From: Octopus vulgaris
Lineage: Eukaryota
Direction: 5' to 3'
Length of the DNA stretch: 64,000 bases
NCBI GenBank assembly: GCA_951406725.2
Contig: OX597814.1
Location: 103,044,001-103,108,000, forward strand
Shown: positions 1 to 64,000 of the stretch, in pieces
How positions within the stretch are numbered: position 1 is the first letter of the stretch
How the letters are laid out: the number at the start of each line of letters is the position of its first letter
Notes under the pieces: generated by a model
What the model was told of the DNA's origin: nothing
What the model saw: the letters and a program-made list of their open reading frames with translations, nothing else
Databases searched by the model: none
Translations under genes and position numbers: made by a program

Positions 1-941
1 TGTGCTGGTGCCATATAGTACCCAGTACACTCTGTAAAGTGGTTGGCATTAAGAAGAGCATCAAGCCATAGAAATCTTGCCAAAACAGACATTTTGAGCC
101 TGGTGCAGCCCTCTGGCTTGCCAGATTCTGTCAAGCTGTCCAACCCTTGCCAGTATGGAAAATGGACATTAAATGACAATTGATGATAGTTTCCATTTAT
201 TAGCAAAACTCCCATATCTGTTGTAATAATGTGTCACAGGACTTCATATACAAATAGGAGGGGTACTGTGAAACAAACTACGATTAACTGTTAAACCAGA
301 AATGCTTAAATTTCAAATGTATGGAGGGTGAGTGTAGGAATCTGACCATGTTTGCAGAAAGAAATGTGGACCTATTGAAATGAGTACTGTGATAGGAAAC
401 CTATGCTGGTCCTCTATCAACTTGCTAAGGATAAACATTAATCCTTTTGATGTGTTTTATATGACACATTGTTACAACAGATATGGCAGGTTACTCGAAT
501 AAATGAATGGAAATCATCACTTAATGATAAAAATAATAAAATACTGTTAAACTGCAGAAACCACACCAACACTGCTGTGTAAAGGCACAGAATCACTGCA
601 TGGGCTGCTTTGCGTGCATGGACAAAATGAAGTCAATCCTCCATACATCTACCTAAATATAGAACCTACAAACTAAGAGGCTGACAGGGTATAAATGATG
701 AAAGGACATCAATAAACCATAACTGACTGATTAATCAAACAACTGAGGAGTTAATTGACTAAATAGTTAACCAATTGACGAATAATAAAGAAGTGAAATA
801 GAACCAGTGTGTGTATATTATTGGCATAATGACTCTCTGAAGATACAACAAAATTAATAATTTGATCTAATTAAAGTTTTGAGAAGCTGGAGGATGACTA
901 GAAATCAATGTATTGGTGTTTTTATTTTCTTATTTGCAAAG

Positions 942-1166
942 GTGACCATCACTAAAGAAGATTGTAACCTCGAACTTGAAGACTGGGAAAACATAGCAAT
1001 TGGAGAGATGGATAATTTAGAAGTGGATACTGTAACAGAAAACTTGTGCAGCCTAAAAGTGAGGGACAGTGATGACAGCAGCACAGAGAGTGAATCCGTT
1101 ACTGATTCCAGCAGCGAGAGCAGCAGTGGACATTCCACTGGATCAGACTCAGAAGACTCAAATTAA
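942..1166 (+). CDS. SHQ1: Terminal coding exon of an SHQ1-like H/ACA RNP assembly factor (rest of gene upstream of window)
   Basis: Acceptor TTTTCTTATTTGCAAAG|G at 941/942, phase 0. Encodes VTITKEDCNLELEDWENIA then an acidic Ser-rich tail, TAA at 1164-1166. Resembles the recalled human SHQ1 C-terminus (VSLTKAQLGLELEELEAAA plus S/D/E-rich tail). Confidence 0.75.
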   Translation: MTITKEDCNLELEDWENIAIGEMDNLEVDTVTENLCSLKVRDSDDSSTESESVTDSSSESSSGHSTGSDSEDSN

Positions 1167-1300
1167 AAAATAACAAAACCTGATTTATTTAAAGCTAAAA
1201 GATTTTTACAGAAGCAGCAGCAGCTATAGTGAATATGCCAGGAATTAAAAATACAAAGAGTGTGAAAACTTTTTTTTTTTTGGAGAGAGAGAGGAAACCT

Positions 1301-1387
1301 TCATTCTTTTATCACTTCTAAGACCTCATTCAGTATTTTTATAGACTCAGTTCCTTCAAGAGCTTCATTGATAAGTGCTGTACTGAT
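1301..1387 (-). CDS. CDCA8: CDCA8 terminal coding exon 15 (ISTALINEALE...LEVIKE*)
   Basis: TTTCTTTTAATAG acceptor, phase 0, TGA at 1303-1301; minus-strand AATAAA at 1189-1184. Confidence 0.88.
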   Translation of the reverse strand: MSTALINEALEGTESIKILNEVLEVIKE

Positions 1388-4300
1388 CTATTAAAAGAAA
1401 GAAAGACAAAAAAAAAAGAAAGAAAAATAGTTAAATGGAAGACATTATTACAGCAGAAAGCAGTAATTTCCATGGGTTAGTTTACTTACTCGTTCCCTGA
1501 TTTTCTCAATTTTAGTTTGAGACCGAACAACAACTGGGCTTCCTGCTAATGACATGAACCTTTCACCTTGTCTGGGACTGCGATCAAATGGAGTGATAGG
1601 TAACCTTAGAACAGATAAAAAAATAAAAAATAATACTAATAATAATAATATTAGTATTCAAAATGACTTTCTACAGCCATTTTTCATTTAACTTACTTTC
1701 ACTTTAGATGAATTTAAGAAAGTAGGATCACTCACCTGGTATCAAACTTTGGTGTAATTGCAGGGGTCATTAAAAACTGTGAAGATGACCAGTTCGTCAA
1801 GGGGGTTTGTTGCCTACAGAATACATAAAAATCATCAGTAAAATAGTTACCATGATGAAAATTAATTCATCGGCATCGTTTAGTGCAAGCTGCAGAGGGC
1901 TCCAGTCTGTTTTGATTTGGTTTCTACAGCTGGATGCCCTTCCTAATGCCAACCACCCTGAGAGAGTACTGGTCATGACTATGATTTCACTAAGCTTCAC
2001 ATGTCTTCTCAAGCATAGTAAATCACCAAAAGCCTTTGTCATCACCACCTTATCCCATGTCTTCCTAGCTCTACCTTTTCCACAAGTTCCCTCTACACTT
2101 TTGTTTATGCAGTTGTGCTTGTCCGTATGCATCACATGACCCTACCAATGCAGTCCTCTCATTTGCATCCTACATCTGAGGCCTCTTATACCCAGTTTTT
2201 CTCTCAAGGTGCTTAAACTTTATTCTACGTGCACACTGACATTGCCCACCCAGCAGAAGAGCATACTAGCTTCATTTCTTTCAAGCCTTTGCATGTCCCC
2301 AGCAATCACACAATCTGCTTTTTACTCTGAGGGATAGAAGCTCTCTGAACTTCGCCCCCAGACAATTCTTATTCTAGCAGCCATGTTTACTGAGCCTCTA
2401 GAGTAATGAAAAGTAACATTCTCAGTTTTACCACCAACACTATGGACAATAAGCTGAGAAGTAGCTTTTCTCATAAAGACGAGAGGCGATTGTTGTAAGC
2501 ATTTAATGTTACACAATCTGAGAAATTTTTGCTGAAGAGAACTTTTGATTCCAGATAGATAGAAAAAGTCTGGAATTGAATGCTGATATAAATACAAGTC
2601 AGGTGTGAAAGCAATAGTCTAATAGCATTTTTGTAGCAATAAGAAACTCAAAAGATTTATTAGAGGAAAGGAAACTTACTTTGCATTTGAAACAGTTCGT
2701 TTGCTAGATCTCTGTTAATAAAAACAAAAACAATTTTCATCAAAACCTTTACACACACACACACCACTGAAAAATGAATGCAATGAGATTTAAAATGACT
2801 GTTGCATAACATTCCTTGATGCAAAGTTTCAAAAGTGTCAAATATTTAGATGACCTCCATTGAAAAAACTGATGAGCATTTTCTGTTTGTAAGATGATAC
2901 AAATAGAGGTCATAACTTTTACATATTATGCAAAGTTAATTTCTAGATGTTAATTAGTCTTATTATTAATTGGACTTAATTTTAGATAGCAAAGCTGTTT
3001 ATTCATAGATACAATTATTCTCCAAGTTATTTCAATTAATATCAAAGGTCAATTAGTCTATTGAAATAATTTCCATAAAACCAAATTTCAAACTCTACAA
3101 CATCAAGTAATTATATCTTACCGTTTTAATTGTAGAAGGTGGCTGCATTGAACCTTTTGTATTTCGGGGTCGTCTTTGGCGCCTTTAAAAATTAGATTAG
3201 TTTCATATTTCAAACAAGATTTAAATTTAATTGAATCAGCCTGTCCTCTCTTAAGATTATCACTTTTTCTATTTGTATATCAACTCTCTTTAGACATTAA
3301 TGGAGTAGATTCTTACAATGTCTGGTATTATGCTGGAACTTACTTCCACTTTCTACATTGCTGCCTAATTCTAGCAATAATTGATATTATTTGAAACTTC
3401 TTTCCGTAATAGACATCAAGCATTTACACCAATTCAAGAGAAAGCCACAAGTGGAATTTGAATAAACAGATATGGATTCTTATTTATAAGTATCTTATCT
3501 TCCAGTAAAATCAGGCCACAAGATCTTTTCTAGTTCCACAGCAAGACAAAATCTTGATACGACATACTAAATCACTCACGTCCAATTAATCAGTTAATGA
3601 CATTAATTGAAGAGTTGTAATTAACATAATCATCATTTACCGTCTGCTTTTCATACTAGCAAGGGTTAGACGGTTTGACTGAAAGCTGATAAGCCAGTGG
3701 GGCTGCACCAGGTTCCAGTCTGGTTTGGCAAGGTTTCTATGACTGGATGCCCTTCCTAACACCAACCACTTCGAAAGTGTAACAAGTGTTCTTTACATGC
3801 CACTGGCAAGGGTGCTATTGACATGACACTAACATTGGCCATAACTATGGTCTCACTTGGCTTGAAAGGTCTACACAAAGATGGCATATCTTCAAAGGTC
3901 TCGGTCATTTGTCATTGCCTTGATGAGGCCCAACATTCAAAGATTGTGCTTCACCACCTCATCCCATGTCTTCCTGTGTCTACCTCTTCCACAGGTTCCC
4001 TCCACCATTAGAGTGCTACACTTCTCCATACAGCTGTCCTTATCCATTTGCAACACATGATCATACCAATGCAGTTGTCTCTCTTGTGCACCACATCTGA
4101 TGCTTCTTATGCCCAACTTTTCTCTCAGGATGCTTACACTCTGTCCTTAGACATCCAGTCTACGCATTTCCTCAGTAGTGACAGCCCATGTTTTACTGCT
4201 GTGTAGCATGGTTGTTCGCACACAGGCATCGTACAATCTGTCTTTCACCCTAAGGGAGAGGCACTTTGTTACCAGCAGAAGTAGGAACTCTCTGAACTTT

Positions 4301-7300
4301 GCCCTGCCTATTTTTATTCTAGCAGCTACGCTTTCAGAGCATCTACCCCTGCTACTGACTTGGTCACCTAGGTAATGGAAGCTACCCACTACTTATTTTC
4401 TCCACTAGCATGTGATGGAATCTATTTTCTGTACATGTTTGGTGTTCATTGTACCTGTGCACCTTCCACAAATGAAAACTATCTACCCAGTTAACTTTCC
4501 TCTGATATTGCTGCACCTCTAATGTGTCCATAGCTTGCACCGGGTACATCTTATGGAGTTTCTACCTATGCTTTTTTTACAGATTGAGCAGGGCCATCTA
4601 ACTGAAGGGATTTGTGATTTGTCTGCCTTCCTGCTTACTAAGACTTTGGTTTTTGCTAGGTTAACCCTAAGGCCCTTCAATTCTAGACCTTGCTCCCACA
4701 CCTGAAACAACTTCTCTAGTTCTGGTACTAATTCAACTATAATGAATAAGAGGGTGCTGAGGACTGATTCTTGGTGAACCCCTGCTTCTACCCAGAATTC
4801 TTCACTATACTAGTTGCCAACCCTCACCTTACTGACAGCATCCCTGTACATGGCTTGTACAGCTCTCACCAACCACTCATCTATCCTTACTTTCTGCATT
4901 GACCACCAGATAAAGGATCAGGAGACCCAGTCAAAGGCTTTCTCCATGTCAACACAAGCCAAATACAGAGGTTTATTTTTGGCTAGGTACTTCTCCTGTA
5001 GCTGTTTTACCAGTAATATAGCATCAGTGGCCTCTCTCTCTCTCTCTGGCACAAACCCAAAACCCTCTCCCTAATTAGTTGGGCTATGACCTTCTCCATG
5101 ACTTTCATCACTTGTCTGATCCAACAATCTGATACCTCTGTAATTATTTCTAAGGCATCACCTTTAACTTTGTAGCAGTTGATTGTGGTTCTGCTACACC
5201 AGTCATTGGGTATGATTCCTTCAAGTATCACATGGTTAACTCTATGGGTAACTAGCCCAAACCTACACAACCAAATATTTGAAGTGGTGATTCCTGTCGA
5301 GCCAGAGAATTTCCCTGTCTTCACACTCTTAATTGCTTTATCTACCAAAGTACTGTCAATTTGGATAGCTTGTCCCTTAATTGGGTCAACATTTGGCAGG
5401 CTCTCTTTCTCACATTCATTCTCTTCATTTAGCAACCTTTCGTAGTGACATCTCCAAGTCTCTTTCTTTGCAGAATTATTAAATGCAAGTGAACAACAAT
5501 CCATGTGAACACATTTCTCTCCTATGGCATCACAATTCTCACACACTGTCTTGCAATACAAAACACTTCAAGTTTCTGGTCCTCATGATGCAGAACATTG
5601 GCAAATCTCTTCTTTTCTGCTTCCCCTCTGGCTTCTCCTAGCTTCTCTTCTGGCTAAGTGAATCTGTCTCCTAGCTCCTCTTCTGGCTCTCAGCTACCAC
5701 TGCACTTCCAGTCTTGTTTCTTTCCCTAATGACCCTGTTAATTACATTGTTCCACCACCATGTCACCTTAGGTCAAGAGAGGGCTTTGCACCAGCCACAT
5801 CATCATCATCATTTAATGTCCGCTTTCCATGCAGGCAATGGGTTGGACAGTCTGACTGGGGACTGGTGAGCCAGATGGCTGCACCAGGCTCCAATCTTGA
5901 TCTGGCAAAGTTTCTACAGCTGGATGCCCTTCCTAATGCCAACCACTGCAAGAGTGTAGTGGGTGCTTTTACGTGCCACCGGCACGAGGGCCAGTCAGGC
6001 GGTACTGGCAACGGCCACGCTCGAATGTTCCACATATTTGTCCTGTAGGAACCTCCAGTTGTCTTCCACATTATGTAATGCTATATCCTCCTCTTTTTCA
6101 TCAAAAGCTGCAAGTAATACGTCTCTAAATCTCTGTCCATTCAGGGGATTCTTAAGCTTCCAGACCCTTCTTTTTTATGCTGGTCATCCTCTGGGCAGCC
6201 ATTTAGCCCTGTTCCTGAAGTCACTAACTACTAATCTATGTTGTATGGTGCATTCTTCACTTGGGAAAGTTTTGGCTTTTATAAGTAGCCACCTTTCTCA
6301 TTTACTGGTGAGAATGTAGTCAATCTGACTAGTGTGTCCACCAGATCAGTAGGTGAACAGGTGACTGGCAGGTTTGCTGAAGTTAGTATTACACATCATA
6401 AGATTATTTGCATCACAGAACTCCAGCAGCCTGGTTTCCTCCTCGTTGCGGGAACCGCATCCATTCCTACTAAGTACACCATGGATGTTGTCTAACATGA
6501 CCATTGAAGTCACCAGCCACAAAGAGAAGGTCCCTGTCATTCGTTGACAAAGTAGTCTGCAAGAGGGTCATAAGATCAATCTTTCTGTTCATCAGGTAGC
6601 CCTGGCTGAGGGGCATAGGCCAAGATAATGGTTGCTATGCCATGTTGCAGCATTAGTCTAAGCTTAAGTATTCTATCACAGAATCTGACTACTTCGATTA
6701 CCGTATCAACCCATTTCTCAGCAAGGAGTATACCCATGCCCCATCAGTGTTCTCTACCCAGAAAATCTTATACCTATGTTCTTTGCGCGTAAGGAACCTA
6801 GCAGAACCTCCTCTTCACCATAACTCTTGGATACAACACAAATCTACACGCCTCCATTCAAGTAACTCACCAGGCCTACCTTTCAATGTGCCAATTCTGA
6901 GGGTGTGAGTTGGCGAGACCCAGGGATGGGGTACAGCATTTTGCATCTGAACAGAAAGCTCACATGTGCGTTTGGCAGACATCATAAACATACAAATAGG
7001 CTTCAACCTGCATACACTTCACAATCACTTGTTTACCAGGAGAGAGACACTAGATAGGAAGGGGGGGAGTGTTCCATGTAGGCAACCATTAGAAGTACTA
7101 GGAGAAAGACTTCCAGTACAGGTGGCTGGGAGGGTGCAATGCAAACGACAAAACACTATGGACGCCCTATTCCCTAGCTAAAGGCGATGTAACATATCCA
7201 CAAACAAAGCAAAAACCACTAATTAACATGGGAAAGCAAGAATACAGACATAGTATGGGCAAGCGAAAATGTAGTAGGTAAGAAAACGGAGAGAGAGAGG

Positions 7301-10300
7301 TGAAATTTTCAAGAATTAGGACTACGGTAGAGGAAACAATAGAACATTTGCATGAGATTGCAGGTAACAAAACAAAACAAAACAGGAAAAGATGGAATTT
7401 TCGAGATTTAGAGCAACAGAATTGAACAATCGGATTTCTTAACTTTGTGGCTAAACAGATAACTAAATGAATAATAATAATTATTATAATGAGTGCTGAA
7501 AACCTACAAAAGCAGAGTTTCCTGAAGTCACACTGCAACATTTAAAAATTAGTTTTGGCAAAGGATGAAATCTCCTGGCAATATTTGAGAAGAAAGAATA
7601 GTTTTTCTAGTTTAGTTCTGACAAGAGATTTGATACAAACTAATTTGTTCTGACAGGTGTAGTTTGGTAGTACCATCTGAATATTCAACACATGCACTAC
7701 TACTAACTCACTTTTCTTTCCTCCCATTTGAAACCTGTTCACTGTAATCAATGAAAAGGTTTGAGGTTTACCGAAAGTAAACACTCAGCAGTACAACTTG
7801 TTAATTTACCAATTGAAATACACCATTATTATCACAATAAAAGAATAGCAACCTAGTATTTTGTAGTCGATTTTAATGATTGAGATTAACAGAAAAATAA
7901 CAGGTTTACTTACAAAGTTCTTTTGATACTCATATCGATAGCATCTGAAGAATGAATCAAAAGATAAAAGTTCCATTTAGTCGAATTGGTTTGGAAGAAG
8001 AGAATGTTGGGTGTTAAATATGCTTTATGACCATTTCGTTAGCTACAGATATAAATTCCATAATTTAGCACTCTCTCACTAATGTCATTGTGAAGACACG
8101 AAAAGTTTTGTTTAAAAAAAAAATTTAATCAAGTTGTTACTAACATTAGACTACCCATGACCTATTGGATCACCTGGAAAGTCTGAGTTTCCCAGTAACA
8201 GATATTGGTTTTGTGGGGTTTTCTCCCTCCCCAGGTTATTTTGTATGCTTTCAACGAATGTGACATCGAAATCATGCATAAATGGCACCTATTTCTTGCA
8301 CACCCTGCTACCACATAGCAACCAAATCTTTGGAACTGAGATACGTTGAATGTAGTCGAAAAGTTTTTGCAACGGTATTCCTCTGGGGCAATCTTTTGCT
8401 TTGACTCTAGATCAACTGGTTTTGTTTGTTAATTTCTGTAAAACTTTTTTTATTTATTTATGTTTGTTTTAAAGTAAAAGTGAGGAGAAAGTCAAAGATA
8501 TATGAAATGGACATGCGTGAGAGAGTGCCACTTACACATACATGAGAACACACTCACTCTCTCACACACATGCACACATACATACAAAAAAGATGTACTC
8601 ATATGTATTGATGTATGTATGCATACATGACAACACACCCCTTCACTCACTCTCTTTCACACACACATGCCATTTCATATACATGTACATACATCTTTCA
8701 CTTTAAAACAAAAGGAAATAAATAAAAAAATTTTTTATGGAAATTAACAACTTGAAAATAATTAAAAAAAACATTAAAATTGTCTGTTTAAAGAAAGCTA
8801 AAATATAAATTCTTACTGTACAAACAACTTACATTTTTGAAATCACATTCAGTTAAAAATATTTTTAAATGATTAAAATATTGTGTACGTCAAAAGGTTA
8901 ACGTTTTTTTTTCTTAAGAGAGCGCAAAAACTATGTGTATGCATATATCACAGATAGCAGACGTGTGTTTGTGTTGACATACCATGACATTCATTATGTG
9001 TGTTGACATCATGGAAGTGATGTGTTTTTTTTCTGTCAAGAAATAACAAACAAATAAATAGTCCCAAAAAACTTGTACTGCACTGCTAAAGGTAAGTATG
9101 AAAATAAATATGCAAAAAAAAAAATTAAGATAAGACATACCATTTCTGAGATATTTCGGGTACACACAAACATCTCCAGAGTTTTAGTATTATCAAGATG
9201 AGAAAAGAACAGGTTAGAAAGTATGCAGGACACTTGGTTGCACTGATAATGATATGTAATGATACCTGTTGGCTGAAAGGGCAGAGGTCAGTGAAGGTGG
9301 GCCCTTTTGATTGAAGTAAAACCCAATGAAATATGGGAATTACTGTTTAGCAAACCATTACAAGCAATTTATACACAGATGTAAATTATCATCATCATCA
9401 TTATTTTAATGTCTTCTTTATCAATGGATTGAACAAAACCCAAGTAGCTAACCCATATTTTTCAAATAAAGGATTTGTACTCCTCTGCTCTTTACACAAT
9501 GAAAAGTTATGTGACAAATTGCGTACAGAAGACAAACAAATGCATTGCTGCCCAAACTTGATGGGAAAAACTCTAGGAAACACACAGCTATGTAATATTT
9601 ATTTCTTTATTGCCCACAGGGGGCTAAACATAGAGGGGACAAACAAGGGGATTAAGTCGATTACATCAATCCCAGTGATTAACTGGTACCTATTTAATCG
9701 ACCCTGAAAGGAAAAGGGTTAGGGTTACATCTATGTAATATTAAAGACATGACTGGGTACTCAGCTATAAAGGTTTCCATAAATCACTGCTCTTAGACTT
9801 TTGCAATCTCATTGTCTCAAATTGTCTGACAACAAGACAGTCATACACACTAAAAAAAAATTACACACACACACACACACTGAACTTCTGTGTAAGTTCT
9901 GCCTGCCAAATTTCACTACTAAGGCATTGATCAACGTGAGGTTATAGAAGAAGTCACTTGATCTAGTGGGATAGCAGCCCTACACCCTGATATAAATTTA
10001 TGAAAATATGTTTCACTAACCTGTCAACAGTTCATTTTCTATAAGTGGCTGTAAATAAATAAATGAATAAAGTGACATTTTGTGAAGGAATAAAGCAAGA
10101 GCTAACACAGAATAAGATTATTGCTCTGTGAAAACTGCCAGCAGGATCAGACATATTTTAAAGTGTTCAAAAATTTATATTTTACAAGAGAAAGCCAAAT
10201 GCCAGCTTTGAGTTGGTCGATTGGTTTCAACATCAAAATTAATATCAATATTTGTGTCAGCTGAAAATAAAGATTGTTGCTTTCCTGGATAGGCTGGCTT

Positions 10301-13300
10301 GATGGATAAAGAGTAATTCAACGATAAAAAGACATTGCAATATGTAAAAATGACATGAAATCGAATCCTACACCTTTGTTAGTCTGGTAAAAATGGACTA
10401 AGAAAGAAATTCTTAATGGGTAACTGAGTGAAAGGTTAAGTAAACTTGATGGAAGCAAATTCTCTTTGCATCAGAAATTGTAAAAGTGAAGGAAAATAAC
10501 TAAAGAATGAAATAAATCTGTTTTGCAAACTGGTTTACCAAGATATAGCACCATTTTAGGATGATTACAAACAATAATATTTGGGAAGTATTAAAGAGAC
10601 TCTCCTAATATTTGGTTTCAAATTTTGGCACAAGGCCAGCAATTTCAAGGGAGACGGTAAGGCAATTATACCAAGCCCAGTATATCACTGGTACTTACTT
10701 TATCAACCCGAAAAGGATGAAAGACAATGTTGACCTCAGTGGAATTAGAATACAAAATGTAAAGCTAGACGAAACACTGCCAAACAGTTTGCCAGGTGTG
10801 CAAATGACTCTGCCATTTCACCACCTTAAACTCTTAAATAGCTAAAGAGGTTTTAAAACAAGACTGTTTTATCACAGAAAACGCACATCATATTGCTTCT
10901 CATCTTGAAATAAATCTAAATCAAATATCTCAATGTAGAAAGCAAAATATTCACCCTAATCACTTTGTATTAGTTGCCAAGCAAAAATACAAAAACGAAT
11001 CCAATTTAATATAATTAAAAAGAATTGTGTTTTTAATTCCTATCAAAAGTTATTGATTTTAAAGAACGTTAACTGTCTTGGTTTAGTGGTTAGGGTATTT
11101 GGATCATGAGTTCAATCTCTGGCAGTGGATTGTGTCCTTGAGCAAGACACTTTATATTCTGTTGCTTCAGCCCACTCAGCTGGTAAAAATGAGTTGTACC
11201 TGTGTCATGCTGAATCTCCTTGGGAACCATGTGTCTGTGAAGTGCTCAGCCACTTACACATTAATTTCACAAACAGGCTGTTCCACTGATTGAATCAACT
11301 GGAACCCTCTTCGTCGTAACTGACAGGATGCCAGGTAAACTGTGTTGGTGGATAATTTGAGGGACAAAATCTGTTGCGATGAAATAATGACCCAGAACAG
11401 AATCAAAGCTATTCTGTTTATTTAAAGGAGTCAAATGCTTCTAAGTATGTCCATATTTAGGCCAAGAAAATTCTCAATAACAAAAAGAAAAAGAAATAAC
11501 ATACCTTTTCAAAAAGAGGCAAGTTATTCTCTGGAACTGCTTTCAGTTTTGTCTTTTTCCTAAAATAAGAAAAACATTAACTTAAGATGGGCACAAAGTA
11601 ATTGACAGGGAAAAAAACTATGTATACACACATTAATAAATATGTATCCTCATCAGTTAACTCCTGCTTTCCATGCTGGCATGGCCTGGTCAGTTTGACA
11701 GGAGCTGGTGAGGCAAAAGACTACACCAGGCTTCACTGTCTATTTTGGCAGGGTTTTTTAGCGCTGGATGCCCTTCCAAATGCTAACCACTTTACAGTGC
11801 GGACTTTCTAAGAGGCACCAGCACTGGCAGAGTCATCATGTAACATGCAAGACAAAAAGCCTGTGAGAGGGGAGGGAGCGTTGGATGAATACATGTATAT
11901 ACATATATGGCTGGGGCCATTCTGGAGCAGTGTTTTGGAGTCTCCTTTTGGTACTGTTTTTGGTGAAGAAGCAAACTGGACGAAGCTACTCTTCTTTGTG
12001 CCTCCTGCCACGATGTGCGCTCGTCTGGGATTTCAGAGAAAATTGTCCAATTGCTTTTTGAATGTTTCCACATCTACACCTCGCAAATCCGGTACGTTCC
12101 TTGGCAGGATGTCAAACAGTTGTGGTCCTCTGAAACCCAAACTCTTGTAATGCTTGGTCCTTATCTGAGGTGATGAAGACAGTACTTTTTTGTATTATGC
12201 AATGCCGTCCAGCTTGGTGGCTGCTATAGCTTTTAATTCCAAAGTTAGGAACTAGACCTTCTAGGATCTTTCATATGTATATCACTGCATACCTTCTCTC
12301 CAGGGTGTAGAGATTCAGTTCTTGTAGCCTCTCCCAGTAGTTCATCTGTTTCACCAAGTCAATCTTCCTTGTGTAGTGACCACAGTTGAGAACAGTAATT
12401 CCATATGATGGAGGACATCATAGGAGCAGCAAGGGATCCTTATTTTTGGTTCTGAATGATCTAAGGATCCATCTAGCTACTTGCCTGCACAGTGTTGCCA
12501 TCCTAGTGATATGCACATTGAATGTTGCATCACTATTCATGTGGATTCCCAGGTCCATACACTGTTTCTAACTCCGGGATTGCACTACTCCCTGATCCTA
12601 TGTATTCCGATCATAGTCTGTTTGTGGGCTGATAGCAAAGTGCTTGAAATTTATCAGCATTGAACTGCATGTTATTTTCATTAGCCCATTTGCTTATGTC
12701 AAATCTATATATATATATATATATATATATAATCATTATTGTTTAACATCCATCTTCCATGCATGCAGGGGTAAGATAGATGACAGGAGCCAGCAAGGTA
12801 GAACAACTACCCCAGGCAACTGTATCTGTATAAACTCACTCATATTCAATATATACAGACACGACAGAAGTAAATAGACACCCTTATAATCATTAAATTT
12901 TATTTACTAACTGTTATAATGTGAATATCTAATATTTAGTAGACATGCCCATTGCATTTTTCAATGCAAGGACCCTATTAAGCATGCTACTGATGAAAGT
13001 AACTTATGATGGTGATGCCCCATCATATGACCTTGTAAAATGCTGGCATCATGAATTCAAACATGGTCGGAACTCTGTGGAAACAGCTCCCAGATCTAGT
13101 TGCCCCCCTTCTGCCATTGATGAGGCATCTGTCCGTCAAGTTGAGGCAGCCATTTTGGAAGATCGACGCATAACTATTCGCCAAATAGCCCATGAGGTCA
13201 AGATTAGTACCGGGTCTGTGGAAACTATCATTCATGACCATTTGCATATGCAAAAGGTGTCTGCCAGATGGATTCCCAGGTTGCTTACACCTTTCCAGAA

Positions 13301-16300
13301 GCAAGAACGCGTTGAGTGTTCGAGGATGAATTTGGAGATGTGCCAAGAAGATGAGTTAGAATTTTTCAAAAGACTGATTACACAGGATGAAACCTGGGTC
13401 CATCACTATGATCCAGAAACCAAAGCCCAGTCAATGCAGTGGAAGCACTGTGACTCACCTCCTCCAAAGAAGGCAAGGGTGCAGCCCTCCACTGGCAAGG
13501 TCATGCTCACAGTCTTCTGGGACCAGGATGGAGTAGTGATGACAGATTTCGTGGCAAAGGGTACCACAATTACAGGAGCCTATTATGCTTCACTTTTGAG
13601 GAAATTAAGAGAAGCTATCAAAATCAAGAGGCGGGGCAAGATCAGCAAAGGCATCCTCCTCCTGCAGGACAACGCTCCGGTCCACAACTCGCGTGTCGCT
13701 AGATCAGAAGCACAGGCATGCGGCTACGAACTCCTCCCCCATCCCCCCTACTCTCCTGACCTTGCACACTCTGATTTTCACCTCTTCCCAGCCATGAAGT
13801 TGTTTTTGAAAGGAAAGCGTTTCCCAGATGATGCAGCCTTGATTTCTGAAGTCACGTCGTGGTTGGAGGACCAAGCTGGGGTCTTCTACAAAAACGGTCT
13901 CCAGAGCTGCATCAAATGATGGGAGAAATGCATAACTCTGGGTGGTTCCTATGTAGAAAATGACTAATAGCTGTGCCAAGTTTCGTTGCTCTACTGCTAT
14001 GCGAAGTGGGTCAGGGGCATTACTTATTGAACGCCCCTCGTAAGAAAGAAGACAGCGCTAGAGATAAGTAATGCGAGTAGAACATACTGTTTGAATAGAT
14101 GACTAAAGAAGATATAAGAAATGGTGATTGCTGAATTTGATAATGGAGAGGACAAGAAACTGCAGCAAGTGGTAAGATGCCGTACTGGAAAGACCTACCC
14201 AACCTATACCAGCATGGAAAAGCCCATACAACGATATCATAATAACAAAGAGACAAATGTAGAAACTTTTATGCACGAGAGAGAGAGAGAGAGAGAGAGA
14301 GGTGGAGCAAAGCAATAAGTTGAAAATTGGGTTTTAAGAGGTACCTACATAGTGCTTGGTGCTTCTTGTAAGTCCAACATTTGAAGAGATGTTGCTAAAT
14401 AAATAAAATTGAAACAGTACAAAGAAATTATTTGATTCTTCTCTGCAAACTGGAACAGAAAGTATTTTCAGAAAGAGTTATAGAATAACAAGAGTGTTTC
14501 ATCTTTAAATTCCATGGACCATCTTTAAGCTATACGAATCCTCTTTAACCCTTTAGGGTTCAGATTAATCTGTCAAGTGTAATGCTTATTCATTCACGTT
14601 ATTTTCAATTATTCAGGTTCAAGAGGGCTGTCCACTATATTTGCTTGTAACTTGGTTAATTTTTTACATACAAATTCGAAATTTTGTCAATGGGTGGCTT
14701 ATATACCAGTGGATTAGAGTTATGTAATTTTAATGAATAGGCATAAAAGCAATAACATTATGAATAAACACTAAAATTCAAATTCTTAATGCATCTTACC
14801 CGTTTGATTTGTTACTAATTCTATCCCAACAATTTTGCCACTTTAATTTGAATTAATTAAAATACAGGTATAATTAGTACCAGATTTTATTCTTTATATC
14901 TCATTCAAACATTTTCATGAAAATAAAGTACAAAACTCTTTTACAAGTCAATATACCATTGGCTTATACAATTTAATGAATACATTTATATAACAGAATG
15001 CATCTAATAAAAAAAAGCTCATTAACAGGTGAGGCAAAGGTGAATACAGGTGTGTAACATACTGAAAATTAATATGTATTTCTCACTTTCACATTTTATT
15101 TGTAAGAAAATGAAAGGAGTATGTGATATTACTATCAAACAACAAAATAAATAGTTATGCCATATTTCTATAGTCAAACTGTCCAAAGTACCCTTTACAC
15201 AGGGCACTTGGCAAAACGAACACACGTGGTCTTGACCTGATATCCTTTCGCAGTTTTTCTGTTTTACAGTGAACACAGCCTGCAAACATTTTTCCTTCCA
15301 TTTATTTTTCCCACTTTATGGAAGTCAATATTCCTCTATTGACATCCATCTCAGTTAATTTTGCTTTTCTCCCAGTTTTGAGCTTTCTGGAAGAAAAGCC
15401 ATCATATAAGTGAGATGCAATGTCAACCTGAAATTGCAAATGGTTGTAGTCCTTTGGTAGTGGTATCTTGTGACTTTTTACATAATCAATATATGAATTA
15501 ACTAGAGTTAGACATAATGTTGGAGATAAATGGATCACCATACCTTATATCAGGATTCCACCAGTTCCACAGTTGAGGAGGCTGCTTGATACCAATTGTT
15601 TAGAGCAAAAAAAAGCTTGCATTTCTGCAGTATCAGTTGGCTGCCATAGTGGATCGGGTCTTCCACGAATAGAAATTATGCGCTGAGCATATTTGTTTCC
15701 TCCGTGACAGTTTCAAAAAAACTTTGCGGTAAAAATGAAAATAAACAATCCAATGGTTGAGCATTGGAAAGTAGACAATATTGTGGACTAGTCTTTTCTG
15801 TGAAATTGGGAATTGTGGTTGATGAAGTAATCTATAAAACATGTTGCTGTAATCTCGTCCGATGAAGATTCATAAACATCATCAAGAGTAAAAAACCTTC
15901 AAAGTTGGAATCATTACTTGCTGATGCCATAGCGTTAAAAACTAAAATATACACTTCTCTTCAAATATTGAAAAATCCAAGAGGTCTCAAAAATTTCACC
16001 ATATTCTTACTTGAATAAAGGTAGGAAAGGCTTTATCTTGCCTTATCTCAAAGCTCCAAGAATTCAATAATGTGATTTGTTTATTTTTCTAAGATTTCAT
16101 AGCGGAATCAGATACGGCTGGATATTGCTAGTTTGAACATAAACTGGGCAGAATATTTTGACCAGGTTCCTGTGTTGGTGGCACGTAAAAAGCACCATTC
16201 GAGCGTGGTCATTGCCAGTGCTGCCTGACTGGCTCCCGTGCCAGTGGCATGTAAAAAGCACCATTCAAGCATGGTCATTGCCAGTGCTGCCTGACTGGTT

Positions 16301-19300
16301 CCTGTGTTGGTGGCATGTAAAAAGCACCCACTACTCTCTCAGAGTGGTTGGCGTTAGGAAGGGCATCCAGCTGTAGAAACCTTGCCAGTCCTCAGTCAAA
16401 CCATCCAATCAATGCTTGCATGGAAAGCAGACATTAAACGATGATGATGATCTCGCAGTTTTAAACACTAAAGGATTAATGTAGATGCAACCTGTTTATG
16501 CTACATCAATGACTGAAGATTTGTTCTCATATAAAACTACTATGAAACTCCAAACAAGTTTTAATACAAAACGGTTTACTGTTTTAAATATTCATCATTG
16601 TGAGAAAATTGTTCAACATCACCATCACTTAATGTCCATTTAATGGACAACAGACATTAAATGATGATGATGGGTCGGACAGTTTAACCAGAACTGGCAA
16701 GCTGCACCAGACTCCAGTTTGATTTGGCATGGTTTCTATGGCTGGACGCCCATCCTAACATGCCAACCACTTTACAGAGTGTGGCTGGATGCTTTTACAT
16801 GGCACTGCACAGGCGCTTTTACTTGTGCTTTTTGCCACGAGTTCTTTTCACCGCCAGAGGAACTGGTCTTAACACTTCTGCCGTGAAATAGGGGTCTTCT
16901 TCAGTACATGTTGTTATATTATTATTGTATTACCTATGTGACTTTTACCAATGCAAGATTAGGTGATTCTAAAACAGCAATTACTTTTTTTTTAGTGCTA
17001 ATCACTCAACCATGGAGTAACCTGTGTCAGTGAGGTGAATATATCAATATTAGTCATGTGTAACATTATGGCTTTAATGTTGAATTCATAAAGATATGGT
17101 CTGTAGGTTTATATGTTCTCTTTTTCCCTATTAAATAGACTTTACAGTTGACACAGTGACCATGGGAGATCCCAGCAGTTATTAATTTTAAAACATTGAT
17201 AATCATGTAACACTAACTGCTTTTATATAATCCATTTGTCTTAGGAGAAGTCATATTTTAAATTCTAAAACTTTGCCATAAGGCAGTGAGCTGGTAGAAT
17301 GGTTAGCTTGCAGGGTGAAATGCTTAGTGGCATTTCATCCATCTTTGCGTTCTGAATTCAGGCGGCACTGGCAATGACCCATGCATGAATGGTGCTTATT
17401 GCGGGCCACCAGCACGGGAGCCAGTCAGGCGGCACTGTCATCGGACACAACTACAATTTCCATTTGATTTGATTTTGATTTTACTTGACTCAATAGGTCA
17501 TCCTCAAGCACAGTATCTGGTGAGACAATTCAAAAGTACTTTTTAAATGGGTTGGTTATGTGACACTGGTGTAGGCTACAGCTGTGATCTCACTTTACTT
17601 GCGGAGTCTTCTCAATCACAGCATATATCCAAAGGTCACGGTCTTTTGTCATTGCCTCTGAGAGGCCCAATGTTTGAAAGTCATGCTTCACCACCTCATC
17701 CTATGTCTTCCTGGGTCTCCCTGTTCCATGGGTTCCTTCTACAGTTAGGGTGTGACACTTCTTCACACAGCTCTCCTCATCTATCCATAGCACATGATCA
17801 TAGCAGTGCAGTCATCTCTCTTACACACCACATCACATGCTTCTTGTGTCCAACATTTCTCTCAGGGCACTTACTCTGTCATGTGTGCACACTGACATTA
17901 CACATCCAGCGGATCATACTAGCTTCATTTCTTTCAAACCTACGCATGTTTTCAACTGTCACGGCCCATGTTTCATTGTTGTGTAGCATGGCAATTCGCA
18001 CACATGCATCATACAATCTTTCACTCTGAGTGAGAGGTCCTTTGTCACCAGTAGAGGTAGGAGCTTTCTGCACTTTGCCGAAGTTATTCTTATTTTAGTG
18101 GCAATGCTCTCTGAGCATCCACCCCAACTACAGACTTGGTCACCTAGCTAGCAGAAGCAATCAACTACTTCTAGTTTCTCCCTGGCATGTGATGGAATCA
18201 GTTTTCTGAGCATTTGCAGTGTGTATTGCCCCCTGTGCATCTGCTGCACACAAAAGCTATCTTCCCAATTAACCTTCCTTTGATGTTGCTGCACCTCTTA
18301 TGTGTCCATAGCTTACATGGGTACATCTTATGGAGTTTCTACCTACACCTTTTCTACAGATTGAGCAGGGCCATCTACCTGAAAGGGTTTGTGATGTGTT
18401 CACCTTTCTACTTACTAGGACTTGGTGAACCCCTACTTCTACCCGAAATTCTTCACTATACTCATTGCCGACCCTTACCTTGGTAATTGCATCCCTGTAC
18501 AGTTCTTATTAACCACTTGTCAATCCCCAGTTTCCGCATTGCCCACCATCGAGGGACCCTGTCAAAGGCTTTCTCTATAGAAATCTGCCATAGAATTATC
18601 TCTAATTAAATATTGAAATAAAATGATTAAAAAGAAAAAACAAAAGTTAAAAGCATGAAAGACAGAAACTTACCACAGTCACCAGCAACTTTTTGAAAAG
18701 TCTGTAAAAATATGGAAAATACACATCAATATTAATATAACTATAATAATTACTGGGCACACATCCATCTGCTGTTACACTCAGTGAACAAAGAAGGTAA
18801 ATCACCTTTAATGGAAAATCGACCCTTTGACAACTGACTCATCAGGAGTTAAACATCCTTCACTGTAGTAAGTAGCATTTCAGTTTGGTAGCCAAGGAAG
18901 AGTTGCAGAATGACAAGTAGATAGATACTATATATACATGAGTATGTGTGTATATATATCATCATCATCATCATCGTTTAACGTCCGTTCTCCATGCTAG
19001 CATGAGTTGGACGGTTCGACCGGGATCTGGGAAGCCAGAAGGCTGCACCGGGCTCCAGTCTGATCTGGCAGTGTTTCTACAGCTTGATGCCCTTCCTAAC
19101 GCCAACCACTCCGTGAGTGCTTTTTACGTGCCAGGGGAGGCTGGCAACGGCCATGATCAGATTGGTGATTTTTACATGCCACCAACACGGAAGCCAGTCA
19201 AGGTGGCCTTGGTATCAGGCACATTTGGATGGTGCTTTTTACGTGCCACTGGCACAGGGATCACAACTACAATTTCCATTGATTTTTGATGTTGGTGTAC

Positions 19301-22300
19301 TTAACTCAATAGGTCTCCTCAAGCACAGGGTCGAAACGGTGTTTCTTTACTTGCCACCTGCACAGGAGTCAGTCCAGTGGCACTGGCAACTGCCGGGTGC
19401 CAGTCATAGGATTGGTTCAATTTCGATTCCGATTTCACTTGCCCCAACAGGTCTTCACAAGCAGAGTTTAGAGTCCAATGAAGGGAGGTTGGCGTGGATG
19501 CCAGTGGTCGGATGATGTTTGATTTCGAATTCAATTTAGACTTCACTTGCCTCAACAGGTCTTCGTGTGTCCAAGGAAGGAAAGGCATGCATAAGTGGGC
19601 TGGCTACATTCCTGGCAAGGGACACGGGATGGACTCACTTGTCCTGCCGGGTCTTCTCACGCACAGCATATTTCCAAAGGTCTCGGTCATTAGTCATTGC
19701 CTCGGTGAGGCCTAATGTTCAAAGGTCATGCTTCACCACCTCGTCCCAGGTTTTCCTGGGTCTACCTTTTCCACGGGTTCCCTCAACCGCTAGGGATTGG
19801 CACTTTTACACACACCTATCTTCATCCATTCTCACCACATGCCCATACCAGCGCAATCGTCTCTCTTGCACACCACAGCTGATGCTTCTTAGGTCCAACT
19901 TTTCTCTCAAGGTACTTACACTCTGTCGAGTATGTACACTGACAATACACATCCATCGGAGTATACTGGCTTCATTCCTCGTGAGCTTACGCATGTCCTC
20001 AGCAGTCACGACCCATGTTTCACTGCCATGTAGCATGGCTGTTCGTACACATGCGTCATACAGTCTGCCTTTTACTCTGAGCAAGAGGCCCTTTGTCACC
20101 AGCAGAGGTAAGAGCTCCCTGAACTTTGCCCAGGTTATTCTTACTCTAGCAGTTACACTTTCAGCACACCCTGGTCACCTAGGTAATGGAAGCTATCAAC
20201 TACTTCTAGTTTTTTTTCCCTAGAAAGTGACGGAAGTTGTTTTCTGCAGATTTTCAGTGTTTATTGCTCCTGAGCATCTGCCACATGCAAAAACTATCTT
20301 CCCAGTTAGCATTCCTTTGACATTTCTGCACCTCTTATGTGTCCATAGCTTACACTGGGTACATCTTATAGAGTTTCTACCTACACCTTTTCTACAGATC
20401 GGGCAGGGCCATCTACCTGAAGGACTTTTGTTTTAGCTAGGTTGACTCTAAGACCCTTCGATTCTATTCCTTGCTTCCACACCTGAAACTTCTCCAGTTC
20501 TGATAGTGACTCAGCAATTAGAGCAAGGTTGTCAGCATAGAGGAACTCCCAGGGGCATCCAGTCTTGAATTCCTCTGTTATTGCCTGGAGAACTATGATA
20601 AATAGGAGGGGGCTGAGGACTGAACCTTAGTGGACTCCTACCTCTACCCGGAATTCTTCACTGTACCCATTGCCAACCCTCACCTTATTAACAGCATCCT
20701 CCCTTAGACTATAGTGAGGGATGCACATAATAAGCATTCCATATTTTGATGGCCTAGCAAGGTCAGTCAGGCATCTACAGAGGAATGTAATATTTCCAAA
20801 ACATTGTGTGTTTTGATAAACAAATGCATCTGCAACAAAAGCAATGCCAAAAGAGAGCACTGTGAATGCCTGGCCTGCTTGTTGTTGTTGTAGTAGTAGT
20901 AAAAATAATGGTTTCAAATTTTGGCACAAGGCCAGCAAGTTCAGGGGAAGGAGTAAGTCAATTACATTGACCCCGTTGTACAACTGGTATTTATTTTATT
21001 GACCCTGAAAGGATGAAAGGTTAAGTCAACCGCAGCAGAATTTTAACTCAGAATGTAAAGATCATAAAGAAGAAAGAAAATGGTGTCAAGCCCTTTGCCC
21101 AGCATACTGATGGTTCTTTATAATAACAACAGTTGGCCTGATGCAATACCAGGCAGTGGCTCCCATGGCTTTGGATCTCAACTGACTTGAAGTGTTAACA
21201 TGTACGCATTTCTCTTGGTGTAAAAGATGGACTAGAGCAAATATTCTGCTCAATCCCATAGATTTGCTTGTCAGCTGCTTGACTGTAACCAATTGAGCAT
21301 GTCCCCTTAGTGGCTGATGATATGTGCATCTGTGATCCCAAGTAGGAGTAGTCGGGGAGTGTCATATTGAGAGGAATTCTTTGGGGTTTGAATAGTTCAT
21401 CCCAGGAAACGTGGGTGTTTAGTTCATCATCCTAAAACAGCCCTTATGCAGAGATATGTTAAGCAAGACAAACTACCTGACCCAAAGAAAATTCTAATTG
21501 GGTTCCACCGGCAAGGTCATGTGCTGTTTACTTTGATATGAGATTATCATGTTGCACACATATGGTTGTGATGCATGTACATTTGTACCTCAGCATCACT
21601 TTGGTGGTATATGCTGCTCTTTCACTCAATAACAATAATAATGATGACATGTTCAAATATATTACCAAGTTAATACTGGTAGAAATTAAAAATACTTACT
21701 GGATCATTATAAAGTTGATTTTTTGAAGCTTTCTTACCACAAGCAATGGCATTTCTGGAAAGAAAAGTTTAAGATAAAAAAATAAAATTTTGTGACAAGT
21801 AAACTGGGTACATCTTATAGAGTTTCTACCTATGCCTCTACTACAGATCAGATGCTCGGGAGCGATAATCACTGAAAATGTGCAGAAACCAACTTCCGCC
21901 ACATTCCAGGGAGAAAAACTAGAAGTAGTTGATAGCTTCCGTTATCTACGAGACCAAATCAGTAGCGGAGGAGGGTGCACTGAAAGTGTAGCTGCTAGAA
22001 TAAGAATAGCTTGGGCAAAGTTCAGAGAGCTCTTACCTCTGCTGGTGATTAAAGGGCCTCTCGCTCAGAGTAAAAGGCAGACTGTATGACGCATGTGTAC
22101 GAACAGCCATGCTACACGGCAGTGAAACATGGGCTGTGACTGCTGAGGACATGTGTAGGCTCGCGAGGAATGAAGCCAGTATGATCTGATGGATGTATAA
22201 TGTCAGTGTTCATACTCGACAGAGTGTAAGTACCTTGAAAGATAAGTTGGAACTAAGAAGCATGAGATGTGGTGTGCAAGAGAGACGACTGCACCGGTAT

Positions 22301-25300
22301 GGCCATGTGGCGAGAATGAATGAGGATAGCTGTATGTAAAAGTGCCACACCCTAGCGGTTGAGGGAACCTGTGGAAGAGGTAGACCCAGGAAGACCTGGG
22401 ATGAAGTGGTGAAGCATGACCTTCGAACATTAGGTCTCACCAAGGAAATGACTAGCGACTGAGACTTTTGAAAATATGCTGTGCTCGAGAAGACCCGGCA
22501 AGCCAAATGAGACCATAACCAGTGGCCTATGCCAGGGGTGTAACCAGCCCGCTTATGCGTATATTTTCCGTCTTTGGTCACTAAACTCTGCTTGCGAAGA
22601 CCTGTTGAGGCAAGTGAAATCAAAATCAAAATCAAAATCAATTCGATGACTGGCATCCGTGCTAGCGGGGTGCAAAGAGCACCATACGAGTGTGATCGTT
22701 GACAGAGCGGCTATTCGAGTATGATCGTTACCACCGTCGCCTTACTGGCACTTATGCCTGTGCTAGTAGGGTGCCAAGAGACCATCCGAGCATGATCGTT
22801 GCTAGAGCAGCCAACTGGCTTCCGTACCCGTGGCACGTAAAAGGGCACCATTCGAGCGTGATCGCTACCAACCTTGCTTCACTGGTACCTGTGCCGGTGG
22901 CACGTGTAAAAAGATTTGAGCAAGGTCATTGCCAGTACCACCTGACTGGCCCCCGTGCTGGTGGCATGTAAAAAACACCCACTACACTCTCAGAGTGGTT
23001 GGAAGGGCATCCAGCTGTAGAAACTCTGCCAGATCAAGATTGGAGCCTGGTGCAGCCATCTGGTTCGCCAGCCCTCAGTCAAAATCGTCCAACCCATGCT
23101 AGCATGGAAAGTAGACGTTAAACGACGATGATGATGAAGTAAACAAGACTTTAACAGTAAATGTTTCTATATTTTCTCAATGCTTTTCCATGCAAGCATG
23201 GGTTGGACAGGATTTTTTAAGGCAGTGTTTTATAGGTAGATACCCTACTTGACACCAAGCCTAATAGTCACCTTTTATGATGTCTGGGGATACAGTGCAC
23301 CCATTCTAACAACCAGGAGACACACCTAAAGCAAATAAGTGAATAAAACAATGAGGGGGGAAAAGGGGAAATGAAGGGGTTTCCCTTGTTATGTATTTAT
23401 CACTGGGACCCCAAGTCTTCCAACGATATTTCAATGTTTTAACACATAAGAAAAAAGCAATTTTAAAAAATAATCTGAAATACTATAGGCATGGCTGTAG
23501 GGTAAGAAGTTTGGTCTCCAATCACAAGGTATCGGGTTCAGTTCCACTGCATGGCACCTTGGGCAAGTGTCTTCATCTATAGCCTTGGGCCAACCAAAAG
23601 CTTGGGAGTGGATTTGGGAGATGGAAACTAAAAGAAACACATTGTGTGTGTGTATACACCTTTGTTTGTCCCCCAACACCACTGGGCAACTGGCGTTGGT
23701 GTGTTTATGTCCCTGTGACTTAGCAGTTCAGCAAAAGAAACTAATAGAATAAGTACCAAGCTTATATAAATAGGTATTCTTCATATTGATGCTCCAGCAT
23801 GGCAGCATTTTCATGACTGAAACAAGTAAAAAATACTTACAGGGATTCAACAGCATTTTCATCAACGGTTTTCTCTTTTTCCATTGTGAGGTACTGCAGA
23901 GCACTTTCGAAAGTACCACCAGCAGCTGAAATGTGAAATAACAAGAATCAGATCCTGTATTCATTTGTATATAGCATATGTGAATTGTGTAATAATCAAC
24001 ATCATTATTTAACATCTGCTTTCCATGCTAGCATGGGTTGGACGATTTTGACTGAGGGGTAGCAAACCAGACGGCCGCACCAGGCTCCAATCTTGATTTG
24101 GCAGAGTTTCTACAGCTGGATGCCCTTCCTAATGTCAACCACTCCAAGAGTATAGTGGGTGCTTTTTACGTGCCAGTCAGGCTGTACTGGCAATGACCTC
24201 GCTCAAATCATTTTACATATGTCACCGGCACAGGTGCCAATAAGGCGACATTGTGTAATATACACTGATTTACTTAGTCAAATCATGGTGTTTAGTTAGA
24301 TTTATTGTAGCTGTTTAAAACACGTTGGAAAAGTTTGTTCATCCTCAAAGCAAAAAGTATATTTCGAAACTGACCACAGTCTTTTTGAAGTAGGCTGTAA
24401 AAGCATATCTATTGTAAAGTAAATGAGTACAGACGGTTATAAGAAGACGAAAAGCACTGGTGCCGCAGAAAAAGCACAGAGTACACACTATAAAGTGGTT
24501 AGCATTAGGAAGGGCATCCAGCTGCAGAAACCATGCCAAAACAGACACAGAAATCTGATGTGGGTCCTGGTTATGTCAGCTCCTGTCAAACCTTGCAACC
24601 TATGCCAGCATGGAGAATCGATGTTAAATGATAAACACACAATGTAAATATAACCATTTCATTACTTCCATTTTTCAATAAAAACATATAGATAGATGGT
24701 TCTTTATAAAATTTAGAGTATTTAAGGAACACAAATATTTGTTTTTATGTCCACATTTTGGAAGTATGATGGAAGTGACAAGCACAAGTATTTGGCCAAA
24801 AGTGAGTTATTTGGTGCCACAAAAATGCATTCAGTACACTGTAAACTGATTGGCCATTAGAAAGGCACCCAGCCATAGCAACCATGCTATAGGAATCCAA
24901 CTTAAAAAAAGATATGACGCCAAAGAGTGCTCAATTTTAATGGAGCCAGGGTCTCAGAGGCAATGACAAAGAACTAAGACGATTGGTGATCTGCAATGCT
25001 GGAGAAGACTCACCTATGCAAACATGACAAATAAGAACTTAAAAACCACCAGTGGTAATGATGGAAGCTAAGAAGCATCTACATTTGCTGTCTCTTTGGT
25101 ACTCTTTTGGCTCTCTCGTCTTCTGTACTTTTCCAGATCTCTTCTATTCCCATTAACCAGTGATGGCACTGGACCTGTCTGACCTCTCTATCATATCATG
25201 CTGCTCATGTAGTGGAGTATGGTAAGGAACCAACACATATTCACTCTTCTCACTTCCCTCTTTATCAGTTTGTCATCCACCATTAAGCCTCTGCACTGGA

Positions 25301-28300
25301 TCTCTTTAGACCCTTCTTTTACTTAATATGATCATTGTTCAATATTTCTTCTATTGGCTCTACCAGCAGACACTTGCTTCTGTCGCCCACCTAGCATACT
25401 TCTTTTGTCATTGAGTTCTTACTACTTGTCTTCTCTATGTCTTGAGCAAACAAGTACATCATAGTGCACCAGGTAGCATGATAAAATGCACCAAGAACCC
25501 TCTGTAAAGTGGCTGATGAACAAGCAGAGACAACATAGCATTGAGAGGAACCTTTACTCTTGTCGAGATATTTACCCAAAGTATTGTGCAGTAAAACTGA
25601 ACTTAACCATGTGGCTACACACAAAGCAAACCTGTTAACCACAAAGCCATGCCTATATCTGTATACATCTAGAAATTATTATTTTACAAACACAAAATAA
25701 GCTTACCAATAAAATCTCGCAACTTCATTTTCCGTAATGTCTGAAAAATATACAGAAATAAATTAAGAAAAAGGATCAGTTTAAGAACAGTTGAGCCATT
25801 TAATGTTATATTTATGTTGAAAATATAGGAATTGTTTTATAAAAGAGACACTCAGAAGCTTGTTTAAAATTGAAATTTTTCTTGCTAAATGTCTAGTGTA
25901 CAGAATTAGTTTATAACCAGACAAGCTAAAATTTCAATGCGGCTCTAACTTTATAGTGGCTTAATGGTGTAACAACTGTAAAAAGTTATTCAAATACCAA
26001 CAGAACCACCCACAGTTCATAGATGAATATAGGCAAGAATAATGTGATGAAAACCTAAAAAATATAAATTAATAACAATGGGCAACAACAACCTTGTCCT
26101 TAGTGTCTTGAGGGATGTTCTAAGTGTACTTTGTATGTAAATCTAAAAATGAAATTGGATTTTTATTATCAATTGTAGTTTTCTTATGACATTATGTTCA
26201 TTTTTCTTCTCATTTAGAAAAAAATTACATAAAAAATATATTAATATAACTCCCAAAACTTAACATTAGGAAAATAAATACCCTGAGCTATATTTCAGGT
26301 ATAAAGTGGGTGATCAGGACAAGACTTAAGCCTCTTGTGTTTTTTGTGTGATGTGAATGTCTATTAAAAGTGACTTCACAGATCATATCAAATATCATTT
26401 GCTATTCCAATGATTTAATGAGAAACCAAAGATCACATAAGGGACTGTTATTTCAGCTTTGTCAGTACAAAAGGAATCATTTAAAAGGCAAATGACTTAA
26501 TTACCCTAACTTAACATCTGCAATGAGACTGTCTCCCCTCAATGCTAAACTTACAGCACCTAATCCTACTTTGGCTCTACAAGTCATATGCAAAGATGCA
26601 GAAAATGAGATTCAATGGCTTCAGTGACGAGTTTAGTGCAAAACTAGGAGTTTATCAAGGCTCAGCTCTCACTCCGCTCCAATTCATCATAGTCCTGCAG
26701 GCCATCACAGAGACATTAACTCTTTAATATTTAAAGCAGCTAAATCTGGCCTCTCACACTTACTTTGTCATTCTAGGAATGAACAATCACATCAAAATCT
26801 CAAAGCTATGAGGATAATGCAAGATTAATTCAAAACAATATGAATGAATGAGCATAACATTCGACAGGGTAAGCTGGATGCTAAAGGGTTAACATTGGCT
26901 ATCCAATGGAAACTCTTGTATGCTGATGATCTTCTCATGGCTGAATCTATAAAGGAATTAGAAAGGAAATTCTGAGAATGAAAGCTAAACCTAGAATCCA
27001 AGAGATCTTAAGGTAAACTTAGCAAAGATGAAATTTTTTAATAAGGAGGAAAGATAGGCCTCTGGTACCTTCAAGGAAATGACCTTGGTCAAATTTCCAA
27101 AATGGGGTAGATATAAACTGCATATAAGCTATGGACTAGAGTTGTTGAATTTTAGGCAGCCTCTGTGAGATATGCAATAAAAGTGTGCAAGAAAAAAGAC
27201 TCCACTGGTATAGATGGGTGATGCATATGAATGAGGCCAACTGTATAAAAGGAGTGCTGGTGACTCAATGTGGCTGGAGCTTGCAAAAGAGGGAGATCTT
27301 ATTTCCAGACAATAAGACCGTCTCTCTCCTTAATGGCAGGTCAGCCTTGGGGAATTCTTGATACTTAAGATTATCTCTCCTCCTCAATGGTAATTATGAC
27401 ATATCCTCTAGAGGTGGAGATAATTTTATTAAACCCAGAATTTGTTATTTGGCACTTGATATACCTGTAAATGTTTACACACACAAACACATGTCTTACT
27501 GACAACTAAACTTTGACTATTAATGTTATTGTTCAAGCAGTAAAATTCTGATTATTTATTAATTACTTCTGAAATTGATAAAAGAATTTCTCACCATAGG
27601 TATTTGCTGGATCCCTATATGGCAGTAAGTGTCGATCTTTTTATATGTCAGACTAATTTTATCATCAAATTCTTGTCTCTTTTCTTCAACTGAAATTCAT
27701 TTATGCAAAGTTAATCAAATTCTATATTAATGAATATAAATGAATTGAAGGAAAAATATTAAACAAGTGTTGTTATCATATTTAATATACTGGTCCTCAA
27801 ACAACTAATTGGAAATCAATACAGGTTGAAAAAACAAAACAAAGTCATTAGCTCACTAACGAATATTTTAATCATTTCACAAAGTATGGAAGGCACATGA
27901 TACTTAGGCACCACTGTACTTGCCAAAGTTATAATTAAGTTGATGTGGAAAATTAGTAAATTAAAACAAAGAAAAAAAAGTCAAACATTGAACTTAATGT
28001 CCAAAGTTGAGTCACGTAATTAACTCAGGAATAGGGACCTTACAGAAGAGGTGACAAATGATCAAACTGACCTTAGATACATGGTGTTCAAGATCTACCC
28101 ATCTTAGTGAAACTGGGTTTCTGAAAACACAATGTGTATAAATACACACACATTCACAATTTCCCCTTCAAGCCTTCCCTACCATCCATCTTTATTTTAT
28201 CACTGACACCTCCATTACCTTCAGAACTGCATATTTCATCATCTTGTTCGATGATACCAGTTAGCTTTCTCACTTCCCTTATCAACCACCCATCTTTCTT

Positions 28301-31300
28301 AACATTGTCCCTCCCCTCCACTCCACTCACATTTTGCATTGTTCTCTCACCTGTGCTACCAAATTAACTCTCCTTCTTAACCATTATACATCATTCTCTC
28401 AATCACACAACGCCTGCTTCCCCCTTAACACTCATCCAACTTACCCACCAATATGTCAACTTTGTGCCTCTCTTCAACCACTTCTGCACTGATAGTCATT
28501 ACCTAATCTTCAAACTTTCTCCCATTTCAAGTATCATTGATCACACCTCCATCCTTGCCCACCACTCACTATTTCCACCCCTCAAACCTGGCCAATCACC
28601 ACAGTCATCAGCTACTTTAGATTTATCATCAGCCACTCCTCAACTCATGTTTTTCTAAATACTCACCCCACCACTCATAATCCCCATACACTCTTGTAAC
28701 TGCTACCCACTCAGACTTCCTGTACTGTTCCCACTCACCCTGTAATGTGAGGGTCAACCCTGACACTTCATCACCCCTATTGTTTGTCTCTCTTTCCACT
28801 TCCACCCCATCCACTCTCCCATTTCTGAGTAGCCATGTATCTTCTCCACAAGGAACCTGCTTTTTTCTTATCGCTTCTCATCTCTAGTATAAAGCTCTCA
28901 CTCAATTGAAGACAATGTTATGTCTTGAAAGTTGAGTGGCAACCTCACTAATGCTGGTGCCATGAAAAGAGCATCCTGTACACTTTGTTGTTAAGTAGTT
29001 GGCCATAGAAACCATGCCAAAACAGACATTAAAGCACAATGCAGTGTTCAGAGCAGTCAGATCTTGTCAACCCTCCCAACTCCTGCTAGAATGAAAGTTG
29101 AATGTTAAAAGATGACCTTGAACTCCCACTCTCTGAGTTTTCTTTACCACTTTTTCCATGTTAACAAATATGATTCCCAATTTCAGTGGGGAAAAATTCC
29201 TTTGTGGCATGTTCAGAAGAAGAGAGAAAAAAAAAAATTTTCCCACAGAAATCAAGAAGAGGTTCCTATAAATTTACCCAAAGGCCAACTATACAAGTGT
29301 GTGTCCTCCACCACTGTTTCCTCATAACTTTCTGAAAAATGATTGGTTTTAAATGAAATTTTCTGCATATATACTTCAGATGATGTAAATTCCAATTACA
29401 TCAGAATTTGTAAAAATAAATTTCTCTGCAGGTGAGGAGAGGAGTTTGGATAATTCACACAATTTGGCTTTGTTTCCTCATATTATCATCATCATCATTT
29501 AACATCCACCTTCCATGCTAGCATGGGTGGGGCAGCTTCACAAGAGCCAACCAGGTGGAAGCCTGCACCAGACTTCTGTGACTGTTTTGGCAAGATTTTT
29601 ACAGCTGGATGCCCTTCCTAGCACCAACCACCCAGCAGAATGGACTTGGTGCTTTTTTCGTGGCACAAGCACAGGCAAGGTCAGTTTTGGCAAGGTTTTT
29701 ATAGCTGGATGCCCTTCTAAACACTTTACAGTGTGGATTGGGTGCTTTTAAGTGACACCTGCAACTGACAGGGTCACCAAGTACCTTGCAAGACAAAAAA
29801 ATAAAAAATAAAACTTTCAAAAGAGGTGATCTTGTGTCGGATGATGAAAGGTTATAGTGAAACAGAAACAGGTGTCTTGCTGTAGGGGAAGTATAAGGTT
29901 ACCCAGCCAGGGAGAGAGAAAGAGTGAGTGGGAGACAGCATACAAGTGTGGGGATCAGAATACAAATGGGATGGTTGAGTAAAGGAAGAGATACAGATGG
30001 TGGCAAGCGCCAGGGCATACCCCTGAGGTTCGAATGCCATAATGTAAGTGACAGGATATTGCGAAGGAAGTGTGATTAAAGAGTGCAGAGGGAGGGGGAG
30101 TGAGTGACAAAAACCTGGGTATATAGAGTCGGTGGGGGAGAACTACTGGATAGCAATGATACAGAGGAACAGGGCCGCGAGGTCAGGATTGGGGAGTGAG
30201 AACTAGGCATAGTGTACGAAGGAAGAAATGTAGATTGGTTTGTTGGGGGTAGGGTGAGCGAAAAGTTTTCTTGTTATATGTAGATGGAACACACAGGTCA
30301 AGGGCTAGCAGATAGTAATAGTACAGTGAGACAGGGCATGGAGGTGAAACACATAGGTCAGGGGTTAGTGGAGAGCAATGATACAGTGGCACAGCGCCAA
30401 GAGGACAGGATTAGAGTGTGGGAGATAAGCATAGTGCACGAAGTGGAAATGTGAGGAAGAGATGTAGAGACATAATTTGGTTTGTTATGGTAGAGTGTGC
30501 GGTAAGTTTTCTTGTTGAGTGTGGATGGGACACACAATGCTTCTAGAACTCAGTTCCACTGACGTGGGCAGGTCTTCTCAAAAACTTCATATTGCCAGAC
30601 ATCTGAGTCCATTGTCATTTCCTCCATAAGGCCCAACATCCTGAGATCAGTCCCCACCACTTCTGAGGGTATCATCCATTTTCAGTGATCAGCACTTCTT
30701 TATGCAGCTGTCCTCATTCATGTGCATCACATGTCCAACCCAACGTAGTCTTCTCTCTTGCATGCTGCATTTGATTCCTCTTATGCCCAACTTTTCTCTC
30801 AATACATTTGCACTTTGTCATACATGTGCAATGATGTTGCACATCCAACAGAGCATACTACCTTCATTGCTCTCCGGTCTATGCATGTCTTCTGCATTCA
30901 TAGCCCATGTCTCACTACCATACAGTAAAGCCATTTTTACACAAGCATCATATAATCTACCTTTCACTCTGAGAGAGTCCTTTTGTTGCCAACAGAGGTA
31001 ATATCTCTCTGAACTTCCTCCACCCAATTCTTATTCTAGAAATAATACTTTCAGAGCAACTTCCACCATTGCTCATTTGGTGACCTAGATAACAGAAACT
31101 ATCTACAATCTCAAGAGAGCCTCCTGGGCATTTGAGAGAGTCTAAGTCCTGTGTGCTCTTAGTGCTTATTGTTCCTGCACATCTGCCACATGCAAAAAAT
31201 TCTACCTGTGATTCCACTGCACCTCTTATGTGTCCATAGTTTACATTGGGTGCAGTGAATGGAATTTCTTCCAACTCCTTTCCTACATACTGAGCAGGGC

Positions 31301-33750
31301 CATTTACCTGACGGAAAGATAGTTTTATCTTCTTTCTTATTAAAAACAACTTTACTCTTAGCTAGATTAACTTTAAAGCCCTTTGATTCCAGGTTTTGTT
31401 TCCATACCTGGAATTTCTTCCCCAATTCTGCAATAAGAGCAAAGTCATCAGCATATAGCAGTTTCCACAGGCATCTAGTTTTGAATTCCTCTGTTACGGC
31501 ATGGAGGACTATAATGAATAGGAGTGGGCTGAGAACTGAGCTATAATGAAGATGTATGTTATGTGTGTCAGTATATATGTGTGTGTGTCCATCTCATTTT
31601 CTTCCATCTGGTTTTCCAGGAAAGTGTCATTCTCAATCACTGGTGTAGTAGTATTATAGCTAGTTGCTACAAGAGTAAAGGTGATGCCTTAGATACAAAC
31701 AACTACAGAAGTATCAAATGGCTGGACCAGGTCATGAAAATTACAGAGAGAGAGAGAATTATAGCTCAATTGGTTAGGAATAGAATTGCACTAGATGAGA
31801 TGCAGTTTGCTTTTGTACCTAAGAAGAGTCCCACAGATGCCATTTTCCTAGTGAGACAGTTGTAGGAAAAGTATTTGGCCAAAAGTAAGCCATTGTACTT
31901 AGCTTTTGTTGACCTGAAGAAAGCTTTCGACAGTCACCCTGCCGTTATCTGGTGGTCTCTAACGAAGTTAAGAGTAGAAGAGTGGCTTGTTAGAGCTCTA
32001 CAAGTCATGTACAGTGGTGCTGTCAGTAGGGCGAGAGTTGGCCACAAATAGTGATGAATTTAGCATACAAGTAGTTCATCAGGGTTCAGTTCTCAGCCCC
32101 ACTGTTATTCATCGTAGTCCTCCACGCCATAACAGATGAATTCAAAACTGGATGCCTGTGGAAACTACTATATGCTGATGACGTTGCTCTTATTGCAGAA
32201 TTGGAGAAGAAATTCCAGGTGTGGAAGCAAAACCTAGAATCAAAGTTAACCTAGCAAAGACCAAAGTTGTTAGCAAAAAAAGCAGATAAGAGTCCGTTTC
32301 CATCAGGTAAATGGCCCTGCTCAATATGTAGGAAAGGAGTTGGAAGTAATTCTATTTGCTGCACCCAGTGTAAGCTATAGACACATAAAAGGTGCAGTGG
32401 ATCTCAGGTGGATTAACAGATAAAGTCACCTTTGTATGTGACAGATGTGCAGGAACAATAAGCACTAAGGACACACAGGACTTAGACTCTCTCAAATGCC
32501 CAGGAGGTTCTCTTGAGGTTGTAGATAGTTTCTGTTCCCCAAGTGACCAAATTAGCCATAGTGGAGGATGCTCTGAAAATATTGTTAACAGAATAAGAAG
32601 AGGATGGAGGAAGTTCAGAGAGCCGTTACCTCTGTTGGCAACAACAAAAGGACTCTCTCTTCAAGTTAAAGGTAGATTATATGATGCTTTTTGTAAAAAT
32701 GGCTATACTCCATGGTAGTGAGACATGCATAGACTAGATGGAAATGAAGGCAGCATTCTCCATTGGATGTGCAACATCAGTGTGCATGTATGACAAAGTG
32801 CAAATGTATCGAGTGAAAAGTTGGGGATAAGAGGAATCAAATGCACCATGCAAGAGAAGAAGATGACTACGTTGGTTTGGACATGTGATGCATACGATTG
32901 AAGGGCAGAGGCATGAAGAAGTGCTGATACCTGAAAGTGGATGATGCCTGTGGAAGAGGGAAACTCAGGGACCAATCCCAGGTTGTTGGGCTTCATGGAC
33001 GAAATGACACTGGACTGAAATGTCTGGCGATATAAGATACTTGAGAAGACCTACCCACATCAGCGAAACTGAGTTCCACCCGTTAAAATTCTTACAAAAT
33101 AAATTCAAATTATTTTTAAAAAAATGAATGAGTTTTAGATCATGTTCTCGATACTGTTTTCTCACATGCAGAAGAAATTCGTTTTCTAAAGAGTGGGTTA
33201 CAACTACATTGACAAAATTTAGAGACAGAGAAAATTGGGGGCGGGGTTGAATTTCGGACGGTTCTTCCAGGTTCGATTTTACTAATTTTTGTTAAATGAA
33301 GTCTTTTTGTTTCTTTTTCTCTTTTCAAACATCAAATTAATCGTAATTTACAACCTTAGAAAGAAATTTCCTCAAAAATGTAATATAAAAAATATCTTAA
33401 CAAGCGTTACGAAGAAACAAAGCCTGGGGTCACAATCTATAGATATGTCAGTTGTTTAAGCATCAAGTGAAACCTGATCTAGCAGACATTTCAACCATGA
33501 CCATCCCATCTAAGACTGTGTCATCACTGGTTGGCAGGCATGAACGTTACCACAATCAAAGATGGCTTAGGGAAGGGAGCTCTAGAAACGATCGGCCTAT
33601 ATTTATAAGCTACTTACATTTACGGTCAAAATCGCCGAGGAAGACTTGCAGTTTCGCCTGTTGTTCTGCTTTCGTCAAATCCTTTCCTTCGTCTCCATTG
33701 GGAAGAGCCGGGACGCATCGCACTTTCTTTGTCGGTCTTTTACGGGGCAT
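1301..33750 (-). CDS. CDCA8: Borealin / CDCA8 (chromosomal passenger complex subunit), 15 coding exons, 963 nt, 320 aa
   Basis: Exons 33750-33618, 27689-27595, 25740-25707, 23925-23841, 21754-21700, 18701-18674, 14394-14349, 11559-11505, 10048-10021, 7944-7914, 3182-3122, 2711-2680, 1813-1736, 1604-1490, 1387-1301. All introns GT-AG and phases chain into one stop-free ORF. N-terminal KLQVFLGDFDRKFEEKRQ...QIPMTLRKMKLRDFIAAGG and C-terminal TPAITPKFDTR...RSPRQGERFMSLAGSPV match Borealin motifs. Confidence 0.93.
1490..1604 (-). CDS. CDCA8: CDCA8 coding exon 14 (LPITPFDRSPRQGERFMSLAGSPV...)
   Basis: TTCTAAG acceptor, CGA|GTAAGT donor, 115 nt, phase 2 to 0; RxPxxGExxxSxxGSP motif. Confidence 0.92.
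1736..1813 (-). CDS. CDCA8: CDCA8 coding exon 13 (QQTPLTNW...TPAITPKFDTR)
   Basis: TTCTGTAG acceptor, CAG|GTGAGT donor, 78 nt, phase 2 to 2; TPKFD motif. Confidence 0.92.
1860..2380 (-). mobile_element. RTE LINE 3' fragment
   Basis: VEGTCGKGRARKTWDKVV motif plus the shared 3' UTR (TTCTACAGCTGGATGCCCTTCCTAA). Confidence 0.8.
2680..2711 (-). CDS. CDCA8: CDCA8 coding exon 12 (RSSKRTVSNAK)
   Basis: TTTTATTAACAG acceptor, AA|GTAAGT donor, 32 nt, phase 0 to 2. Confidence 0.85.
3122..3182 (-). CDS. CDCA8: CDCA8 coding exon 11 (RQRRPRNTKGSMQPPSTIKT)
   Basis: TTTTTAAAG acceptor, ACG|GTAAGA donor, 61 nt, phase 2 to 0. Confidence 0.85.
3630..7170 (-). mobile_element. Decayed near full-length RTE LINE (APE endonuclease plus RT)
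   Basis: VDLCCIQE, GSRNEEETRLLEFCDANNLMMCNTNF, QIDYIL, IPNDW, GLRVNLAKTKV, RLYDACVRTTMLH, with many stops and frameshifts. A short same-family 3' piece is nested at about 5798-6025. Confidence 0.9.
7914..7944 (-). CDS. CDCA8: CDCA8 coding exon 10 (DAIDMSIKRTL)
   Basis: TTCTTCAG acceptor, TT|GTAAGT donor, 31 nt, phase 1 to 2. Confidence 0.8.
8424..8751. mobile_element. MITE-like element with imperfect terminal inverted repeats
   Basis: GTTAATTTCTGTAAAACTTTTTTTATTTATTT...TTTTAAAGTAAAAG is mirrored by CTTTCACTTTAAAACAAAAGGAAATAAATAAAAAAA...GAAATTAAC. Confidence 0.55.
10021..10048 (-). CDS. CDCA8: CDCA8 coding exon 9 (PLIENELLT)
   Basis: TTTATTTACAG acceptor, CAG|GTTAGT donor, 28 nt, phase 0 to 1. 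Confidence 0.8.
10612..10830 (-). mobile_element. SINE fragment (same family at about 9600-9710, 20905-21065 and 34303-34439)
   Basis: Shared GGTTTCAAATTTTGGCACAAGGCCAGCAA...ACTGGTACTTA...GAAAGGATGAAAG...GGAATTTGAAC body. Confidence 0.75.
11077..11335 (+). mobile_element. tRNA-derived SINE
   Basis: A-box TGGTTTAGTGG, B-box GAGTTCAATC, body GTGTCCTTGAGCAAGACACTT; 3' half shared with the copy at 52408-52662. Confidence 0.8.
11505..11559 (-). CDS. CDCA8: CDCA8 coding exon 8 (KKTKLKAVPENNLPLFEK)
   Basis: TTCTTATTTTAG acceptor, AAG|GTATGT donor, 55 nt, phase 2 to 0. Confidence 0.82.
12130..12690 (-). mobile_element. CR1/L2-type LINE 3' fragment
   Basis: Minus strand reads HYTRKIDLVKQMNYWERLQELNLYTLERR, the typical CR1-group RT C-terminus. 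Confidence 0.7.
12965..14042 (+). mobile_element. Mariner (DD34D) transposon, 5'-truncated; transposase ORF 12945-13919 with late premature stop
   Basis: WIPRLL, ITQDETWVHHYDPETK, LLQDNAPVH, HPPYSPDLAHSDFHLF motifs. TGA at 13917 is followed by in-frame WEKCITLGGSYVEND*. 3' TIR TTACTTATTGAACGCCCCTCG plus TA at 14020-14042. Confidence 0.95.
14349..14394 (-). CDS. CDCA8: CDCA8 coding exon 7 (ATSLQMLDLQEAPSTM)
   Basis: TTTATTTAG acceptor, AT|GTAGGT donor, 46 nt, phase 1 to 2. Confidence 0.75.
14549..16475 (-). mobile_element. Internally deleted piggyBac-like transposon
   Basis: TTAA at 14545-14548 and 16476-16479 flank CCCTTTAGGGTT and AACACTAAAGGA termini. Minus-strand remnants include LVNSYIDY...HLQFQVDIASHL..GFSSRK, a Cys-rich tail, and N-terminal MASASNDSNFEGF. 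Confidence 0.7.
16157..16450 (+). repeat. RTE-derived 3' fragment with about 66-bp tandem units and (GAT)n tail, nested in the piggyBac remnant
   Basis: About 2.5 copies of GGTTCCTGTGTTGGTGGCACGTAAAAAGCACCATTCGAGCGTGGTCATTGCCAGTGCTGCCTGACT. About 20 related short (GAT)n/(ATC)n-tailed copies occur across the window in both orientations. Confidence 0.8.
17360..18575 (-). mobile_element. RTE LINE 3' fragment
   Basis: RLYDACVRIAMLHNNETWAVTVENMRRFERNEASMIRWMCNVS. Confidence 0.88.
18674..18701 (-). CDS. CDCA8: CDCA8 coding exon 6 (TFQKVAGDC)
   Basis: TTTTTACAG acceptor, G|GTAAGT donor, 28 nt, phase 0 to 1. Confidence 0.8.
18960..20700 (-). mobile_element. RTE LINE 3' half with 3' UTR and (GAT)n tail
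   Basis: EFRVEVGVH.GSVLSPLLFIIV, LLYADNL, RVKGRLYDACVRTAMLHGSETW, RRLRWYGHVVRM. Confidence 0.92.
21700..21754 (-). CDS. CDCA8: CDCA8 coding exon 5 (NAIACGKKASKNQLYNDP)
   Basis: TTTTCTTTCCAG acceptor, CCA|GTAAGT donor, 55 nt, phase 2 to 0. Confidence 0.82.
21803..23136 (+). mobile_element. RTE LINE 3' fragment with short 5' inversion
   Basis: LEVVDSFRYL, RIRIAWAKFRELLPLL, tandem 3' UTR units and GATGATGAT tail; 21803-21850 is the reverse complement of upstream RTE sequence. Confidence 0.9.
23488..23830 (+). mobile_element. tRNA-derived SINE (related pieces at about 57720-57810 and 60330-60550)
   Basis: Head GGCATGGCTGTAGGGTAAGAAG...GGGTTCAGTTCCACTGCATGGCACCTTGGGCAAGTG; tail GCTCCAGCATGGC...TGACTGAAACAAGTAAAA. 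Confidence 0.8.
23841..23925 (-). CDS. CDCA8: CDCA8 coding exon 4 (AAGGTFESALQ...AVESL)
   Basis: ATTTCAG acceptor, CT|GTAAGT donor, 85 nt, phase 1 to 2. Confidence 0.9.
25707..25740 (-). CDS. CDCA8: CDCA8 coding exon 3 (TLRKMKLRDFI)
   Basis: TTTTTCAG acceptor, G|GTAAGC donor, 34 nt, phase 0 to 1. Confidence 0.9.
26590..27340 (+). mobile_element. Decayed RTE LINE fragment interrupted by a piggyBac-type MITE
   Basis: GVYQGSALTPLQFIIVLQAITE ... LYADDL, split by the 26720-26888 insertion. Confidence 0.75.
26720..26888. mobile_element. piggyBac-type MITE
   Basis: TTAA at 26716-26719 and 26889-26892; ends CTCTTTAATAT and ATGCTAAAGGG resemble the termini of 14549-16475. Confidence 0.7.
27595..27689 (-). 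CDS. CDCA8: CDCA8 coding exon 2 (FEEKRQEFDDK...QQIPM)
   Basis: TTTCAG acceptor, ATG|GTGAGA donor, 95 nt, phase 1 to 0. Confidence 0.92.
29485..31545 (-). mobile_element. RTE LINE 3' portion with long 3' UTR
   Basis: SSVLSPLLFIIV, LLYADDFA, GFKVNLAKSKV, RVKGRLYDACVKMALLYGSETW. Confidence 0.88.
31605..33076 (+). mobile_element. RTE LINE RT fragment, inverted relative to its neighbour
   Basis: NYRSIKWLDQVMK, MQFAFVP, TDAIFLVRQL, AFVDLKKAFD, LLYADDVA. Confidence 0.9.
33618..33750 (-). CDS. CDCA8: CDCA8 coding exon 1 (MPRKRPTKK...FLGDFDRK)
   Basis: ATG at 33750 preceded by AAAAAA; acceptor TTATTAG just upstream (exon begins 33765); donor T|GTAAGT, phase 1. Confidence 0.93.
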
Positions 33751-34016
33751 TTTTTTGTTTTCAGCCTAATAAATCAATAAATCGTTATTTCATAGGTGAC
33801 GAATTCACATATTGTCATGTATATAAATTAGCAGCTGTAAACGGTGACTAATAACGAGAGATATTTAAAAAAATCTTTGGCGGAAATTCAACGATGGAGA
33901 CATAATAAAAACAATAATAATCTATTTAGTCTGTAGTGGTTTAGTAGTACCGTGGTTTATTATAAGATATTAAACGTTCGTGTAAATATGGTGAAAACGA
34001 AAAATATGACATTTAC

Positions 34017-34085
34017 CTGGAGGGTAACTAAGAGAAATAGAAAGAATTTAAAGAGAAGAAATAATAAAAGCAAATCAGTTGGAAA
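34017..34085 (-). other. Probable non-coding first exon (5' UTR) of CDCA8
   Basis: Strong donor CCAG|GTAAAT at 34017/34016 that would pair with the acceptor at 33766; pyrimidine-rich on the minus strand; lies just downstream of the promoter motifs. The TSS is not resolved. Confidence 0.6.
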
Positions 34086-34087
34086 AA

Positions 34088-34144
34088 TTTAAAAGTAGCC
34101 GCCGAAGATGGTGCTCAGCGATGTGGAGGCTCTCGACCAATCAG
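34088..34144 (-). promoter_or_regulatory. CDCA8 proximal promoter: NF-Y CCAAT box plus CDE/CHR-like tandem
   Basis: GACCAATCAG at 34135-34144. Minus-strand GGCGG (34103-34099) is followed after 4-5 nt by TTTTAAA (34094-34088). Locally CpG-rich. Confidence 0.55.
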
Positions 34145-34302
34145 CGCTCACGATTTCGTCACATGTCATTCCTATGACTGTGTTCGGAATTGCACTTGTT
34201 TTGTTCGAGAATGACAGAATAATAATCTGAAACGAAGTTTTGATGACTTTTTTCACCGACATACACCTTTCCCCCGTGTTACGTCCCTGATAATATTGCT
34301 TT

Positions 34303-34439
34303 CAAATTTTGGTTCAAGGCCAGCAATTTCGGGGGTAGGGTAAGTCGATTACATTGACATCGGTACTCAACGGGTACCTATTTAATCAACCCGGAACGGA
34401 TGAATGGTAAAGTCAACCTCGGCGGAATTTGAACACAGA
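34303..34439 (-). mobile_element. Truncated SINE with 22-bp target-site duplication
   Basis: ACGTCCCTGATAATATTGCTTT at 34281-34302 and again at 34440-34461. Confidence 0.85.
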
Positions 34440-35764
34440 ACGTCCCTGATAATATTGCTTTACGTGAAATTTCGTTATACGAAATTTACAAAATATTAAA
34501 AGTTAATGGGAAAATAAATTTGACGTAACAGTAAGATTGAATGTAAACATTTCCGTAACGCGGTGCACTTTATTATTTTTATTTATTTATTTCAAGAAAT
34601 AGCATTAATTAGCTAAGGTAACATTTATAATAGCAGTCGCCTAAACTTCTATTTTATCAATCTTTGCGATGAGATTTCAACTCGGAACCAGAGAAAATAG
34701 ATTCTATAGGGTCTTTGCAGATCGCCAATGGAGATTGTTTGAAATATAGGGGACATGTTCTTTTTTTTTCTTTTGTTGTTTTTTTTCAAAACCATTTTTC
34801 CTCAACTTTCATTGTGACTGAGGTTGCTAAGAAAATATCTAGCTAATTTTCGATGCTTTGTGTCTCAATTATTGGAGAATAGAGTCGTGGCTTACAGTTT
34901 TCTAAATTACTGGTTGACAGTGAGTCTGTAATCATTTTTGTGTAACGCGCTTTTTTTTTCCGATGTTTATATAATTCCATGGTATACAACAACAGACACA
35001 TCCAATGTGTGCAATGGGTATCCGCACATTTCTGACTTCTGAATTCCCCTCAAAAGGTTCAGCCAGTCCATCTCGAGTGTTGCGCAACAGGATCGAATAT
35101 CGAACCCGAGACCGCGGTATTGCGAAATGTGTTTATTAATCTCAGCCACTTTGGTTTTTCACAGCTTCATTCTTTATCAACTAATCTTAATAAAGAAAGA
35201 AAGAAAAAAGGACGAACGATTTCAAACTGTTATAAACTTGTTACAATAAATCTATTCTCGAAGTAATTTCTCTTGAAGCGTGTTCCCATTAAAGTTCCCT
35301 CTTAGACACATTTCTGTAGCTTCTTCCATTGTTGGCGCCAAACTGTTTACCGACAATTTATTTAATCATTCACAATGGTTTACATGCTGGGAAATATTTC
35401 AAAGTAATGTTTGTAAACGGTTCACACTTTGTTTTTCATAATGAATTTGTGTTTATGAACGAGTGTTTAAAAAACTATTATAGTTGGTTCTTAGATCTGC
35501 CTCGATCGAGTAAATTTATAACCAAAGGCAGTCCAGCCATGACCACCTAGTCTTCCTGTTTATGGATGACGTCATTGAATAATTTATTTTTTAAAGAACG
35601 CATATGTAATTTGGCTGCTATTTTCAGCAGGCTGAAGTACCACACATGCTCCGAGAGAAAAAGTGTATCGCAGCTTACTCTTTATCAAAGTAAACCAGAT
35701 GACTGATGTCCGTCGCTTTCTAAATTACATTCTTTATACTTTAGCTGCGAGCAACCTTCTAATA

Positions 35765-36550
35765 AACGAAGTTTCCAACTGTTTAGTTAGAAAAAAAAAT
35801 TAATCAAAGAATCTGTAAGCTAAATTGAACAGATCCGAATACGATTTTGCCTAAAATTCACGTTTCCAAAATTTTCATTTTCCCCACCCTGTCCCCAATT
35901 TCTTAATTTTTAACTTTTTTCGAATTTTTTTTAATCATCGTTGAAAAATACAGAGATTACGAATCTGGGAATTTTTAAAAACTTTTAATTTTTCTGTAAG
36001 AAGCCCTCAATAGCCCTTCCGGGGGCCCTCATCCATTCATCACCTCAGCTTTCAAAAAAAAACCCAAAAAACCTCAAATGTTTAACTTTCGATTGATGTT
36101 TCACTCATTGCGTAGAATTCTACTGAAATAGCAGACGTCAAATATATCAGACCATCACCAGAAATCCCGACACGCTAGAAGCAACAGCTAAACGACATTA
36201 TTTCTGGGCAAAACTTACCCTCTTTCAAAAAAGCTAAAAGTAAAACATTTGGAGATGATGGGTGGAGGTTGGAGCAGGGGATTTGAGTGTTTCTTTAAGA
36301 GAAATTAGAAAAAAAAAAATTCTTAAAAATTCGTAATCTCTATTTTTGTATGTAGACTGAAAAAAACCCGAAAAAAGTTAAGAATTAAAAATTTGGGCTA
36401 GGGAGGGTTAGGGTTATTAACATTTTGAAAACGTGTTTTGGGGGGCAAAATCCTAATCCCCAATTTGGAAAACAGGAACTCGGATCTTTTCCCTTTGAAC
36501 GGCAGATTGAGAAATTAATTTTTGTAACTAAACACTTTCAAACTTCCGTC
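35765..36550. mobile_element. Non-autonomous DNA element (MITE) with long imperfect TIRs
   Basis: GAAGTTT..TGTTTAGTTA..AAATTAAT..GATCCGA..GATTTTGCC..CACGTTT..AGAGATTACGAAT on the left is mirrored in reverse complement at 36330-36550. Confidence 0.7.
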
Positions 36551-38989
36551 CAAAGGGCAAAGACTCATATATATATATTTTCCTCTGTCTTCCCTTCTCT
36601 GGATCTTTCCTTCTCCTATGTTTCCAACGAAGAGCTCCGCTTGAAACGTTAAACCCTCCTTCTTTCCTGAGCGTCCAATAATACTATATTTGTTCCACGT
36701 CCTCGCGTTGGGTTTTTTTGTGCTTTCTTGTTTGGATTAACTTATATATCACCACGTCAACTACAATGAAAAAGTGCGAGAAAGATATGGTATATAATTT
36801 TTTTGTATGTGTGCAGGGGTTCTTTGAGACATGTAATATATTTTAAGGGTTAGACAAGGGTAAAAAGGTTGAGAAACACTGCCCTAGAGGGACGAAAGAC
36901 CAACTCTACTCCAGCAGGATTTGAACTCGGAATGTAAAGGGAGGTAACTAGAGGTTTTATCGGCCGAGTTTCGGAAACCTTTCTCGGTTATAATATTTTA
37001 TGAAACCATTCATTAGTTTTAATAGAATTTATAATAGATCGACCCTTTTAAAGGAATAAAATATTAGGAACTTTTCGATGACGTTTCATTTAGAATTCTT
37101 ACATTTCCTCGGAATGTTTAAAATCCTTGCAAGCAGGAAGCCCGAGTTAACGGTGTAACCGTTTAAGTAGGGAACCATTCTGTTATTCTATTATTCTGCT
37201 GCCACTTGCTGTCCTCGCCACAACATTGGGAAACTTTACTCACATCGTTGGAAGGTAACACTTGATGTTAATTGAACTTTTTAATTTGGTTCTTTAAACA
37301 AAGAACTTAATTTGTATTTTAAAGGAAGAACTCAACACTTCCATTCTTCTCTGCTTTATTTTTTGTTAGGATTCTTATTAAAACCAATGGACACATGTGA
37401 ACGGTGTTTTATAACCATGTCTTATAATAAACATCTCTAATTTATCTTTCCAGCTTCATTAATTTCTATAATCTTTAATTAATTTATATAATCTTTAATT
37501 ATCCTAACATATTAAGTTTCGACAAGAATTCGCAGTGGATTATTGTAGAGTTGCTGCCTGAGATTTGTGTTTAATACAAGTTGTAAAGCATTCAATATCA
37601 ATTATAAACCATTTAACACCAGTTATAAATCATTTGTTGTTTCAGGTTCTCTGAAAATAACAAAGCTTCTATTTAAAAAATATTTATTAGGAGGTAATAT
37701 TTAGCCCCAATTATTAATTATTTATTAAGATGTCTGTTGTGGCGCTTTGGATTGAAATAATTCAAGCTTCATGATTTAATGTCTTTATAGGGATTTGTGT
37801 TGCCGAAAGATCGCCAACAGATTCGTAATTCTTTGCTTAATAACCTTTATCTGTAATTATTGTAAAATTATTGTATTTTTATTTAGTTCTAACAGCTGTC
37901 AGATTAATTAAAGTAAGGCAAATAAATTGTGATGAATCTTGTGGACATTCACAATAATTTCATCCGCAAAGATAAAAATATCTTTTAGAAAGTAATTATG
38001 TTAGTTTTATTAATGAAGATTTTGTAGTTGTTTAATAACTGTCTCTTAAGGAATCACTTCTCAGAAAACCAGTTTTATTCAGGCAGGCTTCTTGTTCTTG
38101 CAAAAAGTTAACTCGGTTCTCTGTTGAAGTTGGTTTTAATTAATACTCGATCATTTTACGACTTGTTCTACAATATATTGATGTTGAACCTTAATAAGGA
38201 TGATTATCAGAGATCATTAGAATAAAAATGGGTTTTCATGTTTATAGATAAATTGGCAAAGTGTTTCACTTTGTTCCGATAGAAAATGGAATATTTTATG
38301 TACTCTATTTGCTGTTTCATTACGGAATCTCTTCAGTTCCTTGTGTGTTACAATAAATTCCATACGAGTTATTTTGGCACATTGATTGCATTCATTACTA
38401 ATTCCGGAATGATAAGAGGAACAAGATAAGTAGCAAGGGTAAATTTTGATCGAAATTTACCGTAGCAAGAAGTACTGAACGTCTGGGAATGTGTTTGGTT
38501 CGAGCAATCTTTATTCATTTGTACAAAAAGTAGTATGTTCATAGCTCTTTAGACCTTCCTAGAGAATGAAACTGGAATAACTATTGATGCTAAACATTTA
38601 ATTTGAATTAAAGGTTAGTGACTGGCAGGAAAAGTTAGACTAGTGAGGAATTACTGTGGGGGTGACCAGATGAAGATGGATGCAAATAAGTTGGGGTGGA
38701 GTTGGTATAAAGTGGAATTTTGAGAGAGCAGAGCTCATTGCGTATAAAGGATTGAGGAAGGACTTCATTGAGAGGTAAAATGTTAGGACAAAATGGAAGT
38801 TAATTCACATAGGTTAAGTGGCATGTGTAAAACTCTGTAAATTATGGAGAAAAAATGAAAAAGGGAATCAGTAAATGATGAAATTCGAGGTATGCACTGC
38901 CCCCCCCCCCATCATACCATGTGCATAGGGTAACTGTGTTCCCCTCTTAAACTTTTTGAGACTCCACAAAGCATTCACAGTAGGTGATT

Positions 38990-39960
38990 ATGAAGCTGAG
39001 GAACTCAAACTACCATCCACCCTCTGAAGCCTCTTCATCTGATGCTTCGGTAAGGCAAGATACATTTTAGTATCTTTTGCACAGACAATATTTCCCAAAT
39101 GATTTGCTGAAATTGTAGGTGACATCACCTTCTTTTGAACTGGGAACTGGATGTAAACCTACATATGTGGAGGGGGCGGGAACTTATTGTTCCGGAACTA
39201 GAAAAAATTGACTTGAGAGTTTGGAACAATTCACTTCCCAGATATGTTTTCAACTCTTTGCACTTGTCTGATCAATCAAGGCACTACCTGCTTTCTCTGA
39301 GTACCTGATTTTCTGAAGGTTCAGTCAACACTTAACGTGTGGTAAACATTGGTGACTTGATTATCTGGATGAGCTCTGCATCTTTATTGCCCTCAAAGTT
39401 GGAACTGATGTGTGTTGGGGAATAAGGTGTTGTAGTGGTAAGCTTCTTAAATCTAGAGTATTTTTCAATTATTACTGTTGACTGAATGCATGTCGTGTTG
39501 GTTGCTATAAGATGAACTTAGTTAAATAAATCCTACCCAGGGTAAATACCTCGTTAGTTGTGAAACCTATGAGAGTGTGTAGGGTTTTAATGGGAAGAGA
39601 CCTGATCAACTCTTTGCCATCTGGCTCAGAGGCAGATACTTTACCTGAGATACCCAATGGTGACTTATTTGCTCCATCACATCCTAATGCTGCACTTGTT
39701 TTGTGCATTCAGAATGCTGAACAAAACAAGGCACTGAAATATCTAAATCTGTCAGTAAATTATGTTTTTCAACCTGTAGCTTTTGAGCCTTTGGAGAGTA
39801 TTGGACCTCTGGTAAAGAAGATTTTTACTTTGTTTTATGCCCTATCTTGCTGAAATTTGAAATGATGCTCAGGAAAGTGCCAAGCTGTTCCATTGTCTCA
39901 CCTTTGCAATCACTTGCAGTATCACTATGAATGTTTTAGGGAGTCTCTAAAATTTTTGAG
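38990..39960 (+). mobile_element. CRE/R2-like (restriction-like endonuclease) non-LTR retrotransposon fragment
   Basis: Across frameshifts: GKRPD...W.RGR..T*DT..DLFAPSH...AEQNKALKY..L...YVFQPVAFEPL, the C-terminal signature of CRE-type elements. Confidence 0.7.
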
Positions 39961-40283
39961 TAGAATGCTAATTTGCTGAGGAATATCATTCAAGGGGAAC
40001 ACCAGTTTGCCCCAAGTATATCATTTTATAGGGCAACACCTGTTTACCAAGGTATATCATCTAATTCACTAACAAATTGGTAGAATAAAAAAAAGAAGAA
40101 ACATTTGTTTTAAGTAAACCTTATCCATCTCTTTCTGGGTTGTAAATGATATTTATAAATTATTTTAAAAATATTATTCAAAATAATTTCTCTGGTGACT
40201 TTATATTAAATATTTAGAACATTATATAAACTTAATTTTTTTTGTAAACAAATTTTCTTTTTTCTTTTGCAGTAGAATGAAAC

Positions 40284-40567
40284 ATGCCAAACATTGTCCA
40301 AGTTCAAAAAACCGAAGTCTTGAAATGCAAGCTTCGTCATGCATTTCTTGCCGTACAACATTGTGCATCTGTGTGGCAGGAATGTGCTCGTCAGCAAGAA
40401 GTGCAACTTAAGGAACTTTTTAACCTATGTGAACAATACCAGTGTTGTTATGAAGCAAATGTGGAATCTTTAGAGCTCCCTGCTAGTCTGAATGAAGTAA
40501 AATCCAAGTTACTTTATGTTATTGTGGAGAAGATAGAACAAAAACTGTGTGCAGTTCAAGCCACAAT
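40284..40567 (+). CDS. C1orf109: C1orf109 coding exon 1
   Basis: Acceptor TTTTCTTTTGCAG at 40272, ATG at 40284, donor AT|GTAAGT, phase 2. Confidence 0.9.
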
Positions 40568-43500
40568 GTAAGTGTTGTGAGTTAATTACTAAGACCACAG
40601 GGGTTCAGTTTCTCATTTGACTCTAATACAAGATTTGTACATGGATGGCCATCATTTCCTCACTCTCCTACCTTTGGAAGTATTCTTTCCTTTTCCATCT
40701 TCTGCTACAATTTCCATTTGAAATGCAAATCAAATGGAAATTGTAGTTAAGATACCTGTGCTGGTGACACATTAAAAGCACCATCCGAACGTGGCAGATG
40801 CCAGCTCCGCCTGACTGATGTCCAAGTCGGTGACATGTAAAAGCACCAACCGACATGGCCGTTTGCCAGCCTCATCTGGCCCCTGTGCTGGTGGCACATA
40901 AAAAGCACCCACTACACTCACAGAGTGGTTGGTGTTAGGAAGGGCATCCAGCTGTAGAAACACTGCTAGATCAGACTGGAGCCTGGTGCAGCCTCTTGGC
41001 TTCCCAGACCCCGGTCGAACCGTCCAACCCATGCTAGCATGGAAAACGGACGTTAAACGATGATGATGATGTGTGTAGATAAGATGCATGTATAAATATG
41101 TGTGCGTGTATAATTATCATTATCAATTAACGTCTGTTATCCATGCTGGCATGGGTTGAACAGTTCAACAGCAGATGGTGAGACAGAGGATTGCACAATG
41201 CTCAAATGTCTGCTTTGGCTTGGTTTCTGCAGCTGGATGTCCTTCAGAATGCCAGTCATTTTACAGAATGTACTGGTTACGTTTTATGTACAGCCAGCAC
41301 TAGTGAGGTTAACCAAGTAACTCACGAGACCCTTCAGCTGAGGGTGGGGGAAGTAGTATTGAGATAGGTTGACAGATGTCACATGATGACAGGTTAAAGC
41401 CCCAGGCACAGGTTTCTTGCTGCTGGGGAGACATGTGGTTATAGTGAAGATGTGTCAGAGCATCAAATTACAGGAATGTTAAATTACCTTGAACAAACAG
41501 ACAACACGAAGTCGAGATACTCTTCCTGTGTAGAAAGTAATTTATTTAATGTTGGTGCTGAGACAAACTGTACTCGGTAGTAAACTGTGTAAGGTGGTTG
41601 GTAAACAAATAGGCACAGTTTAGAATAGAGACAATCCTTTAGTTTTGTTGAGGACAAGACAATCTCTCAAGTGTTGATACCATGGTAAAACATACCCAGT
41701 TGTACAGTGTTTAGTGTTAAAAAGAACATCCAGCCATACAAACCCTGTGAAGAAAAGAATGTATAAGGAAAATGTGGTTCCTGACTCATCTAGAAAGGTG
41801 GTGACTCAAATAGCAGCTGACTCAGATTATGAGGACCTATCTAACCCATGACAACCTAGAAAGTGGGCGAAAATAATGATGATGATGATGATGATGATAG
41901 AGGTGGACGTATGGAATTGGACAGTGTGAGTGAAATCTGTATGTCATGTTATGCCATTAGTTCTGATCTTGAAAAGATAATGTTTATCTTTTGGGTTTGT
42001 ACATATTTTTTTTATTAATGTTTGTATCTGAATTGGCAGACATCGATATGATAAACTTATTAACTGCATTCTATTTTATTGAAGTAATGTCTCTGTCTTT
42101 TCATTTTTAGATGTGAATTTCAAAAATCTTATGACAAAGTGAATCAAGCAAGAATCAATGCTTTTGAACAAAAACCCGACATGGTTTACTTGACTGAGAG
42201 TAGAGCCATGTCCCCAACTCTGGCTACCATGTTGGAATGGTTAGATGATACAGAAAGACAGGTTTTTGTACAATATCCTTTGTTGATTTCATTCTTTACA
42301 TTATTGATCACTTCATTTTTTTTTTAAGGAATAAATCAGCTGAATATTAATTGAATATTAGTGTCTCGGAGTGGTTGGTGTTAGGAAGGGCATCCAGCTG
42401 TAGAAACTCTGCCAGATCAAAATTGGAGCCTGGTGCAGCCATCTGGTTCGCCAGCCCTCAGTCAAAATCATCCAACCCATGCTAGCATGGAAAGCGGACG
42501 TTAAACGATGATGATGATGTCTCCCGCTGTCCACATGGAAAGCCAATTTGATGACTGATTGATTGATAAGTTAGTGAAATATATTCCAGTGGTTCTGAAA
42601 CCTGTAGAACTTTCTCCCAGGCTGGTGAAATTGATGCGTGATGAATAACCTGGCCACCTGTAGGTCAGTGTTTGCAGGAATGAGGAACATATCATTTGCT
42701 TTGATTACTTGCAATAGATTGACCTAAGCTCAAGTGATGAGGTTAAGCTGATACAAACAAGTGTGTGTGTTTCAGTTCTTAGTGCCCTCTTATTTATCTA
42801 GCCCTCCATGCCATAATAGAGGGATGAGTAGTGATACATCCACCCATCTTGGTGAAATTGAGATTCTGGAGGCTATATATATATAATTTCAGGAAACCAG
42901 TCAGTTCACCTGATGACCTATAAATCTGGTGACCATACTAGCCAGATTGACTACATTCTCATTGGAAAGAAAGATTCATGGTTGCTCATAAATGCAGAAA
43001 CTTTCCCAGGTGAAGAATGTATCTCTCAGCGTAGTGGTTTCAGACTATGGGCATGAAGGATTCCAAGAAGCAAGCCAATTTGGAAAAGGACCTGGAAGCT
43101 TAAGGCTCTTCTGAATAGCCAGGGATTTAGAGACTGAATCCTAACTGAAGCATTTATTGAGAAGGAGGTAGAGTTACAGACAGGTAACATAGAGGATAAC
43201 TGGAAGTTCCTACGAGACAACTTATCAAGAGCCACAGACCAAATTTGTGGCTGCTTGCCAAGTCCCAGCCAGACCTGGAGTGACATGGTAGTGGAAGAGT
43301 GTAGTTGGCAGGGCCATTAGAGCAAAGAAGCAGGCCTGGAAGAGTGGCAGTAGCAGGGAACTATATTGGGTAGTGAGAATAGAAGCTAGGAGGCAGGTAT
43401 ACTTAGCTAGGGGTGAAGCAGAAAGGAAGAAGTTTGCCAATGTGTTGTGGTGTGAGGATCAACAGCTTGAAGTGTTTTGATTTGCAAGACAGCGAGTCAG

Positions 43501-44678
43501 GGAAAATTGTGATGGAGAGAAATGCATTCACATGGATGATGGTTCACTTGCAGTTAGGGACTCTGCAAAGAAAGGGGCTTGGAAGTGTCACTATGAAAGG
43601 CTGCTAGATGTAGAGAATGCATGGGAGAAGGAGAGTCTGTCTAATGTGGATCTAACAGAGGGACCAGCTATCCAAATAGACCATAACGTGTTAGCTAAAT
43701 TAGATAGAGCCATGACAGATATGAAGACGGGGAAATCTTCTGCAGGAATAACTGCTGAGGTGCTTAAAATATCTGGTGGTGTGGGTTATGGTCTCGCCAC
43801 CCTTATAGTCAATCAGGTTGTATACTAGGGAGTTGTACCCAATGACTGGTGTAGCAACACCATAGTCACTGCTACAAAGGCAAGGGTGATGCCTTAGATA
43901 GAAATAATTACAGAGGTATCAAATTGTTGGATCAGGTGATAAAAGTTACGGGGAAGGTCATAGCCCAACTAATTAGGAAGAGAGTTAGTCTAGATGAGAT
44001 ACAGTTTGATTTTGTGCTGGGGAAAAGCACCACTGATGCTATATTTCTGGTAAGGCAGCTGCAGGAGAAGTACCTGGCCAAAGATAAGCATGGAGAAACA
44101 GATGTGAAAAAGATGAACATATTCAATGTTAATCTATATCCATTTCTATTTTTCTTAGTACTGGTGTAATTTTCTGGTTTCCTACAGCTATATTTGAACT
44201 GTTGTTCTTCTTATCCATAGGACTTTGCCATTTCATGAAGAGTGGATTCACTTTTGTGAAGTCTGAAACCATTTATTTCAATTTTTATTATTTTGGTTAG
44301 TGATGTATTTATTTAAAAGTATATATATATATGTGTGTGTGTGTGTGTCTATATGTATGTAAGTATATATGTATGTGTGTGTGTATATATATATATATAA
44401 TATATACATATTAGAGGGAAACCACTATGTGGACACCCTTATGCTAGAAATAAGACCATAGCGGATCTATTTCTAGCATAAGGGTGTCCACATAGTGGTT
44501 TCCCTCTAATATGTATATAATACAATTTTACTGAACCTTCAGTTTTTTATATGAGACCACTGGTGTGAAATCGATGTTAATTAAATTAATATCTAATTTC
44601 TCACCCTCATTTTAAATTTATATCTATATATATATATATATACCCATGTTAGCATGGAAAACGGACGTTAAATGATGA

Positions 44679-44741
<63 letters not shown>

Positions 44742-47700
44742 AGAAGGGGGGGGGGTTGTGTATAAACAAAGTATGTTTATAAATGATTATTTCAGGCAAG
44801 CTAAACTAATGAGTTTATTAATTTGCTTCCTTAACTAATTTTAAGCTACACCTCAAGAAATATTTACTTGATGAAATGAAATATGGTGACGTGTCAATCC
44901 TGCAGCAGCTTCTCAAATCCTGGTTACTTGATGATACTAAAGTCATCAATAAAATCCAAGGTAAAGGATACTATATTGGTAATCTTTCAGTAATTCTTTT
45001 TTTCATCCTCTTACGTTTTCAGCCTGACACCAAGGTCAATATGAGGAAATAATTTACAAACCACTTCTATAAAAATTGTCTGTTTAGGACCAGGTTTTCT
45101 ATTTTAGAAAAATCTACGTGTTTGGAGATTGTGAAAAGACTGCTGGCTTTCGTTTCATTAATACTTATCTGTGGTTGTGGTCGGCAGTGGAAGCTGTGCT
45201 CTTGATCCCCTTCTGTGTATGCATCTATGTTACATTTTCTCTTACTGTCACTGCTTCTCCTTCTTTGGTTATAGAAGTGTGATTGTTGGCATTGATGAAG
45301 GTCTGATGCACTCAGCTCTTTGCTGTTCCAAAGGTCAGGAAGCCTTCAGCTGGTCTGGTTTGTCATATATGTTAGCACTGTGGTTTTCTCCCTTCTACTA
45401 CCATTCATTCTGCTTACACTCTTCAAACTGAAAGTGATCCGGGATGCTAGATAAATTCTCAGATGCCACCAACATCTGGAACTTCAGAGACAAATCCATT
45501 CTATTCTTCCACAGATTGAACTTGAGTGCTATAATCTTTGTTCTTCCTCATTGCTGCCACTCCAGCCTGGTCCGTGTTGGGATTCATCTTTTGGTCACTC
45601 ATCTTTCCAAGTGAAATAAGATCCCGGTAAAATCTTGGGTTGCATTGGTGGCCATAGCCAGAATCTTAGTGTCCACCTTATTGTTAAGGGACAATCGTCC
45701 TAAGTTGTTTACTTCTTGTTATAAATCCAATGCAGGACCACGCTTTCCACAGGCATTTTATGACTTGTACTGGACTGGGACACTGTAGCTTTCTTTCTTT
45801 TCTGTTTGAGGCAATGACAAATTCATAGTCATGGCCGATGCCAGTGTCGCGTAACTGGCACCCGTGGCAGTGGCATGTAAAAGGCACCCATTACACTCTT
45901 GGAGTGGTTGGTGTTAAGAAGGGCATCCAGTCATAGAAATCATTCCAAATCAGACTGAAACCTGGTGCAGCTCTCCAGCTTACCAGTTCCAGTCAAACCA
46001 TGTAACCCATGCCAGCATGGAAAGCGGATGTTAAATGAAGATGATTATGATGCATTAGTTTTTTTTGTTTTGGGATGAGCTATGTACTTCAGCAACAGGA
46101 AATTTCATGAATCTCAAGCATGTGATATCAGATTTATCACTATCATCATCATCATCATGGCAGTATAAAGGTACATTGATTGGATCAGGTCTGTTCACCC
46201 AACTGTGGAATGTGCGACGATTCGGAAGAGACCACAGCTCACATTGTATTGGAATGTCCACAGTAAGCTCAGAATAAATACAAACAGTGTTGGTATAAGA
46301 TTGCAATAATACATTGGAATTTTTACAGGAAATTTAGTTTTGCATGCAGATAAAAAAAGTTATAACCATTTTGTGGGACTAGAGATGCAAACCCTCGAAA
46401 ATCCAAGACATCATAAGAATATGTAAAGGTTCTTAATACAGTTGATATTCTATGGGTTCGTGTTGTGTGTGAATGTATATGTATGGACCAGTTACGAGTC
46501 TATCATTTCAATATAAACCATTCATGAACATTTGGAATCTATTGTTGTGAAGGTTGTATAGTCTGAGCCTGTTTGTGACTTCTACTGAATCATTTGTTCC
46601 CCACCACTGGAGTAATAACATTTTTATGAGCCGTAAAGGGATGTCACAACTAACCACACGTATAGAATTATCTGTATATCACTGTCATCCATATGGGTAA
46701 TCATTCTAGCATAAACTAATGGCTACCTGTAATAGGGGAAATATGATTGAGCTGTAACCACATCCAACTGAATAACGAAACTCATTTGAATTTGGTTTCT
46801 GCGGTTGAACCACTCAATTACCTCCCTTGTATTAATTCAGAGGCCAAGTTGCATTTGGTGTTGAATTAGGGGAACTACTGTAATCTTTTTGCCTATCTTA
46901 CCTATATCTAATATTGATGGGTTGATTAATTTAATAGTGAGCTATCTGCTAAAGTCTAGTGTATGCTCTTTCACTTTATTGGTACAGGTTTTCCATTCTT
47001 TCTGAGTGGATTATCAAATCCAGGGAATTATGGACACTTAATCTGTAGTGTGGAACTTGTTTCTATTTCTTTTAAACAAACTTCTTTTACAGCGTGGAAG
47101 GTGTTTATAAGCGTTTTAAGAAACACACAAAAACCATTAGATTCACTTCAACATTTAAATTTAATTTGTCAAAATATTTTCGTCGCTTTGAGACTGCGAC
47201 CTGTTCACTGACAAAATTCCATGCTGCATTTTAAATGGCTTATAAACACCTTCCATTCTGCAATTGTTTTTGTTCCAGCATACGATCTCAGATCAGGTCA
47301 CTTGCTATGCAAGTACATCTCCGCAAACTTCTTTTAATCATGGATAATCATTCAACTATGGTAGTAGTTGAATAATATTCTTAAGGTTGCAATTTACTCA
47401 CATGCAGCATCTTTCAGAGCTTGTCGCTAATTCAGTTCTGAACCAAATTGAAAACTCTTAACACTTTTGAAGAGGACTGGTCCCTAGCTACATTTTGGCA
47501 TTAAAAAATTGAGATTTGATCCAGTAGAAAAAAGTTTACATCAAAATTTGTAGCGACGTTTTTGGAGAGTAAGTAATGCAACCAATCAAGTTTAGATCTA
47601 AATAACTTTTTTTTATAATAAAGATTGTTTGCCAATATAACATGGCAGTCCTGGTTTAGGACTAATGTTGCTGTAATTTAGCCCCAGGGGACACCATCTA

Positions 47701-49375
47701 CAGCTGGCTATACAACACAATCTGTGTCCTTATATTTTCGAACAGATCGTGTTGTATAGTCAACTGTAGATGATGTCTCCTGGGGCTAAATTACAGCAAC
47801 ATTCGTCCTAAACCAGGACTGCCATGTAATGTTGGCAAACAATCTTTACTACAAGGTACTGTTGCTGAATATCTCACGTTATGAGATTTAGAAATAGTAA
47901 TTTTCGAACTTTTTTTAACTTTAAAAGCAAAATATATTTATCTTAGCTTCAATGATAGAAGAAAGCATGAAGAATTTCATAGTTTTGTTCCTATGCATCA
48001 AAAATGTGTATCAAAAAAGTTGTGAGGTAAAATATCATGAAGAAAAATTGAAGTACTTTGATTAAGCTTAAATGAAAGAGCTCAATTTGAGGAATTTCAT
48101 GGTATCAATCTCTTGCAATGAAGTTTTAAAAGAAAAATTATGAGTGCTTGTTTCTCAAATTTGAGGGTGATAATATAATTGTATACTTTTTTATGAATAT
48201 AGTTAAGGGGGCTTTTAATATGTGAGCGACATCATTGAGGTAAGGAAAAAAATTATCAATGACACCACTAATTGACACAATATTAGTAAGCATTACAGCA
48301 TATCCTGGAAAAGACATGGATTACATGGAAAAATGCAAGCAAGAGAAATAATATTCTTATGATTGTAAACCTGGAAAATAACAGGACAAGTTATTACATT
48401 TGGAAAAGTTCAGAACAACTTATTAAATCTGGTAAAATATAGAACAAGAAAATTTTTACTTAAAATATTGCAGCTAAGAATAAAATTTGAATATTAAAAA
48501 TCATTTGATTTTAATTTACAAAGTAACATTGTGGCACGTAAAAAGCACCATCCATCCGTGGCCATTTGCCAGCCCCGTCTGGCACCTGTGCCGGTGGTAC
48601 GTAAAAAGCACCCACTACACTCACGGAGTGGTTGGTGTTAGGAAGGGCATCCAGCTGTAGAAACATTGCCAGATCAGACTGGGCCTGGTGCAGCCTTCTG
48701 GCTTCCCAGACCCCAGTTGAACCGTCCAACCCATGCTAGCATGGAAAGCGGAATACTTTAAAAATGAGAGCCAGAAGTCCCAATATAGCTAAAGTTTTAT
48801 GACAAGTAGAATAGTATATATGGTACGCAAATTCATTATGTAAAAAATAGGCATTGGGTCAAGACAGAAAATGTGGAGACTTGGCAGTAATAACTAATTT
48901 TTGTATTCATCATCATCATCATCATCATCATTTAACAATAGTCTTTTGTCAGAAACTTCCTAATTAGCATTTATTGTGAAAAACTGATTTTGATTGTTTG
49001 GTCTCAACTCAAATGATCAAGAATGTACCGAGATTGGATTATTTAAAGATCTTTCTTTTTCAGTATTTATGATGGGTTTTATGACAAATATTCTTTTGTA
49101 CCATCATGATTTGTTGTTACCTGTTTAACAAATATTAGAATATCCTGATTGCATCTTTTTCACGAATGTCAGTTTGTCCCAAAACATAAAAGCAAGACAT
49201 TTGTCAGCAAACAAACCCTTACTCACTGTTCTTTCTTTCACATTGAGTTTTTATGCTTTTTAATGGAAACATTTAATGTTTTCATCAGTGTTGAAGTTTC
49301 TGTAAATTTTATTGTTTGTTTCTTTGTTTTCCAGAAAGACTTCTTTATTTGGAGGATTTCATGAACGAACCTTAA
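40284..49375 (+). CDS. C1orf109: C1orf109 / AIRIM orthologue (AFG2/SPATA5 complex, pre-60S maturation), 4 coding exons, 603 nt, 200 aa
   Basis: Exons 40284-40567, 42111-42272, 44845-44960, 49335-49375. LRHAFLAVQHCASVWQ, LFNLCEQ, SPTLATMLEWLDDTERQVFVQLHLKKYLL and IQERLLYLEDFMNEP* are colinear with recalled human C1orf109 (LKKCFPVVEEQQGLWQ, LSNLAEQ, SPSVADMLEWLQDIERHYRKSYLKRKYLL, VQDILLNVSFFLEE). AATAAA at 49658. Confidence 0.9.
42111..42272 (+). CDS. C1orf109: C1orf109 coding exon 2
   Basis: Acceptor TTCATTTTTAG. Ends at U12 donor CA|ATATCCTTT; alternative end at 42261 using weak CAG|GTTTTT. Confidence 0.88.
42850..44090 (+). mobile_element. RTE LINE fragment inside the U12 intron
   Basis: GDHTSQIDYIL, WKCHYERLL, VVPNDW, NYRGIKLLDQVIK, STTDAIFLVRQLQEKYL. 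Confidence 0.9.
44401..44519. repeat. Perfect 52-bp inverted repeat with 15-nt loop
   Basis: 44401-44452 is the exact reverse complement of 44468-44519; flanked by (TA)n tracts. Confidence 0.95.
44845..44960 (+). CDS. C1orf109: C1orf109 coding exon 3 (LHLKKYLLDEMKYGDVSILQQLLKSW...)
   Basis: Preceded by U12 branch point TTCCTTAAC at 44827-44835; donor AAG|GTAAAG, phase 1. Starts at 44846 if the GT-AG alternative is used. Confidence 0.88.
47090..47323. mobile_element. Small non-autonomous Penelope/retrozyme-like insertion with hammerhead motif and 13-bp TSD
   Basis: TSD CAAACTTCTTTTA at 47077-47089 and 47324-47336; about 30-bp internal inverted repeat; hammerhead fold at 47165-47215 on the minus strand. 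Confidence 0.7.
47165..47215 (-). ncRNA. Type I minimal hammerhead ribozyme candidate (G3:C8 core variant)
   Basis: UUUGUCA-GUGAACA-G-GUCGC-AGUCUCAAA-GCGAC-GAA-AAUAUU-U-UGACAAA: 7-bp stem I, 5-bp stem II, palindromic stem III. Confidence 0.6.
47619..47848. repeat. 107-bp imperfect inverted repeat with 16-nt loop
   Basis: 47619-47725 versus 47742-47848; 8 mismatches by manual alignment, no indels. Confidence 0.92.
49335..49375 (+). CDS. C1orf109: C1orf109 terminal coding exon (ERLLYLEDFMNEP*)
   Basis: Strong acceptor TTTGTTTTCCAG, phase 1, TAA at 49373-49375. Confidence 0.85.
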
Positions 49376-52300
49376 TTAAGGATTGGGAATCAAGCAGGAT
49401 CTCATTGGGTACATTCTCCGGATCAATACTAAAAGAAAACAAAATTTATTTGTAATTAATTGGGTTAAACATGTCATTGCTCTCAGGGAAAATACAAGTG
49501 TGTTTCAATAGACACCACAGATTGAAAAGTTTTAGATGAAAGTCAAAGAGGAACGTGAGAAATGGTGACTTTTGGAAGCTATTTTATTTCTGTCTAAATC
49601 TTGTTCTATTTAACAATTTGAATAGTTATTTGGTATTGAGGCAGCAGTTAAGGAATCAATAAATGTTCATTGATCTATATGGAGAAATGCTTTACCTAAA
49701 TTCTAAAATCTTTATTCAGCTGATTTGATTTGGTAAGCACTAAGCTTCATTTTATTTGTGGATTGTAAATTTACTCAGCAGATATCCTTAGATTAAAACA
49801 ACAGTCGTTGTTGTTGTTAGCGGCTTTGTTGAAATGTTACTGGTGTTTGTTGTGAGTAATTTACAATCTCTATAAAATAGTTGCTTTACAATGTTGAGGT
49901 CAGTTGATGCTTTACATTAGGGTTGTTTGTGTGAGTAGCTCTTTCTTGGAACAGTAGCTGAGTACTGTGTAGATATTGCAGAGGTGAGGAGTTGTATTAG
50001 AAAGTTTGTTTTTGAGTAGTTGGTACTCATTGGGTTGATGTGAGGACTTGGTACGCTGTATAGTTTTTATTCTTTATTGAGAATATTAATATTAGTGGTA
50101 GCTATTGTTGAAGAAGTTACTTTGAGGATGTAATATCGTGTCAGGACACTCAGTGCATGTCGCAGTTAGTTGTCAGAGGAACTCTGGAGTATTGCTGCCA
50201 ATATTAAACTGGATTAGACTGCCTCAGTTATATCTCTATGTTCCAGTTTCAAATCCTGCCAAGGCTACATTTGTCCCTTTTAAACTAAATTCTAGCAATG
50301 TTCTTGTTTCTTATAAACCTTTGGCCTCATTAGACAGAATTTCATGTGATAATATAAAGGTGCAGTAGCAGAATTGGTAGTTTTTGTGATAGTAACTACC
50401 TAATGGTATTTAGTTTTGTCTTTCTACATTCCGAGTTCAAATCTTGCTGGGTCAAATTTGCCTTTCACTCCTCTGAGATCAGTAAAATAACTATTAAAAG
50501 ATAACTGAAGTTGAATTATTTAAGTATATTTCCCTTCTTAAGCACACTTAATGCCTATTCCAGTGTGAGGGATGAATATTGGTTAATAGAGATGGGGTGG
50601 GTTTGACAGAAATAGTAAAGTGCCAAATGAAATTTCTTAGTTTATTCTTGGTTAAAAAATCAATCTCCTGAAAATTTATAAAATAAATACCAAAAAATAA
50701 GTTGGCTTCATTTAAATAATTCCACTCCTACAAATTAAGGGTTCTGTTTAAGGATGGTCTGAAAATCAAAGGGGGACATCACAAGCTGAAGATGGCATCT
50801 TAAGCTAAGGGAGACATCAAAAGCTAACTTCATCTAAAAGAAATAACTTGGTATTTTCAAATTAAAAATAGAATTTTACTTGATTATGGAATGAAAAGGC
50901 TAAAAGTAATTAAAATGCTTGTAGTAATACTGCTGTTTGTTCACAAATTTTCGTTAAGAATAAATAAAAAAACTGTTTAAAGAAATTGTTTTAATTATTG
51001 AAATAGGTTGTTAAATGTAGAATTGTTAGCATAACATGAAAAAATAGTTGTTTTAGATAATTTGAGCTTTGCTTAGTTTAGAAGGTTACTTCACTTTCAC
51101 TGACAAATTTAGATATTTTAAGAAATCTGATGTGATTGATTTTTTAAAAATGATTTTACATCAATTTATTGGGGCAATTACTTTTGGAACTGGGTATACG
51201 TCCTACCACTTTCCACTCAGCTGGAGCAAATAGATCTCAGTGCTTTGCTCAAACATATAAGACAATGGAAGTTGTAAAATTTGAACTTATGACCTTGAAG
51301 TTGCTAGGCCAACACTTGAACCTTACTGGTAACAAAAAATAAAAAATGAAGTAATAAAATTTAATTTCATAGTGGCCTGTTGTCAGAAGACAAATTTTTT
51401 TTATCTGAATAAAAAATAAATGATTCTGAAGTATTTGAGATATTAAGTTATTGCAATAATTAGTTTCTCTTGAGATTATTACAAACCTTTGCAAGTTTCT
51501 AATTAATAATCATATTGATTAATTTAATAATTGTTGATTGTTGTTTTTATTGTTAAGCATTTCCACCAATTATGAAAACTGTCAATCACAAACAGTTAAA
51601 TATTAAACCATTAAAACTGATATTGGTCTTTTATGTGAGATGAAGGTGCCAGGCTTTTAACTACATTGTCATGTTTGAACCTTATTGCGACAGCTGTTGT
51701 GTTGTGGCCATAATTCTGTTTCCCTCAGTTGATCTTACTACCACCAGAAGACTTGAGTTGTACTTTGCTATAAATAGTGGGGTTAACCATGATATTACAT
51801 CCAGCTGTTAAACTAATCACTCCAACAGGAAACAACTTTGTAAAAGCACCATTCTATTCCTGCTAGCATGATCTATGGATATAGAACAGTTTGGTCAAAA
51901 AAAATATATCTCTGGTTTTCTTTTACATATTTCTGGTTCAGCACTAAATTTCTTTGTTGGCCATTTTATTGCCATCATAAATTATCATGATCCCCCCCCC
52001 CACATTTTTTTTTTAAAATCTTACACCAGAACATTGATGAGTGTGATATATTATTAAATATAACAAATGATCATATTCCAAATGTTTTTTGTTTGGTTTT
52101 GAAAATAAAATAAATTTAAAACTGACATCTTTTTTTTTTATTCTTTTGGTTTTTTTCATGGTATCAGTTTTATTACTTTTTTATTTTCATTTTAATCTGT
52201 TAAGTTATGTCTTGTAACTTACAGACAGTTTATGCAGTAAGGGATAGATATGAAAATTTATTGAGTCTAGTGACATTTGGTAAAGAGATACAAAGTGGTT

Positions 52301-52407
52301 TGAAAACCAGCAACAGATAGCAATGCATAGAACCTTGGGAAACTAAACAAGAACAATCCACCCCAAAGGCTTAAATCCAGATTTAAATTACTGTTTTGAG
52401 ATGCCTA

Positions 52408-52662
52408 TAGGAGCACTCCGTCGGTTTCGACGATGAGGGTCCCAGCTGATACGATCAACGGAACAGCTTGCTCGTGATATTAACGTGCAAATGGCTGAGC
52501 ACTCCACAGACACGTGTACCCTTAACGTAGTTCTCGAGGAGATTCAATGTGACAAGGCTGGCCCTTTGAAATACAGGTACAAGAGAAACAGGAAGAAAGA
52601 GTGAGAGAAAGTTGTGGTGAAAGAGTACAGCAGGGTTCACCACCACCCCCTGCCGGAGCCTG
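52408..52662 (-). mobile_element. 5'-truncated SINE with 23-bp TSD
   Basis: AAATTACTGTTTTGAGATGCCTA at 52385-52407 and 52663-52685; body shared with 11077-11335. Confidence 0.88.
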
Positions 52663-53059
52663 AAATTACTGTTTTGAGATGCCTACAGATTATGAAACAG
52701 AGGTCACCTTTTAGGCTTTTACTTTGAAAGTATTGACTCCAGTTTCATTTCAGTCATGGAAATATGGGTACATTCTTTACTCTGTGATGGTGTTTTTAGC
52801 ATGGCTAGTTACATCTTGTTTCAGAAAGACCACTTAATCATTGTTTGGGTGGTGTGATGGTTTGTGCTTGGACAAGTCTTTCAGCAACTCCTTGCAATGA
52901 TATAAAACAGTTGTAGCAAAAGATATATTTCTGCAACATTCCTCTAAGCATATCAACCGTTTTACTTGGAGTTGTTTACCATGCCACAAGTTACCCCATC
53001 AAGACTGCTTTTTGACTTTCTCAGAGTTGTATCTATGAAAACAGCTACTTGTCTTTTCA

Positions 53060-54110
53060 TTCTGGTCATTTCAAGGTGACACTGTTCGATTTGTAGGAAA
53101 GGTGTTGGCAGGAACTTCATACAGTGTAACCAGTGTCAGCTTTGTGCACACAAGAGGTGTAGTGGATTAATCAGAAGATTATCAGAGAAGGTAGTGTTCG
53201 TATGTGGAAGATGCACATGAACCATTCAGAAAATTGATTCTCCCAAATGCCTTGGTCGCTCATTAGAGGTAGTAAATAATTTCTGCAACCCAGGGGACCA
53301 AATTAGTAGCAGAGAGTGTAATAACTAGAATAAGAATAGGATAGAGGAAATTCAGAGAGCTGTTACCTTTGTTGGTCATGAAAGGTTTCTCCCTCCGAGT
53401 GAAAGGAAGATTGTGTGATGCATGTATAGGGACAGCAATTCTACATGGCAGTGAGATGTGGGCCCTGAATGCAGAGGACATGTGAAGGTGAGGGTGGAAT
53501 AAGGCCAGTATGCTCTGATGGGTGTGTAATGTAAATGTACATGTTTGACAGAGTGTTAGTGTTTTGAGAGAAGTTAGGCATAAGAGGAATTGTTTGTTGT
53601 GAGCAAGAGAGAAGACTGTGCTGGTTCGGTCATGTGATGTGGATGGATGCCGACAGTTTCATAAGGAAGTGCCAATCTCTCAAAGTAGATGGAACACGTG
53701 GAAGTGGGAGACCCAGGAAGATATGGGACGAAGTACTGAAGGGCGACCTCAAGACACAGAACCTTCCAGGCGAGATGACAAAGGACCAAGATGTCTGGCG
53801 CTTTGCTGTACTCAGGGAGACCCGTGCTCTGCAGTAGAAGCGTTAAGACCGGTCTCCCTGGGGGTAAGGATTGGCCTGTAAGAATCCTGTACCAATATCA
53901 CGTAAAATGCACTCGTGGCGGCGCCCGTGCGGGATCACGTAAAAGCACTCAACACACACTAAAGTGGTTGGCATTAGGAAGGGCATTCAGTTGTGAGAAA
54001 CAATTCCAAATCAGACTGGAGTCTGGTGCAGCTCCCCAGCTTGCCAGCTCTAGTCAAACCGTACAACCCATGCCAGCATGGACAATGAACGTTAAATGAT
54101 GATGATGATC
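53060..54110 (+). mobile_element. RTE LINE 3' fragment with (GAT)n tail
   Basis: RIRIG*RKFRELLPLL, RVKGRLCDAC, WFGHVM, VDGTRGSGRPRKIWDEV. Confidence 0.9.
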
Positions 54111-54899
54111 AGAAAACCCCTAAAACCCTACAAAGTGTAAATTGTTTCCTTGACTGGAGTCAAACTGGTCCCAAGTGATTACATCCTCCACAAGAAATCA
54201 CAACAATTTGGATCTGTTATTGACCATTACTCCTGAAACTTATCAGCTTCACGAGTGAGGCCCTTTTAGCCAGCTCTGATCTCACTAGGATCATTGCCAG
54301 TTTGTCACTTTTGGACCGAGAAAAAAGGAAAGACCTCCTTCAAATTGTTTAATTTGACTGTAACAATGCTGACTGTAACTCTTATTGTACTGAGTTACTG
54401 CAGCCAAATTGGCCAGTATTTTACGGCTCTCGAAATGTCAATACTAGCCTTTAATACATCTGGGCCACATGTGAAGTATCAGTACGATATAAAGGCGATA
54501 GAATCCTCCAAAGCACAATGTGAGGGACTGCAGCATTCAGACTTGTCAGAAAAGCACAATGAGATGCTGATCGTGAATACTAATTAAATAGAACAGAAAA
54601 AAAAGGTGCAACAGAGCAACTAACCTTATCAAGCAGGTGACTAACAAAAGCAGTACTTGAACATAGCAACCAACCTGGATAGTAAATTGTCCTGGAGATA
54701 TATGTGTTCAAAACACTCTCCAGTCAGTTCTCTTTGCAATCTCTGCATAGGTCAATAGTATCATCTTTACTGCGACTGGCACCAAATTACATAACATATA
54801 TTGATTTTCTCTTGCAATGCTGCGATTTCACTTTAAGCCTAAGTGTGACTATGCTTGCCCTAGTCTTGGTGGTGTTATTTATCTGCTTGTTAAATGTGG

Positions 54900-55660
54900 A
54901 GGCCTCTTTCTACTGTGCCAACTTTCACTCCACTCTCTGTTCTGCCTTAAGATAACCGTGTTACTCCAGAACTGGAATACTGCCAATGTTATTCCATGCT
55001 CAAGAAATATGACGACACATCACCTCTCAATTACTGTCCAATCAGCCTCACAAACTGTCTCACCAAATTAGTGGAATCTTGTGTCAGAAAAATACTCAGA
55101 ACCTCTAGAACTCTTGTAACCTTGTTCATGGGTAGATGTTATCTACTTCGACTTCGCCAAAGTCTAATTCTGTGCCATACAAACTATTTATGTCGAAACA
55201 CTTTGCAATGGAAGCGAGAGTTAATCTTTATAACTGGTCCATGATTCTTAGTTCAAAAGAGGTAGTCACAGCACTAGGTTGACATTCTGCACCTTGTGAG
55301 CCAACATTTGATGTCCCATAGAGATCTATTCTTGGTTCCCTATTGTTTGTAGCATATACTAACAAAAGAGAAGCCAATTCGAAGCATGTTATTATGTTAA
55401 AATATGCAGACAACATTAAGATGTACCTTGAGATAAAAAAAAAAACAAAAACAAAAACATGTCCTCTACGTTACAGATCTTTCCTGCAAAACGACCTTGA
55501 AACATTGAAGAAATGGATTGCTGACAGGCAACTCAAGCTGACTGTAGACAAATGCATCACTATATATTTTAGTAGGAAAATCCTGGAATTTACCTATTCC
55601 CTCCTCAACACAAACTTTATGAAGTCTGCTGGCGAATATGACTTAGGTATTAATGTTATC
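54900..55660 (+). mobile_element. CR1-type LINE RT fragment
   Basis: WNTANVIP, NYCPISLTNCLTKLVE, SILGSLLFVAYTN, LKYADNIKMY, LQNDLETLKKW...QLKLTVDKC. Confidence 0.8.
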
Positions 55661-56790
55661 AACTACATTTGTTTCTTTTTGTCCTCTATAATCATATTTA
55701 GCCTCCTTGCTTCAGTTGTATGATCAGTCTTTATGGGAAAGTCCCGTAAAATTCCATAATTCCGGTTCTCTGCCACAGCCTCCACTTCATGTTCATACCG
55801 TTTCTCTGTCATTTTGAGCCCACATACTCGGCTAACGCCCCAATGCACTCTTTTGTATACAGTCAGACTTGCGTTTATACTGTTTTTGTGCTAGCTTAGA
55901 GCATTCACTCATAAAACGGTTAATACTTTCGTCTCCTTTCCTACAGATTCTGCGTTTGTTCTCTGACGTTTGTCAGTCTTTGCCTTTATCAGATTTGTCC
56001 TAATGTTTTTTTTCGTGATCGGTTATAATTAGCACTTTAGTTTCTCACTTCAGGTTCCTGTCGGTCAGTCAGTTTACTTCCAATTCTTGGTTTGTTGTAT
56101 GAATCGGCCATGTCATTCTATTTCTTTCTCTCTGCTTGCTCTTTTGTTCTTCCTCTTGTTCTTGAATTCTCTGATTGAGTCAGTAATTTTTTTGGACAAT
56201 TCTAGCTGCTGAGTCTGTCGGTATTACTTTTAGGGTGATGTGCATTGTGCAATTCATACAGCTACCCTTGGTCTTCTACCAAAATTTTGAACCTTTTTCC
56301 TATTTCAGTAGAACATCTAAATACTGGCATAGCCCATGTATTTATTACTTTAATGATATTCCTTCCATTTAAAATTGCACCCTCTTTAAGGCTTCTCTTG
56401 TACTCTTTAGTGGCTTTCTTATTCATTTCTCCTTCGTTTTGCAGTACTCCAAGATACTTGTATCCCCCATTATTCAATAGAGGTTTAATGATATTGTCTT
56501 GTGATTATTTTGTGTGTTAATCCTTCGTGATCAACACTGAATTTATTTACCTCAAATCGCATTCCAGTATCTTTGCTGAATACTTTTTCTGTTTGGATTA
56601 GAAAATCCAGGTCTTTTTCCATTTTTATATACAGCTTGAGGTTATCCATACAGAGCGGGTGATTGATTTTCACCTTGGTTTTGGTAAACTCATAGTCAGA
56701 CCAGAATTTTTTCAGTATACTTTACAGAGGGATTAACACAAAAATGAAGAGTAACTGAGACAGCGCATCTCTCTGGAAAATCCTCATATT
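55660..56790 (-). mobile_element. R4/NeSL-like RLE non-LTR retrotransposon fragment
   Basis: KINHPLCMDNLKLY, DTGMRFEVNK, YKYLGVLQ, LNGRNIIKVINTWAMPV, ILRDFPIKTDHTTEARR. Confidence 0.8.
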
Positions 56791-57159
56791 TCCTATCAGA
56801 AAAACACCCTCCTTACAGATAATGTTCTGAAGGGTTCTCGGTTTAGTCGCCAACGGCCCAACTTTGTAGATACTGATCTGATATCAATCCCTTCAGACGC
56901 CTCTTGTCATGGTTTTGATGGGGAGAGAAATATAACGCGCTTGGGTTGATGAGATAAGGGAGAAGAGAGGAAAAAATAAAGGTGGGAAACTACGGGTTTC
57001 ATAGTGCGAGCTTAGCGCTAGTAAATCCACATAGCAGAGGTGGTTTCGCATCGGCCGCAAAGAGAGGAGGAAAATTTTATTGCTAGAAATAGAAATCTGC
57101 TAGAAATAGTTGGTTTCATTGGACAAATGTAAAGTTCTCTGAATTGACTCTCAGTCGCT

Positions 57160-57640
57160 TTGCATGGTTCAATGTCTCATCAATTTCTTTTGTATTTCTT
57201 CCCGGTTGTTGTCTTCACCAAACACAATCTCAAGTCATCACTTTTATCTCTGAGTATTGATGGTATCCAAGTTTTTCATTTACATGTATTCGTACATGGG
57301 CTCCTGGTTCAAACGATGCAGGTGTTTTTCCTGCCTATTAGCCATAAACACTTTTTAGTAGCCTTTGGCACTTAGCGGTACATCCCGAACTTTAAATGTC
57401 TTTTATTCATGAGGGTACAATAGCTGACATGATGCAGACAAATTCGTCCCCGAACGACAGTTTATAAAGAGTTGCGTACATTGCTTCCATTTCAATTTTA
57501 ATTTTTCCATTCGATTTAGGGAATCGTGGAACTGAATGTAGCATGATGGCAGTCCTACACTTTGGTAACCTCTCTGAATTCAGCAGACTATATTTGTGAG
57601 GCATTGTTTGAAATCAGGATATTTACTATTCCACATGAGA
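57160..57640 (-). mobile_element. Gypsy-type LTR retrotransposon integrase remnant
   Basis: Decayed LISNNASQI*SAEFREVTK...PRFPKSNGK and PGAHVRI...W.P...VKTTTGKKYKRN resemble the SDNGPQ / SSPRYPxSNG / GxxYRRN integrase motifs. Confidence 0.65.
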
Positions 57641-57984
57641 CGAAACCTGATTTTAAATTGTTTACTTCTGTGAAACTAGTTTGATCTCTTAACTGTTTTA
57701 CTTTTGTAAACTCGAGCATATACTTATGTTCATCGGTTGTGTATACGTGGGTAGGTGTCTTCTGCTATAGCCTCGGTCCGACCAAAAACTTTGTGATTGT
57801 ATTTTGGTTTTGGGAATTATATATAATTTAATAAACAATATGTATTTTTATGCGCTGCTATTAGTTTCACGCGATGAAAGCATGGCAGACAGTATTTTTT
57901 AACATGTATGGTGTCCACCAGAAAGTAATCGCAGCACATAAAAACATATATTGTGTTTATTAAATAACATTTATCTCTCGCCAG

Positions 57985-60230
57985 ATGGAGGACTTTTTTG
58001 TGGATCTTACCATCACGGAACGCTACACTATATATATATATATATATATACGTACACATACACAAAAAGCCGACAAAATTAAGAAAGAACTGCATCACTA
58101 CTTTAAAAACCTGCACTTCTCTATCACAGTAGAAACACAACTACAGCCAGTAAACTTCGTAGATGTTACCTTCGACCTGGAACCCAGTATCAATAAGCCC
58201 AAGGAGAAATATAACGAAAAACATTCAGTTGATACATAAAACAATCTAACTACGCCAAAAGCATTATCAAAAGCCTAGTAAAGAACATTTCACTCAGATT
58301 TTCCTCTCTATCTTCAAATGAAAAGCATACTAAACGAAATAGCAACTCCGTATAAAGAAACTCTCAATAACAGCAGTTACAAGGGAAAAGTGCAACATAT
58401 AAACAACAAACCTCCTACAAGTAATGAAATACGTGAGCATAGCAAAGAGGAAAAAATCATCTGGTTTAATCCCTCTCTTTAACATATACGTATTTACATC
58501 AATAGCTAAATTATTTTTCAAAATACTGCAAAACACTTCCACCACAACCACAAAAACTTCAAACTAATAAACAAACACAATGTTAAATTCTCATACTCCA
58601 CTGCCTACAACTTTGAAAAGCCTGTAGTCAATTACAATCACCAAACATTGTCTAAAAGTGAAAACGTGAACCATTCACATAATAACAATTGTAATTATAG
58701 AACACATTCATTCTGCCCTCTTGAAGGAAACTGTCTTTCAAAAAATATTACGTACAGCGCAACGGTAACCGCGAGCACAGCACAAACAACTATATCTACT
58801 TATGTATAGAATAGACAGCAAACCAGTTCAAGACATGCTACAATCAACATACACACACATTACGCAACCCAAACAAGTAAAATTATACGCCACTATCCTA
58901 ACATAAAATTTAAAAAAATACTCTGTTTAGCATAAACTGGAAAATATCACACGCACAACCATACAAAGGTAACGACGAACCTACCAACTTTATACTACAT
59001 TCTCACATTGAAGAATCTTCCCACATTCTCACATTGAAGAACCAAGTTCTGAACCAAAATTCTGAACTAATCTCTTCATGCAAGCACAAACTCATAAAAA
59101 CGTTAAAACATTTCACACTAATATTTTTTTGACGGATAAACATGTAAATATTTACCAGTTCCCCTCCCTCTACTTACACCGTGAACTACCCCCATAATAT
59201 ACATAAAAAACACTTTTACGGCTTTACACTAAACAGCTACTATGGAAATCATCTAAAAGTTTCCCCTATCTCCAACCGAAATCTTCACAAAAGATATAAT
59301 AATATAAGTCCACAAACCTACATAAGCACTCAAAAAAATAAATGCTTGCATGCAAGCAAGTTAGAATAACCATTTCTTTTTTAATTTTAAATTTCAAATT
59401 TTGAAATAAATTTTTTTAAAATTAAATTTTATTTTTATTTCATTTTTTATACATGAGTATATATACACCTTTTATAAATCCCCACTTTCGCATATATCCA
59501 GAGGCTTAAAATAATATATTATAAAATACTCACGTTTGAAACAGAATTGAAACACTTGGCGCACATATTCTACCCCCATAGCACAGGTTAAAATTTCTTC
59601 ATATGAACCAAATTGCTTATGGAGCAATAAATCCCTAAAGGCCAACAGCCTTTACACCTGTCCAAATCCTTTTAGAACATCAAAGCACAAAATAAACAAA
59701 TTTCTATATTAACAACATCATCACATACCTGACTAACAAACCCTACCTTCCAAATAAATAAGGGAAATACTCTAAATGACTGCAACAATACTGACTGCTA
59801 ACATTCTGTTACCAAGATTCTATTACCAAACACTTGACTCTCAGTTACTAAGATTTTAAATACTGGGCTAAACTCCGAATTTTTTACCTTTGCATTGTCA
59901 AAGCATAGGGTTAAATCTAACAAAAACCCAAAATAACTAAAACTACTGGAAGATCATAGACATACCTACCAAAAGGAACACATTCTAAATATTCTCACAA
60001 AACTCTAAATACATGAATAAACAATAACATAACCACAAATTTAATCAATAAAAACTTCTTCAAAACACCTCTCCATAACAACCCACCCTAAAACCTAATT
60101 ACCAGCCCACTCAACCCCATACACCCAAGGAAGATTTTAGCCCCACAGAAACTGTAAAGAATCAAAATTAACTTCAATGCATCGCAGTCAGACGATGGCT
60201 TAGGTGGCCGACACTTGGAAGTCACTGTCA
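57985..60230 (+). mobile_element. Penelope-like element: RT C-terminus plus GIY-YIG remnant and 3' region ending in a decayed hammerhead
   Basis: VNFVDVTFDL, HKQSNYAKSIIKSLVKNISLRFSSLSSNE, KIIWFNP, NVKFSYST, NCNYR...CPLEGNCLSKNITYSATVT; hammerhead-like fold at 60184-60228. Confidence 0.82.
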
Positions 60231-60626
60231 ATGATATTCTTGCTTAAGAAGAATATATTTGTACTCTTCAAGAGTATAGAGTAACCTATCCGATGAATGT
60301 GAAATTGTTTTTATTGCAACTGAACATGTGTGTGTGTGTGTGTATGTGTGCATGTTTTTGAAGCTGTTTCCCACCCCCTTAATAACTGGTGTCGATGTGT
60401 TTATGTTCGACATAGCGGTTCGGTAAAAGAGGTTGATAGGATAAGTACCAAGCTTAAAAAACAACCAGTCCCGAGGTCGATTCTTTCAACCAGAATTCTT
60501 CTAGACGGTGCTCCAGCATGGCTACAGTCTAACGATTGAAACAAATAAAAGAGAAAAGAGAAAAGAGATATGTGCATGTCTGTGTAGTTGCGGATAAGAT
60601 TGTGCGACATTCATGCTTCACTAAAC

Positions 60627-60636
60627 GTGTGTGTGA

Positions 60637-60698
<62 letters not shown>
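60627..60698. repeat. (TG)n microsatellite
   Basis: Read directly. Other microsatellites: (GA)n 14277-14301, (TA)n 44680-44727. Confidence 0.95.
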
Positions 60699-60699
<1 letters not shown>

Positions 60700-61199
60700 A
60701 ATTAAAGTGACGAGAGCCAAGAAGAAGAGTCAAGTCTCTCCGGGCCGCCATAGTACGAGCTGTACGAGCTGCGGTAAATGCTAGTCTCACTCCTGGAGAT
60801 TAATCAAATATAGAAGGATGATGTAGAGAAGAGGCGAAGTATTGGGCTACTTTAGTCACAGACTTCGTTTCGATTCTGGTTCGGAGCAATTCCACAGTGT
60901 CGTTAATGTTGTTCGGAAAGCCATAAACATTACTACTCACAATTTTTGTATCCAATGTAAAGATGAAACTCTTCTCCCAATCTCTTAACTAAATTCGTAC
61001 GAATTATTTTCTATTCTTGCCGCCATTTATTACTCGTATTTCTGATGTTGCTACCGTTTGGAACTTGTGTGATCAATCCACGACTGGTGCTAGATCTCAG
61101 GGATTGGCTTGCAACGGAGTAAAACTCACAAATAACATTCCTGCATACACACACGCGCGCGCCCGCATACACACACACACATACATACATACAATGCAT

Positions 61200-62540
61200 T
61201 TGCAGTACCAGTGCTGATCCCAATATTTGGGATACTTGATTGGTCTGTAGAGGAAATCCACTCCATAGATATAAAAACCCGCAAAATCCTGACAACAACT
61301 GGGAACTTCCAGAGAAACAGTGATGTTGACAGGCTCTACCTAAGAAGAAATGAAGGTGGTAGAGGCCTGAGATCAGTACAGACGGCCTTCGAATGCCGTA
61401 TAATATCACTCAGGCAGCATCTGTTAAACAACACCATCAAAAATAAATATATATAAATGCAGTGCTGAAAAGTGAAGTGAGCACTGATATGTCCTGCATT
61501 ATGGCGACGTATTCCGTCGTCTGCGTGACTAGACGCAACTGCGTACCTCGCTGACTGACACTACTTACTGAATCTGTTCACTATTTATTAGTAGTGGACC
61601 AGCCCACTTCTCAGCTGGGGGCGTCCGCCACAATAGCAACATTGTACAAGTTGGCAGTGAGCACCTCAAGAAGCATGATTTCCTATACAGCCCCCAAACA
61701 GCTGGGATCTCTTACTTCAGAGAAGACCTGGATGGAGAGCACTCAGCAAACAAAAAAAAAGAAAGAAAAGAAAAGGACTATGCATAGATATGTTGTCCGG
61801 AAGCTTGAAGAAGACAGTAGAATTTACACGAAGTGCAACCTCTTTTGGACACAAGACCACTACATCACATCACACTTTGAGGGCAATGCAGGAACAGGAG
61901 ATTGCCACAAAGTACCTGGTGAACAAGAGAGACAGTGACGCTCTTGTAATCCCAAGGTCCAACCGCATGTGTAGGCTATGCCATGTGTCTGTGGAAGACA
62001 TCACGCATGTGATTAGCAGCTGTCCTAAAATGTCGTCACGGCACTACCTCCCTATGCGGCATGATGTTGTTGCTAAAACAATTTACAATGCCATCCGCAA
62101 AAAAGACTATGCTGAAATAAACTTAGAAAATCCCTCTGCTATGAAATACATTCATAAACACCAACTCAAGGAATACTGGTGGAATATTCCCATCAAAACT
62201 TCTGTCAAATGTAAGCCTAACAGGCCGGATATTGTTGTTTGGGACGGAGAGCCATATGTATGTACCATCATGGAGGTCAGCTGCCCTGCAGATATAAATA
62301 TCCCTTTGAAAATCAAAGAAAAAGAAGATATCTATGGACACCTGCTTCGAAACCTCCAGCTTCTATATCCAGACTATGAATTCATATTCATACCAATAAT
62401 AATTGTTAGTAACTGCTTAAAGGAGAATCTGGATAAACTGGGATTTTCAGAAAGAGAAATTGACCGACTGATTCATACAAGTACAGTCTGTGAGTGGAGC
62501 AATAAAAATATGCAAGAATTTTCTTAAGTTCCAAATGTAA
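61200..62540 (+). mobile_element. R4/Dong/NeSL-like RLE non-LTR retrotransposon, 3' part
   Basis: SDVDRLYLRRNEGGRGL, zinc knuckle CRLC...EDITHVISSC, RHDVVAKTIY, endonuclease NRPDIVVWD...MEVSCP...EKEDIY. Confidence 0.9.
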
Positions 62541-62640
62541 ATTTGTGTGTGTTTACTATATCACAAAGATGGAGCCTTGTATCTATGTTGGAAATCGGTT
62601 CACTCTGGAAGATTTATAACAATTAAAAAATAGAAGAGAT

Positions 62641-62723
62641 GCATACATACATACATGCACATATGCATAACATACATACATACATACATACATACATACA
62701 TACATACATACATACATACATAC
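62641..62723. repeat. (TACA)n microsatellite
   Basis: Read directly. Confidence 0.95.
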
Positions 62724-62724
62724 A

Positions 62725-63415
62725 ACCAGGATATTGCTTTCACTTGGGAAGATATACTTTTGCAATACAAGAGCAGGAAATAACAAAATATCTGATGTAC
62801 AACAAGCATAGGAATGCAAGTAAATCACTTTGATGCTATAAACGATGCAGTCTGTAGAATTGATGTTTAGGATGTTACCAACATCATAAGTAGCTGCCCA
62901 TCAATGTCATCGCAGTATTACCTACTTACGGGACATGGTGTGATTAGAACATTACATAACGAAATCCGTAGATAATTTCTGAGGAGACAAATATAAGAAG
63001 CTACAGTGATGTGGAGGACAGGATCTCATATAATGTGGAAGAAAACTGGTGTAATATATCTGTCAAGACTTCAATAAAATGTAAGCAAAACAGACCAGAC
63101 ATAATGATCTGAGACAGGTTGGGAACTATGCGCTGTAGTTGAGATCAGCTGTCCAGCATTTGTGAACCTAGGGTTAAAAATAAGTGAAAAAGAGAACATC
63201 TACGCCGAACTGATGAGAAATTTGTAGTTACTCCACCTGGATCATAAGTTTAGATTTCTGCCAATAATTATTGGTAGTTAACTGACTCAGTACCAATCTT
63301 GAGAAGCTGAGTTTGACAAAACAACAGAGAAGGCGTCTGATCAGAAAGTTACAGCTATAAATAGTCAGAGGCACTGTCAAAATATGTAAAACATTCATAA
63401 AGTTTAGAGTGTAAT
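62725..63415 (+). mobile_element. Second, more decayed copy of a related RLE retrotransposon
   Basis: FAIQEQEITKYL, ISSCPSMSSQYYL, KTSIKCKQNRPDIMI*D, VVEISCPA, EKENIYAELMRNL. Confidence 0.85.
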
Positions 63416-64000
63416 AAGATCCACATATTCATTAACATCCATGCATGCACACATGTATACATGTGTAAATACATACACGCATGCATACAAATGTACGTGT
63501 ATGCATGCGTACATACATACATACGCAAACACACATACAAGCATACACGCATAAGTCCATGCACATAAACACATACATGCAAACACGTTTGCAGGTAAAT
63601 GGTGAGGAGAACAGACACAACCTCATATGTAAATAAAAGAAAATTTGTTATCGCGCGCGCACACACACACACACGCACACACACAGAGTCGCGAAAATGA
63701 TCGGCGGTTTACATATCTCCAACCTCGCTTCATAGATTCAGATATCGTATTGATCTGTTTAATCACTCTGTCGACCTTCACCTGTAAAGTCGTACCGAAC
63801 CACCGCTGCTGCACTTACCTTGCTGTTGCTGTTGTTTGTGTTGTTACTGCTGCTGTTTGTGTAGCGAGTTATTACTTGCCATCCCACTTCTCTCGCCACA
63901 CACGCACATCCTTACACGTAACTTTAATCCTTCCCAATACACCAGTCAGTTCGGTCGTCGACGAATGCTACAAACTCATTGCTTTGTTTAAAAACAATTC

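Follow-up and report, generated by a model that had tools for sequence, protein, structure and literature searches.

A probable U12-type AT-AA intron in the octopus C1orf109/AIRIM gene

C1orf109/AIRIM of Octopus vulgaris, the gene for a ribosome-maturation factor, contains an intron that is very probably an old minor intron at an ordinary position, with AT...AA ends as assembled, cut exactly between positions 42272 and 44845, likely by the U11/U12 spliceosome, and yielding the full 200-aa protein. Such introns form a known rare class, of which the octopus intron is an ordinary member. All positions refer to the window, a 64,000-nt stretch of contig OX597814.1 (positions 103,044,001 to 103,108,000, forward strand), and the features are collected in Table 1.

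Table 1. Features of the C1orf109/AIRIM locus in the window
Feature	Position	Strand	Remarks
First coding exon of C1orf109/AIRIM	40273..40567	+	ATG at 40284; spliced contigs span 40271/2-40567 in 4/4 runs
Second coding exon	42111..42272	+	Last two bases, CA, begin the codon for Gln149 (phase 2); joints 40567->42111 and 42271->44844 (1-nt shiftable)
Weak cryptic U2-type donor CAG|GTTTTT	42259..42267	+	GT belongs to the codon for Val146; database models (196 and 154 aa) are its sole users
U12-type (minor) intron	42273..44844	+	2572 nt; AT...AA ends as assembled; removed in 4/4 contig sets
U12-type 5' splice site ATATCCTTT	42273..42281	+	Complementary to the genome's U11 (CCTTT) and to one U6atac copy (TCCTTT)
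U12-type branch site TTCCTTAACT	44827..44836	+	Putative branch adenosine at 44834
Non-canonical AA 3' end	44843..44844	+	As assembled; 10 nt from the putative branch A; G at 44845 exonic
Third coding exon (exon C)	44845..44960	+	0 other letters in 4/4 contigs
Last exon	49335..49800	+	Stop at 49373-49375; transcript continues beyond 49800

Materials and methods

Reading frames were followed through all 24 end positions from 44836 to 44859, from the AT donor at 42273 and from the GT donor at 42262. Contig sets came from 4 runs (4 studies, three organisms) of the 24 listed, 4 of 19 holders; they are presumed to be RNA, being spliced at three introns although not on record as RNA, and contigs drop rare forms. 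In the depth comparison, an additional piece of 30 nt would raise the value by 0.19 if its depth were 2. The protein searches were shallow, one with 2 matches among 28 candidates and another with 8 matches, and five sequences were excluded from the alignment as fragments or read-through models; the conservation argument therefore rests on three invertebrate sequences and the human chain.

Results

The locus is octopus C1orf109/AIRIM. The 200-aa product of AT-AA splicing is identical (0 mismatches) to the RefSeq C1orf109/AIRIM proteins of Octopus bimaculoides and O. sinensis, and its homology to human AIRIM (PDB chain 9gwj_A; E 2e-13, residues 16-197) extends over the whole length. PF15011 is matched by single exons with scores below the family cut-off, and its precomputed annotation is present on two of the database protein models. 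The gene identity proposed in a first-pass annotation of this DNA is borne out by both the PF15011 and the 9gwj_A matches.

The same annotation had listed the frame outcomes of the competing intron ends, and these were reproduced over the 24 ends. From the AT donor, the AG at 44845 and the ACs at 44849 and 44851 lead into stops (159, 155 and 157 aa, respectively), and the AA at 44844 gives the 200-aa product. The GT at 42262 joined to the AG at 44845 is also in frame, with 196 aa and the loss of VFVQ, and the premature stops claimed for this donor at the inner acceptors 44187, 44220 and 44795 follow after 11, 6 and 3 codons.

The perfect U12 donor and branch point that had been reported are both present. 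The donor ATATCCTTT begins at 42273 after ...GTA CA (phase 2) and conforms to the 5' splice site pattern RTATCCTT, and the branch motif TTCCTTAAC at 44827-44835 conforms to TTCCTTRAY at about 8-14 nt from the 3' end, here 10 nt from the putative branch A. The intron end reads CTAATTTTAA|GCTAC, and the removed intron is thus ATATCCTTT...TTCCTTAAC...AA. On the + strand, ATATCCTTT occurs twice (0.6 expected) and TTCCTTAAC once (0.4 expected), so that neither 9-mer is rare alone; what is beyond chance is that they lie at either end of an intron which is removed from transcripts and shares the position of a human U12 intron. Ahead of the branch site is a U12-like stretch of 13 nt; sought genome-wide as a general signal, it had a single match, the C1orf109 locus itself. 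Genes for U12, U11 and U6atac were found in the octopus genome above the Rfam cut-off, and nt 17-25 of U12 pair with the branch site at 9/9 bases, with A44834 bulged. U4atac is listed for O. bimaculoides (PMC11347168 Table S7).

In each of the four runs, one unbroken spliced contig joins 42272 to 44845, skipping 2572 nt. The joint can be shifted by 1 nt (42271->44844 or one further), so that AA..TA ends fit equally; we prefer AT..AA because only this reading begins at the U12 donor. The total depth over exon C equals that of the AT-AA contig alone almost exactly (28.70/28.70, 21.10/21.10, 8.88/8.89 and 7.24/7.23, total/contig). No GT-AG joint was found among the 15 joints listed (204 further joints are unlisted), and no extra contig covers exon C in any of the four runs. 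As the main form, the GT-AG, AT-AG and both AT-AC junctions are absent from 4/4 contig sets, from which rare forms could have been dropped. The junction search proposed earlier, here made on contigs, returned the AT-AA joint in every set and, among the joints listed, neither the GT-AG nor the AT-AG joint, bearing out a true AT-AA intron, with the ends as assembled.

The database models are divided. The GenBank O. vulgaris models correspond to the 196-aa GT-AG product (0 mismatches) and to the 157-aa AT-AC product; we found no literature source for their annotation method. The suspicion that pipelines would mis-annotate the intron was thus correct for GenBank, although RefSeq already carries the 200-aa form.

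A human counterpart is known: the C1orf109/AIRIM minor intron at chr1:37683438-37686272, a GT-AG intron (PMC8280824 supplement). It is flanked by R-K-S|Y-L in phase 2, and its Ser aligns to octopus Gln149; as claimed, the octopus protein is colinear with the human one, 9gwj_A aligning without gaps across the junction. Since the human U12 intron lies in the aligned codon and in the same phase, the octopus intron is an old minor intron with differing terminal bases. The two share the gene family, the aligned codon, the phase, a U12 donor and branch site and a G as first exon base, and are of similar length (about 2.8 kb in human, 2.57 kb in octopus). In contrast, the human intron is G-type, GT-AG with the end at +11 (an alternative AG lies at +7), and the octopus intron is A-type, AT-AA at +10, so that both terminal bases differ, whereas in the human-mouse switches reported in PMC1557818 one position differs. 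A published orthology table scored the human intron as lacking an orthologue in O. bimaculoides, and human C1orf109 is listed as responsive to knockdown of U12 and U6atac. Of the 177 pattern matches from an alignment-based metagenome scan for the orthologous intron in the DNA of other animals, 0 could be confirmed as relatives; the one match to a degenerate exon-plus-donor pattern was unrelated (51% GC, in-frame stops) and was dropped as chance.

The four VFVQ positions are kept in 3/3 other full-length invertebrate homologues aligned and in the human chain, and lie within a predicted helix (132-159, mean pLDDT 84). Where octopus has the Val whose codon contains the GT of the cryptic U2 donor, Argonauta has Ile, as judged from the protein, and therefore cannot have that GT.

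Discussion

Judging from its signals, the intron is likely removed by the U11/U12 minor spliceosome. ATATCCTTT would be read by U11 and U6atac, and TTCCTTA[A]CT would be paired by U12 with A44834 bulged, whereupon the 3' end would be placed in a short window behind the branch. There, the AA at +10 likely beats the AG at +11, with the optimum already passed at the two ACs (+15, +17). The first-pass annotation attributed the 3' end to branch-point distance, which alone cannot account for the outcome: the AG passed over sits at +11, the distance used by the human intron. The preference for AA is likely due to an intron that starts with A pairing poorly with a terminal G. AT-AG introns are indeed described as disfavoured, with an optimum branch distance of 11-13 nt (PMC3584512), and a range of 8-14 nt has been given elsewhere (PMC1557818); the octopus distance of +10 is just under the quoted optimum, and counting conventions may differ. 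Slips to the AT-AG or AT-AC ends would place a stop 81-89 nt ahead of the final exon junction, and nonsense-mediated decay would likely clear the products, sharpening the steady-state picture. The GT 11 nt upstream is a cryptic major donor arising from a valine codon, with a low-level leak at most.

U2 and U12 sites overlap at this locus, the U12 intron lying between GT 42262 and AG 44845, and this arrangement had suggested a twintron and a major/minor switch between 200- and 196-aa isoforms. Neither suggestion is supported: no GT-AG joint was seen in the contigs (0/4 sets, from which rare forms may have dropped out), the AT-AA contig accounts for the whole depth over exon C, and the GT is part of a valine codon. 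A functional twintron, regulated by tissue or stage, in which GT 42262 is joined by the major spliceosome either to AG 44845 (196 aa) or to the acceptor of the last exon (154 aa), seems decidedly improbable to us. The GT is used by database models, the GT-AG product matching the 196-aa GenBank entry, and both products would escape decay, their stop being in the last exon. RefSeq isoforms usually rest on reads, and O. bimaculoides isoform X2 (1 mismatch to the 154-aa model, in which the GT donor is joined to the last exon and exon C is skipped) hence suggests that this donor is really used; in 3/4 runs the depth of the last-exon bin is slightly higher than the contigs explain, which also leaves room for a rare skipping contig. 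Against this stand the lack of such a joint among those listed, the weakness of a donor that matches 6/9 consensus positions (8 and 7 for the two used U2 donors of the gene), is forced by Val146 and is impossible in Argonauta, and the loss of four conserved helix positions from the 196-aa form. Known U2/U12 twintrons (Drosophila prospero, SRSF10, CENATAC; 18 in vertebrates, PMC3564746) likewise have a potential U2 intron that overlaps the U12 intron, with nearby splice sites and a frame that could hold, but their defining alternative use by both spliceosomes is not seen in the octopus contigs, and the octopus U2 donor is not retained in Argonauta. We also regard as improbable that the weak GT donor provides a working major-spliceosome bypass in Octopus when slow AT-AA splicing lags, which would yield decay-resistant 154- or 196-aa AIRIM and let the activity of the minor spliceosome tune 60S ribosome maturation in certain tissues or stages.

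It is highly improbable that, at a real junction, an error of assembly or a rare allele conceals an AT-AC or AT-AG end where the terminal AA now stands (C for A at 44844, or a missing C or G after it). All three changes would yield an identical mRNA, no contig of the four runs spans the last base of the intron, which mRNA cannot show, and a second copy of the acceptor, sought in the octopus genome, was not found, so that this single-copy stretch offers no internal check. Moreover, the human intron ends AG|G at +11, and one lost G would give exactly AA|G at +10. However, AT-AA introns are a real class, and by our estimate a minor intron is much more often of this class than a given site of a contiguous assembly is wrong. 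The 196-aa model also requires AG|CTA, the reading of the window; its UniRef100 label (2 members, genus level) weakly hints at a second assembly with identical letters, although these models may not be independent of the window's own assembly. The remaining suggestion, an ongoing U12-to-U2 conversion in which the GT donor replaces the U12 one, has a negligible chance of being correct. Conversion by way of a cryptic U2 donor close by has been described (PMC3584512, PMC8329584), but the two U12 signals are without flaw, theirs is the sole junction seen, the GT lies in a valine codon and four conserved residues would be lost.

The AT-AA intron has clear precedents. AT-AA is the most frequent non-canonical end in the minor introns of animals and plants (PMC10639083), and A-type (AT-AN) U12 introns with AT-AA ends are known from human RASGRP4, FLJ21106 and MSH3 (PMC1557818 Tables 2-3); such introns tend to be mis-mapped by pipelines that accept canonical ends only (PMC1557818). 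The human AT-AA introns share with the octopus one a full U12 donor and branch site, an A at +1 and an AA soon after the branch. The octopus intron differs from them in gene and lineage and in having a canonical AG 1 nt downstream and two ACs 5 and 7 nt downstream, none of which is in frame or used in the contigs.

To conclude, the octopus case leaves the knowledge of minor introns unchanged and fixes the gene model at 200 aa, not 196 or 157. It adds a difference in subtype, GT-AG in human and AT-AA in octopus, for an intron tabled as orthologue-less in O. bimaculoides. It also provides a clean natural case of 3' end choice by the minor spliceosome, in which AA is used despite the neighbouring AG and ACs; the use of AA over AG fits the preference between first and last intron base and makes the locus a handy reporter.

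The AT-AA minor intron of octopus C1orf109

C1orf109 belongs to the SPATA5-SPATA5L1-CINP-C1orf109 complex, which acts in late 60S maturation (PMC9004343, PMC12019325, PMC11055677). In protein, the first coding exon shows 100% identity to records named Octopus, two exons hit PF15011 (taken singly, below its cut-off), and the 200-aa product matches the human AFG2-interacting ribosome maturation factor (PDB 9gwj_A, E 2e-13), the alignment being gapless over the AT-AA junction, as the first-pass annotation had proposed. All three introns hold a SINE-like repeat with a (GAT)n end, whose copies draw very high contig depth, and there are two long, near-perfect, MITE-like inverted repeats.

Coordinates of C1orf109 and of other sequence features of the window
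Feature	Position	Strand	Remark
C1orf109 exons	40273-40567; 42111-42272; 44845-44960; 49335 onward	+
SINE-like repeat, (GAT)n end	40856-41071; 42364-42519; 45835-46049; 48559-48773
Inverted repeat	44398-44522		55-nt arms, 98%; inside the U12 intron
Inverted repeat	47613-47854		113-nt arms, 91%
U12 snRNA-like stretch	44802-44814		13 nt, same sense
Further ATATCCT matches	6083; 15240; 27401; 48300; 49140; 49782	+

The U12 donor ATATCCTTT at 42273, preceded by a phase-2 CA, and the branch-site motif TTCCTTAAC at 44827-44835 both stand where first placed, and the intron end reads CTAATTTTAA GCTACAC. When 24 candidate 3' ends were each combined with the AT donor and with a weak GT donor at 42262, the frame was kept by the AT donor with AA 44844, and by GT 42262 with AG 44845 at the cost of VFVQ; the AT donor with AG 44845, AC 44849 or AC 44851 ran into stops. 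Joined to any of the three inner acceptors considered earlier, the GT donor gives early stops. As whole-gene models, AT with AA 44844 measures 200 aa, AT with AG 44845, AC 44849 and AC 44851 measures 159, 155 and 157 aa, and the GT-AG form 196 aa.

Contigs from four of the 24 runs listed (X4, X9, X6 and X7, drawn from four studies and, in that order, from organisms A, A, B and C) were compared over 40200-49800, and in each of the four a single unbroken contig spans the whole set of exons. Its middle joint, 42271 to 44844, skips 2572 nt in every run and can be shifted one base further on; because 42272 and 44844 are both A, the intron is 42273-44844, with AT..AA ends, whereas the joints on either side are GT..AG. 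Since no contig in the four runs covers the intron end, base 44844 is the assembly's reading; the intron-end stretch is single-copy in the genome searched. At position 42141, in exon 2, three of the four runs show a G>A difference that is probably allelic or between species.

The first-pass annotation nested this intron in a GT-AG one, as twintron-like; a twintron requires that both spliceosomes be used as alternatives (PMC3564746, PMC8329584). The AT-AA intron stands in 4/4 contig runs; the twintron reading is unproven and unlikely, no joint from 42261 being found among the 15 joints listed (204 others lie beyond these). Depth over the third coding exon equals single-contig depth to 0.01 in all four runs, where a further piece of 30 nt at depth 2 would have raised it by 0.19; over the last exon, X4 is the one run in which this comparison comes out clean. 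Since contigs lose rare variants, these data show that the AT-AA form dominates, and rare other forms may exist.

The octopus C1orf109 intron is thus a real AT-AA minor intron, of a kind already known. AT-AA introns made up eight of 66 non-canonical minor cases in four species in a paper that describes common mis-mapping and subtype switching as well (PMC1557818). Among non-canonical minor-intron ends AT-AA is the most frequent in both animals and plants, and such ends account for ~3.8% of conserved animal minor introns (PMC10639083); O. sinensis is included in those data, so the octopus intron may be tabulated there. The main text of PMC3564746 does not name C1orf109, and we found no literature on the octopus C1orf109 minor intron in the set searched, outside which most subscription journals lie.

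Minor-spliceosome components and proposed mechanism

The genome encodes U12 (125 bits), U11 (94.5 bits) and U6atac, all above the Rfam cut-offs. Through nt 17-25, U12 pairs 9/9 bases with TTCCTTA[A]CT, leaving A44834 bulged, and U11 is complementary to the donor CCTTT. U6atac is repeated across many contigs (43/46 scored candidates match); two copies, L012:1501-1616 and L013:1501-1617, agree to 95.7% across the snRNA, and a shared repeat adjoins the 3' end of each, so that they look like retrocopies. For O. bimaculoides, 68 putative U6atac genes, 45 of high confidence, are tabulated (PMC11347168 Table S7). Twelve nucleotides upstream of the branch site, the intron carries a stretch identical to nt 7-19 of U12 snRNA (locus L002). 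No other U12 match in the window, on either strand, is as long (1/1278 tiles), and its combination with the branch site occurs in the genome here alone; the likeness is probably due to chance.

Junction, product, signals and snRNAs are demonstrated; the minor spliceosome would excise the intron using A44834 as the branch A. According to a review, introns with mixed ends, AT-AG among them, are disfavoured, and the optimum branch distance is 11-13 nt (PMC3584512); therefore, the AA end would be picked over the AG, a poor partner for the first A, and the ACs at +15 and +17 would be too far from the branch A. Distance alone is insufficient to explain the choice, because the AG stands at +11. Out-of-frame slip products would carry stops 81-89 nt before the last junction, against 50-55 nt in the usual nonsense-mediated decay rule, and so be degraded. 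Decay would spare the in-frame GT-AG form; that it is missing from the contigs thus reflects low use.

Database models and conservation

The 90% cluster has five members. P0005 (200 aa; RefSeq X1, O. bimaculoides and O. sinensis) is the AT-AA model, P0003 (196 aa, GenBank O. vulgaris prediction) the GT-AG model, and P0006 (157 aa, GenBank O. vulgaris prediction) the AT-AC 44851 model; P0007 (154 aa, RefSeq X2, O. bimaculoides) joins GT 42262 to the last exon with one mismatch, and P0008 is a fragment of one exon. The correct 200-aa product is therefore already annotated, some pipelines settled on canonical ends, and there may be some low-level use of the GT donor.

In human, C1orf109 is on record as a minor-intron gene (PMC6865273). 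Its intron is U12-type, GT-AG and phase 2, with flanks R-K-S|Y-L (PMC8280824 supplement), the Ser aligning with octopus Gln149; it ends in AG|G, by our count 11 nt past the branch A, with an alternative AG at +7. The human intron is listed as responding to U12 and U6atac morpholinos, not to CENATAC depletion (PMC11347168 Table S6), and in Table S8 of that paper the O. bimaculoides cell for C1orf109 reads 'no_ortholog', going by a column counted on a hand-copied row.

The library protein P0011 twice reads ...QQYPL at the aligned position, the signature of read-through of a phase-2 U12 donor; read-through of the window's own donor gives QVFVQYPL. This hints, from protein sequence, at a minor intron in the same place in that animal, tripping gene callers. 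The four residues missing from the 196-aa form are all kept in Argonauta and two other homologues and sit within a predicted helix (132-159). The GT comes from the codon of Val146, a residue that two of the three homologues share and where Argonauta has Ile; the GT donor would thus be a consequence of the protein sequence, not kept in Argonauta, the nearest outgroup.

Follow-up and report, generated by a model that had tools for sequence, protein, structure and literature searches.

A likely head-to-head pair of Penelope-like 5' ends carrying a predicted G3:C8 hammerhead in an intron of Octopus vulgaris

An inverted, 5'-truncated arm with a one-sided tail is the insertion scar described for Penelope-like elements (PLEs), and the EN+ clades Neptune, Nematis, Hydra, Naiad as well as Chlamys share it together with partial tandems and (TA)n targets (Craig et al., 2021, PMC8557442). 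The minimal type I hammerhead of PLEs lies in the pLTR, with an extra nucleotide that separates position 9 from 10.1, a G10.1-C11.1 pair and a palindromic 15.2-16.2 region. It occurs as many dispersed single copies and as close pairs on opposite strands, and the published description gives C3:G8 or U3:A8 and a stem I of 4-5 bp, natural U3:A8 hammerheads having been reported (PMC3088659; PMC4209133). In Poseidon PAc of the green anole, reverse transcription begins in vitro at two internal sites in the 5' part of the ORF, both DNA strands are nicked and uncut RNA is used (Frangieh et al., 2024, PMC11167929). The non-LTR retrozymes are small hammerhead-bearing units related to pLTRs (PMC7229834; bioRxiv 10.64898/2026.07.22.740005). 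For octopus, repeat annotation lists 31 recently active Penelope-like families in a publication whose main text is silent on ribozymes and whose supplement may list the present family (PMC13282606).

The locus described here lies in a window of 64,000 nt of Octopus vulgaris DNA, the window being the whole stretch that was analysed. The insert at 47077-47336 is likely (probability about 0.75) a head-to-head pair of 5'-end copies of an autonomous Penelope-like retrotransposon; taken singly, it is ordinary intronic PLE debris. As in the PLE minimal type I hammerheads, its predicted hammerhead sits in the pLTR of a PLE and has the extra nucleotide between 9 and 10.1, G10.1-C11.1 and a palindromic stem III, and the family is likewise spread as single copies and close opposite-strand pairs; the core pair, however, is G3:C8 and stem I has 7 bp. 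The likeness to PAc extends to a hammerhead that adjoins the ORF start, two presumed internal RT start sites that define the tail, presumed nicking of both strands in AT-rich DNA and a presumably uncut RNA template, as judged on the octopus side from the genome. The tail is about 60 nt in octopus and 30-40 nt in PAc, the octopus ORF starts about 55 nt behind the cut site whereas that of PAc starts in stem II, G3:C8 is natural in octopus and a rescue mutant in PAc, and the protein lineages differ. Retrozymes are non-coding, non-autonomous and built of head-to-tail hammerhead repeats; the octopus unit, in contrast, is not tandem, holds the ORF start of a coding element, is linked to an autonomous element and has its boundary off the cut site.

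The insert and its repeat family

The host is a C1orf109-like gene on the plus strand with exons at 40284-40568, from 42112, at 44834-44986 and at 49328-49372, and the insert lies in its last intron (Table 1). The Pfam CA109-like match of the protein has an E value of 1.4e-4, below the cut-off, and the host protein carries the Octopus label. The left junction of the insert is present in three public contig runs with three organism labels, and no empty-site joint for the locus is among those listed in four runs, which hold 37 further joints.

Table 1. Features of the insert and its surroundings (window positions)
Feature	Position	Strand	Basis or remark
Last intron of the C1orf109-like gene, approximate bounds	44987..49327	+	tblastn of protein P0001 on the window; Pfam
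TSD, left copy, 13 bp	47077..47089	+	perfect repeat; falls on the short 3' end of the family
TSD, right copy, 13 bp	47324..47336	+	exact repeat of 47077-47089
Short arm	47090..47229	-	nearly complete copy of the element's 5' end
Long arm	47230..47323	+	5'-truncated copy: ORF start and ~60-nt PLE 'tail', ending at the second presumed RT start site
First 29 codons of the PLE ORF	47235..47321	+	still open in the window copy; ATG 47235
Predicted type I hammerhead	47165..47215	-	sequence and fold; conserved and covarying in related families
Stem I	47215-47209 with 47171-47165	-	UUUGUCA/UGACAAA
Core G3-A9	47208-47202	-	GUGAACA
Extra G between core and stem II	47201	-	
Stem II	47200-47196 with 47186-47182	-	GUCGC/GCGAC
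G12-A14	47181-47179	-	GAA
Palindromic stem III	47178-47173	-	AAUAUU
U17, predicted cut after it	47172	-	

The first-pass annotation of this DNA had reported an exact 13-bp TSD, a left part inverted relative to the right and about 30 nt duplicated between the two. All three observations stand: the two 13-mers are identical and lie exactly at the two natural 3' ends of the family, the inverted arms, 33 nt each at 47087-47119 and 47231-47263, show 85% complementarity, and the duplicated 30 nt can now be identified as the start of a PLE ORF. The insertion had also been placed antisense to C1orf109, which holds for the hammerhead arm and fails for the other arm, which is sense. The short arm runs from 2 nt behind the presumed transcription start across the hammerhead to the first presumed RT start site inside the ORF, so that the window copy lacks the first 2 nt of the unit; it also has no cap G. 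The short arm is identical at 130 of 139 positions to a long copy with a nuclease coding region (L395), and the frame of the 29 codons in the long arm is the one that enters the RT-EN protein at three other loci (L426, L427, L431). Two side observations concern the adjoining DNA. A second, unrelated repeat, seen from contig depth and loose ends at 47347-47600, begins about 10 bp past the right TSD. A long imperfect palindrome at 47669-47799, with weak miRNA-model matches and multi-copy by contig depth, is probably a MITE-like repeat.

The sequence belongs to a large family, as had been supposed, and is not single-copy: an 18-mer across the hammerhead core has 6,616 exact genome matches against 0 for the control, and motifs further 3' have 3,529 and 1,635. 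Sixty loci, followed in their order along the genome, show a unit of about 207 nt that reads in the same sense as the hammerhead. Its 5' boundary is single and sharp, about 17 nt ahead of stem I, and its 3' ends fall at two places, near positions 150 and 207, about 60 nt apart. Head-to-head pairs make up 39 of 90 tail-anchored loci, and in 37 of these 39 just one of the arms bears the ~60-nt tail; (TA)n follows the 3' end in 87 of 187 arms. An unrelated PLE of the same genome shows the same insertion scar. Tandem arrays, which had been named as a check on the idea of a mobile ribozyme unit, are nearly lacking; against thousands of copies, only two head-to-tail junctions were matched by pattern genome-wide, both in one array. 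This array (L546:244-1388) has five full units head-to-tail, 91-98% identical and with (TA)n between them, and is possibly a nascent retrozyme-like array.

The coding element and its placement

The source element was located via widely spaced inverted pairs. At two loci (L329, L330), RT and GIY-YIG coding sequence is followed by about 950 nt of microsatellite-rich DNA and then by the unit, and at the tandem junctions of L426, L427, L428 and L431 the unit continues in frame into the ORF, the duplicated 30 nt and the tail being its first ~30 codons. Among 150 scored matches to the nuclease region, about 100 are 95-100% identical, many of them in long open frames. One locus (L379) has 999 open codons (protein P0002), with a GIY-YIG domain at residues 889-979 that scores above the cut-off. 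A single ORF with RT and GIY-YIG is a feature of EN+ PLEs, and the family shares with them the pLTR partial tandem, the inverted arm, the one-sided tail and the AT-rich target. Of the window's older subfamily, 3 of 21 fetched long copies (L395, L411, L421) have EN or RT-EN coding sequence upstream in sense. Every non-CpG variant that reaches at least 8% in short arms also occurs in long arms (201 short and 65 long arms compared). [quoted passage not shown] The mobilisation by Penelope suggested in the first-pass annotation is borne out to the extent that long copies join the unit to RT and GIY-YIG. Its proposal of a separate non-autonomous family is not supported, nor is a retrozyme, the unit being contiguous with this coding sequence, ORF start included, and having no diagnostic variant of short copies only.

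Two other families of the genome were considered as the source and rejected, as neither matches the unit in sequence: the Neptune-type family, which is the most abundant GIY-YIG family and has a U3:A8 hammerhead, and a Hydra-type family with a 717-aa ORF. The former is an abundant young PLE with a U3:A8 minimal hammerhead (L201, L202, L037-L050), and L201 has an upstream ORF of 326 aa. To the latter type belong many young relatives of a decayed PLE with Hydra-like motifs at 57964-58980 of the window.

The Pfam model RVT_1 gave no match to P0002 at E<=0.1, and the identification of the RT comes from its motifs, from weak similarity to the RT of the Neptune type (E 2e-9) and from the Atlas neighbours of a homologue. 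In 120 homologues (P0003-P0122, nearly all unnamed), the nuclease follows the RT in 101 of the 102 that match both. The protein combines this C-terminal nuclease with a fingers insertion of about 70 residues between RT motifs A and B; the A-B span is 130 in P0002, 125-132 in 45/121 proteins with both motifs found and 61 in the Neptune-type ORF of the genome. The motif DKS was found by pattern in 71 of 121 proteins. A CX3CxxC linker at residue 870 of P0002, upstream of GIY-YIG as in Neptune and Naiad (PMC8557442), agrees with the C-terminal GIY-YIG and CX2-5CxxC linker of Neptune, from which the protein departs in having DKS instead of DKG and a fingers insertion (span 130 against 61). Naiad and Chlamys are described with an N-terminal nuclease and CxC; the nuclease here is C-terminal, and P0002 has no CxC motif beyond its first ~70 residues. 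The Hydra description (DKT, a CxCX5C linker, no fingers insertion, a short ORF) does not apply to P0002; the 717-aa family of the genome shows DKT, RWK and CxCX5C. Compared with the EN+ clades, it is thus the joining of DKS and a ~70-residue motif A-B insertion with a C-terminal nuclease that sets the octopus element apart.

In the clade definitions of PMC8557442, as far as its descriptions go, the protein finds no place. It is set apart by these descriptions rather than by a tree of reference proteins, since the only outgroups of the RT tree are three unrelated PLE types of the same genome, with no named references. The same source describes Neptune as paraphyletic and ties a fingers insertion of 20-40 residues to the clades with an N-terminal nuclease, and the literature search found no later paper on PLE clades. 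The family may offer an unnamed PLE lineage.

The predicted hammerhead and its core

The minus strand reads as the type I hammerhead with G3:C8 that had been predicted from the window, and both of its long stems, I and II, are present in the minimum-energy fold. Taken by itself, the 63-nt motif has only modest stability (z -1.93, with 6 of 200 shuffles as good) and an Rfam scan gave no hammerhead match at E<=10, and for these reasons the argument relies on conservation and not on folding energy. Against the canonical CUGANGA/GAA core, the core pair is kept as G3:C8, and 2% of copies have G3/G8; standard descriptors of the CUGANGA type overlook the GUGAACA core. When two copies were co-folded, a stem I/II dimer with exchanged strands formed in place of the stem III dimer, an outcome that is uninformative on the latter. 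Within one insert, the arms cannot dimerise in cis because head-to-head arms are opposite strands.

The expected conservation of G3:C8 among copies was found: GUGAACA is read in 27 of 27 young loci with the hammerhead inside the fetched stretch (30 loci taken). With minor G3/G8 exceptions, the pair is fixed in the young family and kept in the older family, where it is accompanied by a C at position 7, another loop II and stem I ends changed on both sides; the older-family count of G:C in 21 of 22 is biased, most of these copies having been located by the G3/C8 pattern. The palindromic stem III is kept at a changed length, AAUU in the older family and AAUAUU in the window family. An old relative (L141-L170) has stem III AGGACU and U3•G8 in 10 of 15 copies, together with two G/G, one G/A, one U:A and one C:G. 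A young sister element (L545:1135-5780), with a 1,312-codon open frame, 55% identity and 3,486 exact matches, carries the hammerhead-like motif CUGAUGC at both ends, that is C3:G8 with C9, and only U or C at position 17. It has the same two-ended tail geometry, and no sharp 5' boundary was seen in the 30 copies viewed. One further motif has U3:A8. A natural G3:C8 core in a young coding family stands beside a C3:G8/C9 sister family in the same genome. In the literature searched, G3:C8 turns up solely in partly active variants made in the laboratory (PMC11167929; PMC3884650), such as the C3G/G8C double mutant of anole PAc (PMC11167929); the hammerhead table of PMC8557442 has no G3:C8, and the supplements of PMC4209133 and PMC3088659 may list it.

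Covariation, which had been named as a check, is seen for stem I and the 3:8 pair. In an alignment of 32 sequences, hand-picked from 48 candidates and the window copy and leaving out, for example, L145, L147, L166 and L155 (G/A, G/G, G/G and C/C), positions 3 and 8 are paired in 32 of 32, stem I is 91% paired and three of its five pairs are changed on both sides; the stem II counts of this alignment are invalid, its 3' strand being out of register, and stem I and the 3:8 pair were used. Between families, positions 3 and 8 vary in concert (G:C, C:G, U:A, U•G). Variation is free at position 7 and in loop II, and the pairing of stem I is preserved by double changes. A mismatched G3/G8 lineage has nevertheless transposed. 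It accounts for 34 of the first 100 of 434 position-8 variants, the reciprocal change for about 9 of 100 of 284, and 4 of 11 older long copies have it, two of which were checked and have different flanks. Since this lineage transposed and stem I variants exist as minor subfamilies, selection on the core is not strict. The G3/G8 minor lineage (L385, L390, L397, L400, L406, L431) has about 150 copies by extrapolation. In the 717-aa family, the short 3' end is preceded by a motif that resembles a hammerhead and has the core CCGAAGA, with C at position 4 (L233:3660-3730).

Origin of the short copies and the fate of the ribozyme

The 187 arms were collected through 3' motifs; 58 of them extend to position 3 or beyond it towards the 5' end, and only 3 of these 58 run into the long element. 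Window-type copies whose start is intact number 247, and of the first 100 of these, 31 run on in the same way and 69 stop. By hand count, the stopping copies have at the position of the element's C 44 G, 10 A, 9 C and 6 T, an excess of G (p 4e-20 against 15% G; 2e-16 when 6 fold-back cases are removed), and they share no sequence farther upstream; another analysis of the copies gave a similar result. An untemplated 5' G in L1 and SVA has been ascribed to copying of the cap (PMC3287187). From these sequences we infer that the sharp 5' boundary would be the transcription start and the extra G the copied cap.

In the proposed mechanism, the mRNA would start at this boundary within the upstream pLTR and would be capped and mostly uncut. 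The nuclease of the element would nick both strands of AT-rich DNA about 12-13 bp apart, and each nick would prime one arm, with the RT starting at two internal sites just inside the ORF. The cDNAs would run back to the cap across the predicted hammerhead, giving about 150 or about 207 nt, and the arms would be joined at their 5' ends, head-to-head. A SINE-sized product would need no separate master, because the mRNA begins in the upstream pLTR and priming there gives these two lengths. Two putative RNA runs have one contig apiece that crosses from the tail into the ORF, which is weak evidence; the runs consist of assembled contigs, which show no RNA ends. The large genomic record suggests insertions copied from capped, uncut RNA after internal priming, and would lend in vivo support to a mechanism that has until now been demonstrated in vitro, for a single lizard element.

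Short copies far outnumber long ones, as the 3 of 58 above illustrate, and this would also be expected if they formed a separate, non-autonomous SINE-like solo pLTR with its own internal promoter that borrows the PLE enzyme. The D. virilis Penelope promoter does lie within the pLTR (PMC2377424), so that full short copies may be transcribed, and one five-unit head-to-tail array exists. We consider such an element rather unlikely: the short arms have no common variant of their own, the ORF start is retained, every subfamily examined has long copies, and the divergence of the array units and the (TA)n between them are as from local duplication. Full-length short copies of the coding PLE could still keep an internal promoter and act as secondary sources. 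Yet smaller is the chance that the 5' boundary is a splice acceptor and that short copies come from spliced RNA or a lariat-processing intermediate, which we judge very unlikely. The sequence directly before the boundary does resemble a branch point, a pyrimidine tract and an AG acceptor (CAG/TAG), is conserved between subfamilies, and recalls D. virilis, which has an intron ending at its hammerhead (PMC4209133); the copies, however, retain the AG that splicing would remove and have no common upstream exon, and the junction from the best nearby donor-like site has a single genomic match, which is not the element. Transcription from the boundary followed by internal priming remains the preferred origin.

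Whether the ribozyme cuts bears on the same copies. Arms that start at the predicted cut site are 2 of 187, both ambiguous. Genome-wide, about 60 junctions fall at the cut site against 26, 31 and 48 at three neighbouring positions, as hand counts extrapolated from the first 100 rows of four matched patterns; 48 are left without 10 microhomology cases, and the intervals overlap with that of the neighbour at 48. Starts at the cut site thus make up about 1% of copies, are not clearly enriched and represent at most a weak excess. With so few of them, the templates were mostly uncut, although a little cleavage is possible on these counts. An efficient dimeric ribozyme that drives a retrozyme-like cycle of circular RNA would account for this slight excess, for the palindromic stem III kept despite its change of length and for the restriction of position 17 to U or C in the sister family. 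We regard it as highly improbable, slightly more so than splicing, in view of the rarity of arms starting at the cut site, the near absence of head-to-tail repeats and the slow cleavage reported in vitro for PLE hammerheads (PMC4209133); a weak point in the same direction is that no circular joint occurs in the contigs of three putative RNA runs, contigs being unable to show absence. A catalytically dead relic, kept only as part of a promoter or protein-binding site, is a doubtful but serious possibility, and since it concerns the ribozyme only, it is compatible with the main explanation of the insert. The transposition of G3/G8 and stem-broken variants, the U3•G8 and C9 of sister families and the missing Rfam match speak for it; the joint changes at 3:8, the free variation of position 7 and loop II and the double changes in stem I form instead the pattern of a maintained hammerhead fold. 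On our preferred account, the hammerhead would be slow and dependent on protein or dimer, and may be kept for a step other than the making of insertion templates, for example the processing of tandem read-through RNA. The family provides ready substrates for asking whether cleavage needs a dimer or a protein.

More broadly, and only tentatively, the element may represent an undescribed, widespread PLE lineage with at least 120 relatives in public assemblies. In this lineage the hammerhead core might have been re-wired repeatedly in nature (G3:C8, U3•G8, C9) and might remain uncut at the mRNA's capped 5' end, immediately ahead of the start codon, serving as a switch gated by protein and not as the means of template release, and the thousands of cap-ended copies might be a genomic record of internal RT initiation.

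At one of the tandem loci (L427:1194-1356), positions 1201, 1292 and 1355 show A-to-G differences at a relatively higher frequency in putative RNA contigs than the DNA run does, in an uncontrolled comparison; A-to-I editing of fold-back copies would give such a pattern.
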